Assembly: GCA_000004695.1 (NCBI GenBank)
Contig: CM000152.2
Coordinates: 928,001 to 992,000 of the forward strand
DNA: 64,000 bases
Reading direction: 5' to 3'
Source: Dictyostelium discoideum
Lineage: Eukaryota
In this document: positions 1 through 64,000 of the stretch, piece after piece
How the letters are laid out: the number at the start of each line of letters is the position of its first letter
Numbering within the stretch: the stretch's first letter is position 1
Notes under the pieces: generated by a model
Told to the model about the DNA's origin: nothing
The model's database searches: none
What the model saw: the letters and a program-made list of their open reading frames with translations, nothing else
Translations under genes and position numbers: made by a program

Positions 1-461
1 GTACCTAACCAATAATGATCAATACCTTGTTTAATCTTTATTTTCCATCCAACTTTTTCTTGTTCATGTTTTGGTTTAATTGATACAATAATATCATCTT
101 CTTTAATTTCTTCTGGTGTTTTATTTGTTGTTGTTGTTGTTGTTGTTGTTGTTGAATTATTTTTATTATTATTATTATCAGTTGGTGGGGTTGTTGAAAA
201 AAATCTTTTTTCAAATGAAGATAGCGCATATTTATTTAATTCAAATTTTTGAATTTTATTTAAAGTTGATTGTGATGATAATGATAAAAATTCATCGTTT
301 ACAATTTTATTACTATTTATTCTATTATTATTAATATTATTATTATATACTATATTTCTTTTTTGTTGATTAAAAATATATTGAATTGGTGTTGAAATAA
401 ATGATGGTTTTGTCACTATTCCAATTGAAATTTTATGTTGTAATGATATAATTGAATTCAT
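1..461 (-). CDS. N-terminal part of an unknown protein. The CDS starts at the ATG at 461..459 and runs off the left edge of the window. The protein begins MNSIISLQHKISIGIVTKPSF and includes a polyT/N tract.
   Basis: The minus-strand frame is open from the ATG at 461 to position 1. The (ACA)n/(AAT)n codon runs are typical of dictyostelid coding sequence. No recognisable domain. Confidence 0.4.
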   Translation of the reverse strand, partial: MNSIISLQHKISIGIVTKPSFISTPIQYIFNQQKRNIVYNNNINNNRINSNKIVNDEFLSLSSQSTLNKIQKFELNKYALSSFEKRFFSTTPPTDNNNNKNNSTTTTTTTTTNKTPEEIKEDDIIVSIKPKHEQEKVGWKIKIKQGIDHYWLG

Positions 462-565
462 TTTTTTCTTTTTTTTTTTTTTTTTTTAATATATGTTTAA
501 ATGATTTTTCTTTTTTTTTTTTTTAAAAAAAAAAATGATGTTCAATGAAAAATTTTATAAGTTTA

Positions 566-610
<45 letters not shown>

Positions 611-1408
611 TATATTTTAAATTTAGTTTTTAGATTTTTATTTATTTTAAATTTATTTGTTTTTTAAATTTATTTTATTTTATTTATTTATTATTTATTG
701 ATAATTTTCTTTATCTGTTTCATATGTCGTTTTCAATTTCGACTGAATTGCAAAAAAAAAAAAAAAAAAAAAAAAAAATTAAAAATTAAAAAAAAAAAAA
801 AAAAATATTTCAATTTTTTGAAAAAAAAAAAGTGAAAAATTAATAAAAAAAAAACAAATTATTCCATCATTATGGCAAAATTTTGCACTATGTTTAATTT
901 TTTTAATTTTATTTTCTTATAAAAAAAAAACAAATAATGACTTGATCATTACCTATTCTTGGATCAATTTTATTTTATTCTATTTTATTTTAATTTATTT
1001 TAATTTATTTTAATTTATTTTAATTTGTTTTAATTTATTTTAATTTATTTTTATTTTATTTTTATATATTAGGAATCATATCTATTTTATTTAATTTTTT
1101 TTTTTTTTTAAACTTGGGATTTATACCTTTAAAATAAAATAAAAAAAAAAAAAAATATATTTTTAAAATAAAAATTAGTTTTTTTTTAAAAAATATTTTG
1201 ATCAAAGTAAAATAAAAAATTTATTTAGTTTTTTTAATCTTTTCGAAAATGTTATTTTCGGTAACAGATAACAGAAAATTACTTTCATAAAAAATGGGGG
1301 AAGTATAAAAAAAAAAAAAAAAAAATCTTAAAAGAAATCAAAAAAAAAAAAGACAAATATATTTATATCATTACATTTATTTTATTACATTTATTTATGT
1401 TATTAGAT

Positions 1409-3375
1409 TTATTTAATTAAACGATATCCTTTTAAACCATTATAAACTGGTACAACGGATAAATCTTTATAGTATTCCATATCTAATGAAACATATTTTA
1501 TATTTTTACCATTAAATTCATATTGAGCACCTTGTAACTCACTGATTGCTCTACCAACATTTGAAGACATTGTACCAATGAATAGTTCACAACGAGATGC
1601 AATTACAGCTTCAGTATGCATAAGCATACCGTGATCGATTCTGTCTGATTTCGGATCAAAAGCATAATGAGCAATATCTTGATAATTCATTCTATCAACA
1701 CCCTCAACCCAATGTATATTATATTTTTCTTTCATAGTTTTTTTATTCCATTCTAAAGCTTCGTTAATTGAAATTTGGTCATCTGTCATTATGAAAATTT
1801 CTGTAATTTCATCAAACGCTCTATAATTTAATTTATTATAGCCTTCGATTTTTTGTTGTTTTAAAAGAGTTTGTAATATATCTGCATAATATTTAAAAGG
1901 GAAAATATTTGATTCTTTAATTTTATCACCATGTCTAACATGAATTGATATACATCTTGGTTGATAATTTTCCTTAAAAACTCGTCTTGTTGTTTTTCCA
2001 ATAAATTCTCGTAATGAGAATGTTGGTGAAACCATATAATCTAATAGAAATGACCGTGCTTGGTATCCATTAACAAATGTGGAACTTGCTTCAGGTGGGA
2101 TATAATTATTTAAAAGACCCTTATAACCAGTATCCTTTGTGGCATATAATAAATCAATATCAGTTTGATTGTTTTTAATACCTAATATCTCTCTTTTATC
2201 TTTATTTTCAATTTTAATATTATCACAACTAAATTAATAAAATATTATTAGTAAGTAGTGTTGTGGGTTTTTTTATAGATATCTATAATAATAATAATAC
2301 ATACGGTGATAATTGTAGATATAAATCATTTATTAAACCATATTTAAAACCACCTTGATTAGGTATAAACATTCTATTATCAAACATTGTTAATAATAAT
2401 CTATAGGAACTTAGATGATGTGCTGAAAACATACCAGAAGTTTGGTACTCATTTATTAGTGATCGTTGAGTTTGACAATCGAATGATTTTGGGAATTGAA
2501 GTTCTTCTAAATTTTTAATTACATTCACCAATTTTGAATTTGGATTTATTGATGATAATGTAACCAAATGAATAATTCGAGTTTGTCTTTGTATTGGATG
2601 ATTAATTACTCTGTATTGTTTATGATGTGTTAAAAATTCATCTAAACCTAAATGAAATAATTGAAAATTTGAAAATTGTCCAAAGAAATAAACTTTTCCG
2701 AAAATTCTTAGATTTTTATAACTTTTTGATTTAAAATTATCGTATCCGATATAACTGTAAATTGATTTTTCATATTGAATTGGATCATTTGGATGTCGTT
2801 CTGGTAGAATTATGAAAATGATAGAATAATTTGGAACATCTTCAATACTATAAACAATTTGTATATTTTTTTCTATATATCCCATTTCAGTTGCATGGAT
2901 CTTAATAAATTCTTCACTAAAATACATTGACCTATTATTTTTTGGTTCATCAATGTAAATATAAACTTGACTATTTTCATTCATTTGAGTGTAATAATCA
3001 ACCATTGGTCTATAAAATATATCATCCTCATATACAAATCTAATTTTATGGTAATTTGAAACACCTTCCATATAATTTGTTGATATTGGGTTTGATGGAA
3101 CTGTTTTCGTTTGAGTAGTTGTTGGTGTTGATGTTGATGTTGGTGTTGGTGTTGGTGTTGGTGTTGGTGTTGGTGTTGGTGTTGGTGTTGGTGTTGGTGT
3201 TGATGTTGATGTTGGTGTTTGTGTTGGTGTAGGTGTAGGTGTTGATGTTGATGTTGGTGTTGGTGTTGGTATTGGTGTTGATGTTGGTGTTGATGTTGGT
3301 GTTGGTATGGTTTGTAATTCTGTCTCTGTTTCTGTTTTTGTTGATGAGGAACTGAGATGGGTATAAATTTCCCAT
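1409..3375 (-). CDS. GDP-fucose-dependent fucosyltransferase-like protein of the GT11/GT23 superfamily. Exons are approximately 3375/3071..2305 and 2230..1409, with a 74-bp GTATGT...TTTAG intron at 2231..2304.
   Basis: The C-terminal exon carries the motif-I signature CISIHVRHGDK (compare FUT1/2 HVRRGDY and FUT8 HVRRTDK), followed by FPFKYYADIL. Splice phases are consistent (CC|gtatgt ... ag|T gives Pro). The N-terminus is ambiguous because of a (GGTGTT)n repeat at 3110-3310. Confidence 0.55.
3110..3310. repeat. (GGTGTT)n/(AACACC)n hexanucleotide microsatellite of about 200 bp with interspersed GATGTT units.
   Basis: Direct reading. Three overlapping minus-strand ORFs encode (NT)n, (HQ)n and (TP)-like tracts. 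Confidence 0.9.
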
Positions 3376-4373
3376 TTACTGTCAAACTTGGAAAATAAAA
3401 ATAATCCTTAAAAAAATTGATTTAGTTTTTTATTTTTTTTATTTTTTTTTTTTTTTTCAAAATTAAAAATAAATATTAATATAAATATTATGAGCTTAAA
3501 ATATATAAGATTAGAAAAATAAATTTGTTGTTAAAAGTAACTATTAAAATTTACCAGAATTCAGGTAAAGTATTATTATTACAAAAAATAAAATATATAA
3601 AGAAAATAATTTCTTTTTAAAAATCATTTTTTCTTTTTTATGGTTATTAAAAATAACAAAATTATTTCAAGTTATTTAAGATAGTTATTTTTTGATTTTT
3701 TTTTGAAAAAAAAAAAAATTGGTAAAAAATAAATTAAAATAATTTTGAAACTTGGATTATCTATTATAAAAATATTTTTTTTTTTTGTTTAAAATGATTT
3801 AAAAAAAAAAAAAAAAATTAAAAAAATAAAAGAAAAAAATGATCAAAAATTGAAAAAAATTTGTTTGGTATGGATAAGATTAAAAAAAATATAAAAAAAA
3901 AAAAAAAAAAAATTTGAAATCGTTTTTTTTTTTTTTAAATCATTTTTTTTAAAAAAATTAAGTTTTAATCTTAATTTTTTTAAAAAAATGATTTTAAAAA
4001 ACTATTTTTATTTTTATAACTAACTTTATAAATTTGTGGAAAAAAAAAAAAAAAAACAGAAAAAGAAAATAAATTCCAATCTTTTTAACAATAAAAATAA
4101 ATCTAAAATCAAAATTTAGATTTTAACTAATGTGTAAATTTTCCAAAGTTTTGACAAATATCAAAATGAAAAAATTACCATAATAGGCATTTTAATAAAA
4201 ATTTTATTTTAATTTTAATTTTCTTTTTCTTTTTTTTTTTTTTTTTTCAATTTTTTTTTTTTTTTTTTTTTTTTTTCACATTTATTTTTTTTTTTTTTTT
4301 TTTTTTTTTTTTATTAATCACATTTGAACATAAATTAATAAATAAATAAATTAAATAAATAAATGATTATAAA

Positions 4374-6337
4374 ATGAATAAAGAGTTTCTTTCAATAATA
4401 TATAATCACCTAAGTTGTTTAAACTTTTCAGTGTTACCAAAGATGGTTAAACAAAAACAAACTTCGATCACTAGTAATAGTAACCCAAGTGATATAGTTT
4501 GGAATAAATTTTTACAATCTTTTAGTAATCTATCAAATTGTGAATTCTCATATTATAAATTTACATATCTTTCAATGAAAACCAATAATCTTCAAGATGT
4601 TTATGTAACAATTTTAAATGAACTTAGAATCATATGTAATTTAAATAAATCTAATACTGGTAATAGTAGTAATACAATAACAAGTCCAACTTTTTTAAAT
4701 AGTAATAATAATAGTGGCCCAACATCACCAACAACAATCACAACAACAACAACAACAACAACAGTTCAAACAACACCAACTTCGACACCAACAAAAAATA
4801 CATCATCATTCACTTTTGCATCATTATTAAAATCACCAACATCATCACAACAACAACAGCAACAACAACAACAGCAACAACCTAAACCACTAACACAACA
4901 ACAAATTGATGATCAAAACTCTGAAAATTCATTCTTTTTAACATTAGTTCAACAAACATGCGTTATACTTCAAGTTAGAGTCGACATGATTGGTATTTAT
5001 CAATCATTATTACAATTGTTAATAAATCAAGATTTAAATATTGAAACAATTGAAAATGCATTGGATTTAATACCGATAATATATAAAGATAAAATAACTC
5101 ATCCATTACTCATTCAAATTAAAACAAATATAAAGTAAGTAATTTATTTATTCATTTATTTATTCATTTATTTTCAAATAATTTAAATAGAGAAATTATT
5201 AATCATTAATAATAAAAATAAAAAAAAGTTATGAAATATCAATATTAAAGAATTTATTAAAAGCACATACTTTTGTATCAAAACATGAATTTAAAGATTC
5301 AATATTATTATTATATAAATCAAAGATAGAATTGGATCAATGGAGAGAAACTGAAAATGGATTACATTCAACAGGTACTACACATAAACATTCATCATCT
5401 TCTTCTTCTTCATCATCAAATCATCATAATGATAGATGGACATCGAATCATATTCATCAATGGTTATCAATGTTTCATAATTCAATATTATCAAAATCAA
5501 CCTTATATTTTTATTTCCCATTATTAAATGTTGAAGAAGAAATTGGTGGTACTTCTTCTTCATTTAAAGAAATTTATCAAAAAAATGCTCCAGATTATAT
5601 TTCAATGTATGTATTTTTTTTTTAATATTACACTATTAATAATTAATTTATTAATTTTTTTTATATTTAGAATTGAAAATTTTTGTTCAAAAAATGGAGT
5701 ATTATTTTTTGGATTAATTTTTGAAGCTAAGAATAGAAATTATAATAAGATTGGATATAGTTTTATAGAACCCGAAAGTGTTGGTGGATTAGGTGCATTT
5801 CCATTACTTTTCTATTATCCATTGGATAAATCACCAATGCAACATTTACCAAATATCATTGGTTTAATAATGCAAAACTATCAATCATTAGAAAGACCAA
5901 ATGATATTTTATATTATTTAGATTGTAGAAAAGTTAAAGATACAGGTTATAGAAATAATGAAAATAGTAGTGGTAGTAGTAGTAGTACAAATGGTGGTAG
6001 TACTAATAGTGGTTTTGGAATTAGTAGTAGCGGTGGAGTTAGTGGTAATAATAGTAATAGTAATAATAATATCAATAGTGGTTATAATAATAATAGTGGT
6101 GTTGTTAGTGGTGGCGGTAGTAGTAGTAGTAGTTTTAAAGTTGTAACAACCTATGATGAATATATAACTTATTTCATTTCAAGAGTTGAACAACAAGGTG
6201 TATTAGTTTCAATTATTTTCAAAGATATAAAAAAACAAAAGGATCAACACATTAATGAATTCTTAAAACTTTTAATTAATTCATTAAGAATGAATGATGT
6301 AATTTCAATACTTAGACAAAGAGATCAATCAAAATAA
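4374..6337 (+). CDS. Hypothetical protein of about 600 aa with S/T/Q-rich low-complexity regions. Three exons: 4374..5134, 5229..5606 and 5671..6337.
   Basis: GTAAGT donor at 5135 and AG acceptor at 5227-5228 join the frames in phase 2/1. GTATGT donor at 5607 and TTTAG acceptor at 5669-5670 join phase 2 to exon 3. ORF-track proteins 4374..5138, 5332..5625 and 5528..6337 become contiguous. No recognised domain. Confidence 0.55.
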
Positions 6338-6440
6338 AATTTCTTTTTTTTTTTAATAGCATATATAATTTATACTTTTTTTAATTTATATCTTTTTTTA
6401 TTATTATTATTTTTTTTTTTTTAAAAAAAGTTTATTTATT

Positions 6441-7515
<1,075 letters not shown>

Positions 7516-8198
7516 TTCTAAAAATTGTATTTATTATAATTTAATTTTTAATAATATTGATTAGAAAAAAAATTATTTTATTTTTTATTTATTTGTTTGT
7601 TTGTTTAAATTGAATGATGAAAAAAAAAAAAAAAAAAAATATTTATATAAAATTTAAAATGATGATTGTATAAGGAAAATAGATAATTTATTTTAAAAGT
7701 TTCGTTGGTTTAAAAAAGCATGCTTTTTTTTATTTTTATATTATTATTAATTTTTTTTATTATTTGCAATTGTGGTATTGTTTATTTAATTATTAAAATT
7801 TAATGTTGCACTTTTATTATTAAATTAAAGGCGGTGAGTCAAACTAATAATTCGATATAATTTTATGGGGGGGTTGCTTGTTTTTTTTTACACGTGTCAT
7901 TTTTTTTTTTTTTAATATTTTTTATTTTTTTATTTTTATTTTTTTATATTAGTCAACAAAATGTAATCATGATTTCCTAAAATAAATAAACTGATGTTTT
8001 AGGGGGCAGTAATTACTTTTTTTATTTTTTTATTTTTTTGTTTTTTTTTTTCTTAATTTAATTTCTGAAATATTATGAAATTAAAAAAATTCTAAAAAAA
8101 GTTTTTTTTTTTGTTTTTTTCAAATTTTTAATTTTTTTATTTTTTTATTTTTAAAAAAAAAAAAAAAAAAAAAAAAAGTAAAAACTAAAACTAAAATA

Positions 8199-9639
8199 AT
8201 GAGCGATCCCTCAAATAATAAAAATGATAGTAATATAGACCTTTATAAAAATATAAATCCCAAAAATTTTGAAAATATAGAAATACCCAATAGAGAACAA
8301 TTCCAAAATTTTCAGCAACATAATAATTATTTTCAACAACAACAACAACCTTCATCACATAATAGTTATCAACCCCATCGACAACAATTTAATCCATATG
8401 GTAATAGGGATACAAGTTACAATCCATACAAAAAAGATAGAGATAACTATAATAATAATAGTGGTGGTGGTGGTAGTAGTATTCGTCAACAACAACAGTT
8501 ACATTTTATAAAGAAACAAAATGAAATTGTATCATCTCACTATGATAATAAACAAAATACACCAATTCATATAAGAGCACAAAGTAAAATCATATCATTA
8601 AAGAATATAAATAATTGGGTTAAATCAATGTTAATTCAAGAATACTCTAAACCAAATACAATAGTTTTCGATATTTGTGGTGGCAAGTTAGGTGATTTAC
8701 AAAAATGGATAAAAGCACAAATTAAATCATTGATTGTATCAGATATTTCTTTAGAATCTTTAAAACATGGTCTTGAGAGATACAATCAAAAATTAAATTA
8801 TATTCATTTCAATATAACAATGATTGCAGTTGATTGCTTTTCTTCAAAATTATTAGATGTTTTTCCAAAGCAACCCTCATCGAATAAATTAAAAAATAAA
8901 AAAAAGAAAATAAATAATAATAATAATGAGGAGGATAATTCAAGTGAATCTGAAAATGAACAAGAAGATGAAGATGATGATGATGATTATGAAAATGAGG
9001 AATTATTAAAAGTTAATTTAGTTAGTTGTCAATTCGCTTTACATTATTCATTTAGAACTGAAGAAAGTGCAAGATCTCTCTTAAAAAATGTTTCTTCTGT
9101 TTTAGAAGATGGTGGTCATTTCATTGGTACAATACCAAATTCTTGTTTAATTGTGTAAGTTTAATTTTAATTTTTTTTTTTTTTTACTTTTTTTATTTAA
9201 AACCTTTTACCTTTTAGTAGGGGGGTATAGTATACTAATATATATATTTTTTTTTAAAAAAAAAGGAAAAAATTAAGAGAATCAAAAAGTAATAAATTTG
9301 GGAATGAAGTTTTTAAAATTGAATTTAAAGAAAAAGAACCAAATTTTAGTGCATTTGGATGTGCATATAATTTTTTTTTAGAGGATGCAATTGACTTTTT
9401 AGAAGAGTATTTAGTTCACATTGATGTTTTAATTGAATTGGCAAGAGATTATCAATTAGAAATAGTTTCACATTCAAATTTTCATAATTTAATCTATGAA
9501 AAATCAAAATCAAAACCATCACATGATTTACTTAGAAAAATGAATTGTTTTAATTCAAATAATACAATTTCACAAGCTGAATGGGATGCATTAGGAATTT
9601 ATAAAACTTTTGTTTTTAAGAAAATTGGTAATGGTGAAA

Positions 9640-9681
<42 letters not shown>

Positions 9682-9743
9682 GTAATAATAATGATTACAA
9701 AGCAAAAAGTTTATCAAATGATGATATAATTGTAAATTTATAA
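8199..9743 (+). CDS. rnmt: mRNA cap guanine-N7 methyltransferase (RNMT/Abd1 family). Two exons: 8199..9154 and 9266..9743.
   Basis: Cap-methyltransferase signatures: NWVKSMLIQEY, VFDICGGKLGDLQKW (AdoMet motif I), VSCQFALHYSF, and the KFGNEVFKIEF family motif in exon 2. GTAAGT donor at 9155 and aaaag acceptor at 9264-9265 are phase-consistent (GT+G gives Val). There is an acidic D/E insert and a Q/N-rich N-terminal extension. Confidence 0.8.
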
Positions 9744-9790
9744 AATAAAAAAAATAAAATTAAATATAATGTTTATAAAATTATAAAATT

Positions 9791-9795
9791 TTAAA

Positions 9796-9886
<91 letters not shown>
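9791..9886. repeat. (ATT)n microsatellite of about 95 bp. It lies in the 139-bp gap between the convergent 3' ends of the cap-methyltransferase and HEAT-repeat genes.
   Basis: Direct reading. Confidence 0.9.
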
Positions 9887-9887
<1 letters not shown>

Positions 9888-11431
9888 AAATTTTTCTAAA
9901 ATCTTTATTTTCATTTTGAATACTATCGGAATGATTTGGAAAAATAAAAGTTTTTGTAATTTTTTCTAAATCATAAAGTGTAGAACGAGCATGATATTTA
10001 CAAACTTCATCTTGATCATAGAATTCAACATTTTTCAAAGTGTTATAGATTGATTTCAATTCATCAGGAATAACTTGGAAAGAGGACATACCCAAACCTT
10101 GAAGTAATTGTTGAAATATAAAGATGGCACCTCTTCTAACTTCGATTTCAGGATCAGATTTTAGAATTGAATTTGTACAAAGTAAAATTTCAACTAAATA
10201 ACTATCGATTGAATAATGCATCATTTCACAAAGTGTTGCTAAATTTGAAAGACTGCTAGTTCTAACACCAACTGAATCATCTCTACAACCCAATAGAAAG
10301 GTGGGAACTAATTGAGTGGCATAGTTTGGCAACATTTCACCACAACGTTGAGAGATTTGAATTAAAGCTTCACCCAATTTCATTCTCTTTGATTCTTGAA
10401 ATGATTTATTTAAAAATGATTCAATCAATATTGGTAATATTCTATTTGGATAAATATCACCTAACGCCGATAAACCATTAATTGAACAACCATAAATAAA
10501 TGTATCATCATCATTAACTTGAGTTTTAAAAATTTCTAAAACATTCTTTAAATTTTGTTCAATTAAACCACTCTTTGATAAAACTAATCTTCTTAATTCA
10601 ATTAAAGCATGTGCTCTAATTGGTAATAATGGATGACTTAAATCATTTAAAATCTCTTTTAATTTATTACCTTGTTCATTTGGTGAATTATTATTATCAT
10701 CATTGATATTACTATTATTATTATTATTATCATTAATTAACCAAATTGGTTTCTTTGCAGTTATAATTGTTTTAATTTGAGAAGCCATTGTTGAAATCAT
10801 TTCATTTGAATGATAAGATAATTGTTCAACTAAAGATAAAAGATCGAATATAATGATTTCTTCATCTTTTCTTACTTTAATTTCACCAGTTAATAGGGTT
10901 GTTAAAATGCCTAGGGATAGAGTTAACGATTCAATATCTTCTTCATCCTCTTTACCACTATTAAATTTTGAGATTGATCTTGATAACATAACTTTAATAA
11001 ATGTACAAACTTGAATTACATTCTTTAGAACAGCAACACCTAACCCTTCACTCATGATAATGATGAATTGAATGAGTACATAATATTGGTGACCTCTTTT
11101 CGTGTCTTTTCTTTGTTGAAGTATTGAAAATTCATTTAATAAATCAACGAATAAATCACCAGCTAAACTATCACCTTTCATAATTTCAAATATTGATACT
11201 ATACAATCTGCTTCCCATTTGAAATCTCTATCATTATATGAAATATATTTACCAACAACACCACCATTCTCACCCATACTAAATGATAATGTTAATATTT
11301 CATCTTCATCTATTTCTTTTTTATCTTCATTTTCATCTTGATCTATTATATCTTCTAAATCTAAAAGTGATGATTTAATTGTTGTTTTATTTGATGTTGT
11401 TCTTTATTAATTTTATCTGAATTATTATTAA

Positions 11432-11486
<55 letters not shown>

Positions 11487-11885
11487 TGTTGAAATTTGAT
11501 TATCTAATTCTTTATTTTTTTTATTGGTAAAAATTAAATTTTTTAATTGTAATACAGAGTCATTTGAAAATTTGAAAAATGAAGATAAAATCTCTTTACA
11601 AGATATTTTTAATGAAGAAATTGATTTCGAAACAAAACAATATAATTGAAATAAAGTTGGAATAACTAATAGTTTTATATATATATATATATTAAAAATA
11701 TTAGAATTTAAAATACTTTTTTTTTTTTTTTAATTTTTTTTTTATTTAAAAACTTACTTTTTGAAATTGAATTTAAAAAGATTTGATTAAGTGATAACTT
11801 TGAAATTAATTTATGAATATCTTCAATTGAAAAGAATAAATCAACTTCTTTAATTATAATATTATCTTTACTAGTAGTTTCATCA

Positions 11886-11970
<85 letters not shown>

Positions 11971-12901
11971 TAGTTGTAGTTATATTAGTATGTTGTTGGA
12001 AAGATAAAAATGGATTTAAAATTGGATCAATTATATATTTAATGGTTAAATGTGGTTGATTATTTAACATTGTTTCAATTATTGATAAAACTGTTTCCAA
12101 TATCTTTCCTTTACTATCTCTATCACGTTGATGTAAGAGATCAATGATTTGAGGTGAAATTTTACTATAATATTCATCAACTTTCATAGTTGAGGGTACA
12201 GTTGTAATTAATTTAACTATATTACCTAATGATTTATTTGAAGTTTTACCATAACTACTATTTGATAAAATTGTATATAAAATGATTTTAATTGATTGTG
12301 GTCTCATTAAACATTTTGATAACATTATACCAATGCATTTTGTCAACCAAATTGGTTGATCATCACCACCACCACTACCACCACCACTTAGTAATAACAT
12401 TAATGATTCAAAAACCAATTCAGGATAAATTCCAAATAATAATGAATCCAATTCTTTAGCAACTAATTGTTTTTCATTTAATGTTAATGGTGATGATTTT
12501 AAATTTATTAATTGTAATAATGATGCGAATAAATCTGATAAATATCTTGAAGCTATAATTGAATTTAAATCTGTATTTAATTTTCTAATTTCAATTAAAG
12601 TACTAATGAAATGATTTAATTGAAAACAACAATACTTTTCATTATCTCTATATATTTTACTAGCATCACCACCATCGCCATGATTATTATTAAAGATTTG
12701 TTCAATAACTAAACTACTACTTGATACTCTTTTACCCATTGGTACACCAATACCTTTTGAAAAACATGGTGATATAATCCATCCAATTAATAAATCTAAT
12801 GAACTTTTTATTGTTTTTTGATCCTAAATATTTAATATTAAAAAAAAAAAAAAAATTATTTTATATTAGAATTTGAAAAATATTTTGTATATAAATTAAA
12901 C

Positions 12902-12971
<70 letters not shown>

Positions 12972-13535
12972 CCTCCATACATTTAAAGAAATTTGAAAAT
13001 CTATAGGATTACTTTTAACAATTTCTAATAAAATCTCTATCATTAATAAAGAGTATTTTAATTTAATTTTGAATTCATTAAGTGAATAGTTATTATTATT
13101 GTTATTGTTGTTAGTTTCATTAATATTTATATTTGTTAAATCATTTAAAACTTTTGAAAAGTATTGAAACTTTTCATTATACCTATTTATCATTAATAAA
13201 ATATCTTGATTTTTTTGTTGTGTTTTAATATAATGATTATCTTCATTATGATATTCTCTTTCATATTGATCATCTTGATCATCATCTTCATCTTCATCAT
13301 TAATTTCTAATGATTCTAAATCGTCTGGGGTTAAGTTATTTGTTGGTATTTTTGAAGGTAATTTCTCTTTTTTACCTATATCTTGGTTATTTGAATGTTG
13401 AAGTTCAAATAAAACTTTATTTAAATTCTCATCTATTGCTGCCCATAATTTTATTGGTATCTCAGGTTTTGATGAAATATTATACACAAAACTAACTAAA
13501 GAACTAAGGTTATTAAATAATAAGGTTGTGTTCAT
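9883..13535 (-). CDS. HEAT/ARM-repeat protein resembling TANGO6/Rtp1 (RNA polymerase II import factor family). It is multi-exon; ORF blocks lie at 13535..12861, 12739..11708 and 11277..9883. The internal exon structure between 11278 and 11707 is unresolved.
   Basis: Three co-oriented long ORFs share helical-repeat composition. One carries the motif SHPLLPIRAHALIELRRLV, which I recall as the conserved Rtp1/TANGO6 C-terminal motif. Combined size is about 1100 aa, matching the family. Intronic low complexity includes an (AT)35 run at 12898-12968. Confidence 0.45.
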
Positions 13536-14209
13536 TTAAGCAGAGTTGTAATGAAAATTAATTAAAAAAAAAAAAAAGTTAAAAATTCACAACGAAAAAA
13601 AAAAATCTTTTTTTTTGAAAATATTTTTTTTTTATTTTTTTTTTTATTTTTTTTTCCACACAATCCTTTGGTTGGAGATTCCGAAGGAAATAATTTTTTT
13701 TGTTTGTAAACATTCTTAATGTACATAATTCAAGATATTGTAAATTTATTGATTTAATTTTTTATAAAATATAGAGTGATCTATTTATCTATACTAAACC
13801 CATATCAAAAATAAATAAAATAAAATCATTTTTAAAATTAAAAATGAAAATTAAAATTGTCCAAGAAATTCCTAAAAAAAAAAATAATTAAAAAAAATAA
13901 AAGAAATCATAGATATTTTTTTTTTAATATGCATTTTATTGCAATAATAAATAATAGTTTTTTTTTTTTAATTTTATTATAATAGATTTAAAAAAAAAAA
14001 AAAAAACAAAATAAAAGAAAATGATATATAATTGAAAAAAAAAAATAAAATAAAAAAAAAAAAAAAGAAAGAAGAGGTTTTAAACAATATGTTTTAATAC
14101 CTAAACTTTTTTTTTTTTTTTTAAATTTCCTTTTTTTTTTTTCCTTCTTTTTTTTGTGTGTTTTTTTTTTTTTTTTTTTTTTCTTCTTTTTTTTTTTTTT
14201 TTAATAAAA

Positions 14210-15936
14210 TTAATTACGAATATTTAAATTCATTAAATTTCTTTGTTTATGTTCAATTGCCATTTCAATTGCAGATCTAAGTTGTTCAAGTTGAAATGGT
14301 TTTGAAATGAAATGATTCATACCATGATCGAAGCATCTCTTTTTATCAGTAGACATTGTATTGGCAGTTAAACCACAAATGAAAATGGAAGGACAAATTC
14401 TATTCCATTTATGATTTTGTTCAAATTCTCTAATAGTTTTTGAGCATCTTAAACCATCGAGTATTGGCATTTGAAAGTCCATAAATATGAGATCATAATG
14501 TTGTCTTTCTAATATTTCCAAAACCTCATTACCATTGCCAGCGACTTCAGCCTTGATACCAATTTTCTCCAAGAATTTAACGGCCACTCTTTGATTGATA
14601 ATGTTATCTTCAGCGATTAAAACTTTTACACAATCTTGAGGGAAAGCTTTATGACGTGCGCCATTGTTCATTTGTTGCATTGATTGGTCGGTACCCTCCT
14701 CCAAAGGTAAAATGAACCAAAAGGTAGAACCATCACAATCGGGATTGTTGTAAACTCCTATTTCACCCTTCATTAAACGTACCAACTTTGCACATAAATA
14801 AAGTCCCAAACCTGACCCACCATACTTTCTACTATCAGAGGGGTCAGCCTGAACAAAGGCTTCGAAAATCTTTTGATGACTTTCAACTGGTACACCAATA
14901 CCGGTATCTTTTACACGAAATGATATATTATATTCACCCTTTTTCAAAGACACCAATTCGGACTCCTCTTCGATGAGGTCAATTATGATTTTAACATAAC
15001 CACTCTGAGTGAATTTCAAAGCATTACCAGTTAAATTCATTAGTATTTGTAAGATTCTGCCAGAGTCACCAAGTAAAATCGAAGGAATCTTATCGGAAAC
15101 CTCACATGATAAATGAATATTCTTTTCATTAGCTTGACCAGACAAAACATGACAAATTTGTTGAGTTAATTCTCTCATTCTAAATGGTATATGTTCTAAA
15201 CCCATTTGATTGGCCTCCAATTTCGAAAGATCTAAAATATCATTAACCAATCTTAGTAGAATATCACCACACGATTTGACAGCCTTTGCCATTGTCTTCT
15301 CCTCTGGTGGTAGATTATGTGAATCTCTCAACAAAGTTGCCATACCAATTAAACCATTCAATGGTGTACGAATTTCATGACTCATTGTCGCTAAAAACTC
15401 TTGACGTGCTTGATATGCCTCAATGGCAGCATCCTTTGCAATTGTTAATTGTGCATTCTTTAATTTAGTTTCTCTATGTGCTTCATCTATAAAGTATTGA
15501 TAACATAATGTGAAAATCAATGTCATAATGATTATAGTTACATCAATGATGAAATTCATATGACTTCTAATTATAATCGATGGTATACCTTGAACATATT
15601 CATGTCCATACAAATTGGCTACAAAAAATAATAAATAAATTGATAAAACCATTAATGACCATTGTATCGATGCTTTTCTACCTAAAACCAATGCCGATAT
15701 AATAGGTACTGTACTCATTAACAATCTAATCGTACTCTGATGACCACCAGTATAATATGAATTAATTGTTAATGCAAAACATAATGTAAAACATAAAATA
15801 TGACATGGATAATGAATTGAACCAGTTCTTTTTAAAATTACTAAACTTGAAATTGACATTGGCATTGCAATTATTGCCATTACTGCTGGTTTATTAATAC
15901 CTAATTAAACAACAATTAAACATAACATAACATATT

Positions 15937-15967
<31 letters not shown>

Positions 15968-17537
15968 TATTATTATAAATATCTTTTATAATATAAATAT
16001 ACATACCAGATAACCAAAAAAATATTATCCAAGAAGGTATAAAACTTAAAATTGTAAAACAAAAACCAATGATTAATTTTGCTTTATATTTTTCAGTTGA
16101 TTTAATATTTGAACCATCCAATACTATTGAACAAATAAAATTAAATGAATTAAAAATGATATTATGTTCATGAAATGAAGGTGTTCTTTTCTCTTCAACA
16201 AGATTTTGTTGAGAATCATGTTGTTTTTGATCAATTTCAAATTTATTCATTAAATCATTAACATTATTATAATTATTATTTATATTATTATTATTATTAA
16301 TATTATTATTATTATTACTATTATTATTACCAATTTGTTCTTGTTGAATTTGTTGTTGTTGTTGTTGTTTTTGTTTTTGTTGTTGTTGACGTTGTAAAAG
16401 TATTGGATGTTGTTTAGTTTTATTTTGTTGTTGTTGTTGTTGCTGTTGCTGTAATTGTTGTTGTTGTTCAGTTGTAAATTGAAACGGTATATGTTGTTGT
16501 TCTTGTTCTTGACGTTTATTAATTGGTGAGGAATATTGTAAAGTATTATCTTGCTGTTGTTGCTGTTGTTGTTGTTGTTGAATATCAATTAAATCATTTT
16601 GTAAAATATCGAAATTTTCATTTAAATGAGAATGTTTCCATTGATCTAAATTATCAGTATTATAAACTACCAATGATTTCTTTGAACTATTTTCCAAAGC
16701 TAATTGGTCCAAATATTGATCGTTATCACTATTTGGTGAATTCATTCTAAAACATGGTGATGGAACTTGTGCTGGTTTCTTTCTAAATGGTATTAACGGA
16801 TGACTTCCATTCATTGTTGCTCCATCTTTTCCTTCCTTTTTATTATTATTGTTGCTTTTACTATTATTATTACTATTACTATTACTATTATTATTATTGT
16901 TATTATTATTATTGTTATTATTATTGTTGTTATTATTATTATTACCATTACCTCCACTACCACTTGCCCCACTATTGGAGCTACTACTACTACTATTTTG
17001 GTTACCATTATTATTATTATGGCTATTATTATTATTGTTGTTGTTGTTGTTTTGTTGATTTTTATTTACATTGTTTGATTGGTTACTGTTACCAGTACCA
17101 TTGTTACTATTTACATTTTTATTCATATTTACAAAGTGTGCTTGTTGCTGTTGTTTATTATATAAGGTTTTATTACAATTTTGTATATTATATGTATTGT
17201 TTAAATTTGCTTCATCGATATCGCTACCAATGTCTGTATCATCATAAAATTCGTTACTATCATTTGATTGAGTATCATCCTGATAAAGGTAATACGGATC
17301 AGTTTCATATAGGATTTCGTCTTTTTGTGGAAACATATATTCTGATAAACTACCGAACAACCTCTTTACAATTTGAAATGATTGTTTAACTGATGATGAT
17401 GATGATGATGATGATAATGACGATGATGATGACGATGATGACAATGATATTCTATGTTGGGTAGCAATTGTTTGGTCTTTTTGTTGTTGTTGTTGTTTTG
17501 GTTGTTTTTGATTGTTTTTATATTGTTCAATATTACA

Positions 17538-17611
<74 letters not shown>

Positions 17612-17957
17612 TACTACTACAACCACTACTATTATTTCTACTACTGCTACTACTATAATTATTATTATTATTATTACCTATTGTGTCTGAATTGAAAATC
17701 GATAATAATATCGGTGGTTTGGGTGGAAGAAATGAGTTTAATGATAAACACTGTGACCCTACTGAATTTGGATGATGACTTAAAAAAGAATTCGGAATAC
17801 TAGAATAAATTATTGAATTTTGATTATATTCAAAGTATTTATTTGTATTGGTTTTATTTATATTATTATTATTATTGTTATTATTAGATGAATTATTTCT
17901 AGTATTAGTATTATTTTCATTTTTATTTATTTTTGAATGATTGTTTAACTCAATCAT
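14210..17957 (-). CDS. Hybrid sensor histidine kinase (Dhk family). Two exons: 17957..16007 and 15900..14210, with a 106-bp intron.
   Basis: Signatures: H-box ATMSHEIRTPLNGLIGMATLL, N-box LMNLTGNALKFT, G1 DTGIGVP, G2 GGSGLGL. A C-terminal receiver follows (VLIAEDNIINQRVAVKFL ... DLIFMDFQMPILDG). Multiple TM helices lie upstream of the kinase core. Exon 1 is about 650 aa of N/Q/S-rich low complexity. GTATGT donor at 16006 and TAG acceptor at 15901 are phase-consistent (G+GT gives Gly). Confidence 0.8.
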
Positions 17958-18016
17958 TCTTTATTTTTTTTTATTTTTGTTTTTTTTTTATTTTTTATTT
18001 ATTTATTTATTTATTT

Positions 18017-18056
<40 letters not shown>

Positions 18057-18263
18057 TTTTATCTATAAATAAATAAATAAATAAATTAAAAATTAACAAC
18101 AAAACAAAAAAATGATAAAAAAAAAAATTTAAGGAAATAATTGGACAAAAAAAAAAAAAAAAAAATTTTTAATTAAAAAAAAATATTGAGGAAAAAAACA
18201 ATGTTAAAAAAAAAAAAATAAAAAAATAAAAAATTTTTTATTATTTTTTATCGATCTTGGAAG

Positions 18264-18300
<37 letters not shown>

Positions 18301-18496
18301 AAAAAAAGTAAAAAATAATTGGTAATCTATGAAAAAGTGATTTTCGATAGAACAGGGGGTGCTGATTTTCACTAAATATAAAATGTGATTTTTTAATTTT
18401 CTTTTTTTATTTTTATTTTCCAATTTTGTTTTTTATTTTTGTTTTTGTTTTTTATTTTTATTATTTTTATTATCCAATTTTTTTTATTATTATTTA

Positions 18497-18546
<50 letters not shown>

Positions 18547-18937
18547 CGATAAATTGAATATATGTTATATGATATATAAACAGAAATGAAAAATTGTTTT
18601 TATAAACATAGATTTGATAATAAACTATTTTAAAATGAATAAATCGAATATTTTAAAAGTGGGTGAGAGTGTGTGGTTCTCTTTAAAAAAAATAAAAATA
18701 AAAATAAAAAAATAAATGAAAAAAAAAAGTTAAAATAAAAAAAAAAAATACAAAAATTAAAAAATTAATAAATAAAAACAAACAAAAATGGAGTGGTTTT
18801 TAAATAAAAAAAAAAAAATAAAAAAAAAATGAATGCACTACCACTCCCCTAATTATGATACTAACATACAAGTATATTTTAAATTAATAAGATAGATTTT
18901 TTTTTATGATATCTTTTTTTTTTTTTTTTTTACATCA

Positions 18938-18977
<40 letters not shown>

Positions 18978-20074
18978 CCACACATAATTATTACATTTTT
19001 GTGCCACAGAAAAAAAACTAAATTTAGTTTAGCAATAATTGTTAAAAAAATTACCTCTTCTATTTTGTTTTTTCTTAAAAATTATTTTTAGGGCGAAAAT
19101 ATTATTGTTTAGAAGAAAAAAGAAAAAAAAAAAAAAAAAAGTGGAAAAAAAAAGAATTTTCAAAAAAAAAAAAAATAAAATAAAAATAAAATTATATTAT
19201 ATTATGTATATGAATAAAACTCCAAGATATGAATGAAGTTTTCAAAGATCTATACAAAAAGAAAAATCTTTGTGTGGTGTTTTTAAAGTGGTAGTGGTGT
19301 GGTTAATAAATTTAAAAATTAATTGAAACATTGCGTGTGGAATTACAATAGTTTTGGTGTTTCAAAAAAAAAATAAAAAATAAAAATATATAATTAAAAA
19401 CAATAAAACAAAATAAATAAATTTAAAAAAGAGATTTAAAAAAATAATAAAAAAAATAATAAAAAAAATCTTTTTCAATTAAAAAAATATTATAATATCT
19501 ACCTTTTACTACAAGAGGTAGCTGTGTTGAATATGTTTTTTTTTTTTTTTAACATTTAGAAATAAAAAAACTATTTAAAAAAAAAGATTTCCTTTGATTT
19601 TTAAAGTATAAATTTCTATATTTTTTATTGTTATTATAATTTAAAAAAAAATTTTTTTTTTTTTTTTCTTAATAATTATTTTCTTATTTTATAATTATTA
19701 TTATTATTTTTTTGATTTCTTTTATATTTTAATTATTTTTTTAACTTTTTTATTATTTTATTTTAAAATTTTTTTTTTAAAAAACATTTTTTTTTAAAAT
19801 TTTATAAACAGATAAAATATTTTTTTATTTTTTTTTTTTTTTATTTTTATTATTTATTTTATTATTTAAAAATAAAAAAATAAAAAAATGTAAAAAAAAA
19901 TGTAAAAAATAAAAAAAGTGGTATTATAATTAATTATTATTATTATTATTATTATTTATTGCTTTTAAACCTACAAGTATTTTTATTTTTTTTTTAATTA
20001 TTAAAAAAAAAAAAAAAAAAATTAATTTTATTTTTTTGTCCTATAACATTTAAAAAAAAAAATAATAGGAAAAA

Positions 20075-20108
<34 letters not shown>

Positions 20109-21494
20109 AAAAAGATTGATAACATGAAAAAACAACAATGGAGTGTCTCATAATAAAAAAATAAATAAAAAATAAATAAATAATAAAAAAACCATAAAAT
20201 CCATTGTTTTTTTTTTTTTTTTTTTTGTATTTTGAACTGATTTTTTCTATTGCGGTGAAATGGAGGGTTATTTTCTTTTTTTTTCTTTTCATCCCTTCCA
20301 TATATAACCAATTTTTAAAAATTTTAAAATAAAATTATTTTTTAAAATAAAATTTTGTCGATCCTTCAATTGGTCAAAAAAAAAAAAATTTTTTTATTTT
20401 ATAAAATTTCTAAAAAGGGTTAAAAAGGAGCAAAAAAATAAAAAATTTTAAAATAAAAAAAAAAAAATTAAAATTAAAAAAAAAATAAAAATAAAAAAAA
20501 AAAATGAATCCATTAGATAATGAAATGTTTCAAAAAAAAATAAAAAAAAAAAAATTAAATAACTAATTAATTTCTTTTTTAAGAAGTAGTTTATCAATTA
20601 TAAAATATAATTATCAACCTTAAAAAAAAAAACAACAAATAATAAAGTGATTTGTTTTCTTCACTTTTTTTTAAATAATTGGGAATTACATAATGTAAAT
20701 AAGTGATCAAAAAATAAAAATTGATACATATTTATTGGAATGGATTCAATTTAAAAAGAATGATTAATTAACTATTGGTCTTACCTTTTATTTCCTTTTT
20801 TTTTCCAATTTTTTAATATTTTTAATCTCTTTTTTTTTTTTTCCCTATTCAAAGTTAAAATTTTTTTTTTTTTTTTTCAAACTGTTTTATTTATAATATT
20901 ATTATAATTATTTTTTTTACTATTACTATTAATATTATTACTATAATTTTTTATTTAAAATTAAATTTTTATTTAATTTATTTTTATTTTTTATGATTTT
21001 ATATTTATAGTTGTATGTTCATTTTTTTTTAAAAAAAAAATATTTAATTTTTATTAATGTTGGGTTATAAATATAAATAATTTAAAATAGGAATAAATTA
21101 ATTTTTTTTTTAAAATAATAAAAAAAAAAAAAAAAACTAATAGGTTTCGAACCTGGTGATCATTTGATTATTTTAAAATTTTTTTATATTAAAATAAAAT
21201 AATAAATAATAGCCTGTTATCAGGTATTAAATCTAACAAAAAAAAAACAAATTTAAATTAAAAATTCTTTTCATAAAATTACCCTTAATTTAATAAAAAA
21301 AAAAAAAAAAAAAAGTAAGGTTAATAGTCACAAAATAGATTTAATAATAGTGTTTCACAATAGGGTGTAGATCATTCCTAAAAATAATATTTTGATTTTA
21401 AAATTTTTTTATTTGTTTATTTATAAAATTCAGATAACAACTTAATAAAAAACTAAAACCAAAATAAACCACAACCCACAACATTTCTTTTTCC

Positions 21495-21527
<33 letters not shown>

Positions 21528-22006
21528 TATTATTTTTTAAAAAAAAAATCTAAAAAAAAAGATTTTAATAATTGGATGTATATTTTGTGTACAACCACAC
21601 AATTAATTTTTTTTTTTTATTGTATTTTAAAAGGTCAAAAATAAGGGTATATATATTATGTTATTTATAACAATCAAATTAAATTAATAAATAAATAAAT
21701 TAATTTAAACACTAACCTATTATGTATAAATGCAAATTACTCACTTGATAAATCGTAATAATCTATTTTTTAAAAACTACATTTCCAAAAAATAAATTAA
21801 ATTAAATTAAATTATAATAAAAATAAAAATAATAATAATAATAAAAATAAAAATAAATAAAACAATATAAAAAAACAATTATTTTTCATTGTTTAAAAAC
21901 ATTTTACTTTCAAATTTCTTTTTTTTTTTTAATTTTTATTTCTTTTAGTATTCCCAAATTCCCAAATTTTTACACAAAATAAAAAAAAAAAAAAAAATGA
22001 AAAATG

Positions 22007-22042
<36 letters not shown>

Positions 22043-22149
22043 TAAAATATAAAAACTCGATTATTGTGTATTTTAATAAAAATAGTTTATCAAAAAAAGA
22101 AATAGAAATTTTTAAACAAATAAATATAAATAAATAAATTAAAAAGAAA

Positions 22150-23676
22150 ATGACAGATTCAGTAGTTAGAGGATTTGAAGATGAATTATCATTTATTGAA
22201 AAGATAGATTCAGTTAGATATAGAGTTAAAAAAGGATTTGTACCAAATATGAATGTTGATGGTATGATCTATGTTAATGATTCAATTAAAGATTATTTAT
22301 ATGAAGAATTGGAACAATATTCAAAACGTGGTGTTAGTGGATTTTTACCAGCAGTTAAACAGATTGCAAATGTTGCAAGTTTACCAGGTATTGTGGGACA
22401 TTCATTGGGTATGCCTGATATTCATAGTGGCTATGGGTTTAGTATTGGTAATGTTGCAGCATTTGATACAGAGGACCCGCTATCGATCGTTTCACCTGGG
22501 GGTGTTGGTTTCGATATTAATTGTGGTGTAAGATTATTAAGAACCAATTTAACAGAGAAAGATATTGAACCAATTAAAGAACAACTTTGCCAATCACTTT
22601 TCGACCATGTACCAGTTGGTGTGGGCTCCAAGGGTGTCATACCAATGAATATAAAGACCCTAAATCAAGCATTGGAAATGGGTGTCGACTGGTCATTGGG
22701 TGAGGGTTATGCATGGGTTGAGGATAAAGAGCATTGTGAAGAGTATGGCAGAATGTTGAATGCCGACCCAACCAAAGTGTCCGAGAGGGCAAAGAAGAGG
22801 GGTTTGCCACAATTGGGTACTTTGGGAGCTGGTAATCATTATTTAGAGGTGCAGGTGGTCGATGAAATCTATGATAAAGCAGCTGCAAATAAAATGGGTA
22901 TCGATAGACAAGGTCAAATTTGTATTATGATTCATAGTGGTAGTAGAGGTTTGGGTCATCAAGTTGCAACCGATTCCTTGACTCTAATGGAGAAAGCAAT
23001 GGCAAGAGATCACATTCATTTAAATGATAAACAATTGGCATGCTCAAGAATTAACAGTACCGAAGGTCAAGACTACCTCTCTGGTATGGCTGCCGCCGCA
23101 AATTTCGCTTGGGTAAATAGACAAAGTATGACTTTTCTAACAAGACAAGCATTTGCCAAAGCATTCAATTCAACCCCTGACGATTTAGATATGCATGTAA
23201 TCTATGATGTGTCTCATAATATAGCAAAATTCGAAGAACACAATGTAAATGGTAGACCAAAGAAATTATTAGTACATAGAAAAGGTGCAACTCGTGCATT
23301 TGCACCTCATCATCCATTGATACCCGTCGATTATCAATTCACTGGTCAACCAGTATTAATTGGTGGTACAATGGGTACTTGTAGTTATGTTTTAACTGGT
23401 ACTGAATTAGGTATGAATGAAACTTTTGGTTCAACTTGTCATGGTGCAGGTAGATCTTGTTCAAGAAATAAATCTAGAAATAATTTATCATACACTGATG
23501 TCTTGGATAGTTTACAAGCAAAAGGTATTAGTATTCGTGTTGCATCTCCAAAATTAGTTATGGAAGAAGCTCCTGAATCTTATAAAGATGTTGTACAAGT
23601 TATTGAAACTTGTCATAAAGCTGGAATTTCAAAAAAATCTGTAAAATTAAGACCAATTGCTGTTATTAAAGGTTAA
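22150..23676 (+). CDS. rtcb: RtcB/HSPC117 RNA 3'-phosphate (tRNA-splicing) ligase, 508 aa, no introns.
   Basis: A single ORF of RtcB length (human RTCB is about 505 aa) with RtcB-like sequence throughout. The identification is made from memory, not by alignment. Confidence 0.85.
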
Positions 23677-23822
23677 AAAAAATAAAATTTTTATTTGTTT
23701 TTAATAAAAAAAAAAAAAAAAAAAGAAAAGAAAGAAATATATCTATAATAAAATCGGATTTTATTTTGTTTGTTTAATTTGTTTTTGTTTTTTTTTTTTG
23801 ATGGTTTTTGTACAAAGGTTTT

Positions 23823-23855
<33 letters not shown>

Positions 23856-23935
23856 GATTATAATATATATAGATATAAATAGATAAATAATATTTGTTTT
23901 TTTTTTTTTTTTTTTTATTATTATTTTCTTTTTTT

Positions 23936-26731
23936 TTAATTACTTGCAAGTTGAACATCTTCATCTAAAGAATTTAAAATTTTAATTAATTTTCCAAAAG
24001 AATCTTTTTCTTGTTGAGTTTTTGGTTCAGATTCAGTTGACTCCATTTCTTCAGCCATATCTTGACGTTGTTTAATTAAATGACGATATAGACAAGCCAA
24101 TTCTTTTTCCAGTATGATTGGTGATTGTAAAGCACCAGGTGGACAATCAGCAGGAACTGTTGAAAGAGTATTAATGAATGATTTCATATTTTCCATATTA
24201 TCAATTACGAAACGATTCATATCTTTCATAAAGTCTTCTTTGTATTCACCAAATTCTACTTGATTTGCCAAATTTTGTAAGGTTTTTGCAATAAGAATGA
24301 GAGAACGAGTAGTTTTAATGCCTGGATGATCTGGCATTAGATCGAAAAGTTTTGGAGCTAAAATTGCAGGACAAAAGAAACGAAGGAAAATGAAACCACT
24401 TACGGCTGTATAACGTGTGATTTCATCCTTTGGATAACGTTGAACCACTTTATCTTGAATGGATTTGAATACCTCTCTCAATGGGCCAGGACAATTATTT
24501 ACACTAGAGAGGATAGCAGTAGTCATCTTTTTAACCCAACTTAAAAGATTCTTACAATTCTTTTTAATATCCTCACCCTTCTCCAATTTGGTTGGATCAA
24601 TTTCACAAGACTTTTTTGATGAGTAAATCTTTTTAATCAATGGTCCAATGGTTTGAGAGAGATATGGTATACCAATTAATTTCATGAAAAGGTCTACACT
24701 CTTGGTTGCAAGTGAATTACCACGGAAAATAATGTCTGGATTATTGGTTGAATCAATTTCATGATCGGTTAAAGATTTTAAAAGGTATAGACATTTTCCA
24801 GTTTTTTCAAATACTCTAATTAAATTGTTTGATACTGATTCACGATGTTTTGTAACCTTTCCTAACAATGTAATGGTATAAAGGTTCTCTTGTTGTAAGA
24901 GTTCCAATAATGGTTGATAACTTTGTAATGGTAAAACTACTTCTTCACTATATTTTAATTTTAATCTAATATCACCAAATTTATTATCTAATGTTTGTTT
25001 TGGATAAAGACATAACCATTGATCATTTGGTTTCTCTATATCAATATGAGATGCTAATACAATACCTTGACCAATGAAATATTGTTCATAACCATCTTTT
25101 AATGGATTCATAATATTTGTACCATTATTATGATGATGATGAAGATTATTTGATGAATCTATTACATTTATACTACCATTACTAATTAAAGAACTTGTAC
25201 TATTAATAGATGAACTTAAATTGATTGTTTCAGGTGGTGCTGGTCCACCTGATGTACCAGTTGATTTTGGTGTTGTTTGTGGTGTATTAGTTGATGCATT
25301 TGATGATGATCTTGTCTTTGAATCTGGTGTTTTAATATTATTTGATTGTGATGATGGTGAAATTGGTGTTGATGGTGTTGATGATGGTGTTGTTGTAGCG
25401 GTAGTATCATTAGATTTTTGATGTGATGATGGTGGTGGGGTTGATGGTATGAAACCACTACCACTGGCACTTGAATTTGTGCCTCTTGGTGATTTTAAAC
25501 CACTAATATCACCATCATCTGAAAAAGTTTTTGGTTCATATCTCCAAAGTGTAAAAGTAATACATTCAATTGAATCTTTTAATTCTCTAGTGATACCATT
25601 AGTTAAGGCATCTTGCCAAGCAATACCTTCTTCGTCAATAACTATATCACCTTTTTTTGAACGTACAGACCAATTAATGAATGGAGTTGTATTTGTATAA
25701 ACGTTTGAAATATTTTCAGTGCTAGTTGAGCCACCCATTGAAGCAGCAGACATTGAAGGCAATGGAGTTGCCAATGAGTGTGATAAATTTCTACCAAATA
25801 AAACTTTCCATTGAATATGACCAGGTTGTGATGGATCTGTTAATGATATTGGTTTAAAGTTAAATAATATTTGAATTTGTGGTACTTTTTTCGAACTCTG
25901 TGGTTGAGTTAAAGGAAACCAAAGCTCCCTCTCTTTTTGATCCTTTAGTGTATTGATTGGTATCACCAATTTACCTATATGCTCATCGTTTGAATACTTC
26001 TTTTCATCCATAACTGATAATACCAATTTTGCTGATGCTGGATCACTGATTTCCAATTGAAACTCCTCACACCAAAATGGATTCAATTTCTTTGGAATTG
26101 TACGTGTACGTTGTTTTTGTTTCTCCAATTGAACTGTACAATAGGGATCGGTTGTATCTGAAAATGTCATTAAATTTGGTGATGATATCTCTGTAAGTAA
26201 ATTTTGTGCACGTTTAAATGATTTACCATTCTTTACCATCTCTCTCTTTCTTAATCTTGCCTCTATTAAATTTCTTGCTTCAAATACTTTAACTGTTAAA
26301 TTACAATCTTTAGTTTTTTGTTGTCTAATTAATGATTCATATGTTGCTGATGGTGTCATTAATGATTTTCTAGACATTGTTGATGTCTCTATATTATTAT
26401 TATTATTATTTATTTCATTTATTGTGTTTGTAGTTGTAGTATTTCCATCTTTTATATTTAATAATGGTATTGATGTTTTAGATTGTATTTGTTGTTGTTC
26501 TATTATAATATCATTTTTAATTTCAAATTCTAAAATTTTTTTTTTAATATTGATTTTTTTTTTTTTTTTTTTTTTTTGATATTTGTGTGTTAAAATTTGT
26601 TTATGTGTTTAAAATTTTATTTTATTTTATTTTTTTTTTTTTTTTGTGTGTTTAAAATTTTTTTTTTTTTTTTTTTATTATATACACTTACCATTAATAG
26701 TATTTTCGTTTACTGTTAATGATTCCATCAT
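23936..26731 (-). CDS. C2-domain Ras GTPase-activating protein. Two exons: a 40-nt micro-exon at 26731..26692 and the main exon 26529..23936.
   Basis: N-terminal C2-like region (VKVFEARNL ... DPYCTVQL ... FQLEISD). S/T/P-rich linker. RasGAP catalytic core with arginine-finger motif FRGNSLATKSVDLFMKLIG, then ILAPKLFDLM. Exon 1 reads MMESLTVNENTIN, with GTAAGT donor and TTTTAG acceptor, phase 1+2 giving GAA. Confidence 0.75.
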
Positions 26732-27309
26732 TTTATTTTTTTATATTTAATTAATTAATAATACAACCTAATCAAATGAAAGGTAAAGTTTTTTTGATAA
26801 CAATAATTCTTTTTTTTTTTTTTTTATTATATTTTTTAAAAAAAATAAAATTAAAAATTTTTTTTTTTTTGTTTTTTTTTTTGTGAGGGTTTTTTTTTTT
26901 TTTTTTTAATGAAAAAAAAAAAAATTGTCTATAAATTAGTGGTTAATATGAAAAAAATAAATATTAGATATTAAATATTTAATCTTAATTTTTAAATGAA
27001 ATAAAAATAAAATCAAAAATAAAGTATAGATAAAAACAATAAAAATAAATAAAAATAAAACAATGTCTTTTGAAAAAAAAAAAAAAAAAATAAAAATAAA
27101 AAAAAAAAAAAATAAAAAAAAAATTGAAAAAAAATAAAAATAAAAAAAAAAAAAAAAAAAAAAAACAAATTTTTTTTGAGATTATTGAAACGATTCAATT
27201 TTTCAAATAAATTTTTCATGATGAATGTACATATGTGTATTAATATATCTATTTATATTTTAACTTATTTTGGTTTTGTTTTTACTTTTTTTTTAAAATT
27301 TTTTTTTTA

Positions 27310-27340
<31 letters not shown>

Positions 27341-28084
27341 TTTTAATCAAAATTTTAATTATTTACAATATTTATTTAAAATTGGAATGATATGTGAGTT
27401 TGTGGTGTGAGAGAACGATTTAAAAATAAAAATAGAATTAAATTTAAAAATATAATTAAAATTAGAAATAGTAATTCCCTTTCTCTTTTTCTTTAATTTT
27501 TTAAAAAAATAATTACTTTATATATTTATTTAATATTTTATAATTAATAATGAAATAAAAAAATAAATTTGGAAAAAAATAAAATGAAAAAAAAAAAAAA
27601 AAAAGAATAATATGCAATACTTTGATTATATAAATAATTTTCTTTTGTAAAAAAAAAAAAAAAAAAAAATTTTTTTTTACAAATATACTTTTATAGAAAA
27701 TTTACAACCATAATTATAATTAACTATTTACCTATCACTTTTTTTTTTTTATTTTTATTACAATTACTATCTTTTTAAAATAATAATGATAAAAATATAA
27801 ATAAAAATAAAAAAAAATAAATAAAAAAAAAATAAAAAAAAGAAAACCTTTCTTTAATTGTTTTTTTTTATTTTTTTTTTTTTTTAATCAAGAAGAGAGA
27901 GAAAATAAAAAAAAAAAAATTATAAAAATAAAAAGAATAAAAAAATAAAAAATACAAATAATAAAAAAAATAAAAAAATAAAAAAAAACAAAACACGCCA
28001 ACAATAACGCTATAATAATGTTAAATGATGAAAATTAATAATAAACATACCTTTAGTTTATATTATATTGATATTGATATTGTT

Positions 28085-28098
28085 ACTGTTACTGTTTG

Positions 28099-28157
<59 letters not shown>
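28085..28157. repeat. Poly(T) homopolymer of about 70 nt.
   Basis: Direct reading. Confidence 0.95.
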
Positions 28158-28160
<3 letters not shown>

Positions 28161-28646
28161 ATCTTTTGTTTTGTTATCAAAAAAAAAAAAAAAAAAAAAG
28201 AAAGGGTGAGATTTTTTTATAACTATTATTATTATTTTTTTTATAAAAAAAAAAAAAAAAAAATCAATAAAGTGAAAGGTTATAGTAGTAGTAGAAAGTG
28301 AGTGTAGTAGTGTAAACTATTAATAATTAAATAAAATCACAATTTTAATGTGTTTGGTGTTTATTTTTGCCTTTGTGTTCTTTTTATAATTATTATTATT
28401 ATCATTTTGTTTAATTTTGTTTAATTTTGTTTATTTTTTTTGCTTGTTTGAAAGTACTTTTTTTTTTTTTATTTTTTTTTTATTTTACATTGATGTTATT
28501 AATATAATACCCACACCACAAAAAACCCACACACAAACCATCATAACAGTACTGTCATACTCTTTAATTTAATAGATAGTACATGGTGAGTGAAAATGTG
28601 TGTGTGTGTGTTTGTGTGTGTTGGGAGATTAGAATTATTATTATTT

Positions 28647-28684
<38 letters not shown>

Positions 28685-29162
28685 ATTTAATTATTTAATT
28701 ATTTAATTATTTAATTTTTTAAAATTTTAATAATAGAAATTAAAAAAAAAATAAAAAAGTGATGGAAATTGGTTCAGTGTTTTAACGAGTTCCAGATTTA
28801 ATTCCCATCATTAAATGTAAAGACATGAAAGTGGATCTAAAAAAAAAAATAATTAAAATAATTTATAAAAAAAAAAAATTAAACCAAAGAAAAAAAAAAA
28901 AAAAAATCTAAGTGATGTGATTTTTGAGATTGGACGTTGTTCACACAATAAAAAATAAATAAATAAATAATATAAATAAATAAATAAATAAAATTTAATA
29001 AATAAAAATAAAAATAAAAAAAAAATAAATATCACATTGTGATGTGAATTTAGACAAATCTTTACCTTTTTTTGATTCAGTAAATAAAATAATTTAAACT
29101 AAAATAAGGTGAAAAAGATTTTGGAAAAAATAAAAATTTATTTTAAAAATAATTTTTTTAAA

Positions 29163-29203
<41 letters not shown>

Positions 29204-30183
29204 GTGGTTAAAAAGTACTTTTATTTATTAAATTCCAATTGGAATTGTTGTATCTCTAATAATTGTTTATTTCTTTACAGTGCAACAATCACTTGGTTTT
29301 GTAATGACAAATAAAAAAAATATAAAAAAAAATAAAAATAAAAAAAATAAAAAAAATAAAAAAATAAAAATAAAAAAAAAAAAATATCTGTTCATTTTTT
29401 TTTTTTTTTTTATTTTTTATTTTACCGTTTGCAAAATGTGAAAAATATCCAACTTTCGTTGAAACATTACATTATGAGAAATTTAGATGGAAAAGAGGAA
29501 TGTGAATCTTATGTATCTACTTATTATTATCATTATTTATAATTTTATTTGATTATTTTTAATTTTATTACTTTTTTATTTTTTATTTTATATTTATTTT
29601 TATTTTTATTTTTATATTTGATCAAAAAAAAAATAATAAAAAAATAAAATAAAAATTTTTAAAAAAGATAAAAAAATAAAATAAAATTTTTTTTTTATTA
29701 TTCATTCTTTTTTTTTTTTCTATTCATTTTTAAAAACAATCCTCAATTCCAATATCAGCTTCATTAAATTGCATTTAATAGGTATCATGACAGTATAATT
29801 TAAAAAACTGAAGTTTTTAATCCTTTGATACCCTTACAATTTTTATTCAAATTATTAAATTAATTTAAAAGTTATTGGATAAACATCCTCCCACCTTAAA
29901 TTTTATTTTTAATTTATTTATTATATTTTTTTTAATGAAATTAAAAAAAAAAGAAAAAAAAAAAAAAAATGTAATTTTTTGGTAAATCAAAAAAAAAAAA
30001 ATAAAAAAAAATTCAATTTGGCTCACCACATGCGATAAACCAAAAAAATTATTATCACAAACGAGCAATGGGTTGATAAATTTAGGTTGTTTCTTTATGA
30101 ATTTTCATTGAAAGGGATTTTTGAGATTAATTAAAAGAATTGAGAAACTTTTTAGATTTGGACCCATGGGCACAAAATAAAAA

Positions 30184-30219
<36 letters not shown>

Positions 30220-30559
30220 TTGTTGTTGTGTTTGTTGGTTTAATTAATTATTTGGGTTGAATCTTTCAAAATAATATTAACAATAAAAAATAATAATAAT
30301 AATAAATAATAAATAATAAATAAAATAATAATAAAATAAATAATAAATAATAAATAATAAAAAAATAAATAATAAAAATATATAATAATAAAATAAAATA
30401 GGTAAGGAATGTTCTTTTTTTTTTTTTTTTTTTTAATATTTTCAATCACCTGCTGGTTGATTATTGAAACCTTTTTCTTTTTTTTTTTTTTTTTTGATTT
30501 TTTTTTATTTTTTATATATTTTTTTTGATTTTTTTTTTGTAGCGGACAAATTTTCATTT

Positions 30560-30590
<31 letters not shown>

Positions 30591-31759
30591 TTTTCTTTGA
30601 GTGTGTCCATCGAGAGAACTTACGTATAGAAGAAAATAAAAGGTGTGGGTTATAACAATATAATGTATTTTTATTTATTTTTCATCACTTTTTTTTTTTT
30701 TTTTTTTTTTTCAATACAAATTAAATAAAATAAAAATAATAAATAAAACGATAAAAAATAAAAAAATATGTACGATAAAAATAAACCAAAATATAAAATA
30801 TAAAAATATAAAAATATAAAAATATAAATAACTACATTATAAACCCAACCATTTGTCATATTTATAAATATTTTAACTTCTCTATGAACCTTAATAAAAT
30901 GACAAAATAACGAAACCTGCACTTTTTCTATTTTAATATTAATATAGAGCGTGTACTCTTATTTTTAAATAAATCATTGGAGAGAAGACTTAAATATTTT
31001 ATAAAACGAATTTTTTTTGCAATAACTGTTTTTTATTTTCCAGAAATCATTTTTATAATTTTTTAATTATTATTTTTTTTACTTTTTTTTTTTTATTTTT
31101 TTATTTTTTATTATTTTATAATTTTTTATTTATTTATTTTTTTTTTTTTTTCAATAATCGCCAATGATTTTTAAATTAAAATCATTCATTCGATAATTTG
31201 AATAAACAAACAAAGAAAAAAAAAAAAAAAAAAACAATAAATAAAAATAAATAATAAAAATAGAAATAAATAATCAAAAAAAAAAAAAATTATAATAATT
31301 TAATCAAAAAAAAAAATTAATTTAGATTTGTAAAAATATTTTTTTTTACCAGCTGATCTAAATTCGTAATTAAATTTTTATTTTTTTCAATTTTTATTTT
31401 TTTTTTTATTTTTGTCGAAAAAAAAAAAAAAAACGAATAAAATAAGGGCATTCATTAATTTTTTCTTTTTTTTCTATAATTATTTTTTAAAAATAAAAAA
31501 AAAAAATTTTTTTTTTTTTTTATTCCACTCCGATTGTCACCTGCCATTCCATTTTATTTATTATTATTTTTTTTTTTTATTTTTTATTTTTGTTTATTAA
31601 ATTCAATCAAAAAAAAAAAAAATTTAATAAAAATAATAAAAAAAAAATTATCCTCAAATTTATCTATGTCATTACCATCAAAATCATTCATACAATATTA
31701 CCAACATACTCAACATTTATAACAATAACATCAACATCAACAAATAAAATAGAAAAGAA

Positions 31760-32489
31760 ATGCCATCCCAAAGCAATAATGTTATTACATCTTCTACAGC
31801 CTCATCATCAATGAGTTCGTCATCCAATAGTTCTGATGCATCATCAACATCATCGTCAAACACCAACAATGCACATTCCTCCAACAACCAATTTGTGAGT
31901 GGCCAATTAAATTTAGTTGGAAATACTCACACAAAAATTAATGATAATTATGAAATTATTTCAAAAATAGGTGAAGGTATTTCAGGGTAAGTTTTTTTTT
32001 TTTCTTTTTTTTCCTTCTTTTTTTTTCTAAACAATTATTAATTTTTTTTTTTTATTATTTTTTTTTTATTTTTATTTTTTTTTATTTTTAGATCTGTATT
32101 TAAAGCAATTAAAAAAGGTACAGAAGAAATGGTTGCACTTAAAAATTTTAAAGGTTGGACTGAAGGTGATAGAGCCTCAAAGGAAGAATGTTCATTATTA
32201 CAACAATTAAGACATATTCCATATATTACACCAGTCATCGATATCTATACAAATTTTGAAACCTCAGAGTATATCATTGTATTTCCATACTTTGAACATG
32301 ATCTCTCTGGTCTTTTAAGTGAACATAGACTATCAATTCCACAAGTTAAATGTTATTTCAAACAATTATTAGAGGGTATAAATGAAATTCATAATGCTGG
32401 TGTTATGCACAGAGATATTAAAGGTAATTTATTATTATTATTATTATTATATTTCTCATTTTTTTTTATTATTTTTTATTTGTTTTCTC

Positions 32490-32527
<38 letters not shown>

Positions 32528-34183
32528 ATCAAAAAAAAAAACAATGGTATTTTCATAAAAAAACAAAAAAAAACGTTCACCCCCCAACTGACATTCAACT
32601 TCAATTTTATTTTTTTTTATTTTTTTATTTTTCCCAAATTTCCGTTTTTTTTTTTTTTTTTTTTTTCGCCAAATTTTTTGATTTTTTTATTTTAATTTTT
32701 TTTTAATTTTTTTTTATATAGCTGCAAATTTACTTGTAAATAATAAAGGATCATTATTTATTGGTGATTTAGGTACAGCAACATCATATACAAAAAGATC
32801 AGTATTTTCAAGTAAAGTTGTAACATTATGGTACAGAGCACCAGAATTATTATTGGGATCAACTCAATATGGACCAGAAATTGATATGTGGTCAATTGGT
32901 TGTGTTTTAATTGAATTAGTTACTTCACGTAACTTTTTACCAGGTAGTTCTGAACAACAACAGCTCGAGGCAATTTGTAAATTATGTGGTACACCAACTG
33001 ATGAAATTTGGCCAAACGTTTCTCAATTACAAAACTTTAATCAAATTTCACATTTACCAGTTTATCCAAGTAGATTAAGAACTGTTTTTAAAAAGTAATT
33101 ATTATTATTTATTATTATTTTTACATTTAAAAATATTCTATAAATTTATTTTATTAATTCATCTTTTTTTTTTTTAATAATTTTAATTTTAATTAAATTT
33201 TTAGCTTTTCAAATGATTTTATAGAATTATTAGAAGGTTTATTAACATTAAATCCAAAGAAAAGATTAACAGCTGAACAAGCATTACAATCACCATTTTT
33301 TACAAATCATCCATTACCATTTAAACCAGAGAATATGCCAGGTTATCAACCAATTCATGTTTTGGAAGCAGTTCAAAAGAGAGTTCAACAACAACAAGAA
33401 TTGGAACAACAAAAGAAACAAGAGGAACAAAAGAAACAACAAGAGGAACAAAAGAAATTAGAAGATCAAAAGAAACAAGAGGAACAAAAGAAACAAGAAG
33501 ATCTATTAAAGAGACAAAGATTGTTAAAGAGACAACAAGAATTAAAGAAACAACAAGATGAACAACGTCAACAAGAATTAATCAAAAAACAACAAGAACA
33601 AGAACAATTAAGATTAAAAGTTGAACATGAAAAACAAAGACAAGAACAAGAAAGATTAAGATTAATTCAACAAGAACAAGAAAGATTAAAAAGACAACAA
33701 CAAGAACATGAACAAAGATTACAAAGAGAACAACAACAACAATTAAATCAACTACAACAACAAAAAGAATCACCTTTAAATAATAGTTATGGTAAAATTA
33801 ATTTAAAGAGATCTTTAGATTTAGTTAATGATATTAGAAATTATTGTACAAGTGAAACTGAAAGTGAATATGAAAGTGATGAAGAGGACTTTTATACTGA
33901 AGAAGAAGTTGAAGATTATTCAAGTGATGAAGAAGATGATTATTATAATGCTCAATCAAATAAATCACTTTATACTCCAATTAAAGCAATGATTCAACAA
34001 CATAATAATAATCAACAACATCAACAACAATATCCATATAGTCAACAACAACAAGAACCAATTTCATCAAATCCATTTTTACAACCACCAAAGAAACAAA
34101 GAACTGCATCAACAGGTTTCAATAATAACAATGGTAATAATAATAATAACAATAATTTATCAACTCCACTCACTATTCATTAA
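31760..34183 (+). CDS. CDK-family (CDK9/CDK12-like) serine/threonine kinase with a long C-terminal K/E/Q-rich coiled-coil tail. Four exons: 31760..31986, 32092..32423, 32722..33094 and 33205..34183.
   Basis: Kinase motifs: GEGISGSVFKA (G-loop), VALK, HRDIKAANLL (compare CDK9 HRDMKAANVL), TLWYRAPELLLG, DMWSIGCVLIEL, and a C-terminal LTAEQALQSPFF. All donors are GTAAGT or GTAATT and all acceptors are AG. Phases were checked at each junction. Confidence 0.75.
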
Positions 34184-34599
34184 GTTTTTTATAGTCGGTG
34201 ATAGTATGAATACTTTATTGTTTTAATCATCACACACATCAATTTCTCTTTTTTTTCTCCAAAAATATATTCTTAATCATGTCCGATCTTTTACCAATTT
34301 TATAAAAAAAAAAAAAAAAAAAAAAAATCAAAAAAAAAACCAAAAAAAAAAAAAAAAACCAAAAAAAAAAAAATCAAAAAAAAAAAAAATAATCTAATTA
34401 ATCTTGATCGATTTATCCAAATTTATCAAAATTGTTTTTCGCGCAAAAATGTATACAATATTAAAAAAGTAATGTACATATTTATACATACATAAATAGA
34501 TCATATAATCAACTATCTTTTGTATGTCAACCCTTCCCTCTTTTTTCTCTCTCAACTTCCCCTCTCTCCGATTGCCAATAATTCCACAACCCTCTCCAC

Positions 34600-34720
34600 T
34601 CAATCGATCAACCCATAAAATTTTTTCAAACACACACACACAACAATCAATCCGGAAATCCACAATCTTAAAAAATTATGGATGCATCTTTGCTCTCATT
34701 GGGTTTTTTTTCAATAAAAA
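34600..34720 (+). promoter_or_regulatory. Candidate small-ncRNA promoter. A DUSE-like motif AACCCATAA sits at about 34609-34617. About 60 nt downstream lies a short non-AT segment (ATGGATGCATCTTTGCTCTCATTGGG) that ends in a T8 run.
   Basis: The CCCATAA core matches the Dictyostelium upstream sequence element that sits about 60 nt upstream of class I RNA and snRNA genes. The T-run could be a Pol III terminator. No RNA family was assigned. Confidence 0.3.
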
Positions 34721-34771
34721 ATTCAAAATTGCGCTTGGTATGGTCTTTAACACAACTTACTTCCTTTTATC

Positions 34772-34815
<44 letters not shown>

Positions 34816-34951
34816 ACCATCTACTCTCAAATCTACTATTGCAAATAATTAATTTAAAATATTTAAATAATTTTTTTAAATTAATAAAAAAGTAATAAAA
34901 AAAAAAAGAGAAGTTTTTGATTCACTTAAAAAAAAAAAAAACACACAGAAT

Positions 34952-34970
34952 TTAAATTCCAAATTTATTT

Positions 34971-35005
<35 letters not shown>

Positions 35006-35877
35006 GTTATTATAAGTTGATGGTGTATAAATGATTTGTTGTTTTGATTGTATGATTGGTTGTTGTATTAATGATGATTTCGATGATGCTTTTCTTTTTT
35101 CTTTTTCAAATACAATCTTTAAACCTTTATTGAAATTAGCAGAAGCTTTTATACTATAAAATAAAACCATTGCTCTTGAAATTATTGAGATGACACAAAA
35201 TAATAAAATTGGAATTGCAAATTGAATTCTTCTATTTTCTGCATTTGTACCATTCACAAGGTCAAGAATTATTAATGTCATTCTCCATATACAAAATCCA
35301 ACTGTAATCCAAGATGTACATAAAAATATTTTGAATATTTTTTTATCTTCTTTCTTAATACCATGATAACCAATTAAAGCCCATACAAAATTTAATAAAA
35401 ACACTGAAACATCTATATAGATTTCATAAATATGATTTAAATAAAATAATATTAAATTTGAAACAACTAATCCTGATATAAAAACATCAATTTTAATGAG
35501 TGATAAGAAAATTTGATAATTTTTATATAATTCTATAATATAAATTTTTAAATTTTAATAAATTAAAATGGTTAGTAAAATAATATATATTTATTTTTCC
35601 AAAATTTTAACTTACTTCTTAATTCAATACTTGTTCCAATTTTCCTGTACAATTTCCAACCAAATTTTTTATAAGAAAAAATACCTAAAATTATATTTAG
35701 AGGTATAAAAACCAATACTGATATAAATCTTATTGAATTTAATACATCTCTATTAAATGTCCAAATATGGTAAAATTGATATGTACCACCCATTGAAATG
35801 GTTGACATTATAAGAATAAATAAAAATAATTGAAATTTATTTTCTTTCCAAATCTATTTTATTTTAAAATTATTAAT

Positions 35878-35935
<58 letters not shown>

Positions 35936-36345
35936 AAAAAATTTTCTTTATTACATACCGAATCAAAAGAATAATAAAATAAGAATAAAGAACATGATAA
36001 ACCTAATATTGAAATTTTTACATTGTCATCCCACCCATCCCATTTGGCAAATCTTATTACAAGCATTGATAAACCAAAAATTAATTCTAAGAAAACACAA
36101 ACTAAAAATATTTTACCAATTGCAGGAATATCAAAAAATTCCGACTTCTTTTTCTGTTATTTTATTATTATAATATTAATATTATTATTAATTAATTATT
36201 TAGTAATTTTTATTTTTAAATTATTTACTTTATTTTAAATACTAACCTTTGGGAATATATCTATAAAAAGTTCTTCATCTTTTACAATTTCATTCGTAAT
36301 ATTATTGTAATCGTTAAAGATTATATTTTGATCTTTATTAATATA

Positions 36346-36405
<60 letters not shown>

Positions 36406-36582
36406 GTTATTTATATCTAGAGTATTATAATAATTATTATGATTATTTAGATATGGTGCAGAAGGGAGAGGAGTTGGTTGTGATTGATAGGTAGTTGATG
36501 ATGATGATGGGCCATAATAAATGTTGTTTTTATTTTCACCTAATAAATTATCCATACTACTATTACTTCTACTTCCATTCAT
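34952..36582 (-). CDS. Multi-pass transmembrane protein of unknown function. Multi-exon; ORF blocks at 36582..36235, about 36150..35960, 35808..35572 and 35404..34952.
   Basis: Co-oriented ORFs have hydrophobic helix-rich translations (FAIPILLFCVISIISRAMVLFY; VLVFIPLNIILGIFSY). The N/S-rich N-terminal exon has an (AAT)n polyN tract. Exact splice sites were not resolved. Confidence 0.4.
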
Positions 36583-36833
36583 TTTTTTTTTTTTTTTTTT
36601 AAAAAAAAAATAAAAAAATTATAAAATTTTTTAATTATACTATAAAGATTAAAAAACTAATAAATAAACTTGAAAATAGTTTCCCTATAAAATTCCAAAT
36701 TGCATACAATGAAAATAAATAGTTAATAAAATAGTTTGAAAATAAAAAAAAAAAATAAAAAAAAAAACTTATAATTTTAAAAAATGGTGGTGGTATATAA
36801 GAATTATTATAAAATAAATAAAATGGAAAGAAA

Positions 36834-36869
<36 letters not shown>

Positions 36870-37268
36870 TTATAATTATTTTTATAGATTAAAATTAAAA
36901 GTATAACTAATAAATAATATTATTTTAAAAAATAAATTTATTATAAAAATTACCCCATCCACTAATATATATTTACCTGTTAAAATTTAATATTAACTTT
37001 CAATGGCTTTACCTAATTTAAATAATAAGGAAAATAATAAATAATAATAATAATAAAGAAAAAAAATAAAAAAGAAAAATTTATATTATAAAAATAAAAA
37101 AAAATAAAAAAAAAATAAAAATAAAAATAATAATAAAAATTAAATTAATTACATTGTTTAAAGCCAGTAAATAAAAAAAAAAAAAAAAAAAAAAAATCAA
37201 TGCAAACAATTACCATTGGTAATTCCACACCCCTCTTAACTTTTTTTTATTTTTTTTTTTTTATTATC

Positions 37269-37299
<31 letters not shown>

Positions 37300-37452
37300 T
37301 GAAATTTAAAAATTTAAAAATGGTAGTGTTAAGATGTGTGAAAAATGTGGGTGATCCAAAAGATTAAAAAAAAAAAAAATCCAAATAAAAATAAAAATAC
37401 TTTTTTAAACAAAACATGTCAAAAAATATAAAAAAAAAAAAAAATTATTTTT

Positions 37453-37914
37453 TTATTGTTTATAATCTATATTTGGATCTTTAATTTCCCCAGGATTATT
37501 ATTATCGTTATTATTATTGAAATGGTTATCTAAATTATCTAAATTATTAAAATTATTTTCTTCATCACGATTATCATTATCATTACCATTATCGTTATCA
37601 GTTGTAGTAGTAGTAGTAATTTCACCATAAGTATTTCTTCTTAAAAAACCTTGATCACCAACCCATTTCTTTTTATTGACAATATATTGTTTATTATTTT
37701 GTCTAATTAAAGTATCAATTAATAATTTCAAAGATTCAACCAATGAATCACAAACTTGTTCACTTTCACCCAATGATTTCATTGATAGAATAGTTGCCTC
37801 CATTGTTGAAATTCTATCAACTTGTGGTTGACTTCTAATTGTATTAAATAATGATTTAAATTTTAAATCTCCAAATTCTAAATGTATCTATTTTTAATTA
37901 AAAAAATTAGTGTA

Positions 37915-38005
<91 letters not shown>

Positions 38006-39016
38006 TAATAATAAAAAAAAAATAATAAAATAGTATACTCTTTTTATATCTTTTGGTATCCTTTTATTAAGTGATTTTGCATTATTCCAAGTACCATCAG
38101 CAATAATAATTGTTAATTTCTCTAATTTATCAATATCAGAACCATCTTTAAAATTAATTTTTTTAATTGAATCTGTAATTGTAGTAATATCATTCTCGAA
38201 ATCATCATCATTAAGATTTTCTTTTTCATTTATTTCATTATTATTTAAATTTTTTTTAAATAATTTATCATTATCTAAAATTATTGATTTTGATTTTAAA
38301 ACATCTTTAATATTAATTGAATCTTTTGAAGGGAATAAAACAAAAGTTGAATCTCTTGAAGATGATTCTAATTTTTTGAAAAATAATTCCTCATCTTGTT
38401 TTTCACCCATTATATAGATTTTTGAAGATGATGAAAAAGTTTGATTATTTATATTATTATAAATTGATGAAGAGTAGTCTGGTGACATTGTTGTTGAATG
38501 ACCACCACTGCCACTGCCACTACCACTACCGCCATCTCTATTCTTAAAATTACTTTTATCACAAAGTAATAATAATTTACCTGTATTACTTGCTCTACAC
38601 CATTCATTTGGATGAAATACAAAGATATATTCATGTTTTAAATCAACTTTATTCACTTTTGAACAAATACAATTTGTTAAGAGTAACCAACAATCATTAC
38701 ATTTTAAATCCTCTTTAAAGTATGAGAATTTTCTTTCCTTAACACCATCATTAATTTGAGTGTAAATTAATTTATTAACTTCTCTATTCTCTCCTGATAT
38801 CGGTTTAACAAATTCTTTTTTAAATTCCATTTTATTTAATCTTCTTTCATTATTAATTTCTTTTCTAAATTTTCTTTTAATTTCATTATTACCATTTTCA
38901 TTTTCATTTTCATTTTGAATTGTTGATGTTAAATTTTGTATTGGTGGTGTTGAATACATAATATTTGTTTGTTTTAGTTTTGAAATTGAATAATAAAGTT
39001 TACTTCTAACAAACAT
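37453..39016 (-). CDS. DTW-domain protein (DTWD/TapT-like tRNA-uridine aminocarboxypropyltransferase family). Two exons: 39016..38039 and 37887..37453.
   Basis: Signatures: CxxC...CxC cluster KCNDCWLLLTNCICSKV, the eponymous IIIADGTWNNAKSL, and the downstream family motif RISTMEATILSM. GTATAC donor at 38038..38033 and AATAG acceptor at 37889..37888. The intron is 151 bp and filled by (AAT)n. Confidence 0.7.
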
Positions 39017-39113
39017 ATAAAAAAAAAAAAAAAATGAAAAATAAAAAAATCTGAATCGAAAAAAAAAAATAATGGAGAGGGGTAAGGTTAAAAAATTTTA
39101 ATGGAAATTTATG

Positions 39114-39152
<39 letters not shown>

Positions 39153-39225
39153 AAAATAATTTTATTTATAAAAAAAAAAAAAAAAAAACGAACGAAATTT
39201 ATATATAAATATATATAAATAAAAA

Positions 39226-39868
39226 ATGAATATAAAAAGAAATAAACCAAATATTTTAATTACAGGTACACCAGGTACAGGTAAAACATCACTTGCAGGT
39301 GTTATTGCATCAAATAATGAAATGAATCATATTGATATTTCATCAGCTGTTAAAGAAAAGGAATTACATGATGGTTGGGATTCAGAATTTCAATGTTACA
39401 TTTTAGATGAAGATAAAGTTTGTGATGAATTTGAAGATGTCATGGTTAAAGGTGGTAATGTCGTTGATCATCATGGTTGTGAATGGTTCCCTGAACGTTG
39501 GTTTGATTTAGTAATTGTATTAAGAACTGATATTAAAATTTTAAATGATAGATTAGAAAAAAGGTAAAAAAAAAAAAAAAAAATAATAGTAATAATAACA
39601 CCGAACCCCCCCCCCCTGTCTCCTCCCCCCCATTTCTTTTCTTTATTCTTATCTTTTTTTTATTTTTATTTTTTTACAGAAATTATAATCAACATAAAAT
39701 TACAAATAATTTAGATTGTGAAATTATGCAAGTTATTTTAGATGAAGCAAGAAACTCTTATAAACAAGAAATTGTTGTAGAATTACCATCAACCACATTG
39801 GAAGATAATGAAAATAATCAAAACTTTATTTCACAATGGATTCAAAATTGGTATGAAAAGAATAATTA
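39226..39868 (+). CDS. ak6: Adenylate kinase isoenzyme 6 (AK6/Fap7/hCINAP family). Two exons: 39226..39563 and 39680..39868.
   Basis: Signatures: PNILITGTPGTGKTSLAG P-loop, DGWDSEF, VDHHGCEWFPERWFDLVIVL, and in exon 2 LDCEIMQVILDEARNSY...ISQWIQNW. The GT donor after AAAAG and the ttttacag acceptor are phase-consistent (AG+A gives Arg). Confidence 0.8.
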
Positions 39869-39898
39869 AATAAAAGAGTTTTATTAATTTATTTATTG

Positions 39899-39930
<32 letters not shown>

Positions 39931-40064
39931 GGAAAAGGATTTACATTATGATAAATAAAATAAATATATAATTATTATTATATATTTCTTTTTTTCTTTT
40001 TTTTTTTTTATTATTATTATTAAATTTTGTTTTGTTTTGTTTTGTTTTTTTTTTTTTTTTTTTT

Positions 40065-41744
40065 TTATGGTTTAGGAATAAAATCTTTTAATGATTCTGT
40101 AATTGATTGAATATCTAAATTTAAAGTTTTAATGATAAATGAAGCAATATCTATATTATTTATATTACCTCTTAAGATTGGATCAATATAATTATCAACT
40201 ATTTCAGTTTGATGATCTTTTAGACGAGTTTCAAATTTACCTTCAGAGATTGTATCACCAAAGGTGTAGAGATTGACATCCTCACCAGTATGACCACCAG
40301 TGGTGAAACCAATATCAGCATAGTTTGAAACGATACGACCAATCACTTGATTGAGATAATAGGCAGACTTGGTTCTATTGATTTCTTTTAAATCATCTGA
40401 TGTTAATGTGTAACCTGTATTATCGAAAATCAATTTCGTTGGATCAGCACCACCTTTGATAAGTTCTGCCATGAGATCAGCAGATTTATTCACTGTCAAT
40501 AATGTCTCTGGTGACCATGAATATTTTGGATTACCATCGATAACCATTTGATTTGCTAATGTAAGACCACCAGTTTCATGATCTGCTGTCACAATTACAA
40601 TGGTATTACCATCCTTCTCTGCCCATTCTCTAACTAGATTAAAAGTTTGATCAAATGCATCAGTCTCCCAAATCTGAGTGGGTGCGTCATTGATATGAGC
40701 TGCCACATCAATCTTTGAGCCTTCCACCATTAAAAAGAAACCATTTTCATTGTTTTGTGAGATTAAATTCAATGCTTTGGTGGTCATCTCCTGTAGGGAT
40801 GGTTTGGTTGAAAGTAATGTTGGATCTCTTAAACGATCGATTTCCCAAGGTATGTTGTAATCTGCAAAGAGTCCTAAAATTCTACCTGCTTCAACTTGTT
40901 CCATCTCTTGTTTACTCTCAACATACGAGTAGTTGTATTTGCTTGATACAGCATCTTGAAGTGTTTTATTGCTAAAGAATTGTTTACCACCACCCAATAT
41001 CACATCGATCTCCTTGTCCAACAATTGATCGATAATGAATGCCTCGTCATGACGCGTTGCGCTGTGTGCGAAATAGCATGCTGGTGTCGCATCAGAGATA
41101 CGAGTTGTGACGACCAATCCTGTCTTCATACCCAACTTTTTAGCTGCCTCAATGATTGTGCCTGCTGGCTTGCCATTTGCATCGACACCCACTGCATTAT
41201 TATACGTCTTGACACCACTTGCATAGGCCGTTGCCGCTGCGGCACTGTCGGTAACCACACTGTTGCTTGAGTATGTCTTCACTGTGCCCACTATATATGG
41301 GTCTAAATGTAAATGTGCCTGACTTGTACTCTCACCTTTTGTATGAAAACATACTCTTGCCATGGTCAACGCTGCTGGTCCCATACCATCACCAATCATC
41401 ATAATTATATTTGTCTTTTTCTTTGGGCCTTCCCATCCTCTTGGTAATAAAAACACAATCAATAACACAACAGTCACTAGTATTGCCAATGATGTCAATA
41501 TGTAAAAAATTCTCTTATGTGTACTTGTGAATCTTTTCTTGCTATCAAAATCTTCTTCTAATAAAAAGTGGGATACAACTTTACCACCACCACCACTACT
41601 TACACCTGATGATGATGTCATTGGCTCCATTGGAATTGCAGTGGATCCATCCATTTCATCTTTATCATTACCACCACCACCACCACCACCACCACCGCCA
41701 ATACCCGATTCACGGATTGATGATGAATTTGGTGCTTGTTCCAT
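40065..41744 (-). CDS. alp: Alkaline phosphatase, 559 aa, no introns. It has an N-terminal polyGly tract and a single TM anchor.
   Basis: Motifs: MMIGDGMGPAA, active-site DSAAAATAYASGVKT, TADHETGGLT and FTTGGHTGEDVNLYTFG. The TM segment is ILTSLAILVTVVLLIVFLL. Confidence 0.85.
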   Translation of the reverse strand: MEQAPNSSSIRESGIGGGGGGGGGGNDKDEMDGSTAIPMEPMTSSSGVSSGGGGKVVSHFLLEEDFDSKKRFTSTHKRIFYILTSLAILVTVVLLIVFLLPRGWEGPKKKTNIIMMIGDGMGPAALTMARVCFHTKGESTSQAHLHLDPYIVGTVKTYSSNSVVTDSAAAATAYASGVKTYNNAVGVDANGKPAGTIIEAAKKLGMKTGLVVTTRISDATPACYFAHSATRHDEAFIIDQLLDKEIDVILGGGKQFFSNKTLQDAVSSKYNYSYVESKQEMEQVEAGRILGLFADYNIPWEIDRLRDPTLLSTKPSLQEMTTKALNLISQNNENGFFLMVEGSKIDVAAHINDAPTQIWETDAFDQTFNLVREWAEKDGNTIVIVTADHETGGLTLANQMVIDGNPKYSWSPETLLTVNKSADLMAELIKGGADPTKLIFDNTGYTLTSDDLKEINRTKSAYYLNQVIGRIVSNYADIGFTTGGHTGEDVNLYTFGDTISEGKFETRLKDHQTEIVDNYIDPILRGNINNIDIASFIIKTLNLDIQSITESLKDFIPKP

Positions 41745-42191
41745 CTTTGTATAATTTACTTTTGAAGAAGTAGAATTATTTGTAATGTTACTGGGATTTG
41801 TAATTGTGCTTTATTAATCCTAATAGTTTCTTTAACAAAAAAAAAATAATAATTTCAAACAAAACTATAAAAGATTTTGAAATTATATAAAAAGTATTAT
41901 TATAATTATTATTAATATGATATTTTAATTAATTTAAAAAAAAAATAAAAAAAAATAAAAAAATAAAAAAATTGGGAAAAAAAAAAATAAAAAAACAATT
42001 AAAAATAAAAAAAATAAAAACAAAAATAAAAATATTTACCAACGTTTTTTTATTTTGTTTTTTTTTTTATTATTTTTTAATTTAACAGTTTAATTTTTAA
42101 TTTTTAATTTTTATTTTACATAAAAAAAGATAAAATAAGAATAAAAAATAATAATAATAAATAAGATTTAAAAAAAAAAAAAAATTATAAG

Positions 42192-42252
<61 letters not shown>
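42192..42252. repeat. Poly(A) homopolymer of about 60 nt in the divergent alp/LRR promoter region, followed by a (CA)n/(CACAAA)n tract at 42320-42350.
   Basis: Direct reading. Confidence 0.95.
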
Positions 42253-42254
<2 letters not shown>

Positions 42255-42897
42255 AAAAGAACAAAAGAAGAATAAAAAAATGTGTGTGTTAATAGTAATA
42301 GAAATTATTATTAGAATATAAACCACACACACACAAACACAAACACACACACCATTAAGGTTTCTGTTTTTTTTTTATTTTTATCACTCTTAATACATGA
42401 TCGAAAACATATTTAATTCGAGGTAAAATTTTAAAAATAGAATTTTTTAGAATTAGAACAAAAAAAAAAAAAAAAAAAACAGGATTGGTTCTGTTTTTTT
42501 TTGTTTTTTGTTTTTTTAAAATTATTAATAACTTTGATTTGGAGTAATAAATATTAATTTCTTCTTGAAGGTGAAATTTTTAAAAATTAGTGTGAATTAT
42601 CATTGTTATTGTTTTAGCTAATTACAATTAAGGAAAAAAATAAAATAAATAATAATAAAAATAAAAATAAAATAAAAAAATTAATATTAATAGTTATAAT
42701 CTTACAAATTCACAAAAATATTGATTGTGATAAAAATCAATTTTCAATTATATGTATATTGCATACATTTTTTTTTTTTTTTTTTTGGATCTGTTTGTGC
42801 AATAAACAATTCCCAAAAAAAAAAAAATTAAGGAAAATGAAGTTTTTTTAAAAATATAATTCAAATAAAAAATTTTTAAAAAAAAAAAAATAAAAAA

Positions 42898-42930
<33 letters not shown>

Positions 42931-43317
42931 ATTTTTTGAGCGTGTGTGCACCCAAATTTTATTTGTTTATTGAATTATTTATTATTTATTTTTATTTAAC
43001 AATAAAAACAACTACAACAACAATAACAATAACAACAACAATTATTATATATATATATATATATATCTATCTATATATTACAAATTGAGTAATATATTTG
43101 TATTTATATCAACACATACAGAAAAATAAAAAAAAAAAAAAATAATAAATAATAAATAAAAAAATAAAAATAAAATAAAAATAAAATAAAAATAAAAAAA
43201 AATAAAAAAAACAATAAAAAAAAAAAAAAAAAAAACTCAAACAACAACAATTATATCATCCAATAGCAACACAACAAAAAAAGTAATAATAATAATAATA
43301 AATTAATAAAAAATAAT

Positions 43318-44724
43318 ATGGGTAATATTATCGATAAATCAAAAGATAATCATGAACCTGTGAATCAAGATGCATTTGTATTTTGGAGATCTTTAAAAAA
43401 GATTTATGAAGATCCTGATTCTTTAAATACAAGATTCTCTGAATTCATGGATGGCTTTCAAAATGGTGATTTTAATAATGAATCTTCAAATTCCAAATCA
43501 GGTAAGTTTATTATAATACTAATTAAAATAAAATTTTAAAAAAAAAATAAAAAAAAATAAAAAAAATGAATTAATAATAATTTTTTTTTTTTTTTTACTA
43601 TTTATTTATTAATTTTTAAAAAATAATAAATAAATAAATTAATAAATTAATAAATAAATAAATAAATAAATAAATAAATAGGAAAAAGAGAATCAAAAAA
43701 TGAATCATATGTTTTAATGGGAGAAACATCAAAAGGTGATGTAAAGAAACCAGTTAATTCAAGTAAGATATCATTTGTATTTTCAGAAAGTCAAGAAGCA
43801 GAGGCAATTAATAGAAATTTATTACAAACGATCAATTGTAAATTACAATTGATTCCAATAGAATTGAATCATTTCACATTGAATTTAGATAATCATTATA
43901 TAAGTGAGAGGATGTTTCTCTCTATATGTGCAACCTTTTTAGAGAATAATAAAAACTATCATAATCGTCATATGTCGACAACGTTGAAGGAGACACCATT
44001 GAATACAGTGAAAAAGAAGAAAATTCAATCAGAGTTACAAGATTACATTTCAAAATATTATTTCACAATTACAAAGTTGTCTTTGAAAAAGATATTACTC
44101 TCAACGAGATCATTGGAAGGTTTATCACAAGTTTTGAGAACAAATAGATCAATTGTAGAGTTGGATTTGGGTGGCAATGATTTAAGTTGTAATGGTGGTA
44201 TTCCAATTTTAATCGCAGGTCTAAGGGAGAATAAAACCATCACCCGTTTAAATCTATCAGATATTCATGCATATGATGAAGGTGCCTTTATGATCTCTGC
44301 TTATCTATTGTGTAGTAAATCTGTCAAAATCATTGACCTCTCAACAAATCATATCTCTGACAGAGGTTTCGAGTCATTATTGGCCGCTGTCACTAGAAAC
44401 ACTCTCATCACTTCATTATTCCTATCAGATAATAATATAGAATCATCAAAAATTCATTCTCTAAATCATCTTCTTAAAAGAAATACTGCAATTCAATCGG
44501 TTTTTGATCAAATTTTTGATTCAATCCCTTGGAATAGAAAATTTAAAACAAAGGTAGCTTCATTTAAAAGAAATGTTTTAAAAACTAGAACAAATAGTAC
44601 ATTAAATGTTGAACAAATTGAAGATGATAAAACTCCATTATTTAGAGTAAGTAAAATAGTTTATTTTTATTTATCATTTTTATTTTTAATCATATATTTT
44701 TTTCGCCAGTGGAAAACTGGTTGA
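43318..44724 (+). CDS. Leucine-rich-repeat protein of the ribonuclease-inhibitor (RNI-like) type. Exons 43318..43501 and 43682..44724. There may be a small terminal intron at 44647..44709.
   Basis: RNI-type repeats: RSIVELDLGGNDLSCNGGIPILIAGLRENKTITRLNLSD ... KIIDLSTNHISDRGFESLLAAV ... LFLSDNNIESSK. GTAAGT donor at 43502 and aaatag acceptor at 43680-43681 are phase-consistent. Confidence 0.6.
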
Positions 44725-45213
44725 AATTTGTAGAAAAATTTTAGATTTTTTTTTTTTTTTGTTTTTTTTTTTTAATTTTTTTTTTTTTATTATTTTTTTA
44801 TTTTATTTTATTTTTTAAAAATTTTCTTTTTTTTTTTTTTTTTTTTCTTTTAATTTAGTTTATAGAAATCACAACACAAATTTATTCATTCACATATATT
44901 CACATTACACACAATCAACAAAAAAACATAAAAAAAAAAAAAAAAAAAACATAAAAAAAGTCATAAAATTATTTCGTGGGTCAAATTAATTATTTTATTT
45001 TTACTTTAATTAAAACCCCACCTTTTTTTTTTTCTTTTTTTATTATTTTTTTAATTTTATTTTATTTTTTATTTTTTTTTAATTTATTTTTTATTTTTGC
45101 ACAAATACGAATTCAAAATTAATTAAAATTTCACCATATACTTTTCCACACGTTTACATAAATATAAATAATATTTTTAAAAAATATAAATATATACATA
45201 TAATAATAATTTT

Positions 45214-45250
<37 letters not shown>

Positions 45251-45270
45251 TCAATTTTTTTATAAAAATA

Positions 45271-45351
<81 letters not shown>

Positions 45352-46508
45352 CAATTAATCGCCAACAATTTACCATAATTTCATTTAATATAAATAAATT
45401 TGTAGTTTATTTTTTTCAACAAATATATATAAGTATTTTTTTTTTTTTTTTTTGAACATCAAAATAATAAAAAAAAAATATACCTCCTCAATTCTTTTAA
45501 TTTTAAATACACCACCTTTTAAAAATTAAGTTATTGTGTAAAAAAAAAAAAATATATATATATTTTTTTTTTTTTACTTTGGACAATAACAAAAAAACAA
45601 TCAAACCATAGGTATTATTCACAGTTGTTACTCAAACGTAAATTATCATTTATTCATTACTTTATTTTTATTTTTTTATTATTTCAATGTAATTCCACCT
45701 TTTTTTTTTTTTTTGTTTTTTTTTTTAAAAAAAAAAAAAAAATCCTCCTCTTTTATTCCCAAAATTAAAAGATTTAAAATTTCAAACTATAAAGGTGTTA
45801 TTTTTACTTTTTTTTTTTTTTTTGTTCAAAAATCAATTTCAAAAATTTCACCCAATTATCCACCAAAACTCATAATAATAATAATAAAACAATAATAATA
45901 TCTTTGATAAGAAATTTTTTTTTTTTTTTTGTAATTGCGGAGATCACGATCACTTACTTTTTTATTATTGTGAAAATAACTACAAAGTTTTTTTTATTTT
46001 TTTTAAAAATTTAAAAATTTTTTTTTTTTTTTTTCTTTTTTCAAAAAAAAAAAAAATTTCTTTGTTGTCATAATCAATCAATAACTTTAAATCAATCTTT
46101 ATCCCAAATATATATATATATTTTTTTTTTATAAATTAAAAGGGTGGGTGTGAAAATATTTTTTTGATTAACCCAAAGATATCTTTTTTGGGTTTTTTTT
46201 TTTAAAAAAAAAAAAAATCCAAAATTAAAAGTTTTTTTTTTTTTTTAATCACACAAAACTAAACCATATAAACGATATAACAAAATAATCACCCAATTAG
46301 GTTATATACAAGTTATTATTAATTAATTTAATTTCAATTTTTTATTTGTTTTTTTTTTTATTTTTTTTTTTGTGTTTATATTTTGTAATTAAAAAAATAA
46401 AAATAAAAATTTTTATTTTATTTTTTAGTGTATTAAAAAAAAAAAAAAATTTATTAATTTATTAAAATTTCCTTTCTTTTAATATATTTATATATATATT
46501 TATAGTTA

Positions 46509-47359
46509 ATGAATAAACAGGGTAGTAGCAGTGCACTAACTGCCTCACCAGAAGAGTCTGATGGCTCTAGATTTAAAGTTGGAAAGAGTGAAATGACTGG
46601 TAAAAGACCGACAATGGAGGATAGAATGGTAGCATATGGAAATTTTAGAAATAATCCAAATTCAGAATTATATTGCATTTTCGACGGACATGGAGGACGT
46701 GCTGCTTCAGATTTTGCAGCAGATAATATCTATAAAATATTTGCAGAGTTTTTAGATGCAAACAATACACCAGAAGAATCATTCACAAAAGCATATAAAA
46801 GTATCAATACACAGATTTCACCTTGGCCGTTCATTGGTACCACAGCAGCTTCTGTATATATATGTGAAAATAAAGTTTATATAGCAAATGTAGGTGATTC
46901 AAGAGTAGTTTTAGGTAAAATTATAGGTTCCGATAGTAGTGGTAATAGCGGTGGTGGTGGAGGAGGAAGTGCTGAAGGCGGAGGTGATGAACAACAGCAA
47001 CTACAACAACAACAACAACAACAACCACAACCACAACAACAACAAAAAAAAACTACAGCAGAAAGATTAACATTTGATCACAGACCTGTCGAAGAGTCTG
47101 AACGTTTACGAATTACAGAAGCAGGCGGTACAGTTTTAAATGGACGTGTCAATGGAATGTTGGCAGTATCAAGAGCTTTAGGTGACTCTTTCCTCACTCC
47201 TTATGTCATTCCAGATCCTCATCTATCTTCATTTACAATTTCAAAAGATGATAAATTTTTAATTTTAGCTTGCGATGGTGTTTGGGATTTGGTATGTTTT
47301 TTTTTTTTTCATTAGATTATAATTTTTTCCTTCCAAGAATATTTACTAATAATATATAT

Positions 47360-47391
<32 letters not shown>

Positions 47392-47668
47392 TCTCATAAT
47401 TTTTATAGATATCAGATGAAGAAGCAGTTGAAACTATTGCAGGAATTTCAGATCCAAATAAAGCTGCAGAAACATTAAGAGATTTGGCTTACAATTCTGG
47501 AAGTACTGATAATATCTCTGTGTGTGGTAAGTTGTTTATTTATTTATTTTTTTTTTTCTCTTCATTATGATAACCTAAAATTCAGTGAAACTAACAAATT
47601 TTATTTATTTTTTTTATTTTTTATTTTTTTATTTTATTTTCATAGTGGTAAAATTAAGTGATTATTAA
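46509..47668 (+). CDS. PP2C-family protein phosphatase. Three exons: 46509..47291, 47409..47526 and 47646..47668.
   Basis: Motifs: TMEDRMVA, FDGHGG, VANVGDSRVV, LAVSRALGD, ACDGVWD, STDNISV and a C-terminal VVKLSDY. Internal poly-G and poly-Q inserts. GTATGT/GTAAGT donors and tatag/catag acceptors; phases checked. Confidence 0.8.
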
Positions 47669-48179
47669 GTTGTAGTATATAAATAGTTCTCAAAAATAAA
47701 AAAATAAAAAAAAATAATAAAAAAAAAATTTTAAAAAAAAAATAAAAATTATCATAGTTGTTATTTCTAAAATAGTGACAATAAAAATTATTTATTTATT
47801 TTTATTTTTAATTTATTTTTGTTTTTATTTTCTTTGCATATAAATCAAAAATCTAACCAAAGGAAAAAATTAAAACATTTTTAAAAAATTAAAAAAAAAT
47901 ATTTTTTTTAATTTTTTTTTTTTTTTAATTTTAATTTTTTTTTTTTTTTTTTTTTCCCCAACATATAGTTTTGTTTTTATTTTTTTTATACCTCAAAGTT
48001 TTAACAAAACAAAAAACAAAAAAAGTGAAAATAATAAATAAAATAATAAAATTTAGTTTTTTTCAATAAAGTTCTTTGTAAATAATAGTTTGATAAAAAA
48101 AAAAAAAAAACAAAAAAAAAAGTTTTAATAATTCTTTTTCTTTTTTTTTTTAAAAAAAAAGAAAAAGAAATAATTCACA

Positions 48180-50777
<2,598 letters not shown>

Positions 50778-51307
50778 TATCAATAATTAATAATAATAAT
50801 AAAATTCTCAATAAATAACTTGGAAAAAAAAAAATAAAAAATAAAAAAAACAAAAAAAAAAAAAAAAAAAAAAAATAAATTTAAAAGTAAATATTTTGGT
50901 AAATGATATTTTTATTTTTACTCTTTGTTGAAATAAAAAAAAGGATGGTAAATATATTATTTCTAAGAATAAACTTTTTTATTAAAAAAAAAAAAAAAAA
51001 ATGGAAAAGGTTTTTCATTTTTCTCTAAATAAAAAAAAAAAAAAAATATCAGAAAGAATCAAATAATTTGAATTACCTTAAATTATTAGGCGACGAAGAT
51101 GTCATCAGTTTTATTGATTTTTCCCCCAAGATATTTTTTTGGTGCATTTTTGTTTTTTTTTTATGATTTTTTTTTTTTTTGATTTTTTTTTTTTAACAAC
51201 AAAAAAAATTATTTAAACTAAAATTTTCTTCATTGGATACCAAGGTCAGGACCATTTATTCAATTTGTTTATTAATATTTTAATAAAAAAAAAAATAAAA
51301 AAAAATA

Positions 51308-52073
51308 ATGAAAATCCTATTTACACTTTTAATTATTCTCTCAACATTTAATTGCTTAGTTAAATCACAAAAATTTATTAATTTTGTTCCATATCAAGAT
51401 TATGAATGTACAACTAATTCATATGGGTATATTATTTAAAAATAAAAAATTTAATTACTATTAGGTCAATTTTATAAAAATCTATTAATTTTTTTTTTTT
51501 TCTTTTTTTTTTTTAAATATAAATAGTTTTGGATATTCAATTTCAACATCTCAAGAATGTATCTATAATTTAGGAAATGGACCATCTAATAAACCATTAT
51601 CTTACTCTGCAAGTTGGGAGACTTTTCAAAATGAAACATATCTTTATTTTAAGACTTATAACTATACCGATACAGCATGTCAAAGTCCTTTAGAACAATA
51701 TAGTATGCAAAATAATTCATGTAGTCCAAGTGTATTTTTACCAACACCATTTAATGGTACAATTGTTGGTTCTGAATACCAATATTCATTAATTTCTCTT
51801 ACTGATGAACCAGTTTATTCTCCAAATTCTCTTGTATTCTCACAATATCAACAACCAGATTTTAACGTTTGTTCCAATGGTGATCTTTTATTTTCCACAA
51901 CTGTTTCAAATGGTTTGAAAACTGTAAATGGTGAATATTCCACTTCCTACATTTGTAATAACAATAATGCATATCTCTATAACTGTATTGATCGTGTCAA
52001 TTGTAAACTCTCAAATATTACATTATCTTGTAATCAAGCTGGTAATATTAACAATCAAGTAAATTATTGTTAA
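51308..52073 (+). CDS. Small secreted cysteine-rich protein of about 220 aa. Two exons: 51308..51426 and 51527..52073.
   Basis: Signal peptide MKILFTLLIILSTFNCLVKS. About 14 Cys residues and several N-x-S/T sequons. The ORF-track protein 51705..52073 is the C-terminal part. GTATAT donor and aaatag acceptor in phase 2+1. No C-terminal hydrophobic tail, so probably not GPI-anchored. Confidence 0.55.
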
Positions 52074-52320
52074 AATAAAAAAATAAAAAAAAAAACATAT
52101 ATAAATATTTAAATAAATATTTATATATCCTTTTAAAAATTTTTTTTTTTTTCTTTCCACCTTTTTTTAAAATATTGTTACTTTTTAAAAAAAAAAAAAA
52201 AAAATTTTGTCATGACAAAACTTTTTTTTTTTTTTTTATTTTTTTATTTTTTTTAAAACCAATTCCTGTTGATCAAAAGTTTCTATTGTTTTTTTTTTTT
52301 TTTTAAATGTTTAATTATAA

Positions 52321-52722
52321 ATGAATTTCATTCATTTATCAAAAAGATTTTATTGTAATAAAATAATTAATAAAAATGTTTTAGAAATTTTAAAAGATAC
52401 AAAAGAAAAACTTTTAAAAAGTAATAATGAATTAATTTCAAATTATTCAGAATTGGAGAGTAAATTATTAGTTTCTCATGTACTAAAAATTAATGATCAT
52501 AATGATCAATATCAATTATTTAATAAAAAAGTACAATCTAGAATTATTTCAAATGAAGAATATAATCAATTACAATCATTTATTGAAAGAAGATTAAATA
52601 ATGAACCAATTAATTATATAATTGGTTATAGATACTTTTGGAAAAATAAATTCTTTTGTAATCATTCAACATTAATACCAAGACCTGATAGTGAAACTGT
52701 AAATTCTATATTAATTATTTTA

Positions 52723-52788
<66 letters not shown>

Positions 52789-53476
52789 TCATTTGTTATT
52801 AATATTTATTTATTTAATAAAGATAATTGAAAAAATTATTGAAGAATCAAAAGAAAAAGAATTAAAAATTAAAAAAATATTAGATTTAGGTACTGGAACA
52901 GGATGTTTATTATTATCAACATTAAATGAATTTAAAGATTCAATTGGAGTTGGTATTGATAAATCAAATGAAGCATTAATAATTGCAAATAAGAATGCTA
53001 TTGAATTATCATTAGATAAAAGAGTTTCACTTTTAAATTTTGATTGGAATAATTATGATAAAAATCAAATTTCAAAATTATTATCATCACCATCATCATC
53101 ATCACCATCGTCATCATCAAATACTAATAATGAAAATAATGAAAAATTTGATTTAGTTATTAGTAATCCACCTTATATTTCAAATGAAGAATTTAAATAT
53201 TTGAATCCAATTGTAACAGAATGGGAACCTAAAACAGCTTTAATAGCTGATGAAAATGGTTTAAAAGATTATAAAAGTATTGCATCATTTTTAAATGAAA
53301 ATAAAGATTCACTCTTATCTGATAATTGTTTAATCGTATTTGAAATTGGTAAAGGTCAAGAAAAAGATATTCAATCAATAATGGAAAATAAATATTCATT
53401 TAAATATATTGGTTATAAAAAAGATTTAAATTCAATAATTAGATGTTTAGTTTTTATGAAAAAAGTAAAAAAATAA
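52321..53476 (+). CDS. HemK/PrmC/MTQ1-like protein N5-glutamine methyltransferase. Two exons: 52321..52698 and 52823..53476.
   Basis: Motifs: FFCNHSTLIPRPDSE, AdoMet motif I ILDLGTGTGCLLL, catalytic VISNPPY, and C-terminal LIVFEIGKGQ. GTAAAT donor at 52699. The intron carries (ATT)n and its acceptor ends in aaag. Confidence 0.75.
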
Positions 53477-53523
53477 AAAAAATAAAATAAATGAAATTAT
53501 ATTATATAAACAATATTTTTTTT

Positions 53524-55342
53524 TTATTGAAATAATACACTCTTTTCTAAAGTATACTTTAATATTTCTTCTTCATTATTTGTTGAAAGAATTTTTTCAA
53601 GTTCTTGTTGTTCTTTTTCTTGTTGTTCTTTTTCTTGTTGTTCTTTTTCTTGTTGTTCTTGTTGTTGTTGTTGTTGAATTTCAAAATCTTCTTTCTTTTC
53701 TAACGATACAATATATTTTTCATCATTTATAATTTCTTTATCATTTTCAGTATTGGTGATGGTGGAGGTGGTTTCTTTGTTAATGAAATTTTTTTCAATA
53801 ATTAATTTACCACCACCTTTAACGACATTAATTGGTAAATTTTTAACATTCATTGCAGTATCGAAAACATCTTTTGATATTGAAATGGTTTGATCGGTAA
53901 CTTTGGCAGCATGTTCACCAAATTTATAATTGACTAAATCAACGGTTGTTCCAGTGGCTTCATCATAGACCATACTAATACCATCACCAATTGCACCAAT
54001 GATTGAACCAATTGATTTAATTGTAGTTTTACCGAAATTTAATGCTTCATTTTTATAAATATTTTCTTCTTCTTTTTCTTCTTCTTCTTTTGATTTTTCA
54101 CATTCACATTCACAATCATCACCATCTGAAGGACGGACTAAATTAACAACACCACCACCAACGGTTGCAACTGCGCTCGATAATGAACCAATGATATAGG
54201 AAGAACCTTGTTTAGCATATGAGGTTACGCTTTTTACACCTTCGACTGTGTTTACAATTATTGGTGAAACCTCAGCAGGTTTTTCATTCTTTTCCATAGT
54301 TGACATTAATTTATAACCACCACCTCTTAAACTTAATGATATTATTGAAGATGCTGATAAAATACAAGCAGCAATAGTTTGTGAACCAGAGTCAACACCA
54401 TTTGTTGCAGATTTAATTGAATTGACAACAAAATCAACATCTTTACTTTTCTCTAAAATTGCTGTATCACCATCATCTTTAATTATTAATTTATCGTTTT
54501 CTTGAGAAATTTTTGTAGTAGTAATATCATCTTCTTCTCCATCACCATTTGCAGTAGTTGTAGTAGTAGTTGTAGTAGTAGTAGTAGTTGTAGTTGATTC
54601 ATTTTCATTTGGTAATGTAATTAAAAAAGAGATCAACTCTAACTTTCTTTCAAGAATATCAATATAAACCAATGGTATATTATGAGGGAACAATAAACCG
54701 AAATAATCTTCATCACTCTTTATAACGTAATGACCTTTTGAGTGAATTAAAATTGGTGTTTGTGAAGTTAAAATAAAAGTTTGATTTGAAATACCATTTA
54801 TACCTTGATTTTCATTATTCTTTAATGAATCTTTGAATTTAATTTGAATGTAATGAATTTTATCATTTGCTTTCTTTAAATAAAATATACCACTTCCAAT
54901 AATTTGTTTTTCAATTACAATTTTATTTGTTGACATCAAATGGCCACTTACACCAACGCCACCAACACCACCGCCAATCTTTGGGGAAGATGTTAATTCT
55001 AGTGCTCTTTTTTGTTCGATATTATCTTCTTTCCATTTATAAATTACACATTCTGATATGGTTAATAATGTTGTGTGTTGTTGATTTTCAGTGTTATTAT
55101 TTACATTTTCATCTTTTGATAAGATTCTTCCTTTAATTTCTATAGCTTTATTTCTTTTCTTTATTAATTCAAATCTTATATTTTCAATTTGACATTTTAT
55201 ATTTTCATTAATTTCTTTATCTAAATTTTAATAAAATAAAATAAAATAAAAATTAATTAATTTGTTTAGGAAAAAAAAAAAGATAAAAAAAAAAAAATTA
55301 ATTATTTTAATTTGTTTAAATAAAAAATTATAATTATAATTG

Positions 55343-55433
<91 letters not shown>

Positions 55434-55660
55434 TATATGTATATATTACCTTCAGAGATATCATATGATAAATTAATTGCTTGTAAATAATGGTCAATGA
55501 CTGTGTTTATATGTAATTCACCAACATTACTATCGATGCTATTAATTGTATCTTTTTTTATTGTTTGTTCTATACTATCCAAGATATCATCTGCAATTGA
55601 TTGAATTGATTTACAACTGTATATTGAATTTTCAATTTTGGTATTAGTAATACTTGCCAT
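53524..55660 (-). CDS. Hypothetical protein of about 635 aa with a C-terminal Q/E-rich coiled coil. Exons 55660..55450 and 55220..53524.
   Basis: Exon 1 begins MASITNTKIEN.... GGTAAT donor. The 229-bp intron is filled by (AAT)n. TTTAG acceptor is phase 1+2 (G+AT gives Asp). There is a polyT tract and (QQEKE)n repeats. No recognised domain. Confidence 0.5.
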
Positions 55661-55995
55661 TGTATGTTGGAACAGTTTGTAGTTTTTTTTTTCTTTTTTT
55701 TTTTTTTATTGTGTGTGTGTGTGTGAGAGAGTGGGTGTTGTCAACAGTGTTATGATAATAATTATTATTGTACTGTTTTTACTTTTTTTTGTTTTGGAAA
55801 TTCTATTTTGAACTAAAAAAAATAAAATAAAAAAAAAGTTTAATTAAAATTAAATAATATTTATAATAATTATTAATAATGCAAATAAAACAAAACAATA
55901 AATCTTTTAAAAAACAAAAATAAAAATATAAAAAAAAAAAAAAAAAATAGAAAATAAAAAATTAAATTTAAATTAAAATAAAATAAAATAAAATT

Positions 55996-56036
<41 letters not shown>

Positions 56037-56172
56037 TATTTTATATTTATGTAAGAACTAAAAAAATTGTTAAAAGAAATCTAACGAAGCAAGAGTGAGG
56101 CATTAAAAAAAAAAAATTAAAAAAAAAAAAAAATTAAATAAAATAACCAAGAATTCCAACGTTTTGGTTTAA

Positions 56173-56226
<54 letters not shown>

Positions 56227-56484
56227 CTTTTTTCTAAAAATATGACTTGGTTTTAAAAACTCGTTAGATTACCTGAAATTTTTTTTTTTTTAATTTTTTT
56301 TATTTTTTATTTTTTTATTTTTTATTTTTTTTTTTTATTTTATTTTTATTTTTTATTTTTATTTTATTTTATTTTTTTTTTTTTTTTTGATTCCCAACAA
56401 AGCACTGATTTGATTGATTTAAATTATTTTAATTTTAAGAAAGTTTGTCTTTCTTAAAAATTTTTATTAAACGCTTAAAATAAT

Positions 56485-56496
<12 letters not shown>

Positions 56497-56515
<19 letters not shown>

Positions 56516-56560
56516 TAAAAATAAAAATAAAAATAAAAATAAAAATAAAAATCAAATAAA
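56497..56560. repeat. (AAAAAT)n minisatellite of about 10 units upstream of the LRR-kinase gene.
   Basis: Direct reading: aaaaataaaaataaaaat.... Confidence 0.9.
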
Positions 56561-56667
56561 AGTAAAAATTATCGCTCACACACACATAAACAAAAAAAAA
56601 AAAAAAAAAAAATTCACTAAAAATATTATAATCACCAAATTAATAAACTAAACAAAATAAAAACCCG

Positions 56668-56706
<39 letters not shown>

Positions 56707-56752
56707 AAAAAAATAAAACCAAAGAACGCACCACAGTTAATCGATAATCGAT

Positions 56753-57497
56753 ATGAGTAAAGTTATTGGCTATATTGATTATGGTGACCCGGATGGAAAT
56801 GAAGAACCGTCAAAACAAAATGGTGAATATATAGATTATTCCAATGAAAATGGCTATAATGCTTACCATTCTGTGAATGGTGGTTATGACAAAGATAACA
56901 ACAACCACCACCACCACAATCAAGAGGAAGATTATGATTATGATAATAATACACACGTTAATTATCTAACAACAAAACATTCACAATTTCAATTAAGTAG
57001 AGGACGTTTATATCAGGGTCATCAAAGTTCTCATATAATTTATCCACATCAAAGTTATAAATTAAGTAATAGGTAATGTATATATATATATATATATATT
57101 TTTTTTACGTTTTTTCATTTTATTTATTTTTTTTTTTAAAATCTCACCATTCACACACACACACTTTTGTTCGTATTTTAATTATTAAGAATTTATTTAT
57201 TAACCAATTGACTTTATTATTATTAGTGGCGAAAGTATGAATAGATCAATTAACCAAAGTAAAGAAGAAGATCATTTAGAGAATAGTTTACATGATGATG
57301 AATATTTATATGGATATGAAGATCATCATGATGATCAAGCTAGTAGTATATCACAAGAATCATCACAAGGTTTAGATGAAACTGATTTTGATAATATAGA
57401 TAAATATTTTGAAAGTAATCAACATTTATTGTTACAAACTCTTCAAAATAATAATAATAATAATAGCAATAGCAATAGTAATAGCAATAGTAATAGC

Positions 57498-57553
<56 letters not shown>

Positions 57554-57822
57554 TACTAAAAATAATATAACTGATGAAAATCAATTAGAAATTCATTTAA
57601 ATGATTTATCAATTGATAGTGATAATAGTAATAATAAAATAAATAAACAATATGTAAATAGTGATAATAGTAATAATAATAATAGTAATAATAGTAATAA
57701 TAATAATATTGGAAGTAATATTAATAGTAATTGTAATATAGAAAATGAAAAAAATAGTAATAATACAGATGATAATAATAATAATAATAATATAGAAAAT
57801 GTAAATAAAATAAATATAGAAG

Positions 57823-57921
<99 letters not shown>

Positions 57922-58537
57922 TTGAAGTAATATCAAATAAACCAATTCAATTATTTTCAGATTATGATCCACCAATATTAACAACATCAACATCAACATC
58001 ACAAAGTAAAATAAAAACACAACAACCATTTTTATTTTTTAGTTCAAATTATTTAAATTCAAGTAGTACAGAATTAGATTTATCAGAACAAGAATTGAAT
58101 GAATTTCCAATATTCGATGAGAAAGAGATTGTTCAAGGTTACAAAATCATTGATTTATCATTTAACAATATTAAATCAATACCATTGGATGCATTTACAA
58201 ATATATCAAATCTTGAACAATTGATTATGTTTAATAATAATTTAAGTGATGTTCCATCATCAATTGAATTTTTAAAACATTTAACCATTTTAGATTTATC
58301 ACATAATAATTTACATGAAATTTGTAGAGAATTAGGTAATCTAAGTTTTTTACGTGAATTATATTTATCAAATAATTCTTTAAAAAAGTTTCCAACAACT
58401 GGTAATCTTTATAATCTTAAAAAATTAATTTTAGATAATAATCAAATTACAACTATACCAATTGAATGTGTTGAACCATTAATACAATTACAAACTTTAG
58501 ATTTATCATTTAATAAAATTGGTACAATAACTTCATC

Positions 58538-58569
<32 letters not shown>

Positions 58570-60653
58570 ATAATAATAATAATAATGGTGGTGGTGGTAG
58601 TATTTATCAAAAAATGAAAAATTTAAAACAATTAAATTTATCACATAATGAATTGCAAGAGATACCATCATCATTAAGACATTTATCAAAGTTACATAGT
58701 TTATCAATTGATTATAATCAAATTAGTGTTTTACCAGATAAGGTTGTGGCGTCATTATCACGTTTAGCTAAATTGACAATTTCAAATAATAAAATTAAAC
58801 AATTACCATTTGCAATTAATAATTTATCATCATTGATTGAATTAAATGCTTCAAATAATGTTATTGAACTTTTACCAGATTCAATTTGTTATCTAAGTAA
58901 TTTAAAGAAATTAAATTTAAATAATAATAATTTAAAAGAGTTACCAAGTAATATTGGTTTCTTAACTAAATTAGTAGATTTACAACTTTACAATAATCAA
59001 ATATCATCATTACCAATTAGTTTCTTAAAATGTCGTTCAATTAGAGAGATTGGTACCGATGGTAATCCATTACCTTCATATTATCATCTTGGTATAAAAG
59101 CAATTCGTTATCATATTAAAAATCCTGATTGTGATTTAGATGATCTTAATTCAATTTCACCAACAATTGATTCATCAACAATTGAACAACAACAACAACC
59201 AATTCAATTATTTGGAGGTGGTAATTATATTGATAGTAGTAATAACAATGGTAATGAATCATTTTGTAATAGTGGTGAATTATCACCATTAACTGATAGT
59301 TTAGAATGTATTGAAATGCCACCACCAATGCAAATATCTGAAAACCTTAGAAAACCATTAAATGTTAATTCACCATCTTATCCATTTCAAAAATTAGATC
59401 CAATTCCACAATCACTTTATTCTTCATCTAATCCAAGAAGTCATACTGAATCTGATATTCAAAAATTAAAAAATAATGATGAAACAATAACAACTACAAA
59501 TTCAAGTATTTCTACTACATCATCACCACCATCATTATTATTTGGAGTATCAATTAATGGGAATGGAATTATATCAACAACAACAACAACAACAACAACA
59601 ACAACCACCACCAATGGTAAAACTTTAAGTAGACAATCATCATTTCAACAAATTCCACAACAATTTAATTTATCAACATCAACAACAAATATTACAAAAT
59701 TACCAAGAATTAAATATACATGGGAAATTGATTTTGACGAAATTCAATTCTTTAATTTAATTGGTCAAGGTGGGTTTAGTAAAGTTTATCATGGTGTTTG
59801 GAGAAGTAAAGATGTTGCAATCAAACAAATAGAATTACAAAATAATAAATCATTGGATGATTTTAGAAGGGAAGTTGGTATTTTAAGTAAATTGAAACCA
59901 CATGAAAATCTATTAGCCTACTATGGCGCTTGTAAACATGCAAACTATTGTTACATCATCACAGAATATTTACCAAGAGGTTCACTACATGATCTATTAC
60001 ATCGTGAACAATTGATGAAATTAGATTTTAAACAAAAAGTTAGTTTTGCAATTTGTGTTGCATTGGGTTGTTATCATCTTTCAACCTATGAACCACCAAT
60101 TTATCATACAGATTTGAAAACAAAGAATTTATTAGTTACAAATGCTTTAAAAATTAAAATTGCTGATTTTGGTTTAGCTTCTTTTGCAAAGAAAAGTTTA
60201 ACAACAATAATCAATAATAATAATAATACTAATAATACTGCTACTAGTTCCACTACTACTTCTTCCGCCAATGGCGCAAATAGTATTTCCAACAACAACA
60301 ACAATGGTACAACTTCAGTCGATCAATCAAGATTAGCTTATGCTTTTTATGCTGCACCAGAAATTTTAAATTCAAAACATTTCTCTGAAAAATCAGATGT
60401 TTTCTCTTTTGGTACTATCTTATGGGAATTAGTTACAAATAAAATACCTTTTGATGGAATGGATCCATATGAAGTTAAAGAATTATTAAAATCTGGCAAA
60501 AGATTGGAAATACCTGAAAATTGTAATGAAGTTTTAAAAAATATAATTCAAGATTGTTGGAATCAACAATCTGAAGATAGACCAACTTTTTTAAGTATTT
60601 ATCATCGTTTGGAAAATTTAATGAAATCAATTACAAAAAAAAGGAGATTTTAA
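56753..60653 (+). CDS. Leucine-rich-repeat protein kinase (TKL-like). Two exons: 56753..57072 and 57227..60653. About 1250 aa.
   Basis: About 14 LRRs (LxxLxLxxNxL, e.g. LDLSFNKIGT, LSHNELQEIPSSL). Kinase domain: LIGQGGFSKVYHGVW, VAIKQI, catalytic loop HTDLKTKNLL (non-RD variant), DFGLA and a C-terminal DRPTF. GTAATG donor at 57073 and ttattag acceptor at 57225-57226, phase 2+1 giving AGT. Confidence 0.75.
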
Positions 60654-60829
60654 TCAAAAAAAGAAAAAAAAAAAAAGAAAAAAATAAAAAACAGTGTTCA
60701 AAATTATGGTTCTTAGATAATATCTATTCATATCTTTTTTTTTTTTTTTTTTTTTATCAAAATCTTTAAAACACAATTGTTTTATTTCGTATTTTTAACC
60801 AAGTAATCATCATCTCCATTTTTGTGTAT

Positions 60830-61330
60830 TTAAATAAACGAATAAAAAAAATCTGGTGAAATAAAATCACCTATATCATGTGCGCCAAATGGAACTCTAT
60901 GCCATAACTTTACAAAAAATAAATGGATGTTATTGGAATGGTAAATGATAAGTTTACCTTTAAAATCTTCAAGATGAGATGGATTTACTTTGAGATTTGT
61001 GATTATTATTGGTAAAATATATGCTTCCTTGTAATGCTTTTCTAAATTAATACAATTTTCATAAATGTTTTTTATAGCTTCTTTACCAAGATAGGAACCA
61101 CATGATGAAAATTTAGTATTAATAACAACCATTATATACTTTTTACCAATATGATCATTTGGCAATTCGAAACAAATTCTTATAGAAGTTTGTATTTCCA
61201 CTAGCTAATAAATTAACCGATTTGGTATTATTCGAAGAAATATATACGGTGGTACCTTCAGTTTTTGCTGAGCAAAATTTTATTGCCTTTTGTTAATCTG
61301 TGATTTCCAATTTATCATTGGATCTAAATA
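60830..61330 (-). pseudogene. Truncated, frameshifted tandem paralog of the 3' exon of the downstream NTPase gene, plus part of its intron.
   Basis: About 80% nucleotide identity to 62043..62600, including the acceptor-side intron sequence ctgaaaatgttaataaaa. It has a 2-nt deletion relative to the functional copy, so the ORF-track 'M' is a GTG. No homolog of the Walker-A exon is found upstream. Confidence 0.5.
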
Positions 61331-61908
61331 CATTGTGAAAATGTTAATAAAACAAGTCATAATTTAATGGACGATTTGGATTATCTTTTAAATTAATAAT
61401 GTGAATTTATTCATTCAATTGGATGTCATCATTATCATATAACTCTATGGATTTTAATAATTATTTTCTTTTGTTTTAATTAATTTATTTCCAATATTGA
61501 TAGTTGGTTTTATTTAAATATAAGAATCAAATTCATAAGGTAAACCATATTAAAAAAATGACCAAATATTAAATAAACAAATTAATTTCTTTCAATACCA
61601 TCAATTAATTCTAATTTTAAAGGTGGTGAATGTTTTTAAATAATAAATGTTTTGTTGTTTCATTCAATTGATAATGCTTCTTCTAATGATGTGACACCAG
61701 TTTGGTTGGAACATGAATAAAAAAGGTTTTTCTAATATTAGAAAATTGATTTAAAGTTTTATTATTTTTCCAATTATTATTATTAATAATATTAAAATAT
61801 TTATAAATGTTATAAAAAACATTATCAATTTCATATAAAAATACAAGTTATATTTAGTATTTTTAAAAAATCATCATCTCCATATTTGTGTTTAAATATA
61901 TGAACAAA

Positions 61909-61944
<36 letters not shown>

Positions 61945-62042
61945 ATTTACTAATTTTTAAGTAAAATACAGTTTATACTATTTGTTATTTGTTATTTATT
62001 AATTGAGCATTTCTAAAAATACTCGAGAGATTTTATAATATT

Positions 62043-63997
62043 TTATAAAGAAATGTTTTCTAATTCTTTGCAGAGGTTTAAATCTGGTGAAATAAAATCA
62101 CTTGTATCATGTGCACCAAAAGATACTCTATGCCATAACTTTCCAAAAAATAAATGGATGTTCTTGGAATGGTAAATGATAACCTTTCCTTTATTATCTT
62201 TAACATGAGATTGTTTTACTTTGAAATTTGTGATTATTATTGGTAAAATATATGCTTCTTTGTAATGATTTTTTAAATTGACACAATTTTCATAAATGTT
62301 TTTTATAGCTTCTTTACCAAGATAGGTATCACAATTTGAAAATTTAGTATAAATAACAACCATTAAATGCTTTTTACCACCACTTAAGTTTGACAATTCA
62401 AAACAAATTCTTATATCGAAGCTTGTTTTTCCATAACCTAATAAATTAACTGAATTGGTATTATTCGAATAAATATGTTCCTTGTTGTCCTCTGTTTTTG
62501 TTAAGCCAAATCTTATTGCATCTTGTGGATCTGTGATTTCTAATTTATCGTTGGATCTAAATATATTCTGAAAATGTTAATAAAATATTCAATATTGAAA
62601 AAAGTGTAATAAAATATGTTTCTGATATCTTACCTATATAACCATTTGGAGGTATGTTGATATAATATAACATTACGTATCTTTACTTCAATAACTGCTA
62701 ACTCATGACTAATATCATTATCCAATGGAAAAAATTTGACTAATTTTGAAATTGTATTATTGCTACTTTCGACAAAGGTGTTGATTTTGTTGAGGATAAG
62801 AATTGCTATATTTTCTTCAAATGGGGTAGATTTAGTATAATCGATTAAAGGGAATTTTGTTAATTTTTCTAAATGTGATATTTTTAATTTTTGTGCAATT
62901 TTATAAAGACCAAAAATTGGTACAAATATGACATTTCCTTCAACCGCTTCGTCATATTGAAGGAATAAGTGGCCAGTGTACGACCAATATTCTATGGTTT
63001 TGTCGCATACTATGGTGCTCCAACTTACTGGTATCCTGCAAATAGAGAGATATAAAATAGTTTCCCAGAATTTATTATCTACTATTTTAACAGATTGAAC
63101 TTTTTTAACCAACTCTATTCCAAGACCACTGATGAAAGATGGAATGTCTATATCGTCTTTTTCAATGTTTTTCATTAATTCTAAATCCAATAACCACTGA
63201 AGGTATCTTGGAATTACACCAAGATCTCTAATAAATATGATAAATAATTTATCTTCTAATATTGTGGTCGTTGGTTTATTCTGGAGTATTGGTATATTAA
63301 ATCTATGTTTGATTATATCTTTACAAGATTCATAGCTTAATGGTGTTAAAGTAATTGATTTATAAGTCCACTGTGAGAGATGAATTTCGTGTTGTAAAAT
63401 TGTTGTGGTACCAGTTAATATTGGAATTATAAAAACATTACTAAGGGAGGCATCAGATTGGTCGGTTCCTTTACATCTATAAAATCCCAACAATTCTATC
63501 ATTTGCTTTATAAAATGTTGATTTTGTGTACAAGCTATTTCGTGTGCCATGGGAAATTCATCCAAGTGGATAAGAATAGAGAGAGTGTTTTTACCTCCAT
63601 GACCATGGTCACGACTATACAACTTAGAAATATAATGCAAAACATTTTTTACAGTAAACAAATGTTTCTCTTCTGTGTATAAATTTAAATTTGATCCAGC
63701 CAATGATGAACCTAAAACTCCTCTGATGAATAATCTTTTTGCGAGAGCCACTTGACAGGTATCTTCTTTTACTTCTTCAATTGAAATTGCATCACCGCCA
63801 CCGTTGAAGTCAATAAATATATACATTAAATTCTTCATTGTTTCTGCTAATTCTTTATTTCTCTTCCATTGATTACTCTTTAAAAAATTCCAACACTCTC
63901 TGCCAAATCTTGTTTTACCAATACCAGAACCAGTTAAACATTGTAAAAAGTAGTGATTTACTCTTTCTTTATCATTTGCAATAAAATAGTTGAACAT
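62043..63997 (-). CDS. P-loop NTPase of an unassigned family, possibly STAND/AAA-like. Exons 63997(or beyond the window)..62634 and 62556..62043. The 5' end may be truncated by the window edge.
   Basis: Walker A LTGSGIGKTRFG and Walker B-like LSILIHLDEFP. GTAAGA donor at 62633 and TTTAG acceptor at 62558..62557, phase 2+1 giving AGA. The C-terminal exon encodes HLMVVIYTKFSNCDTYLGKEAIKNIYENC.... Confidence 0.55.
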
Positions 63998-64000
63998 TTC

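Follow-up and report, generated by a model that had tools for sequence, protein, structure and literature searches.

The locus at positions 31760–34183 of the window (i.e., the whole 64,000-nucleotide stretch of Dictyostelium discoideum contig CM000152.2 that was analysed) raises the question of what kind of cyclin-dependent kinase (CDK) it encodes. From the letters alone, an earlier note had read it as a CDK9-like kinase with a variant DLG motif, a divergent cyclin-binding helix, a T-loop devoid of the usual threonine, and an unusual repeat-built tail, and each of these elements bears on whether the protein is still an active enzyme and on how it might be controlled.

Identity and gene model of the locus

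Splicing of the four exons yields a 636-aa ORF that matches XP_642396.1 (UniProt Q54Y06) residue for residue. The corresponding gene, DDB_G0278487 of D. discoideum AX4, is named clkB in dictyBase. The features of the coding region up to the end of the kinase extension are the following:

31760..34183, + strand: complete clkB / DDB_G0278487 coding region, with 4 exons and 3 introns (spliced 636-aa ORF)
31760-31986, 32092-32423, 32722-33094, 33205-34183, + strand: clkB exons (spliced ORF)
31760..31930, + strand: Ser/Asn-rich low-complexity N-terminus, residues 1-57, predicted to be disordered (AF2 pLDDT < 50)
31949..33301, + strand: protein kinase domain, residues 64-343, spread over exons 1-4 (Pfam PF00069, AF2, Foldseek)
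32171..32188, + strand: alpha-C segment RASKEE, R103-E108, in place of PITAIRE/PSTAIRE (alignment)
32766..32774, + strand: DLG motif, D202 L203 G204, codons GAT TTA GGT, wholly within exon 3 (also in the Goldberg 2006 table)
32808..32810, + strand: S216, at the position of the activating T-loop threonine (CDK2 T160 / CDK12 T893; HMMER, MAFFT, regex survey)
33308..33382, + strand: kinase extension HPLPFKPENMPGYQPIHVLEAVQKR, residues 346-370, homologue of the HE motif, reading H362-V363 (alignments)

The introns (105, 298, and 110 nt) are all of the GT-AG type with a GC content of 5–14% (vs. 27–34% for the exons), and the Acytostelium orthologue (P0003) aligns without a break over all three exon junctions. 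Since the DLG codons sit entirely in exon 3, splice choice cannot yield a DFG; with DLG also present in every dictyostelid orthologue examined, a canonical DFG concealed by a misplaced exon 2/3 junction, as feared in the earlier note, is excluded. There is practically no chance that the unusual motifs are gene-model artefacts of wrong splice junctions, given that DLG and RASKEE each lie within one exon, that the junctions are GT-AG in such GC-poor introns, that the protein is identical to its RefSeq and UniProt counterparts, and that orthologues from other genera share the motifs and are continuous at the junction positions.

The kinome table of Goldberg et al. 2006 contains an entry, DDB0229294, that is classified as CMGC / CDK / CDK-DD1, marked ‘kd’ and ‘a’ (active), and listed with the motifs VALK / HRDIKAAN / DLG. 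The sequence of this supplementary-table entry is exactly that of clkB. The locus thus matches an already characterised Dictyostelium gene with the same features, which the earlier note had named as an outcome that would speak against it, and the novelty implied there is lost, as the DLG had been printed in 2006. Moreover, in PMC4605714 clkB served to seed a search for genes of the Gram-negative response, and in PMC11882306 it is cited as acting in uptake specific to Gram-negative bacteria; via these two articles, Gram-negative prey is reported to support growth only when the gene is functional. Literature and databases thus already cover clkB, together with its classification, DLG, and mutant phenotype, and these carry little weight as a discovery. 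The primary genetics study behind the phenotype is reportedly that of Nasser et al. 2013. The locus is clkB, and judging from its sequence it very likely encodes a CDK-family kinase that is catalytically competent but has diverged in its regulation.

Placement among the transcription-type CDKs

The CDK-type nature of the catalytic domain was upheld, with a Pfam Pkinase (PF00069) match of E = 3.8e-59 (200.7 bits) and an AF2 pLDDT above 90 for the domain. The motifs quoted in the earlier note (HRDIKAANLL, TLWYRAPELL, PFF, and FIGDLGTA) are all found in the 636-aa ORF, with HRDIKAAN at residues 182–189, SPFF at 340–343, and the CMGC/CDK-type xxTLWYRAPE P+1 segment present as VVTLWYRAPELLLG. All 60 listed PDB sequence matches to clkB were CDKs or Ctk1 (bit scores of 218 for CDK12, 212 for CDK13, 202 for Ctk1, 192 for CDK7, 190 for CDK11, 187 for CDK9, and 185 for CDK2), and the best 50 Foldseek matches were CDK12, CDK13, and CDK2 structures, headed by CDK12/cyclin K (4nst_A; TM of 0.86, about 40% identity). 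Human CDK12 and CDK13 and yeast Ctk1 (the CRK7 subfamily of RNA polymerase II CTD kinases) are the best matches of clkB in both sequence and structure.

The alignment with CDK12 reaches into the C-terminal extension (PGYQPIHVLEAV in clkB vs. PHWQDCHELWSK in CDK12), and residues 346–370 of clkB are homologous to the ‘HE motif’ extension of CDK12, CDK9, Ctk1, and Bur1, a segment whose function in CDK12 is described in PMC3973122. The HE motif of CRK7 kinases has become HV in clkB (with H362 kept), and of the polybasic cluster only K369-R370 is left. The alpha-D glycine typical of CTD kinases, which is stated to correlate with the HE extension (PMC3973122), is kept as G149. Further differences from CDK12 concern the regulatory motifs, i.e., RASKEE vs. 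PITAIRE (with the cyclin K-contacting Arg changed to Glu), DLGTAT vs. DFGLAR, and S216 vs. T893; and unlike CDK12, CDK13, and Ctk1, clkB has no RS or proline-rich arms.

In a neighbour-joining tree of 35 sequences (simple distance, 500 bootstraps), the deep nodes of which are indicative only, clkB fell into a CDK-DD1 clade (98% bootstrap) inside a transcription-type CDK supergroup (95% bootstrap) that also contains human CDK9 and yeast Bur1. A separate Dictyostelium gene, DDB0229428, paired with human CDK12 at 50% bootstrap in this tree; named ‘Cdk9’, it is placed in the CRK7 subfamily in Goldberg et al. 2006.

Taken at full strength, the label ‘CDK9-like’ would make clkB the Dictyostelium CDK9 orthologue, i.e., a P-TEFb kinase that teams up with cyclin T/K and phosphorylates the CTD of RNA polymerase II. 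The common supergroup with CDK9, CDK12, Bur1, and Ctk1 agrees with this, as do two traits typical of CTD kinases that clkB keeps, the alpha-D glycine and, in part, the HE extension, and the HRDxKAAN catalytic loop resembles the HRDMKAAN of CDK9. However, in the PDB search CDK9 ranks behind CDK12, CDK13, Ctk1, CDK7, and CDK11, human CDK9 clusters with the Bur1-like fungal kinases and apart from clkB, and a statement in Goldberg et al. 2006 has Dictyostelium without a CDK9 subfamily. With the PITALRE helix, the cyclin-binding Arg, the T-loop Thr, and the polybasic cluster all altered in clkB as well, CDK9 orthology is extremely unlikely, and score rank, tree position, and the 2006 statement all oppose the label. 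Rather, clkB belongs to CDK-DD1, which would be a branch of the transcription-type CDKs (CDK9/12/13, Bur1/Ctk1) that is spread across Amoebozoa.

The three Dictyostelium members of CDK-DD1 in the tree are DDB0229294 (clkB), DDB0229424, and DDB0230050. The clade joining them also took in sequences from Physarum (P0018), Stereomyxa (P0015), and Arcella (P0100), as well as several metagenomic sequences, and a Balamuthia sequence that was left out of the tree (P0044) has the same DFGLAT/FST motifs. By these sequence groupings, CDK-DD1 reaches beyond Dictyostelium to other Amoebozoa. The best 120 kinase-domain matches included no orthologue from D. purpureum or any other closely related Dictyostelium species.

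Catalytic residues and regulatory motifs

The residues for phosphotransfer are intact in clkB, i.e., GEGISGSV (71–78), K93, E108, H182-R183-D184, N189, D202, and A226-P227-E228, with E108 invariant across a 65-sequence alignment. Its kinase domain shares 77% identity with that of the Acytostelium orthologue and does not differ at all between two D. discoideum strains (100% identity). All 19 differences between these strains are located elsewhere, with some in the K/E/Q-rich predicted helix of the tail, and the N-terminal region shows strain indels or substitutions at positions 27 and 30. Since the kinase domain is conserved while its flanks vary, it appears to be under strong purifying selection.

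Within this conserved core, Leu203 replaces the DFG phenylalanine (context FIGDLGTA), confirming the DLG reading of the earlier note. The motif was found in the second D. discoideum strain (P0002), in the orthologues P0003, P0004, P0005, P0007, and P0008, and in the more distant match P0017; DFG stands in P0006, P0100, and most of the more distant relatives. On the aligned sequences, DLG is thus kept across the dictyostelid orthologues examined. A leucine at the same regulatory-spine position occurs in Nek6/Nek7, RIPK1, and the TGF-beta/BMP type I receptors, the last of which likewise have DLG. These kinases belong to unrelated groups (NEK, TKL), and the leucine that they have in common with clkB is, by this comparison, convergent and uninformative on substrate or regulation. 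RIPK1 is described as carrying DLG (PMC9554302), and for Nek7 an L180F mutant is reported with an activity equal to wild-type (PMC2807034). By analogy with the active DLG kinases Nek7 and RIPK1, Leu203 would fill the regulatory-spine position of an active clkB enzyme.

Several regulatory motifs leave the CDK consensus together, as might be expected of a pseudokinase or scaffold with decayed catalysis. Such decay is nevertheless very unlikely in clkB, with the G-loop glycines, K93, E108, HRD, N189, D202, and APE all in place, with the kinase domain under the purifying selection seen both towards Acytostelium and between strains, and with Nek7 and RIPK1 as examples of active kinases that carry DLG; the table of Goldberg et al. 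2006 predicts clkB to be active as well. An active kinase whose regulatory motifs have diverged accordingly remains the preferred reading.

The first of these motifs is the alpha-C helix. In alignment with CDKs, a PSTAIRE-type helix (xxTAxRE, with its cyclin-contacting Ile and Arg) is absent from clkB, and the divergence noticed earlier corresponds to RASKEE at residues 103–108, which is preceded by a 3-residue deletion and stands where the CDK consensus is P(S/I)TA(I/L)RE. Specifically, the Ile has become K106 and the Arg E107, and the catalytic Glu is retained as E108; the change is also found in the dictyostelid orthologues. In CDK12, the corresponding arginine R773 is described as binding cyclin K (PMC3973122). 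Since the charge reversal at E107 removes this arginine, the partner of clkB may be a cyclin that has diverged along with it, or not a cyclin at all.

The T-loop indeed has no threonine at the activating position, as had been claimed, but this phospho-acceptor position is not empty, since it carries S216. In a regex survey, serine replaced the T-loop threonine in 23 of the 118 relatives covered. For CDK12, pT893 is described as contacting R858 and R882 (PMC3973122), and of the phosphate-clamp arginines clkB keeps only the HRD arginine R183, the other two being replaced by E107 (at the PITAIRE Arg) and T207 (at the DFG+3 Arg of DFGLAR). With two of the three clamp arginines replaced, clkB activation probably does not proceed via the canonical phospho-threonine clamp. 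S216 remains a phosphorylatable residue, and pS216 could be held by R183 together with other basic residues (K211 and R212). The Wee1 target residues T14/Y15 are absent from the Gly-rich loop of clkB (GEGISGSV).

Comparison within the clade indicates how these changes are distributed. DDB0229424 and DDB0230050 share with clkB a Thr at the CDK2-R150 position (DFG+3), and the T-loop Thr position holds Ser in clkB and DDB0230050 and Ala in DDB0229424. DDB0229424 and DDB0230050 both keep DFG, and their alpha-C region is shortened differently (GxPVEVKYL), so that among the three Dictyostelium members DLG plus RASKEE is found in clkB only. In P0006 and the Arcella sequence, the PSTAIRE helix is gone yet DFG is kept. 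The Gly-rich loop reads GEGISG in the DLG-bearing orthologues and GEGTAG in P0006. Much of the CDK-DD1 clade would show a T-loop Ser for Thr and lack the DFG+3 arginine, and in the clkB lineage the PSTAIRE helix may have been lost first, with the T14/Y15 site also lost and the DFG phenylalanine disappearing afterwards.

The clkB lineage would thus be one in which CDK regulatory motifs erode in order with catalytic residues intact, which makes clkB a fair natural test of how a CDK drifts away from cyclin and CAK control. A more far-reaching view is that CDK-DD1, named Dictyostelium-specific in 2006, instead comprises Amoebozoa-wide relatives of the transcription-type CDKs in which classical CDK control has been dismantled; we put this forward tentatively, as a possible but doubtful generalisation. 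If it were true, clkB would act without a cyclin or with an unconventional partner, and would link the chemistry of transcription-type CDKs to a prey-specific form of feeding, i.e., that on Gram-negative bacteria.

The predicted K/E/Q-rich helix and conserved motifs of the tail

Beyond the kinase extension, the tail of clkB contains the following elements:

33359..33754, + strand: K/E/Q/R-rich predicted helical spacer, residues 363-494 (TRF, charge/heptad analysis, AF2)
33803..33946, + strand: conserved tail module LKRSLDLVNDIRNYCTSE (511-528), followed by an acidic Ser/Asp/Glu/Tyr cluster (about 527-558)
34070..34105, + strand: conserved C-terminal motif NPFLQPPKKQRT, residues 600-611 (orthologue comparison)

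The spacer consists of 34% Q, 19% E, 15% K, and 9% R, and its DNA is 61% A. Tandem Repeats Finder (TRF) located a repeat at 33408–33498 with a period of 18 nt (6 aa, EQKKQE; 4.9 copies, 81% matches, score of 127), and AF2 predicts helices at residues 363–395 and 400–494 (pLDDT of about 86–92). Residues 375–410 hold a single hydrophobic residue and 0.7–0.86 opposite-charge i/i+3 and i/i+4 pairs per residue, whereas residues 410–494 are mixed in character. A canonical coiled coil was not found, as the best-register hydrophobic occupancy of the a/d positions was 0.12–0.50 in all 28-residue windows of residues 363–500. Of the tail described earlier as a single-alpha-helix (SAH) or coiled-coil spacer, the charged predicted helix, the 6-aa repeat, and an SAH-like stretch at 375–410 were therefore recovered, and the coiled-coil heptads were not. 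With its scarcity of hydrophobics, its dense opposite charges, and the long isolated helices predicted by AF2, the 375–410 segment is similar to charged SAH segments. A glutamine content of one-third is higher than expected for a typical SAH of the E/K/R type. Also unlike a typical SAH, the tract is made by an 18-nt tandem repeat and is absent from the orthologues.

A second tract rich in K, E, and Q is present in an unrelated gene of the same window, about 20 kb off.

Orthologue linkers could be delimited in P0003 and P0004 only, where they measure 68 and 91 aa and are rich in Q, T, S, and P, with 0% glutamate (vs. 17% in D. discoideum). Between the two D. discoideum strains, the 6-aa repeat block is the same and the second helix shows substitutions and indels. 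One may argue that such a confidently predicted helix, with its SAH-like charge pairs and a repeat block unchanged between strains, is essential to clkB, be it as a coiled coil for dimerisation or as a ruler formed by a charged single alpha-helix, instead of a neutral low-complexity expansion, and that a rigid-spacer or dimerisation role is compatible with its absence in distant dictyostelids. This is unlikely, as the a/d occupancy is poor for a coiled coil, the P0003 and P0004 linkers are free of glutamate, the tract is an 18-nt tandem repeat in A-rich DNA, the second helix varies between strains, and a similar tract exists in the unrelated gene mentioned above. Instead, the 363–494 helix may well be a D. 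discoideum-specific, repeat-generated spacer that replaces the disordered Q/T/P-rich linker of the orthologues.

The acidic S/D/E cluster (about 527–558) and the poly-N/Q runs of the tail, both pointed out in the earlier note, were confirmed. A protein search with residues 498–614 of clkB returned zero matches at E <= 0.01, probably as a result of composition filtering. Direct orthologue comparison showed that LKRSLDLVNDIRNYCTSE is common to clkB and Acytostelium P0003 and that P0004 retains DDIRNYCTSD, and the motif NPFLQPPKKQRT has counterparts in P0003 (NPFLQPAKKQRT) and P0005 (NPYLQPPKRKKLK). The constrained elements of the tail would thus be DIRNYCTSE with its acidic module and NPFLQPPKKQR, with docking or nuclear targeting as their likely roles; residues 600–611 in particular form a candidate nuclear-localisation or docking motif. 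Such short conserved motifs appear to be better candidates for function than the K/E/Q helix, which would represent a species-level repeat expansion.

Gene model and identity of clkB

The clkB locus (31760–34183, + strand) lies in AT-rich DNA and has the usual Dictyostelium layout, with short and extremely AT-rich introns:

31760–31986, + strand, clkB exon 1
32092–32423, + strand, clkB exon 2
32722–33094, + strand, clkB exon 3
33205–34183, + strand, clkB exon 4
32766–32774, + strand, DLG codons (GAT TTA GGT), wholly within exon 3

The exons are connected by canonical GT-AG joins into a 636-codon ORF without interruption, and the introns (105, 298 and 110 nt) are 5–14% GC vs. 27–34% GC for the exons. 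An exact-sequence look-up revealed the encoded protein to be identical to D. discoideum AX4 DDB_G0278487 (EAL68416.1, XP_642396.1, UniRef100_Q54Y06; Q54Y06 is named [quoted passage not shown]), so the four-exon model read earlier from the sequence is that of the reference annotation. Since the DLG codons are located wholly within exon 3, a wrong exon 2/3 junction hiding a DFG, as feared in the earlier note, is excluded and the DLG is genuine. The unusually long intron 2 contains a ~35-nt tandem repeat within poly-T (32605–32704; CGCCAAATTT(T)CCG core; 2.4–2.8 copies), which might have a regulatory function or simply have arisen by slippage.

clkB and its unusual features are already known. Goldberg et al. 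2006 list the gene in their supplementary kinome table, in the row [quoted passage not shown], and the sequence printed after it is the exact clkB protein (PMC1420674). The DLG, the "active" prediction and the assignment to a separate three-member CDK subfamily have thus been public since 2006, and the gene is indeed, as the earlier note had allowed, an already catalogued Dictyostelium CDK-family member with the same features. The name clkB comes from dictyBase, which describes the gene as "similar to ... CRK7". In two further papers, clkB serves as one of four seed genes for the response to Gram-negative bacteria, taken over from the genetic work of Nasser et al. 2013 (as cited in PMC4605714), and is cited as having a part in the uptake of Gram-negative bacteria specifically (PMC11882306).

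The clkB allele of a second D. discoideum assembly (P0002) is 646 aa long and differs from the window protein at 19 points, all indels or substitutions (residues 27–30, 452–495, 554, 580–583 and 622). Each falls in the N-terminal low-complexity region, in the second helix of the tail or in the C-terminal Q/N runs; the two alleles have the same kinase domain and the same 6-aa EQKKQE repeat block.

Family placement

In a PDB sequence search, clkB scored 218 bits against CDK12, 212 against CDK13, 202 against yeast Ctk1, 192 against CDK7, 190 against CDK11, 187 against CDK9 and 185 against CDK2. Its AF2 model (65-sequence alignment) had a pLDDT above 90 throughout the kinase domain, and the best Foldseek matches were CDK12/cyclin K (4nst_A, TM 0.86, 40% identity), CDK13 and cyclin-bound CDK2. 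A neighbour-joining tree (312 columns, 500 bootstraps) was built from the Dictyostelium CDKs of the Goldberg table, database matches and human CDK2, CDK9 (exact match to PDB) and CDK12 (from the PDB search). In this tree, which is distance-based, of limited sampling and indicative only, clkB grouped with its Acytostelium orthologue P0003 (100%), then with P0005 and P0006 (89%) and then with Arcella P0100 (95%). The three CDK-DD1 members shared one clade (98%) with Physarum P0018, Stereomyxa P0015 and two sequences of metagenomic origin, within a CDK9/CDK12/Bur1/Ctk1/plant-IBS1 supergroup (95%). Human CDK9 was placed with Bur1-like fungal sequences, and human CDK12 with the Dictyostelium "Cdk9" (DDB0229428), a gene assigned to the CRK7 subfamily by Goldberg et al., who stated the CDK9 subfamily to be lacking in Dictyostelium (PMC1420674).

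Together, the PDB ranking (CDK9 below CDK12, CDK13, Ctk1, CDK7 and CDK11), the structure matches and the tree, where clkB and human CDK9 are separate, indicate that "CDK9-like", the label initially given to clkB, is not the right one. clkB is a CDK-DD1 member, and CDK-DD1 itself, as far as this tree is indicative, is Amoebozoa-wide rather than Dictyostelium-specific.

Kinase-domain motifs and their evolution

A full protein-kinase domain was found at residues 64–343 (Pfam, E = 3.8e-59), including all motifs previously quoted, i.e., HRDIKAAN (182–189), FIGDLGTA (D202-L203-G204), VVTLWYRAPELL and SPFF. The cyclin-binding helix is divergent, as reported: following a 3-residue deletion, clkB shows RASKEE (103–108) where CDKs show P(S/I)TA(I/L)RE, with the catalytic Glu retained (E108, invariant across the 65-sequence alignment) and Ile and Arg replaced by K106 and E107. 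Strictly speaking, the T-loop threonine is indeed absent from its usual position, as reported, but the site does hold a phospho-acceptor, S216, which aligns with CDK2 T160 and CDK12 T893 (FSSKVVTLWYR vs. YTNKVITLWYR). Moreover, T207 occupies the CDK2-R150 position, and the Gly-loop reads GEGISGSV, so that the T14/Y15 Wee1 sites are absent. clkB keeps the alpha-D glycine characteristic of CTD kinases (G149). Past the kinase domain, the segment PENMPGYQPIHVLEAVQKR can be aligned both to the C-terminal extension of CDK12 (PPDLPHWQDCHELWSK) and to motifs of the HE[FYW] type in Ctk1, Bur1 and CDKC-like sequences.

Strong constraint acts on the clkB kinase domain, which is 77% identical to that of Acytostelium and 100% identical between the two D. 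discoideum strains; all 19 strain differences are in the flanks. All catalytic residues are intact, and we infer clkB to be an active kinase. In other kinases DLG is a functional variant: L180F of Nek7 has wild-type activity (PMC2807034), and DLG is also carried by RIPK1 (PMC9554302). In CDK12, pT893 is held by R858 (HRD Arg) and R882 (DFGLAR Arg), and R773 (PITAIRE Arg) binds cyclin K (PMC3973122). With E107 and T207 replacing two clamp arginines and T14/Y15 missing, classical CAK/Wee1 regulation of clkB seems unlikely. The reversed charge at the position of the Arg that contacts cyclin suggests a partner that either co-diverged or is not a cyclin. The HE-motif extension contacts the nucleotide and correlates with the alpha-D Gly (PMC3973122); compared to CDK12, clkB keeps G149 and H362, but E is changed to V and the polybasic cluster is down to K369-R370. 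Docking of the extension close to the ATP site is probably retained.

The dictyostelid orthologues (Acytostelium P0003 and P0008, Cavenderia P0007, and P0004) and P0005 share (G/S)ISG, (R/K)A(S/A)KEE, DLGTAT and FS(S/N/D)K. P0006 and Arcella P0100 have an SK(D/E)E-type helix yet retain DFG, and the next group outward (P0009, P0010, P0015 and Balamuthia P0044, the latter aligned but outside the tree) shows SFTA(I/V/L)RE, DFGLAT and FSTN. Among 118 surveyed relatives, 23 have a T-loop Ser, 29 an R150-position Thr, and a few others DMG, DVG or DLG. Judging from these sequences, the DFG+3 Arg loss and the Thr-to-Ser change (most of the clade) appear to have come first, followed by loss of the PSTAIRE helix and then by Phe-to-Leu. 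The spread of CDK-DD1 across Amoebozoa and this stepwise shedding of CDK regulatory motifs in the clkB lineage are of mild interest.

Five of the kinase-domain matches, from metagenomes or Logan assemblies and outside the tree (P0012, P0017, P0059, P0061 and P0102), have DMG, DVG or DLG with MMT, MAT or LMT directly after it, and a T-loop Pro, Asp or Ser, by which the DFG phenylalanine may be relaxed among clkB relatives generally and not in the clkB lineage alone. P0008 (Acytostelium subglobosum, 212 aa; GISG, RASREE, DLG) is a second, partial clkB-like model on a different contig from P0003, and might reflect either a paralogue or a fragmentary model.

The K/E/Q-rich tail and neighbouring sequence

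Residues 363–500 consist of 34% Q, 19% E, 15% K, 9% R and 12% L, encoded by DNA of 61% A. In this DNA, TRF detected period-18 (6-aa) repeats at 33408–33498 (4.9 copies, 81% matches) as well as longer periods (36 and 57). AF2 predicted helices at 363–395 and 400–494 (pLDDT about 86–92), and disorder at 1–57 and 497–636. The tail had been likened to charged single-alpha-helix or coiled-coil spacers. The former stands as a sequence signature at ~375–410, where there is one hydrophobic residue and each residue has 0.7–0.86 pairs of opposite charge at i/i+3 and i/i+4. Leu is scattered at 410–494, but with a/d occupancy never exceeding 0.5 there is no support for a canonical coiled coil. The K/E/Q helix may act as a rigid spacer.

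Tail linkers, delimited from the HV motif to the DIRNYCTS motif
D. discoideum: 149 aa; 17% E, 15% K
Acytostelium P0003: 68 aa; 0% E; rich in Q, T, S and N
P0004: 91 aa; 0% E; 22% P

Linker length and composition differ between these three, and the tail is not a conserved domain. Conserved elements are LKRSLDLVNDIRNYCTSE, the acidic cluster after it and NPFLQPPKKQRT (NPYLQPPKRKK in P0005). A tail-only protein search gave no match, and the kinase-domain matches listed included no orthologue from a close Dictyostelium species. Repeat expansions of this kind are probably common in the D. discoideum genome. The second tail helix varies between D. discoideum strains by substitutions and Q indels, and charged K/E/Q repeats recur inside the 64-kb window in another gene and reading frame (53608–53727, – strand; QQEKEQQEKEQ, …QQQQQQEQQEKEQQEKEQQEKEQ). 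Given the differing linkers, the tandem repeats, the strain variation and this second tract, the K/E/Q helix is most readily interpreted as a variable linker enlarged by repeat expansion at the species level.

Some 5 kb upstream of clkB, a single-exon ORF of 813 aa (23936–26377, – strand) encodes a C2 domain (E = 1.8e-23) and, after it, a RasGAP domain (E = 1.8e-40). Another ORF, of 369 aa (37907–39016, – strand), encodes a DTW domain (E = 9e-23) and ends in a run of ~40 tyrosines (TAT repeats); this run is probably not real protein but intronic or 3′ flanking sequence into which the frame reads on. Finally, the intergenic sequence 3′ of the clkB stop codon (34500–34650, + strand) is unusually C-rich for this genome (…ccttccctc…ctcaacttcccctctctccgattgcc…ccctctccactcaatcgatcaaccc…), and a shorter related patch (ccactccgattgtcacctgccattcc) is located upstream of clkB at about 31528–31553; these C-rich stretches may be promoter or UTR elements.

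Follow-up and report, generated by a model that had tools for sequence, protein, structure and literature searches.

Does a leucine-rich repeat (LRR) domain joined to a kinase with a non-RD catalytic loop mark an innate-immune kinase in an amoeba? The question is raised by a gene in the window, the 64,000-nucleotide stretch of Dictyostelium discoideum DNA analyzed here, whose product carries LRRs and a C-terminal kinase domain with HTDLKTKNLL in place of HRDLKxxN. The immune kinases of the IRAK/Pelle/RLK family (FLS2, EFR, XA21, IRAK1, Pelle) likewise lack the HRD Arg, and their plant members have LRRs on the same polypeptide. A sequence-only reading of the locus had suggested kinship or analogy with IRAK/Pelle-type pattern-recognition kinases. 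The explanation favored here, at a probability of roughly 0.6, is a different one: the gene would encode a soluble 1248-residue LRR-TKL Ser/Thr kinase that is catalytically competent and ungated by an RD pocket, with an ancient HTD loop and a species-specific insert that is no functional module.

The kinase gene lies on the forward strand (56753-57072 + 57227-60653) and encodes 1248 amino acids in two exons separated by one intron. Exon 1 (56753..57072; 320 nt, GC 31%) begins with the ATG at 56753 and ends in codon phase 2. The 154-nt intron (57073..57226) has GT/AG ends (GTAATG...TTAG) and a GC content of 16% versus 23-31% in the exons, and splicing it out brings back the frame and yields the protein as published. 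Exon 2 (57227..60653) is an open reading frame up to the TAA stop that codes for a low-complexity N-terminal region, the LRR domain, a Ser/Thr-rich linker, and the kinase domain, with Pfam matches to LRR_8, LRR_4, LRR_14, PK_Tyr_Ser-Thr, and Pkinase. The 3.7-kb coding sequence is open throughout. The stretch first singled out, 59700-60653, does hold the kinase, but 59700 is a few codons before the domain and the gene, at 56753-60653, is far larger.

The length of the product equals that of the D. discoideum entry DDB_G0278509, which we take to be 1248 amino acids. This entry was named LrrkB in 2019 by Bodinier et al. and is described with 13 LRRs, one kinase domain, and "no other functional domains" (PMC7003747), an architecture that matches the Pfam and motif results for the window protein. 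Residues 1-399 of the spliced product, a stretch that spans the junction ...KLSNSGESMNRS..., match DDB0220138 residue for residue in Table S2 of "The Dictyostelium Kinome" (Goldberg et al. 2006, PMC1420674), where the entry is assigned to TKL / TKL-Unique, marked "kd" and predicted "a" (active), with the motifs VAIK / HTDLKTKN / DFG; its row in Fig. S1 of that paper reads HLSTYEP..PIYHTDLKTKNLLVT..KIADFGLASFAKKSLTTIINNN. Judged by this match, the window gene is DDB0220138, already catalogued in 2006, and DDB0220138 is most probably DDB_G0278509, that is LrrkB, given the matching architecture and length. Exact look-up of the 1248-residue product and of the exon-2 reading frame in a collection of 15 billion proteins returned neither, so the identity was established through the supplement of the kinome paper. 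The gene, its domain layout, and its HTDLKTKN motif have thus been public since the 2006 kinome tables, and the name LrrkB, most probably for this protein, dates from 2019. Motifs, catalytic loop, activation segment, and architecture show no detectable difference between the window gene and the entries in PMC7003747 and the relevant parts of PMC1420674. Neither PMC7003747 nor the kinome material that covers this entry remarks on the non-RD loop, on HTD conservation, or on the activation-loop insert. In full-text literature searches, PMC7003747 alone names "LrrkB" and "DDB_G0278509", and "non-RD" combined with Dictyostelium returns nothing relevant.

The layout of the protein bears directly on whether it could be a receptor. 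The LRR domain (58068..59123, forward strand; Pfam LRR_8 E = 3.7e-32) comprises ∼12-13 repeats of ∼23 residues (LxxLxLxxNxLxxLP...), ten of them strict by regular expression, and a C-terminal cap (GNPLPSYYHLGIKAIRYHIKN) that is conserved in the related proteins P0129, P0131, P0139, and P0002. It is interrupted by a D. discoideum-specific poly-Thr/Asn/Gly insert with CAA/AAT repeats at 58537-58586. The best solved relatives of the repeats are LRRD1 (1.2e-69) and SHOC2 (4e-54), both cytosolic LRR proteins. The N-terminus of the protein, MSKVIGYIDYGDPDGNEE, is not hydrophobic, the linker between the LRRs and the kinase is hydrophilic and rich in Ser, Thr, and Asn, and no signal peptide or transmembrane segment is found in the window protein, the maximal 19-residue Kyte-Doolittle mean being 1.19, inside the kinase core. 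A plant-type LRR receptor kinase has a signal peptide, extracellular LRRs, and a single membrane span before the kinase; with no signal peptide, no membrane span, and LRRs of the cytosolic type, the window protein cannot be one. By these sequence features, it is a soluble, cytosolic-type LRR kinase. Cytosolic LRRs of the same type and a TKL kinase also occur together in the Roco/LRRK kinases (D. discoideum Roco1-11, human LRRK1/2). However, these have Roc followed by COR, and Pfam assigns only LRR and kinase families to the 1138-residue exon-2 product, with neither a Roc GTPase nor a COR domain, which places it outside the Roco/LRRK group. Moreover, the Roco entries predicted active in Table S2 are all HRD (TKL rows, PMC1420674).

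The kinase domain (59745..60632, forward strand; Pfam PK_Tyr_Ser-Thr E = 1.4e-59) begins where the Pfam kinase matches start, at ORF residue 837 (∼nt 59745). Translation of 57237-60653 (forward strand) gives ...YEPPIYHTDLKTKNLLV..., in which the catalytic loop HTDLKTKN (60105..60128) is encoded with CAT ACA GAT (His-Thr-Asp) at 60105-60113. The non-RD Thr (ACA, 60108-60110) is residue 1068 of the full protein and stands where an RD kinase has Arg immediately before the catalytic Asp; the same motif appears in Table S2 and Fig. S1 of the kinome supplement (PMC1420674). The LRR-kinase arrangement and the HTDLKTKNLL loop were therefore read correctly from the start, as was the integrity of the other catalytic residues: VAIK at 59814-59825 with its Lys at 59823-59825, the αC Glu (FRREV, 59862-59876), the catalytic Asp at 60111-60113, the Asn of HxDxxxxN at 60126-60128, DFG at 60165-60173, and APE at 60354-60362. 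SDVFSFG, with the subdomain IX Asp, and DRP are both found in the domain, and the residues by which Goldberg et al. 2006 judge competence (K72, D166, D184; plus G52, E91, N171, D220) are all present by sequence. An AlphaFold2 model of the kinase domain has a mean pLDDT of 88 and a pTM of 0.85, with pLDDT >90 in 243 of 317 residues.

Two further positions depart from consensus. The Gly-rich loop, GQGGFS, has Ser at the third glycine, and in the activation segment (60165..60362, forward strand; 60 residues between DFG and APE) the P+1 loop AYAFYAAPE has Tyr five residues before APE, where Thr or Ser is usual. The sequence-only reading had overlooked this Tyr. Among 499 sampled domains, the APE-5 column holds T or S in 317 and Y in 34 (7%), and all nine members of the orthogroup described below have Tyr.

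Which kinases are the closest relatives? A score of 201.9 bits with PF07714 versus 158.2 bits with PF00069 places the domain in the TKL group. Within it, the highest kinase-domain scores belong to plant STY46-like proteins (∼165 bits), CTR1 (161), ZAK (133), and TAK1 (126), whereas RLK/Pelle proteins (PERKs and one RLK-Pelle-DLSV protein) reach only ∼90-100 bits against the window kinase. The best solved relatives by sequence are CTR1, ZAK, TAK1, and MLK1, and the structures closest to the predicted fold are those of CTR1 and TNNI3K; for CTR1 (3ppz), the sequence match is at 3.6e-46 and the Foldseek match at 1e-25. Neither the 50 Foldseek matches listed nor the 60 best sequence matches in the PDB include an IRAK or RLK structure. 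The kinome paper, in the part that treats family content, reports Dictyostelium to be without RAF, STKR, IRAK, and RIPK orthologues (PMC1420674). Match scores and that account together place the protein outside the IRAK/Pelle/RLK family. Thus, by sequence and predicted fold, the nearest kinase domains are those of Raf-like/MLK-type TKL MAP3Ks (Arabidopsis CTR1 and STY46; ZAK/MLT, TAK1, TNNI3K), and the kinase is closest to these CTR1/MLK-type proteins rather than an IRAK/Pelle-type immune receptor kinase. These relatives differ in being RD, in having the usual GT(P/x)xWMAPE P+1 loop, and in their other accessory domains; at only 32-37% identity, no orthology can be claimed.

Since the HTD motif is read straight from the letters, the relevant test is its conservation, not chance. 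Orthologues were found by an exhaustive profile search; of the dictyostelid orthologues, a word-indexed search recovered P0001 alone, without P0129, P0131, and P0139. The top ranks of the profile search were multi-kinase-domain proteins with summed scores, which are not orthologous, and matches were re-scored per domain. The LrrkB orthogroup then forms a discrete clade, with members at >=319 bits and the next match at 247, and is one clade in a neighbor-joining tree. As defined here, it comprises proteins in which SHOC2-like LRRs and their GNPLPS-YHLGI-AIR cap precede a kinase that bears the motifs PPxYHxDLKxKN and Y-x-x-[FY]-AAPE. All these features are present in the window protein, P0129, P0131, and P0139, and the partial sequences P0001, P0002, P0003, P0256, and P0269 show them over the parts covered. 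HTD is found in five of five dictyostelid members, the window protein and four orthologues (kinase identity 68-80%), among them Acytostelium subglobosum XP_012755102 and a sequence from Synstelium polycarpum. In the sister sequences, the loop reads HRD (P0002, encoded on ∼1.2-kb metagenomic fragments without context) or HCD (P0003, P0256, P0269). This distribution suggests that the Thr became fixed ahead of the divergence of the sampled dictyostelids and has been retained ever since. Lys, αC Glu, catalytic Asp and Asn, and DFG Asp are kept in all nine orthogroup sequences wherever those positions are covered; such strict conservation of residues that matter for catalysis alone argues for retained activity.

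The Asn/Thr-rich insert noted earlier in the activation segment is indeed there, at ∼60195..60320 (forward strand), as an Asn/Thr/Ser-rich low-complexity tract that amounts to a net +36 residues and is confined to D. discoideum. P0129, P0139, P0001, and P0131 lack it, and DFG-to-APE spacing is 60 residues in the window protein versus 23-24 in these four dictyostelid orthologues. The tract is built from (AAT)10, ACT-rich, and (CAA)5 triplet arrays, has a GC content of 31%, coding-like and unlike the intron of this gene, and is predicted to be disordered (pLDDT <50 at domain residues 179-206 of the AlphaFold2 model). It is probably a recent, species-specific triplet-repeat expansion that forms a disordered surface loop of a kind tolerated across the D. 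discoideum proteome, and would constitute no functional module.

These comparisons also leave hardly any room for the view that the locus misleads, through a sequencing error in the Thr codon, a decaying copy, or an unrecognized intron in the Asn/Thr stretch. AGA to ACA is a single-base change, and a 123-nt in-frame GT...AG interval (60196-60318) coincides almost exactly with the insert. However, HTD is common to four independently sequenced orthologues, which largely refutes both error and decay; the two outcomes that had been named as fatal to the original observation, a single-codon error and relatives that are all HRD beside one inactive copy, fail on the same evidence. A decaying copy is further at odds with the fully open 3.7-kb coding sequence and the 68-80% kinase identity to orthologues. 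The intron proposal was rejected on four counts, the last of them the published alignment. At 32% GC and with the donor GTTTAA, the interval contrasts with the real intron (16% and GTAATG); it is open in frame and carries the same AAT/CAA arrays as the other coding tracts of the gene. Moreover, the row in Fig. S1 (PMC1420674) reads through its start (...FAKKSLTTIINNN...), so that the curated model has no splice at 60196.

How might such a kinase be controlled? In RD kinases, the Arg clamps a phosphorylated activation-loop residue; the HTD loop has no Arg and cannot be activated by this route. We infer that it is catalytically competent, with an activity not gated through the RD phosphate pocket but set by the packing of its own activation segment and by the partners that its LRR domain binds. 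Two Tyr residues, the family-specific one ahead of the His and that of the P+1 loop, may add to this packing. On the conservation described above, LrrkB is most likely an active Ser/Thr kinase. CLK and SRPK kinases, which are active without activation-loop phosphorylation, share its HTD loop, a single-residue convergent likeness as they belong to the unrelated CMGC group and have no LRRs. On the other hand, non-RD kinases show low in vitro activity, and one of them, EFR, is under the control of activation-loop phosphorylation and needs no catalytic activity to signal (PMC8463890), so non-RD status is no proof of constitutive activity. By analogy with what is proposed for EFR, LrrkB might be a weak kinase or pseudokinase acting as a scaffold or allosteric partner, its LRRs and kinase surface assembling a complex in which phosphotransfer is dispensable. 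Three consensus departures occurring together, HTD, the APE-5 Tyr, and the GxGxxS Gly-rich loop, fit such a role, and the P+1 Thr-to-Tyr and Gly-rich-loop Gly-to-Ser changes could lower or alter activity. A scaffold is nevertheless unlikely, given that the catalytic residues are retained in all nine orthogroup sequences where covered and that the kinome table scores DDB0220138 "kd / active" (PMC1420674).

The remaining reading returns to immunity. The non-RD loop and the LRRs could together define a kinase for pattern recognition or innate immunity in amoebae, a functional counterpart of the non-RD LRR receptor kinases of plants or of animal IRAK/Pelle/RIP kinases, in which the LRRs would sense a microbial cue and the kinase would relay it. 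Conservation of HTD in Dictyostelia is compatible with this role, and LrrkA of D. discoideum, a protein of similar architecture, couples the sensing of folate, a bacterial cue, to killing inside the phagosome (PMC7003747). The case is quite improbable nonetheless. The absence of a signal peptide or membrane span sets the soluble LrrkB apart from plant RLKs, with their extracellular LRRs and membrane span before the kinase; its LRRs are closest to cytosolic SHOC2-like proteins, its kinase to CTR1, ZAK, and TAK1 and not to IRAK/RLK; and IRAK and RIPK families are absent from Dictyostelium in the kinome account (PMC1420674). Nor is the non-RD state tied to LRRs: it is found in 43 of 229 complete kinase domains (∼1 in 5) among non-LRR relatives, the LRR-bearing matches in the sample being almost solely the LrrkB orthogroup itself. 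ClkA and Sky1/SRPK1 are not known for immune recognition. Both D. discoideum proteins are predicted active with the loop HTDLKPEN in the kinome tables, and at least six other predicted-active TKLs are non-RD in the TKL rows of Table S2: Shk2 HLD, Shk4 HND, Gdt8 HGD, DDB0220436 HFD, DDB0229957 HLD, and DDB0230133 HLD (PMC1420674). Even the replacing residue differs. Cys or Gly usually replaces the HRD Arg in the IRAK/Pelle/RLK family. It is Cys in EFR (PMC8463890) and Thr in LrrkB. The proposed IRAK/Pelle-type kinship is therefore not borne out.

The comparison with LrrkA (formerly DrkD) cuts the same way. Both proteins carry a TKL kinase at the C-terminus, behind the LRRs, and both lack Roc/COR, a signal peptide, and a membrane span (PMC7003747), although LrrkA has 7 LRRs in 1288 residues and LrrkB ∼13 in 1248. 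LrrkA autophosphorylates on serine, and its knockout has killing, phagocytosis, and motility phenotypes (PMC7003747); none is reported for LrrkB in the literature searched. The kinase of LrrkA is placed in another family, Dicty4/DRK, with HRD in every member in the kinome tables (HRDLKTDN in DDB0214883, inferred to be DrkD), whereas that of LrrkB is TKL-Unique with HTD (PMC1420674). The sole relative with an immune-type phenotype is thus an RD kinase, and LrrkA and LrrkB are architectural analogues rather than close kinase paralogues. That Dictyostelia have kept LrrkB as a dedicated cytosolic non-RD sensor or relay for bacterial recognition or killing, beside or downstream of LrrkA, is very unlikely.

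As it stands, the importance of the locus is small, as the gene and motif were already catalogued and three small facts are added: the non-RD Thr is of ancient origin and maintained throughout Dictyostelia, with R or C in the sister clade; the unusual P+1-loop Tyr is common to the LrrkB family; and the activation-loop insert is a probable triplet-repeat expansion confined to D. discoideum. Should LrrkB prove to be a bacterial sensor after all, it would be an independent, convergent case of LRRs plus a non-RD kinase serving innate immunity, in a lineage other than plants and animals and in another kinase family. It offers a cheap test of whether the equation of non-RD with immunity extends to amoebae, although present evidence does not point that way, and a sensible system, amenable to genetics, in which to ask how a TKL kinase functions when the RD clamp is missing.

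The stretch 59700-60653, which carries the non-RD kinase domain, closes a plus-strand ORF of 1138 codons (57237-60653) at its 3' end, in a window of 21% G+C where AAT/CAA triplet tracts are abundant. Upstream, a 107-codon ORF (56753-57076) ends shortly after the GTAATG donor of a 154-nt intron of 16% G+C, whose AG end lies at 57226. Splicing 56753-57072 to 57227-60653 leaves the reading frame intact and yields 1248 residues, also the length of the database entry for DDB_G0278509 (LrrkB). Pfam assigns LRR_8 (3.7e-32), LRR_14 and LRR_4 to this gene's ORF, PK_Tyr_Ser-Thr (1.4e-59) and Pkinase (3.5e-46) to its C-terminal kinase domain, and no families besides LRR and kinase. The spliced model is identical over 399 residues, including the exon junction, to the N-terminal sequence printed for DDB0220138 in Table S2 of the Dictyostelium kinome paper (Goldberg et al. 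2006, PMC1420674), and the Fig. S1 row (HLSTYEP..PIYHTDLKTKNLLVT..KIADFGLASFAKKSLTTIINNN...) matches the window, including the start of an activation-segment insert; by sequence match, the identification as D. discoideum DDB0220138 is settled. Matching architecture and length suggest that DDB0220138 is the LrrkB of Bodinier et al. (PMC7003747), beyond which a full-text literature search returned nothing further on LrrkB. A look-up in a 15-billion-protein collection gave no entry identical to the window protein. The DDB0220138 row of Table S2 (PMC1420674) reads TKL / TKL-Unique, quality 'kd', predicted active ('a'), with motifs VAIK / HTDLKTKN / DFG. Gene and HTD motif are both already public in tables, the motif without comment in the literature searched.

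The catalytic loop is PPIYHTDLKTKNLL, with codons CAT ACA GAT at 60105-60113. As the sequence-only reading held, the other catalytic residues are intact: VAIK (59814-59825, plus strand), the alphaC Glu in FRREV, the catalytic-loop Asn, DFG (60165-60173, plus strand) and APE (60354-60362, plus strand); SDVFSFG and DRP are also present. Two features were absent from that reading. The Gly-rich loop, GQGGFS, departs from consensus, and the P+1 loop AYAFYAAPE (60336-60362, plus strand) has Tyr at APE-5, where Ser/Thr kinases normally carry Thr or Ser as part of a 'GT' motif. This column holds Thr/Ser in 317 of 499 related kinase domains and Tyr in 34, and Tyr is common to all 9 orthogroup sequences, in each of which Tyr or Phe precedes the catalytic-loop His. 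The P+1 Tyr may affect how substrates are handled more than HTD does.

The proposed Asn/Thr-rich insert in the activation segment is confirmed at 60195-60320: DFG and APE are 60 residues apart, of which ∼42 are Asn/Thr/Ser-rich, compared with 23-24 residues in four other dictyostelid orthologues (net +36). Its DNA, made up of (AAT)10, an ACT-rich 15-mer repeat and (CAA)5, belongs to the repeat classes that encode the gene's other poly-Asn, poly-Thr and poly-Gln tracts. An intron reading (in-frame GT...AG, 60196-60318) was rejected; the interval has 32% G+C and a GTTTAA donor, against 16% and GTAATG in the real intron, its reading frame stays open, and the Fig. S1 row of PMC1420674 extends into the insert, which is treated as coding. 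The AlphaFold2 kinase-domain model is confident (mean pLDDT 88, pTM 0.85; pLDDT ≥90 at 243 of 317 residues) and falls below pLDDT 50 exactly over domain residues 179-206, from which the insert is predicted to be a disordered loop in a kinase that is canonical elsewhere. Elsewhere in the gene, a 473-nt AAT-rich triplet array (57447-57919, plus strand; ∼77 hexamer units) encodes long poly-Asn and Asn/Ser tracts in the N-terminal region. Between two leucine-rich repeats lies another low-complexity insert specific to D. discoideum, TSSTTTTTTTTTTNNNNNNGGGGS (58537-58586, plus strand), which is encoded by (CAA)11 and (AAT)6 and is missing from the closest orthologue, P0129.

Just 3' of the kinase gene is a partial tandem duplication on the minus strand (60830-61352 and 62043-62585; spacing ∼1231 bp), with blocks of 300 nt at 90% and 172 nt at 83% identity. 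Across 100 residues its two short ORFs (123 and 117 aa) share 78% identity; they have no Pfam match, nor does the adjoining 455-aa minus-strand ORF (62630-63997), which has a GSGIGKT P-loop-like motif. The duplication looks like a copied 3' exon from a family of uncharacterised genes. Five further ORFs, at 53524-54939 (minus strand) and 52321-52830, 48692-49777, 46509-47315 and 43717-44724 (plus strand), give Pfam matches to Senescence (PF06911), PrmC_N, DUF2921 (transmembrane E3 ligase type), PP2C phosphatase and a weak LRR_6, which suggests ordinary housekeeping-type genes and nothing pointing to a functional cluster with the kinase.

By sequence, the kinase domain is closest to CTR1 (3.6e-46), ZAK/MLT, TAK1 and MLK1, then Src/Abl-type tyrosine kinases, among the best 60 PDB matches; the predicted fold gives a similar order (CTR1, Lyn, TNNI3K) among the 50 matches listed. 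In a large protein database, the best non-orthologous matches are plant STY46-like Raf-type kinases and an oomycete TKL (∼165 bits), whereas RLK/Pelle proteins reach only 90-100 bits. These membership tests came out against the IRAK/Pelle, pattern-recognition reading first proposed. The likeness to LRR receptors also fails: the LRR region is closest to cytosolic LRRD1 (1.2e-69) and SHOC2 (∼4e-54), and a search for a hydrophobic N-terminus or membrane span found none, the top 19-residue hydropathy (1.19) lying inside the kinase core. The protein is predicted to be soluble and cytosolic, with receptor kinase status excluded.

Non-RD loops in this kinase neighbourhood appear neither rare nor tied to LRRs, because they recur in TKL kinases, in non-LRR relatives and in other families. 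The TKL rows of Table S2 (PMC1420674) contain at least six other predicted-active non-RD entries: Shk2, DDB0229957 and DDB0230133 (HLD), Shk4 (HND), Gdt8 (HGD) and DDB0220436 (HFD). In the same table, unlike LrrkB, all predicted-active Roco LRR kinases and 4 of 4 DRK members have HRD. Of 229 kinase domains that are catalytically complete and come from the nearest relatives without LRRs, 43 lack the Arg. The ClkA and Sky1/SRPK1 families are active independently of activation-loop phosphorylation. HTD is the loop given for D. discoideum ClkA and for Sky1/SRPK1 (PMC1420674).

When 1.84 billion representative proteins are searched exhaustively with a profile and the hits re-scored per kinase domain, a discrete LrrkB clade stands apart (members at least 319 bits; next kinase domain 247). 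HTD is present in the window protein and in P0129 (environmental contig, 1108 aa; kinase identity 80%, DFG-APE 24 residues), P0139 (EukProt dictyostelid; 72%, 24), P0001 (Synstelium polycarpum; 72%, 23) and P0131 (Acytostelium subglobosum XP_012755102; 68%, 23). Sister-branch metagenomic fragments carry HRD (P0002; 48%, 20) or HCD (P0003, 49%, 19; P0256, 45%; P0269, 46%, 19). Because all five dictyostelid members have HTD, the Thr had become fixed by the time the sampled dictyostelids split and was then kept amid strong conservation; in the sister lineage the position has changed independently (R, C). A single-codon sequencing error, a refutation foreseen from sequence alone, and a decaying copy are ruled out by HTD in the dictyostelid orthologues, and artefact explanations are scarcely credible.

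What is established for LrrkB is a complete catalytic apparatus, a confident predicted kinase fold, a soluble protein, SHOC2-like LRRs and a long-kept Thr where RD kinases have Arg. That Arg, in RD kinases, holds the activation-loop phosphate and so makes the active conformation depend on phosphorylation. Kinases that lack it are generally thought independent of activation-loop phosphorylation (PMC8463890). With a probability of about 0.6, LrrkB is an active kinase, of Ser/Thr type because of the Lys in HTDLK, whose gating would bypass the RD pocket and whose output would be set by LRR-domain binders and family-specific packing of the activation segment. The main rival, a weak-kinase or scaffold role of the kind reported for the non-RD receptor kinase EFR, in which catalysis is dispensable, yet activation-loop phosphorylation is regulatory (PMC8463890), is rather unlikely, although the P+1 Tyr and GxGxxS loop lend it some weight. 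An immune-sensor role is more doubtful still. Among relatives, LrrkA alone has an immunity-type phenotype; it is probably DDB0214883, by elimination as the DRK member without a signal peptide, and in contrast to LrrkB it would be RD. The additions to the public record are small: an HTD loop kept across Dictyostelia, a P+1 Tyr signature, and a species-specific, predicted-disordered insert of triplet-repeat origin.

Follow-up and report, generated by a model that had tools for sequence, protein, structure and literature searches.

Pairing of an AAA+ ATPase with a PD-(D/E)XK domain (DUF234) is known from prokaryotes (PMC3424549). The archaeal and bacterial ATPase_2 proteins [PF01637, for example PAB2304 (2qen) and SSO1545 (2fna)] are often fused to this domain. 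PD-QxK, the catalytic pattern of Mrr, is found fused to winged-helix and NTPase domains (PMC11037411). The locus described here lies at the right end of a 64 000-nucleotide stretch of Dictyostelium discoideum AX4 chromosome 3 (the window), and encodes an ATPase predicted to resemble these proteins. Our main reading, to which we give a probability of about 60%, is that the gene DDB_G0278513 and a dead copy of its last exon belong to a three-piece array specific to the AX4 lineage, and that the protein is an ATPase with a candidate nuclease-fold domain from a defence-like family.

An intact gene in a three-piece tandem array

DDB_G0278513 is on the minus strand, as are all of its features given below. 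Exact look-up identifies its 741-residue spliced product as Q54XZ3, labelled 'hypothetical'; the 90% cluster of the AX4 protein is represented by a 207-residue fragment (P0032). ORFs next to it in the window are likewise exact matches to AX4 proteins. The 3' five-sixths of the gene (625 codons) are inside the window and the start is some 425 bp past its right edge; the missing 5' end was taken from L005, an independent assembly of an AX4-like strain. An earlier note, made from the window sequence, had placed an NTPase gene at 62043..63997 and supposed that it might pass the edge. Its motifs, intron and last exon hold and the gene does extend, but the start was wrong, the ATG at 63997 being internal. 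The large middle exon (62634..64000 in the window, with the ORF open to the edge and the exon running beyond it) is 100% identical to L005 12894-14258 and codes for the ATPase core (AAA+/STAND-like), for the lid and winged helix, and for the C-terminal domain as far as its first helix. It contains the Walker A motif GSGIGKT (63911-63931), the Walker B motif HLDEFP (63551-63568, in the context ILIHLDEF), a sensor-1-like LTGTT (63404-63418), GVIPRY (63203-63220) and PFEEN (62810-62824). The second intron (62557..62633; 77 nt, GTAAGA...TTTAG, GT..AG) interrupts a codon after its second base, and removing it joins both frames and recovers the alignment to homologues as well as the annotated protein. 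The last exon (copy A, 62043..62556) codes for most of the C-terminal nuclease-like domain, including SFDIR (62409-62423) and IYTKF (62340-62354), and ends in the stop codon TAA at 62043-62045.

The relic in the window, copy B, begins 690 bp downstream of this stop codon. Positions 60849-61352 match 62080-62585 with 85.8% identity over 506 bp (blastn, E = 1e-168), far beyond chance. By blastn and alignment to copy A the match consists of a last-exon relic (60849..61323, minus strand) headed by 29 nt of the 3' end of the intron (61324..61352, minus strand); the upstream exons are absent. The earlier note had described such a partial duplicate, with the 3' exon and part of the intron, a breakpoint inside the intron and a 2-nt frameshifting deletion, and all of this is borne out; the deletion lies between 61185 and 61184 and destroys a conserved Asp codon. 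It had overlooked two further lesions, an in-frame TAA at 61295-61293, ten codons past the retained acceptor, and the loss of about 166 bp corresponding to the last 12 codons and 3' UTR of copy A. The segment kept in copy A and deleted in copy B (61914..62079, minus strand; breakpoints from blastn and alignment) holds these 12 codons (LNLCKELENISL), the stop codon, the 3' UTR and an A-run, and its C-terminal motif LNLCKxLENISL is conserved in all intact homologues. The 'different 3' flank' that had been reported for the copy is this deletion. The flank repeat downstream of copy B (F', 60768..60851, minus strand), which adjoins the 3' end of the LRR-kinase gene, is 81% identical to that downstream of copy A (F, 61838..61913, minus strand), and F matches the gene-to-kinase intergenic DNA of single-copy strains.

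Copy B contains a 100-codon ATG ORF (60830-61132, minus strand), annotated in AX4 as DDB_G0278511 (100 aa; exact match Q54XZ4) and predicted again in strain ACTFIT. This ORF and the retained AG acceptor (61324-61325) are what could be expected of a functional small gene or of an alternative terminal exon of DDB_G0278513, which we nevertheless hold to be very improbable. Splicing into copy B would give a stop after 10 codons (61293-61295), the invariant Asp codon has been removed by the 2-nt deletion, the conserved C-terminus is deleted, the start of the ORF falls in the middle of a β-strand of the C-terminal domain, and the substitutions that separate copies B and C suggest neutral change (omega 0.74; 12 nonsynonymous and 4 synonymous). 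With its parental intron and flank sequence, its position close to the parent and its disabling lesions, copy B has the characters of a non-processed duplicated pseudogene. Copy B is a dead exon, a decayed duplicate as the earlier note supposed and not a usable alternative exon, and DDB_G0278511 is mis-annotated as a gene.

The array has three pieces: copy C (5'-truncated and frameshifted), copy A (intact) and copy B (last exon only). Copy C, absent from the earlier note, is DDB_G0278515; it lies just outside the window and was obtained from L005. Since L005 has the same arrangement and is 99.9% identical to the window, the array is not an assembly artefact. Window positions 61605-63404 are 91.7% identical to L005 9930-11721 (copy C), and 61336-61618 are 87.8% identical to L005 11797-12066 (the spacer after copy C). 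The block at 60849-61352 is closer to the copy C block (96.2%) and to the single proximal gene of strain ACTFIR (93.5%) than to copy A. The spacer between copies A and B (61353..61837, no strand) is part of the tandem unit; it has no counterpart in the single-copy loci L001-L004 and does not resemble the gene at the protein level. A 17-bp junction repeat (TTTTATTAACATTTTCA) at 61336-61352 recurs identically at 62569-62585, and a 16/17 match is found at the boundary of spacer and upstream sequence of copy A in L005. Either tandem duplication or unequal recombination probably gave rise to the array, and deletions came after; one deletion has its breakpoint at the 17-bp direct repeat. A simple unequal crossover between distal and proximal paralogues was rejected, as the genes that lie between the two, over 12 kb, are intact in the AX4-like strain.

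The AX4 annotation already lists the gene and both relics (DDB_G0278513, DDB_G0278511 and DDB_G0278515). A literature search with these identifiers found no paper mentioning any of them, and a search of the literature on B-box, STAND and REase in Dictyostelium brought up nothing that describes the family.

The ATPase and its accessory domains

The order of domains in the protein is a putative N-terminal B-box zinc finger, linker helices, the P-loop ATPase, a lid and winged helix, and a C-terminal α/β domain. The B-box region lies outside the window and was absent from the earlier note. The B-box profile (PF00643, cut-off 24.1 bits) scores 26.8 bits in the family member P0006, 29.6 in P0008 and 17.5, below the cut-off, in DDB_G0278513, which keeps H-x-C...CxxC...CxxC...HxxH in a region of low AlphaFold confidence. 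N-terminal domains vary in the family (B-box, SAM or other).

No Pfam model reaches its cut-off for either the 625-residue product of the window, a search that the earlier note had proposed, or the AX4 protein, and PADLOC and NCBIfam give nothing meaningful for the AX4 protein and nine diverse members. A structural model was made with AlphaFold for P0003, a paralogue from another strain that is 80% identical to the AX4 protein, with 42 diverse sequences as input (pLDDT 84.8, pTM 0.81; with 9 close sequences only, pLDDT is 35). In this model Walker A and Walker B sit on a core of five strands, modelled with pLDDT above 90; after the core come a helical lid and a winged helix, and the whole can be superposed on solved members. 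Foldseek returns Cdc6/Orc1 as the top match; the predicted NBD-lid-winged-helix unit aligns equally with NLR, CED-4, Avs and Orc1/Cdc6, and best with archaeal ATPase_2. The G-K of Walker A and the D-E of Walker B are at least 90% conserved in the 42 diverse members and, like the LTGT threonine and a G..P motif, are nearly invariant in the family. On the model, the protein is a P-loop ATPase of the Orc1/Cdc6-ATPase_2-STAND structural class.

The earlier note's P-loop NTPase is thus confirmed by the Walker motifs in the ORF and by the modelled core, and its 'STAND-type' label stands as far as the structural alignment with NLR, CED-4 and Avs goes; it fails as regards specificity, a repeat sensor and an above-threshold Pfam match. 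For the window protein and the 42 members there is no above-threshold NB-ARC, NACHT or nSTAND match in Pfam. Below threshold, nSTAND3 and NPHP3_N each match one of the 42 members (E about 0.045) and, far below threshold, ATPase_2 matches two (E about 0.047). DUF234 (PF03008) matches none of the 42, nor the isolated C-terminal domain at E up to 10. Pfam finds no repeat-type sensor (LRR, WD40, TPR), and in the model the last 240 residues form a single compact α/β domain. A full-length profile run against PDB sequences matched the PIN region of DIS3 (E = 0.12), which was rejected since the predicted β-meander topology does not fit a PIN fold; the other matches were P-loop noise.

The C-terminal domain conserves E...DxR...(Q/N)xK, an Mrr-like pattern that the earlier note overlooked. 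In the family the E is present in 10 of 12 members, the D in 16 of 17, the R in 15 of 17 and the K in 14 of 17; the first residue of motif III is Q in 11, N in 3, E in 1 and D in 1, and the spacing from D to QxK is about 20 residues. The residues characteristic of Mrr-like domains [helix Glu, strand-2 Asp and (D/E/Q)xK] are therefore found in the family, whereas DDB_G0278513 itself departs at the first position of motif III. Its own motif is D...YTK, with Tyr (IYTKF) in place of the usual Gln, a position that is Asn in the Dictyostelium B-box subfamily, and to judge from these residues this protein may be catalytically dead. The modelled order is helix 511-529, several short strands, strands 608-611, 621-627 and 634-642, helix 652-668 and strand 672-680; these elements have pLDDT above 90 and their order is consistent with an αβββαβ core. 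Fold searches with the whole protein list only ATPase matches, and a profile of the C-terminal domain gives 0 matches to PDB sequences and no nuclease family in Pfam, including Mrr_cat and all PD-(D/E)XK families, both at E up to 10. PADLOC and NCBIfam, searched with the AX4 protein and the nine diverse members, were without a meaningful match. The domain, which the earlier note had not recognised, is indeed without a profile match in PDB or Pfam. From the motif and the predicted topology we infer an Mrr-type restriction-endonuclease fold.

Variation between strains and the standing of other readings

Homologues fall into 173 representative clusters among 1.84 billion representatives. They come from Amoebozoa, Capsaspora and metagenomes, a patchy distribution across eukaryotes, and no single-copy orthologues across Amoebozoa were found; a full-length homologue is present in Pithovirus LCPAC104 (E = 6.8e-15 over 612 columns). 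A profile search of a word-indexed protein database returned only close Dictyostelium proteins. Three related strains, ACTFIR, ACTFIW and ACTFIY, carry just one gene here, next to the kinase, and of the compared strains only ACTFIR and ACTFIW have the distal paralogue; the ACTFIZ homologue sits in an unrelated genomic context. Flanking genes are collinear in all strains compared. A search with a second Dictyostelium subfamily (P0034) found, in four other strains, four full-length homologues and a more distant protein (37% identical); AX4 had no member among the cluster representatives, which may hide one. The locus is structurally polymorphic among strains of the D. discoideum complex, and with copy number and position differing between strains this is not a housekeeping single-copy family.

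Compared at silent sites, the last exon of copy A differs less from the distal paralogue found in other strains (dS about 0.066) than from its proximal orthologues (0.2-0.29). The last exon of the intact copy thus appears to have been exchanged with another paralogue, a mosaic origin that the earlier note did not contain. The comparison of dN/dS among paralogues that it had suggested gives 0.4-0.5 (0.40-0.47) in the ATPase exon and higher values in the last exon (0.5-2, the value of about 2 not being significant, p about 0.1).

The C-terminal domain might have no catalytic function and serve to bind or sense something (DNA, RNA or a ligand, for example), the protein then being an ATP-dependent switch or scaffold that does not cleave. 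The acidic residue of (D/E)xK has become Gln in most members, Asn in the Dictyostelium B-box subfamily and Tyr in DDB_G0278513, and no catalytic nuclease profile is matched, all of which makes this a possibility to be reckoned with, if a rather doubtful one. However, the D, the K and the upstream helix Glu are kept across very divergent members, as is typical of a maintained active site, and PD-QxK is accepted as an Mrr-type catalytic pattern (PMC11037411). The pithoviral homologue, the different genomic position in ACTFIZ, the presence or absence of the distal copy and the patchy distribution would also suit a family carried as cargo of mobile or viral DNA, through giant-virus exchange or a selfish element, with relics left by repeated insertion and excision and not by host defence. 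Yet the surroundings of the locus showed no sign of a transposase, an integrase, terminal repeats or a tRNA target, and the genes on either side are collinear; the additional copies, with their common flank and spacer, are tandem duplicates of local origin, and the genes have spliceosomal introns of Dictyostelium type; we regard such an origin as unlikely. A conserved role in DNA transactions and not in conflict (as an Orc1/Cdc6-like loader, or as a repair ATPase with a structure-specific nuclease), to which the relics would be incidental, is harder still to reconcile with the small number of clusters, the lack of single-copy orthologues in Amoebozoa, the variation in copy number, location and intactness between close strains and the weak purifying selection (omega 0.4-0.5), and is in our view quite improbable.

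A defence-like family of ATPases with a nuclease-fold domain is the reading we prefer. It is plausible that these proteins act in conflict or defence as ATPase-nucleases: the family is patchy and fast-changing, which fits defence, and would behave as a dispensable conflict family with fast turnover. Of the rapidly evolving immune or self-recognition family proposed in the earlier note, the turnover of copies and positions between strains stands; the immune or self-recognition role is one that we infer. ATP binding and hydrolysis would take the protein from a closed to an assembled state and back, in the manner of Orc1/Cdc6 and STAND proteins, and so place or activate the C-terminal nuclease-fold domain on nucleic acid, with the B-box providing protein-protein contacts; both the oligomeric switch and the catalytic activity are presumed in this scheme. 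A more far-reaching proposal is tentative and must be thought doubtful: that the relatives in Amoebozoa, Capsaspora and the pithovirus form a new eukaryotic family of ATP-switched nucleases, which resemble in their design, and may share ancestry with, prokaryotic defence proteins of the AAA+/STAND-nuclease kind (ATPase_2-DUF234, Avs and Mrr-NTPase fusions), that they serve social amoebae as a strain-variable system of innate immunity or self/non-self recognition, and that the relics reflect recent birth-and-death turnover.

Significance and comparison with known systems

For the locus, the result is a correction to the annotation, the AX4 'genes' DDB_G0278511 and DDB_G0278515 being decayed pieces of DDB_G0278513. 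For the family, it is an architecture without a Pfam model, consisting of an adaptor (B-box, SAM or other), an Orc1/Cdc6-STAND-like ATPase, a winged helix and a D...QxK domain, found in protists and a giant virus. Should these proteins prove to be ATP-gated defence nucleases, they would offer a tractable case for how much prokaryote-style immune logic survives in eukaryotes, and Dictyostelium genetics makes them testable; if they are not, DDB_G0278513 is an ordinary lineage-specific gene with pseudogene debris.

Copy B shares with the non-processed pseudogene fragments of other tandem arrays its intron sequence, its tandem position and its stop, frameshift and truncation; nothing sets it apart from ordinary duplicative pseudogenes except that two relics are annotated as protein-coding in the reference genome. 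Compared with the Orc1/Cdc6 initiator ATPases, the family is neither universal nor single copy, has no sequence-level match to them, and has in addition the putative B-box and the C-terminal α/β domain. Unlike STAND proteins (NB-ARC plant NLRs, CED-4/Apaf-1, NACHT NLRP3, Avs3/Avs4) it is without C-terminal LRR, WD40 or TPR sensor repeats; its sensor 1 is a Thr (LTGT), and the nuclease-like domain is C-terminal, directly after the winged helix. ATPase_2 proteins are similar in structure, but the present family is eukaryotic or giant-viral, with spliceosomal introns and an N-terminal B-box or other adaptor. From Mrr it differs in domain order, in having no detectable profile similarity to Mrr_cat, and at the Q position, which is Tyr in DDB_G0278513 and Asn in close relatives. 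The pattern D...QxK, the Glu in the preceding helix and the spacing of about 20 residues nevertheless resemble the PD-QxK of Mrr in type IV restriction enzymes and wH-Mrr-NTPase fusions and, as in those fusions, the domain is associated with a winged helix and an NTPase.

The intact gene and its relics

On the minus strand of the AT-rich window (GC ~20%), the large exon of DDB_G0278513 (copy A) runs from the right edge, to which its ORF is open, down to 62634 and encodes Walker A (GSGIGKT, 63911-63931) and Walker B (HLDEFP, 63551-63568). A 77-nt intron (GTAAGA...TTTAG, 62633-62557), which interrupts a codon between its second and third bases, separates it from the last exon (62556-62043), which ends in TAA. 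Spliced, the in-window part amounts to 625 codons, as an earlier note on this DNA had described. That note began the gene at the ATG at 63997, giving 62043..63997, but this ATG is internal: every homolog extends some 115-135 residues further at the N-terminus, and in L005, a locus from an independent assembly of an AX4-like strain (GCA_054883475.1; 7.7 kb aligned to the window at 99.9% identity), the start lies 425 bp past the window edge; the 5' part has a B-box-like Cys/His cluster and a first exon followed by an intron of 80 nt. Splicing yields 741 aa, a sequence identical to Q54XZ3, the existing annotation of DDB_G0278513 as a ‘hypothetical protein’, so the suspected extension past the right edge is real. 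The AX4 protein is missing from our homolog-search lists because its 90% cluster is represented by a 207-aa fragment; non-listing in such cluster-representative searches does not mean absence of the protein. Other window ORFs match AX4 proteins exactly [RtcB homolog (EAL68413), alkaline phosphatase (Q54Y02) and DDB_G0278691], and ORF 43717-44721 has its sole exact match in an unnamed entry from sequencing-run assemblies.

The convergent neighbour of the array (57237-60653, plus strand) encodes leucine-rich repeats and a protein kinase (Pfam PK_Tyr_Ser-Thr 1.4e-59, LRR_8 3.7e-32) with long poly-Asn/Thr tracts. It is presumably DDB_G0278509, judging by locus-tag order, and since its orthologs have 1242-1335 aa the ORF probably lacks an upstream exon.

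Between the two genes, copy B (60849-61352) aligns with 62080-62585 at 85.8% identity over 506 bp (blastn, E = 1e-168). The homology begins 29 nt inside the intron, where the earlier note had put the breakpoint, and the AG acceptor is kept (61324-61325). Copy B is nevertheless a non-processed pseudo-exon and not an alternative exon: spliced to the upstream exon it would give RSNDKLEITD and then TAA (61295-61293); the 2-nt frameshifting deletion already noted, between 61185 and 61184, eliminates the codon for an Asp that is near-invariant in the family; and the tail is lost. The 3' sequences of the two copies do differ, as had been reported, but the flank itself is shared: 60768-60851 corresponds to 61838-61913 at 81% identity, and the difference is therefore a deletion of about 166 bp (61914-62079 of copy A) that took the 3' UTR and the codons for the C-terminal LNLCKxLENISL, present in every intact homolog. 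With three independent disabling lesions and zero upstream exons, copy B retains a 100-codon ORF (60830-61132) that carries the AX4 annotation DDB_G0278511.

A third copy, C, lies outside the window, directly upstream of DDB_G0278513 (L005 9930-11721, window-equivalent about 65170-66960). It is homologous to copy A from window-equivalent 63404 to 61605 (91.7%); promoter, B-box and both Walker motifs are missing, and the rest of its large exon is broken by a stop and by frameshifts. DDB_G0278515 (106 aa) is the annotation of its last exon, which is intact; the gene calls of strain ACTFIT split copy C into two genes, of 207 and 175 aa. The spacer between copies A and B (61353-61837, ~485 bp) is homologous to the spacer that follows copy C; it shows no coding similarity, and other strains with a single copy have nothing equivalent at the locus. 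The block with the copy B last exon is closer to copy C (96.2%) and to the single ACTFIR gene (93.5%) than to copy A (85.8%). At the head of copy B the junction is a 17-mer, TTTTATTAACATTTTCA (61336-61352), identical to intron positions 62569-62585 and matched at 16 of 17 positions where the post-C spacer meets the region upstream of copy A (L005 about 12050-12066). The position of this 17-bp repeat, right at the junctions of duplication and truncation, fits microhomology-mediated recombination, and recombination at this short direct repeat may have cut down, or created, copy B. We put the probability of this gene and pseudogene anatomy at about 0.9. The recognition of the annotated AX4 genes DDB_G0278511 and DDB_G0278515 as relics is new here, as are the three-piece array and its strain polymorphism; the locus otherwise reflects ordinary birth-and-death of a lineage-specific gene already annotated as hypothetical.

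Strain comparison and mosaic origin

A single gene, here called proximal, lies between an Oxidored-like gene and the LRR-kinase gene in ACTFIR, ACTFIW and the outgroup-like ACTFIY. The ancestral state is therefore likely a single proximal gene, with the three-piece array derived in the AX4 lineage. ACTFIR and ACTFIW have in addition a distal paralog 12 kb upstream, between a 557-aa and a 910-aa gene (L003 10001-12426, L004 10001-12421); the AX4-like strain and ACTFIY lack it there (L005 475-1285, L006 297-1159). The ACTFIZ homolog lies in an unrelated genomic neighbourhood.

By sequence comparison, copy A is a mosaic of both types. The ATPase-coding exon and the 3' UTR belong to the proximal type (63500-63800: 92-98% identity to proximal genes, 71-88% to distal), whereas its last exon is nearer the distal type (89-90% versus 86%), with dS 0.066 to distal and 0.20-0.29 to proximal genes. 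Exchange between paralogs is the simplest reading. The AX4 last exon is most like the distal type even though the AX4-like strain lacks the distal paralog at its site.

The ACTFIR and ACTFIW loci, labelled D. discoideum, differ from window positions 54001-64000 by about 9-10% at the DNA level, genes included. Such a value is probably far above usual within-species diversity, and these may be cryptic species. The ACTFIR ortholog (P0001 residues about 118-146; L001 10440-10528) contains ANHYFLQCLTGS twice, a putative short in-frame tandem duplication spanning the region just before, and into, Walker A. A second Dictyostelium subfamily (P0034, P0189-P0192) has a different, non-B-box N-terminus; four full-length members, 67-100% identical, occur in four non-AX4 strains, P0192 is more distant (37%), and no AX4 member was among the matches to the P0034 search.

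Architecture of the protein family

No Pfam model matches the AX4 protein at cut-off: the 625-aa in-window product has zero matches, and the full-length protein has a sub-threshold B-box as its sole match. PADLOC and NCBIfam likewise yielded no meaningful match. Profile searching, carried out exhaustively over 1.84 billion cluster representatives, identified only 173 relatives (E < 1e-3); those that could be traced come from Dictyostelium, Cavenderia, Synstelium, Arcella, Luapelamoeba, Capsaspora and unassigned metagenome contigs, and they are unnamed proteins throughout. Across the family, hardly any variation is seen at the G-K of Walker A, the D-E of Walker B, the LTGT threonine, the G..P motif (DLGVIPRYL) and an Arg that follows strand 2. 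The AlphaFold model of P0003, an 80%-identical paralog (42 diverse sequences; pLDDT 84.8, pTM 0.81), has Orc1/Cdc6 as its best Foldseek match; the central 330 residues therefore form an ATPase, lid and winged-helix module of the Orc1/Cdc6-ATPase_2-STAND kind. Some members give weak sub-threshold matches to AAA_22, AAA_16, ATPase_2 and nSTAND3. The ‘STAND-type’ label of the earlier note holds to this extent, but STAND proper is not assigned because there is neither a profile match nor a repeat sensor. The N-terminus is a predicted B-box: DDB_G0278513 scores 17.5 bits (cut-off 24.1) with the ligand pattern kept, and the homologs P0006 and P0008 pass the threshold. Other members have a SAM domain or unknown domains in its place.

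The ~240-residue C-terminal domain, which the earlier note did not recognise, is common to distant family members. Its conserved elements are F-E on a helix (E 10/12) and G-N...D-x-R (D 16/17, R 15/17); some 20 residues on, the next strand ends with [Q 11, N 3, E 1, D 1]-x-[K 14, R 2], and a helix and an I-T-N strand come after it. In the P0003 model these motifs map, at pLDDT above 90, to one helix, a run of three strands, another helix and one more strand, and restriction-endonuclease (PD-(D/E)XK) cores have their elements in this order. For the Mrr catalytic domain, of which fusions with winged-helix and NTPase domains also exist, the published pattern is D...QxK (PMC11037411), and fusions of AAA+ ATPase and PD-(D/E)XK (DUF234) domains are a catalogued prokaryotic architecture (PMC3424549). 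A profile of the domain matched nothing in PDB or Pfam, and DDB_G0278513 has Tyr at the Q/N position (IYTKF, 62340-62354). On balance we lean, by a small margin, towards a nuclease fold. New here is the domain description of this uncharacterised protist and giant-virus ATPase family with its probable Mrr-like domain.

A full-length structural homolog occurs in Pithovirus LCPAC104 (BFVD A0A481Z7L9, 624 aa; Foldseek E = 6.8e-15, 612 aligned columns, 18% identity), and the match suggests host-virus gene exchange.

Selection and possible role

The earlier note, whose observations were right and whose interpretation was partly so, had proposed testing dN/dS among paralogs. Omega is 0.40-0.47 for the ATPase exon; for the last exon it is 0.5-0.7 in comparisons with orthologs and about 2 against the distal type, the latter not significant (p about 0.1). 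These values point to weak constraint on the family. The protein probably acts as a switch gated by ATP, in which assembly depends on the nucleotide state, as it does in Orc1/Cdc6 and STAND proteins; what the C-terminal Mrr-like domain does to nucleic acid would be under the control of this switch, and the B-box would serve as an interaction module. Patchy distribution, swapped N-terminal domains, pseudogene debris and copy number and position that vary among close strains characterize the family. Because it is patchy, polymorphic and weakly constrained, with exchanged N-termini and a pithovirus homolog, it behaves in a conflict- or defence-like manner; an actual role of this sort is a tentative proposal that we consider rather doubtful. 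In these respects the DDB_G0278513 family may be likened to NTPase-nuclease proteins of the conflict type.
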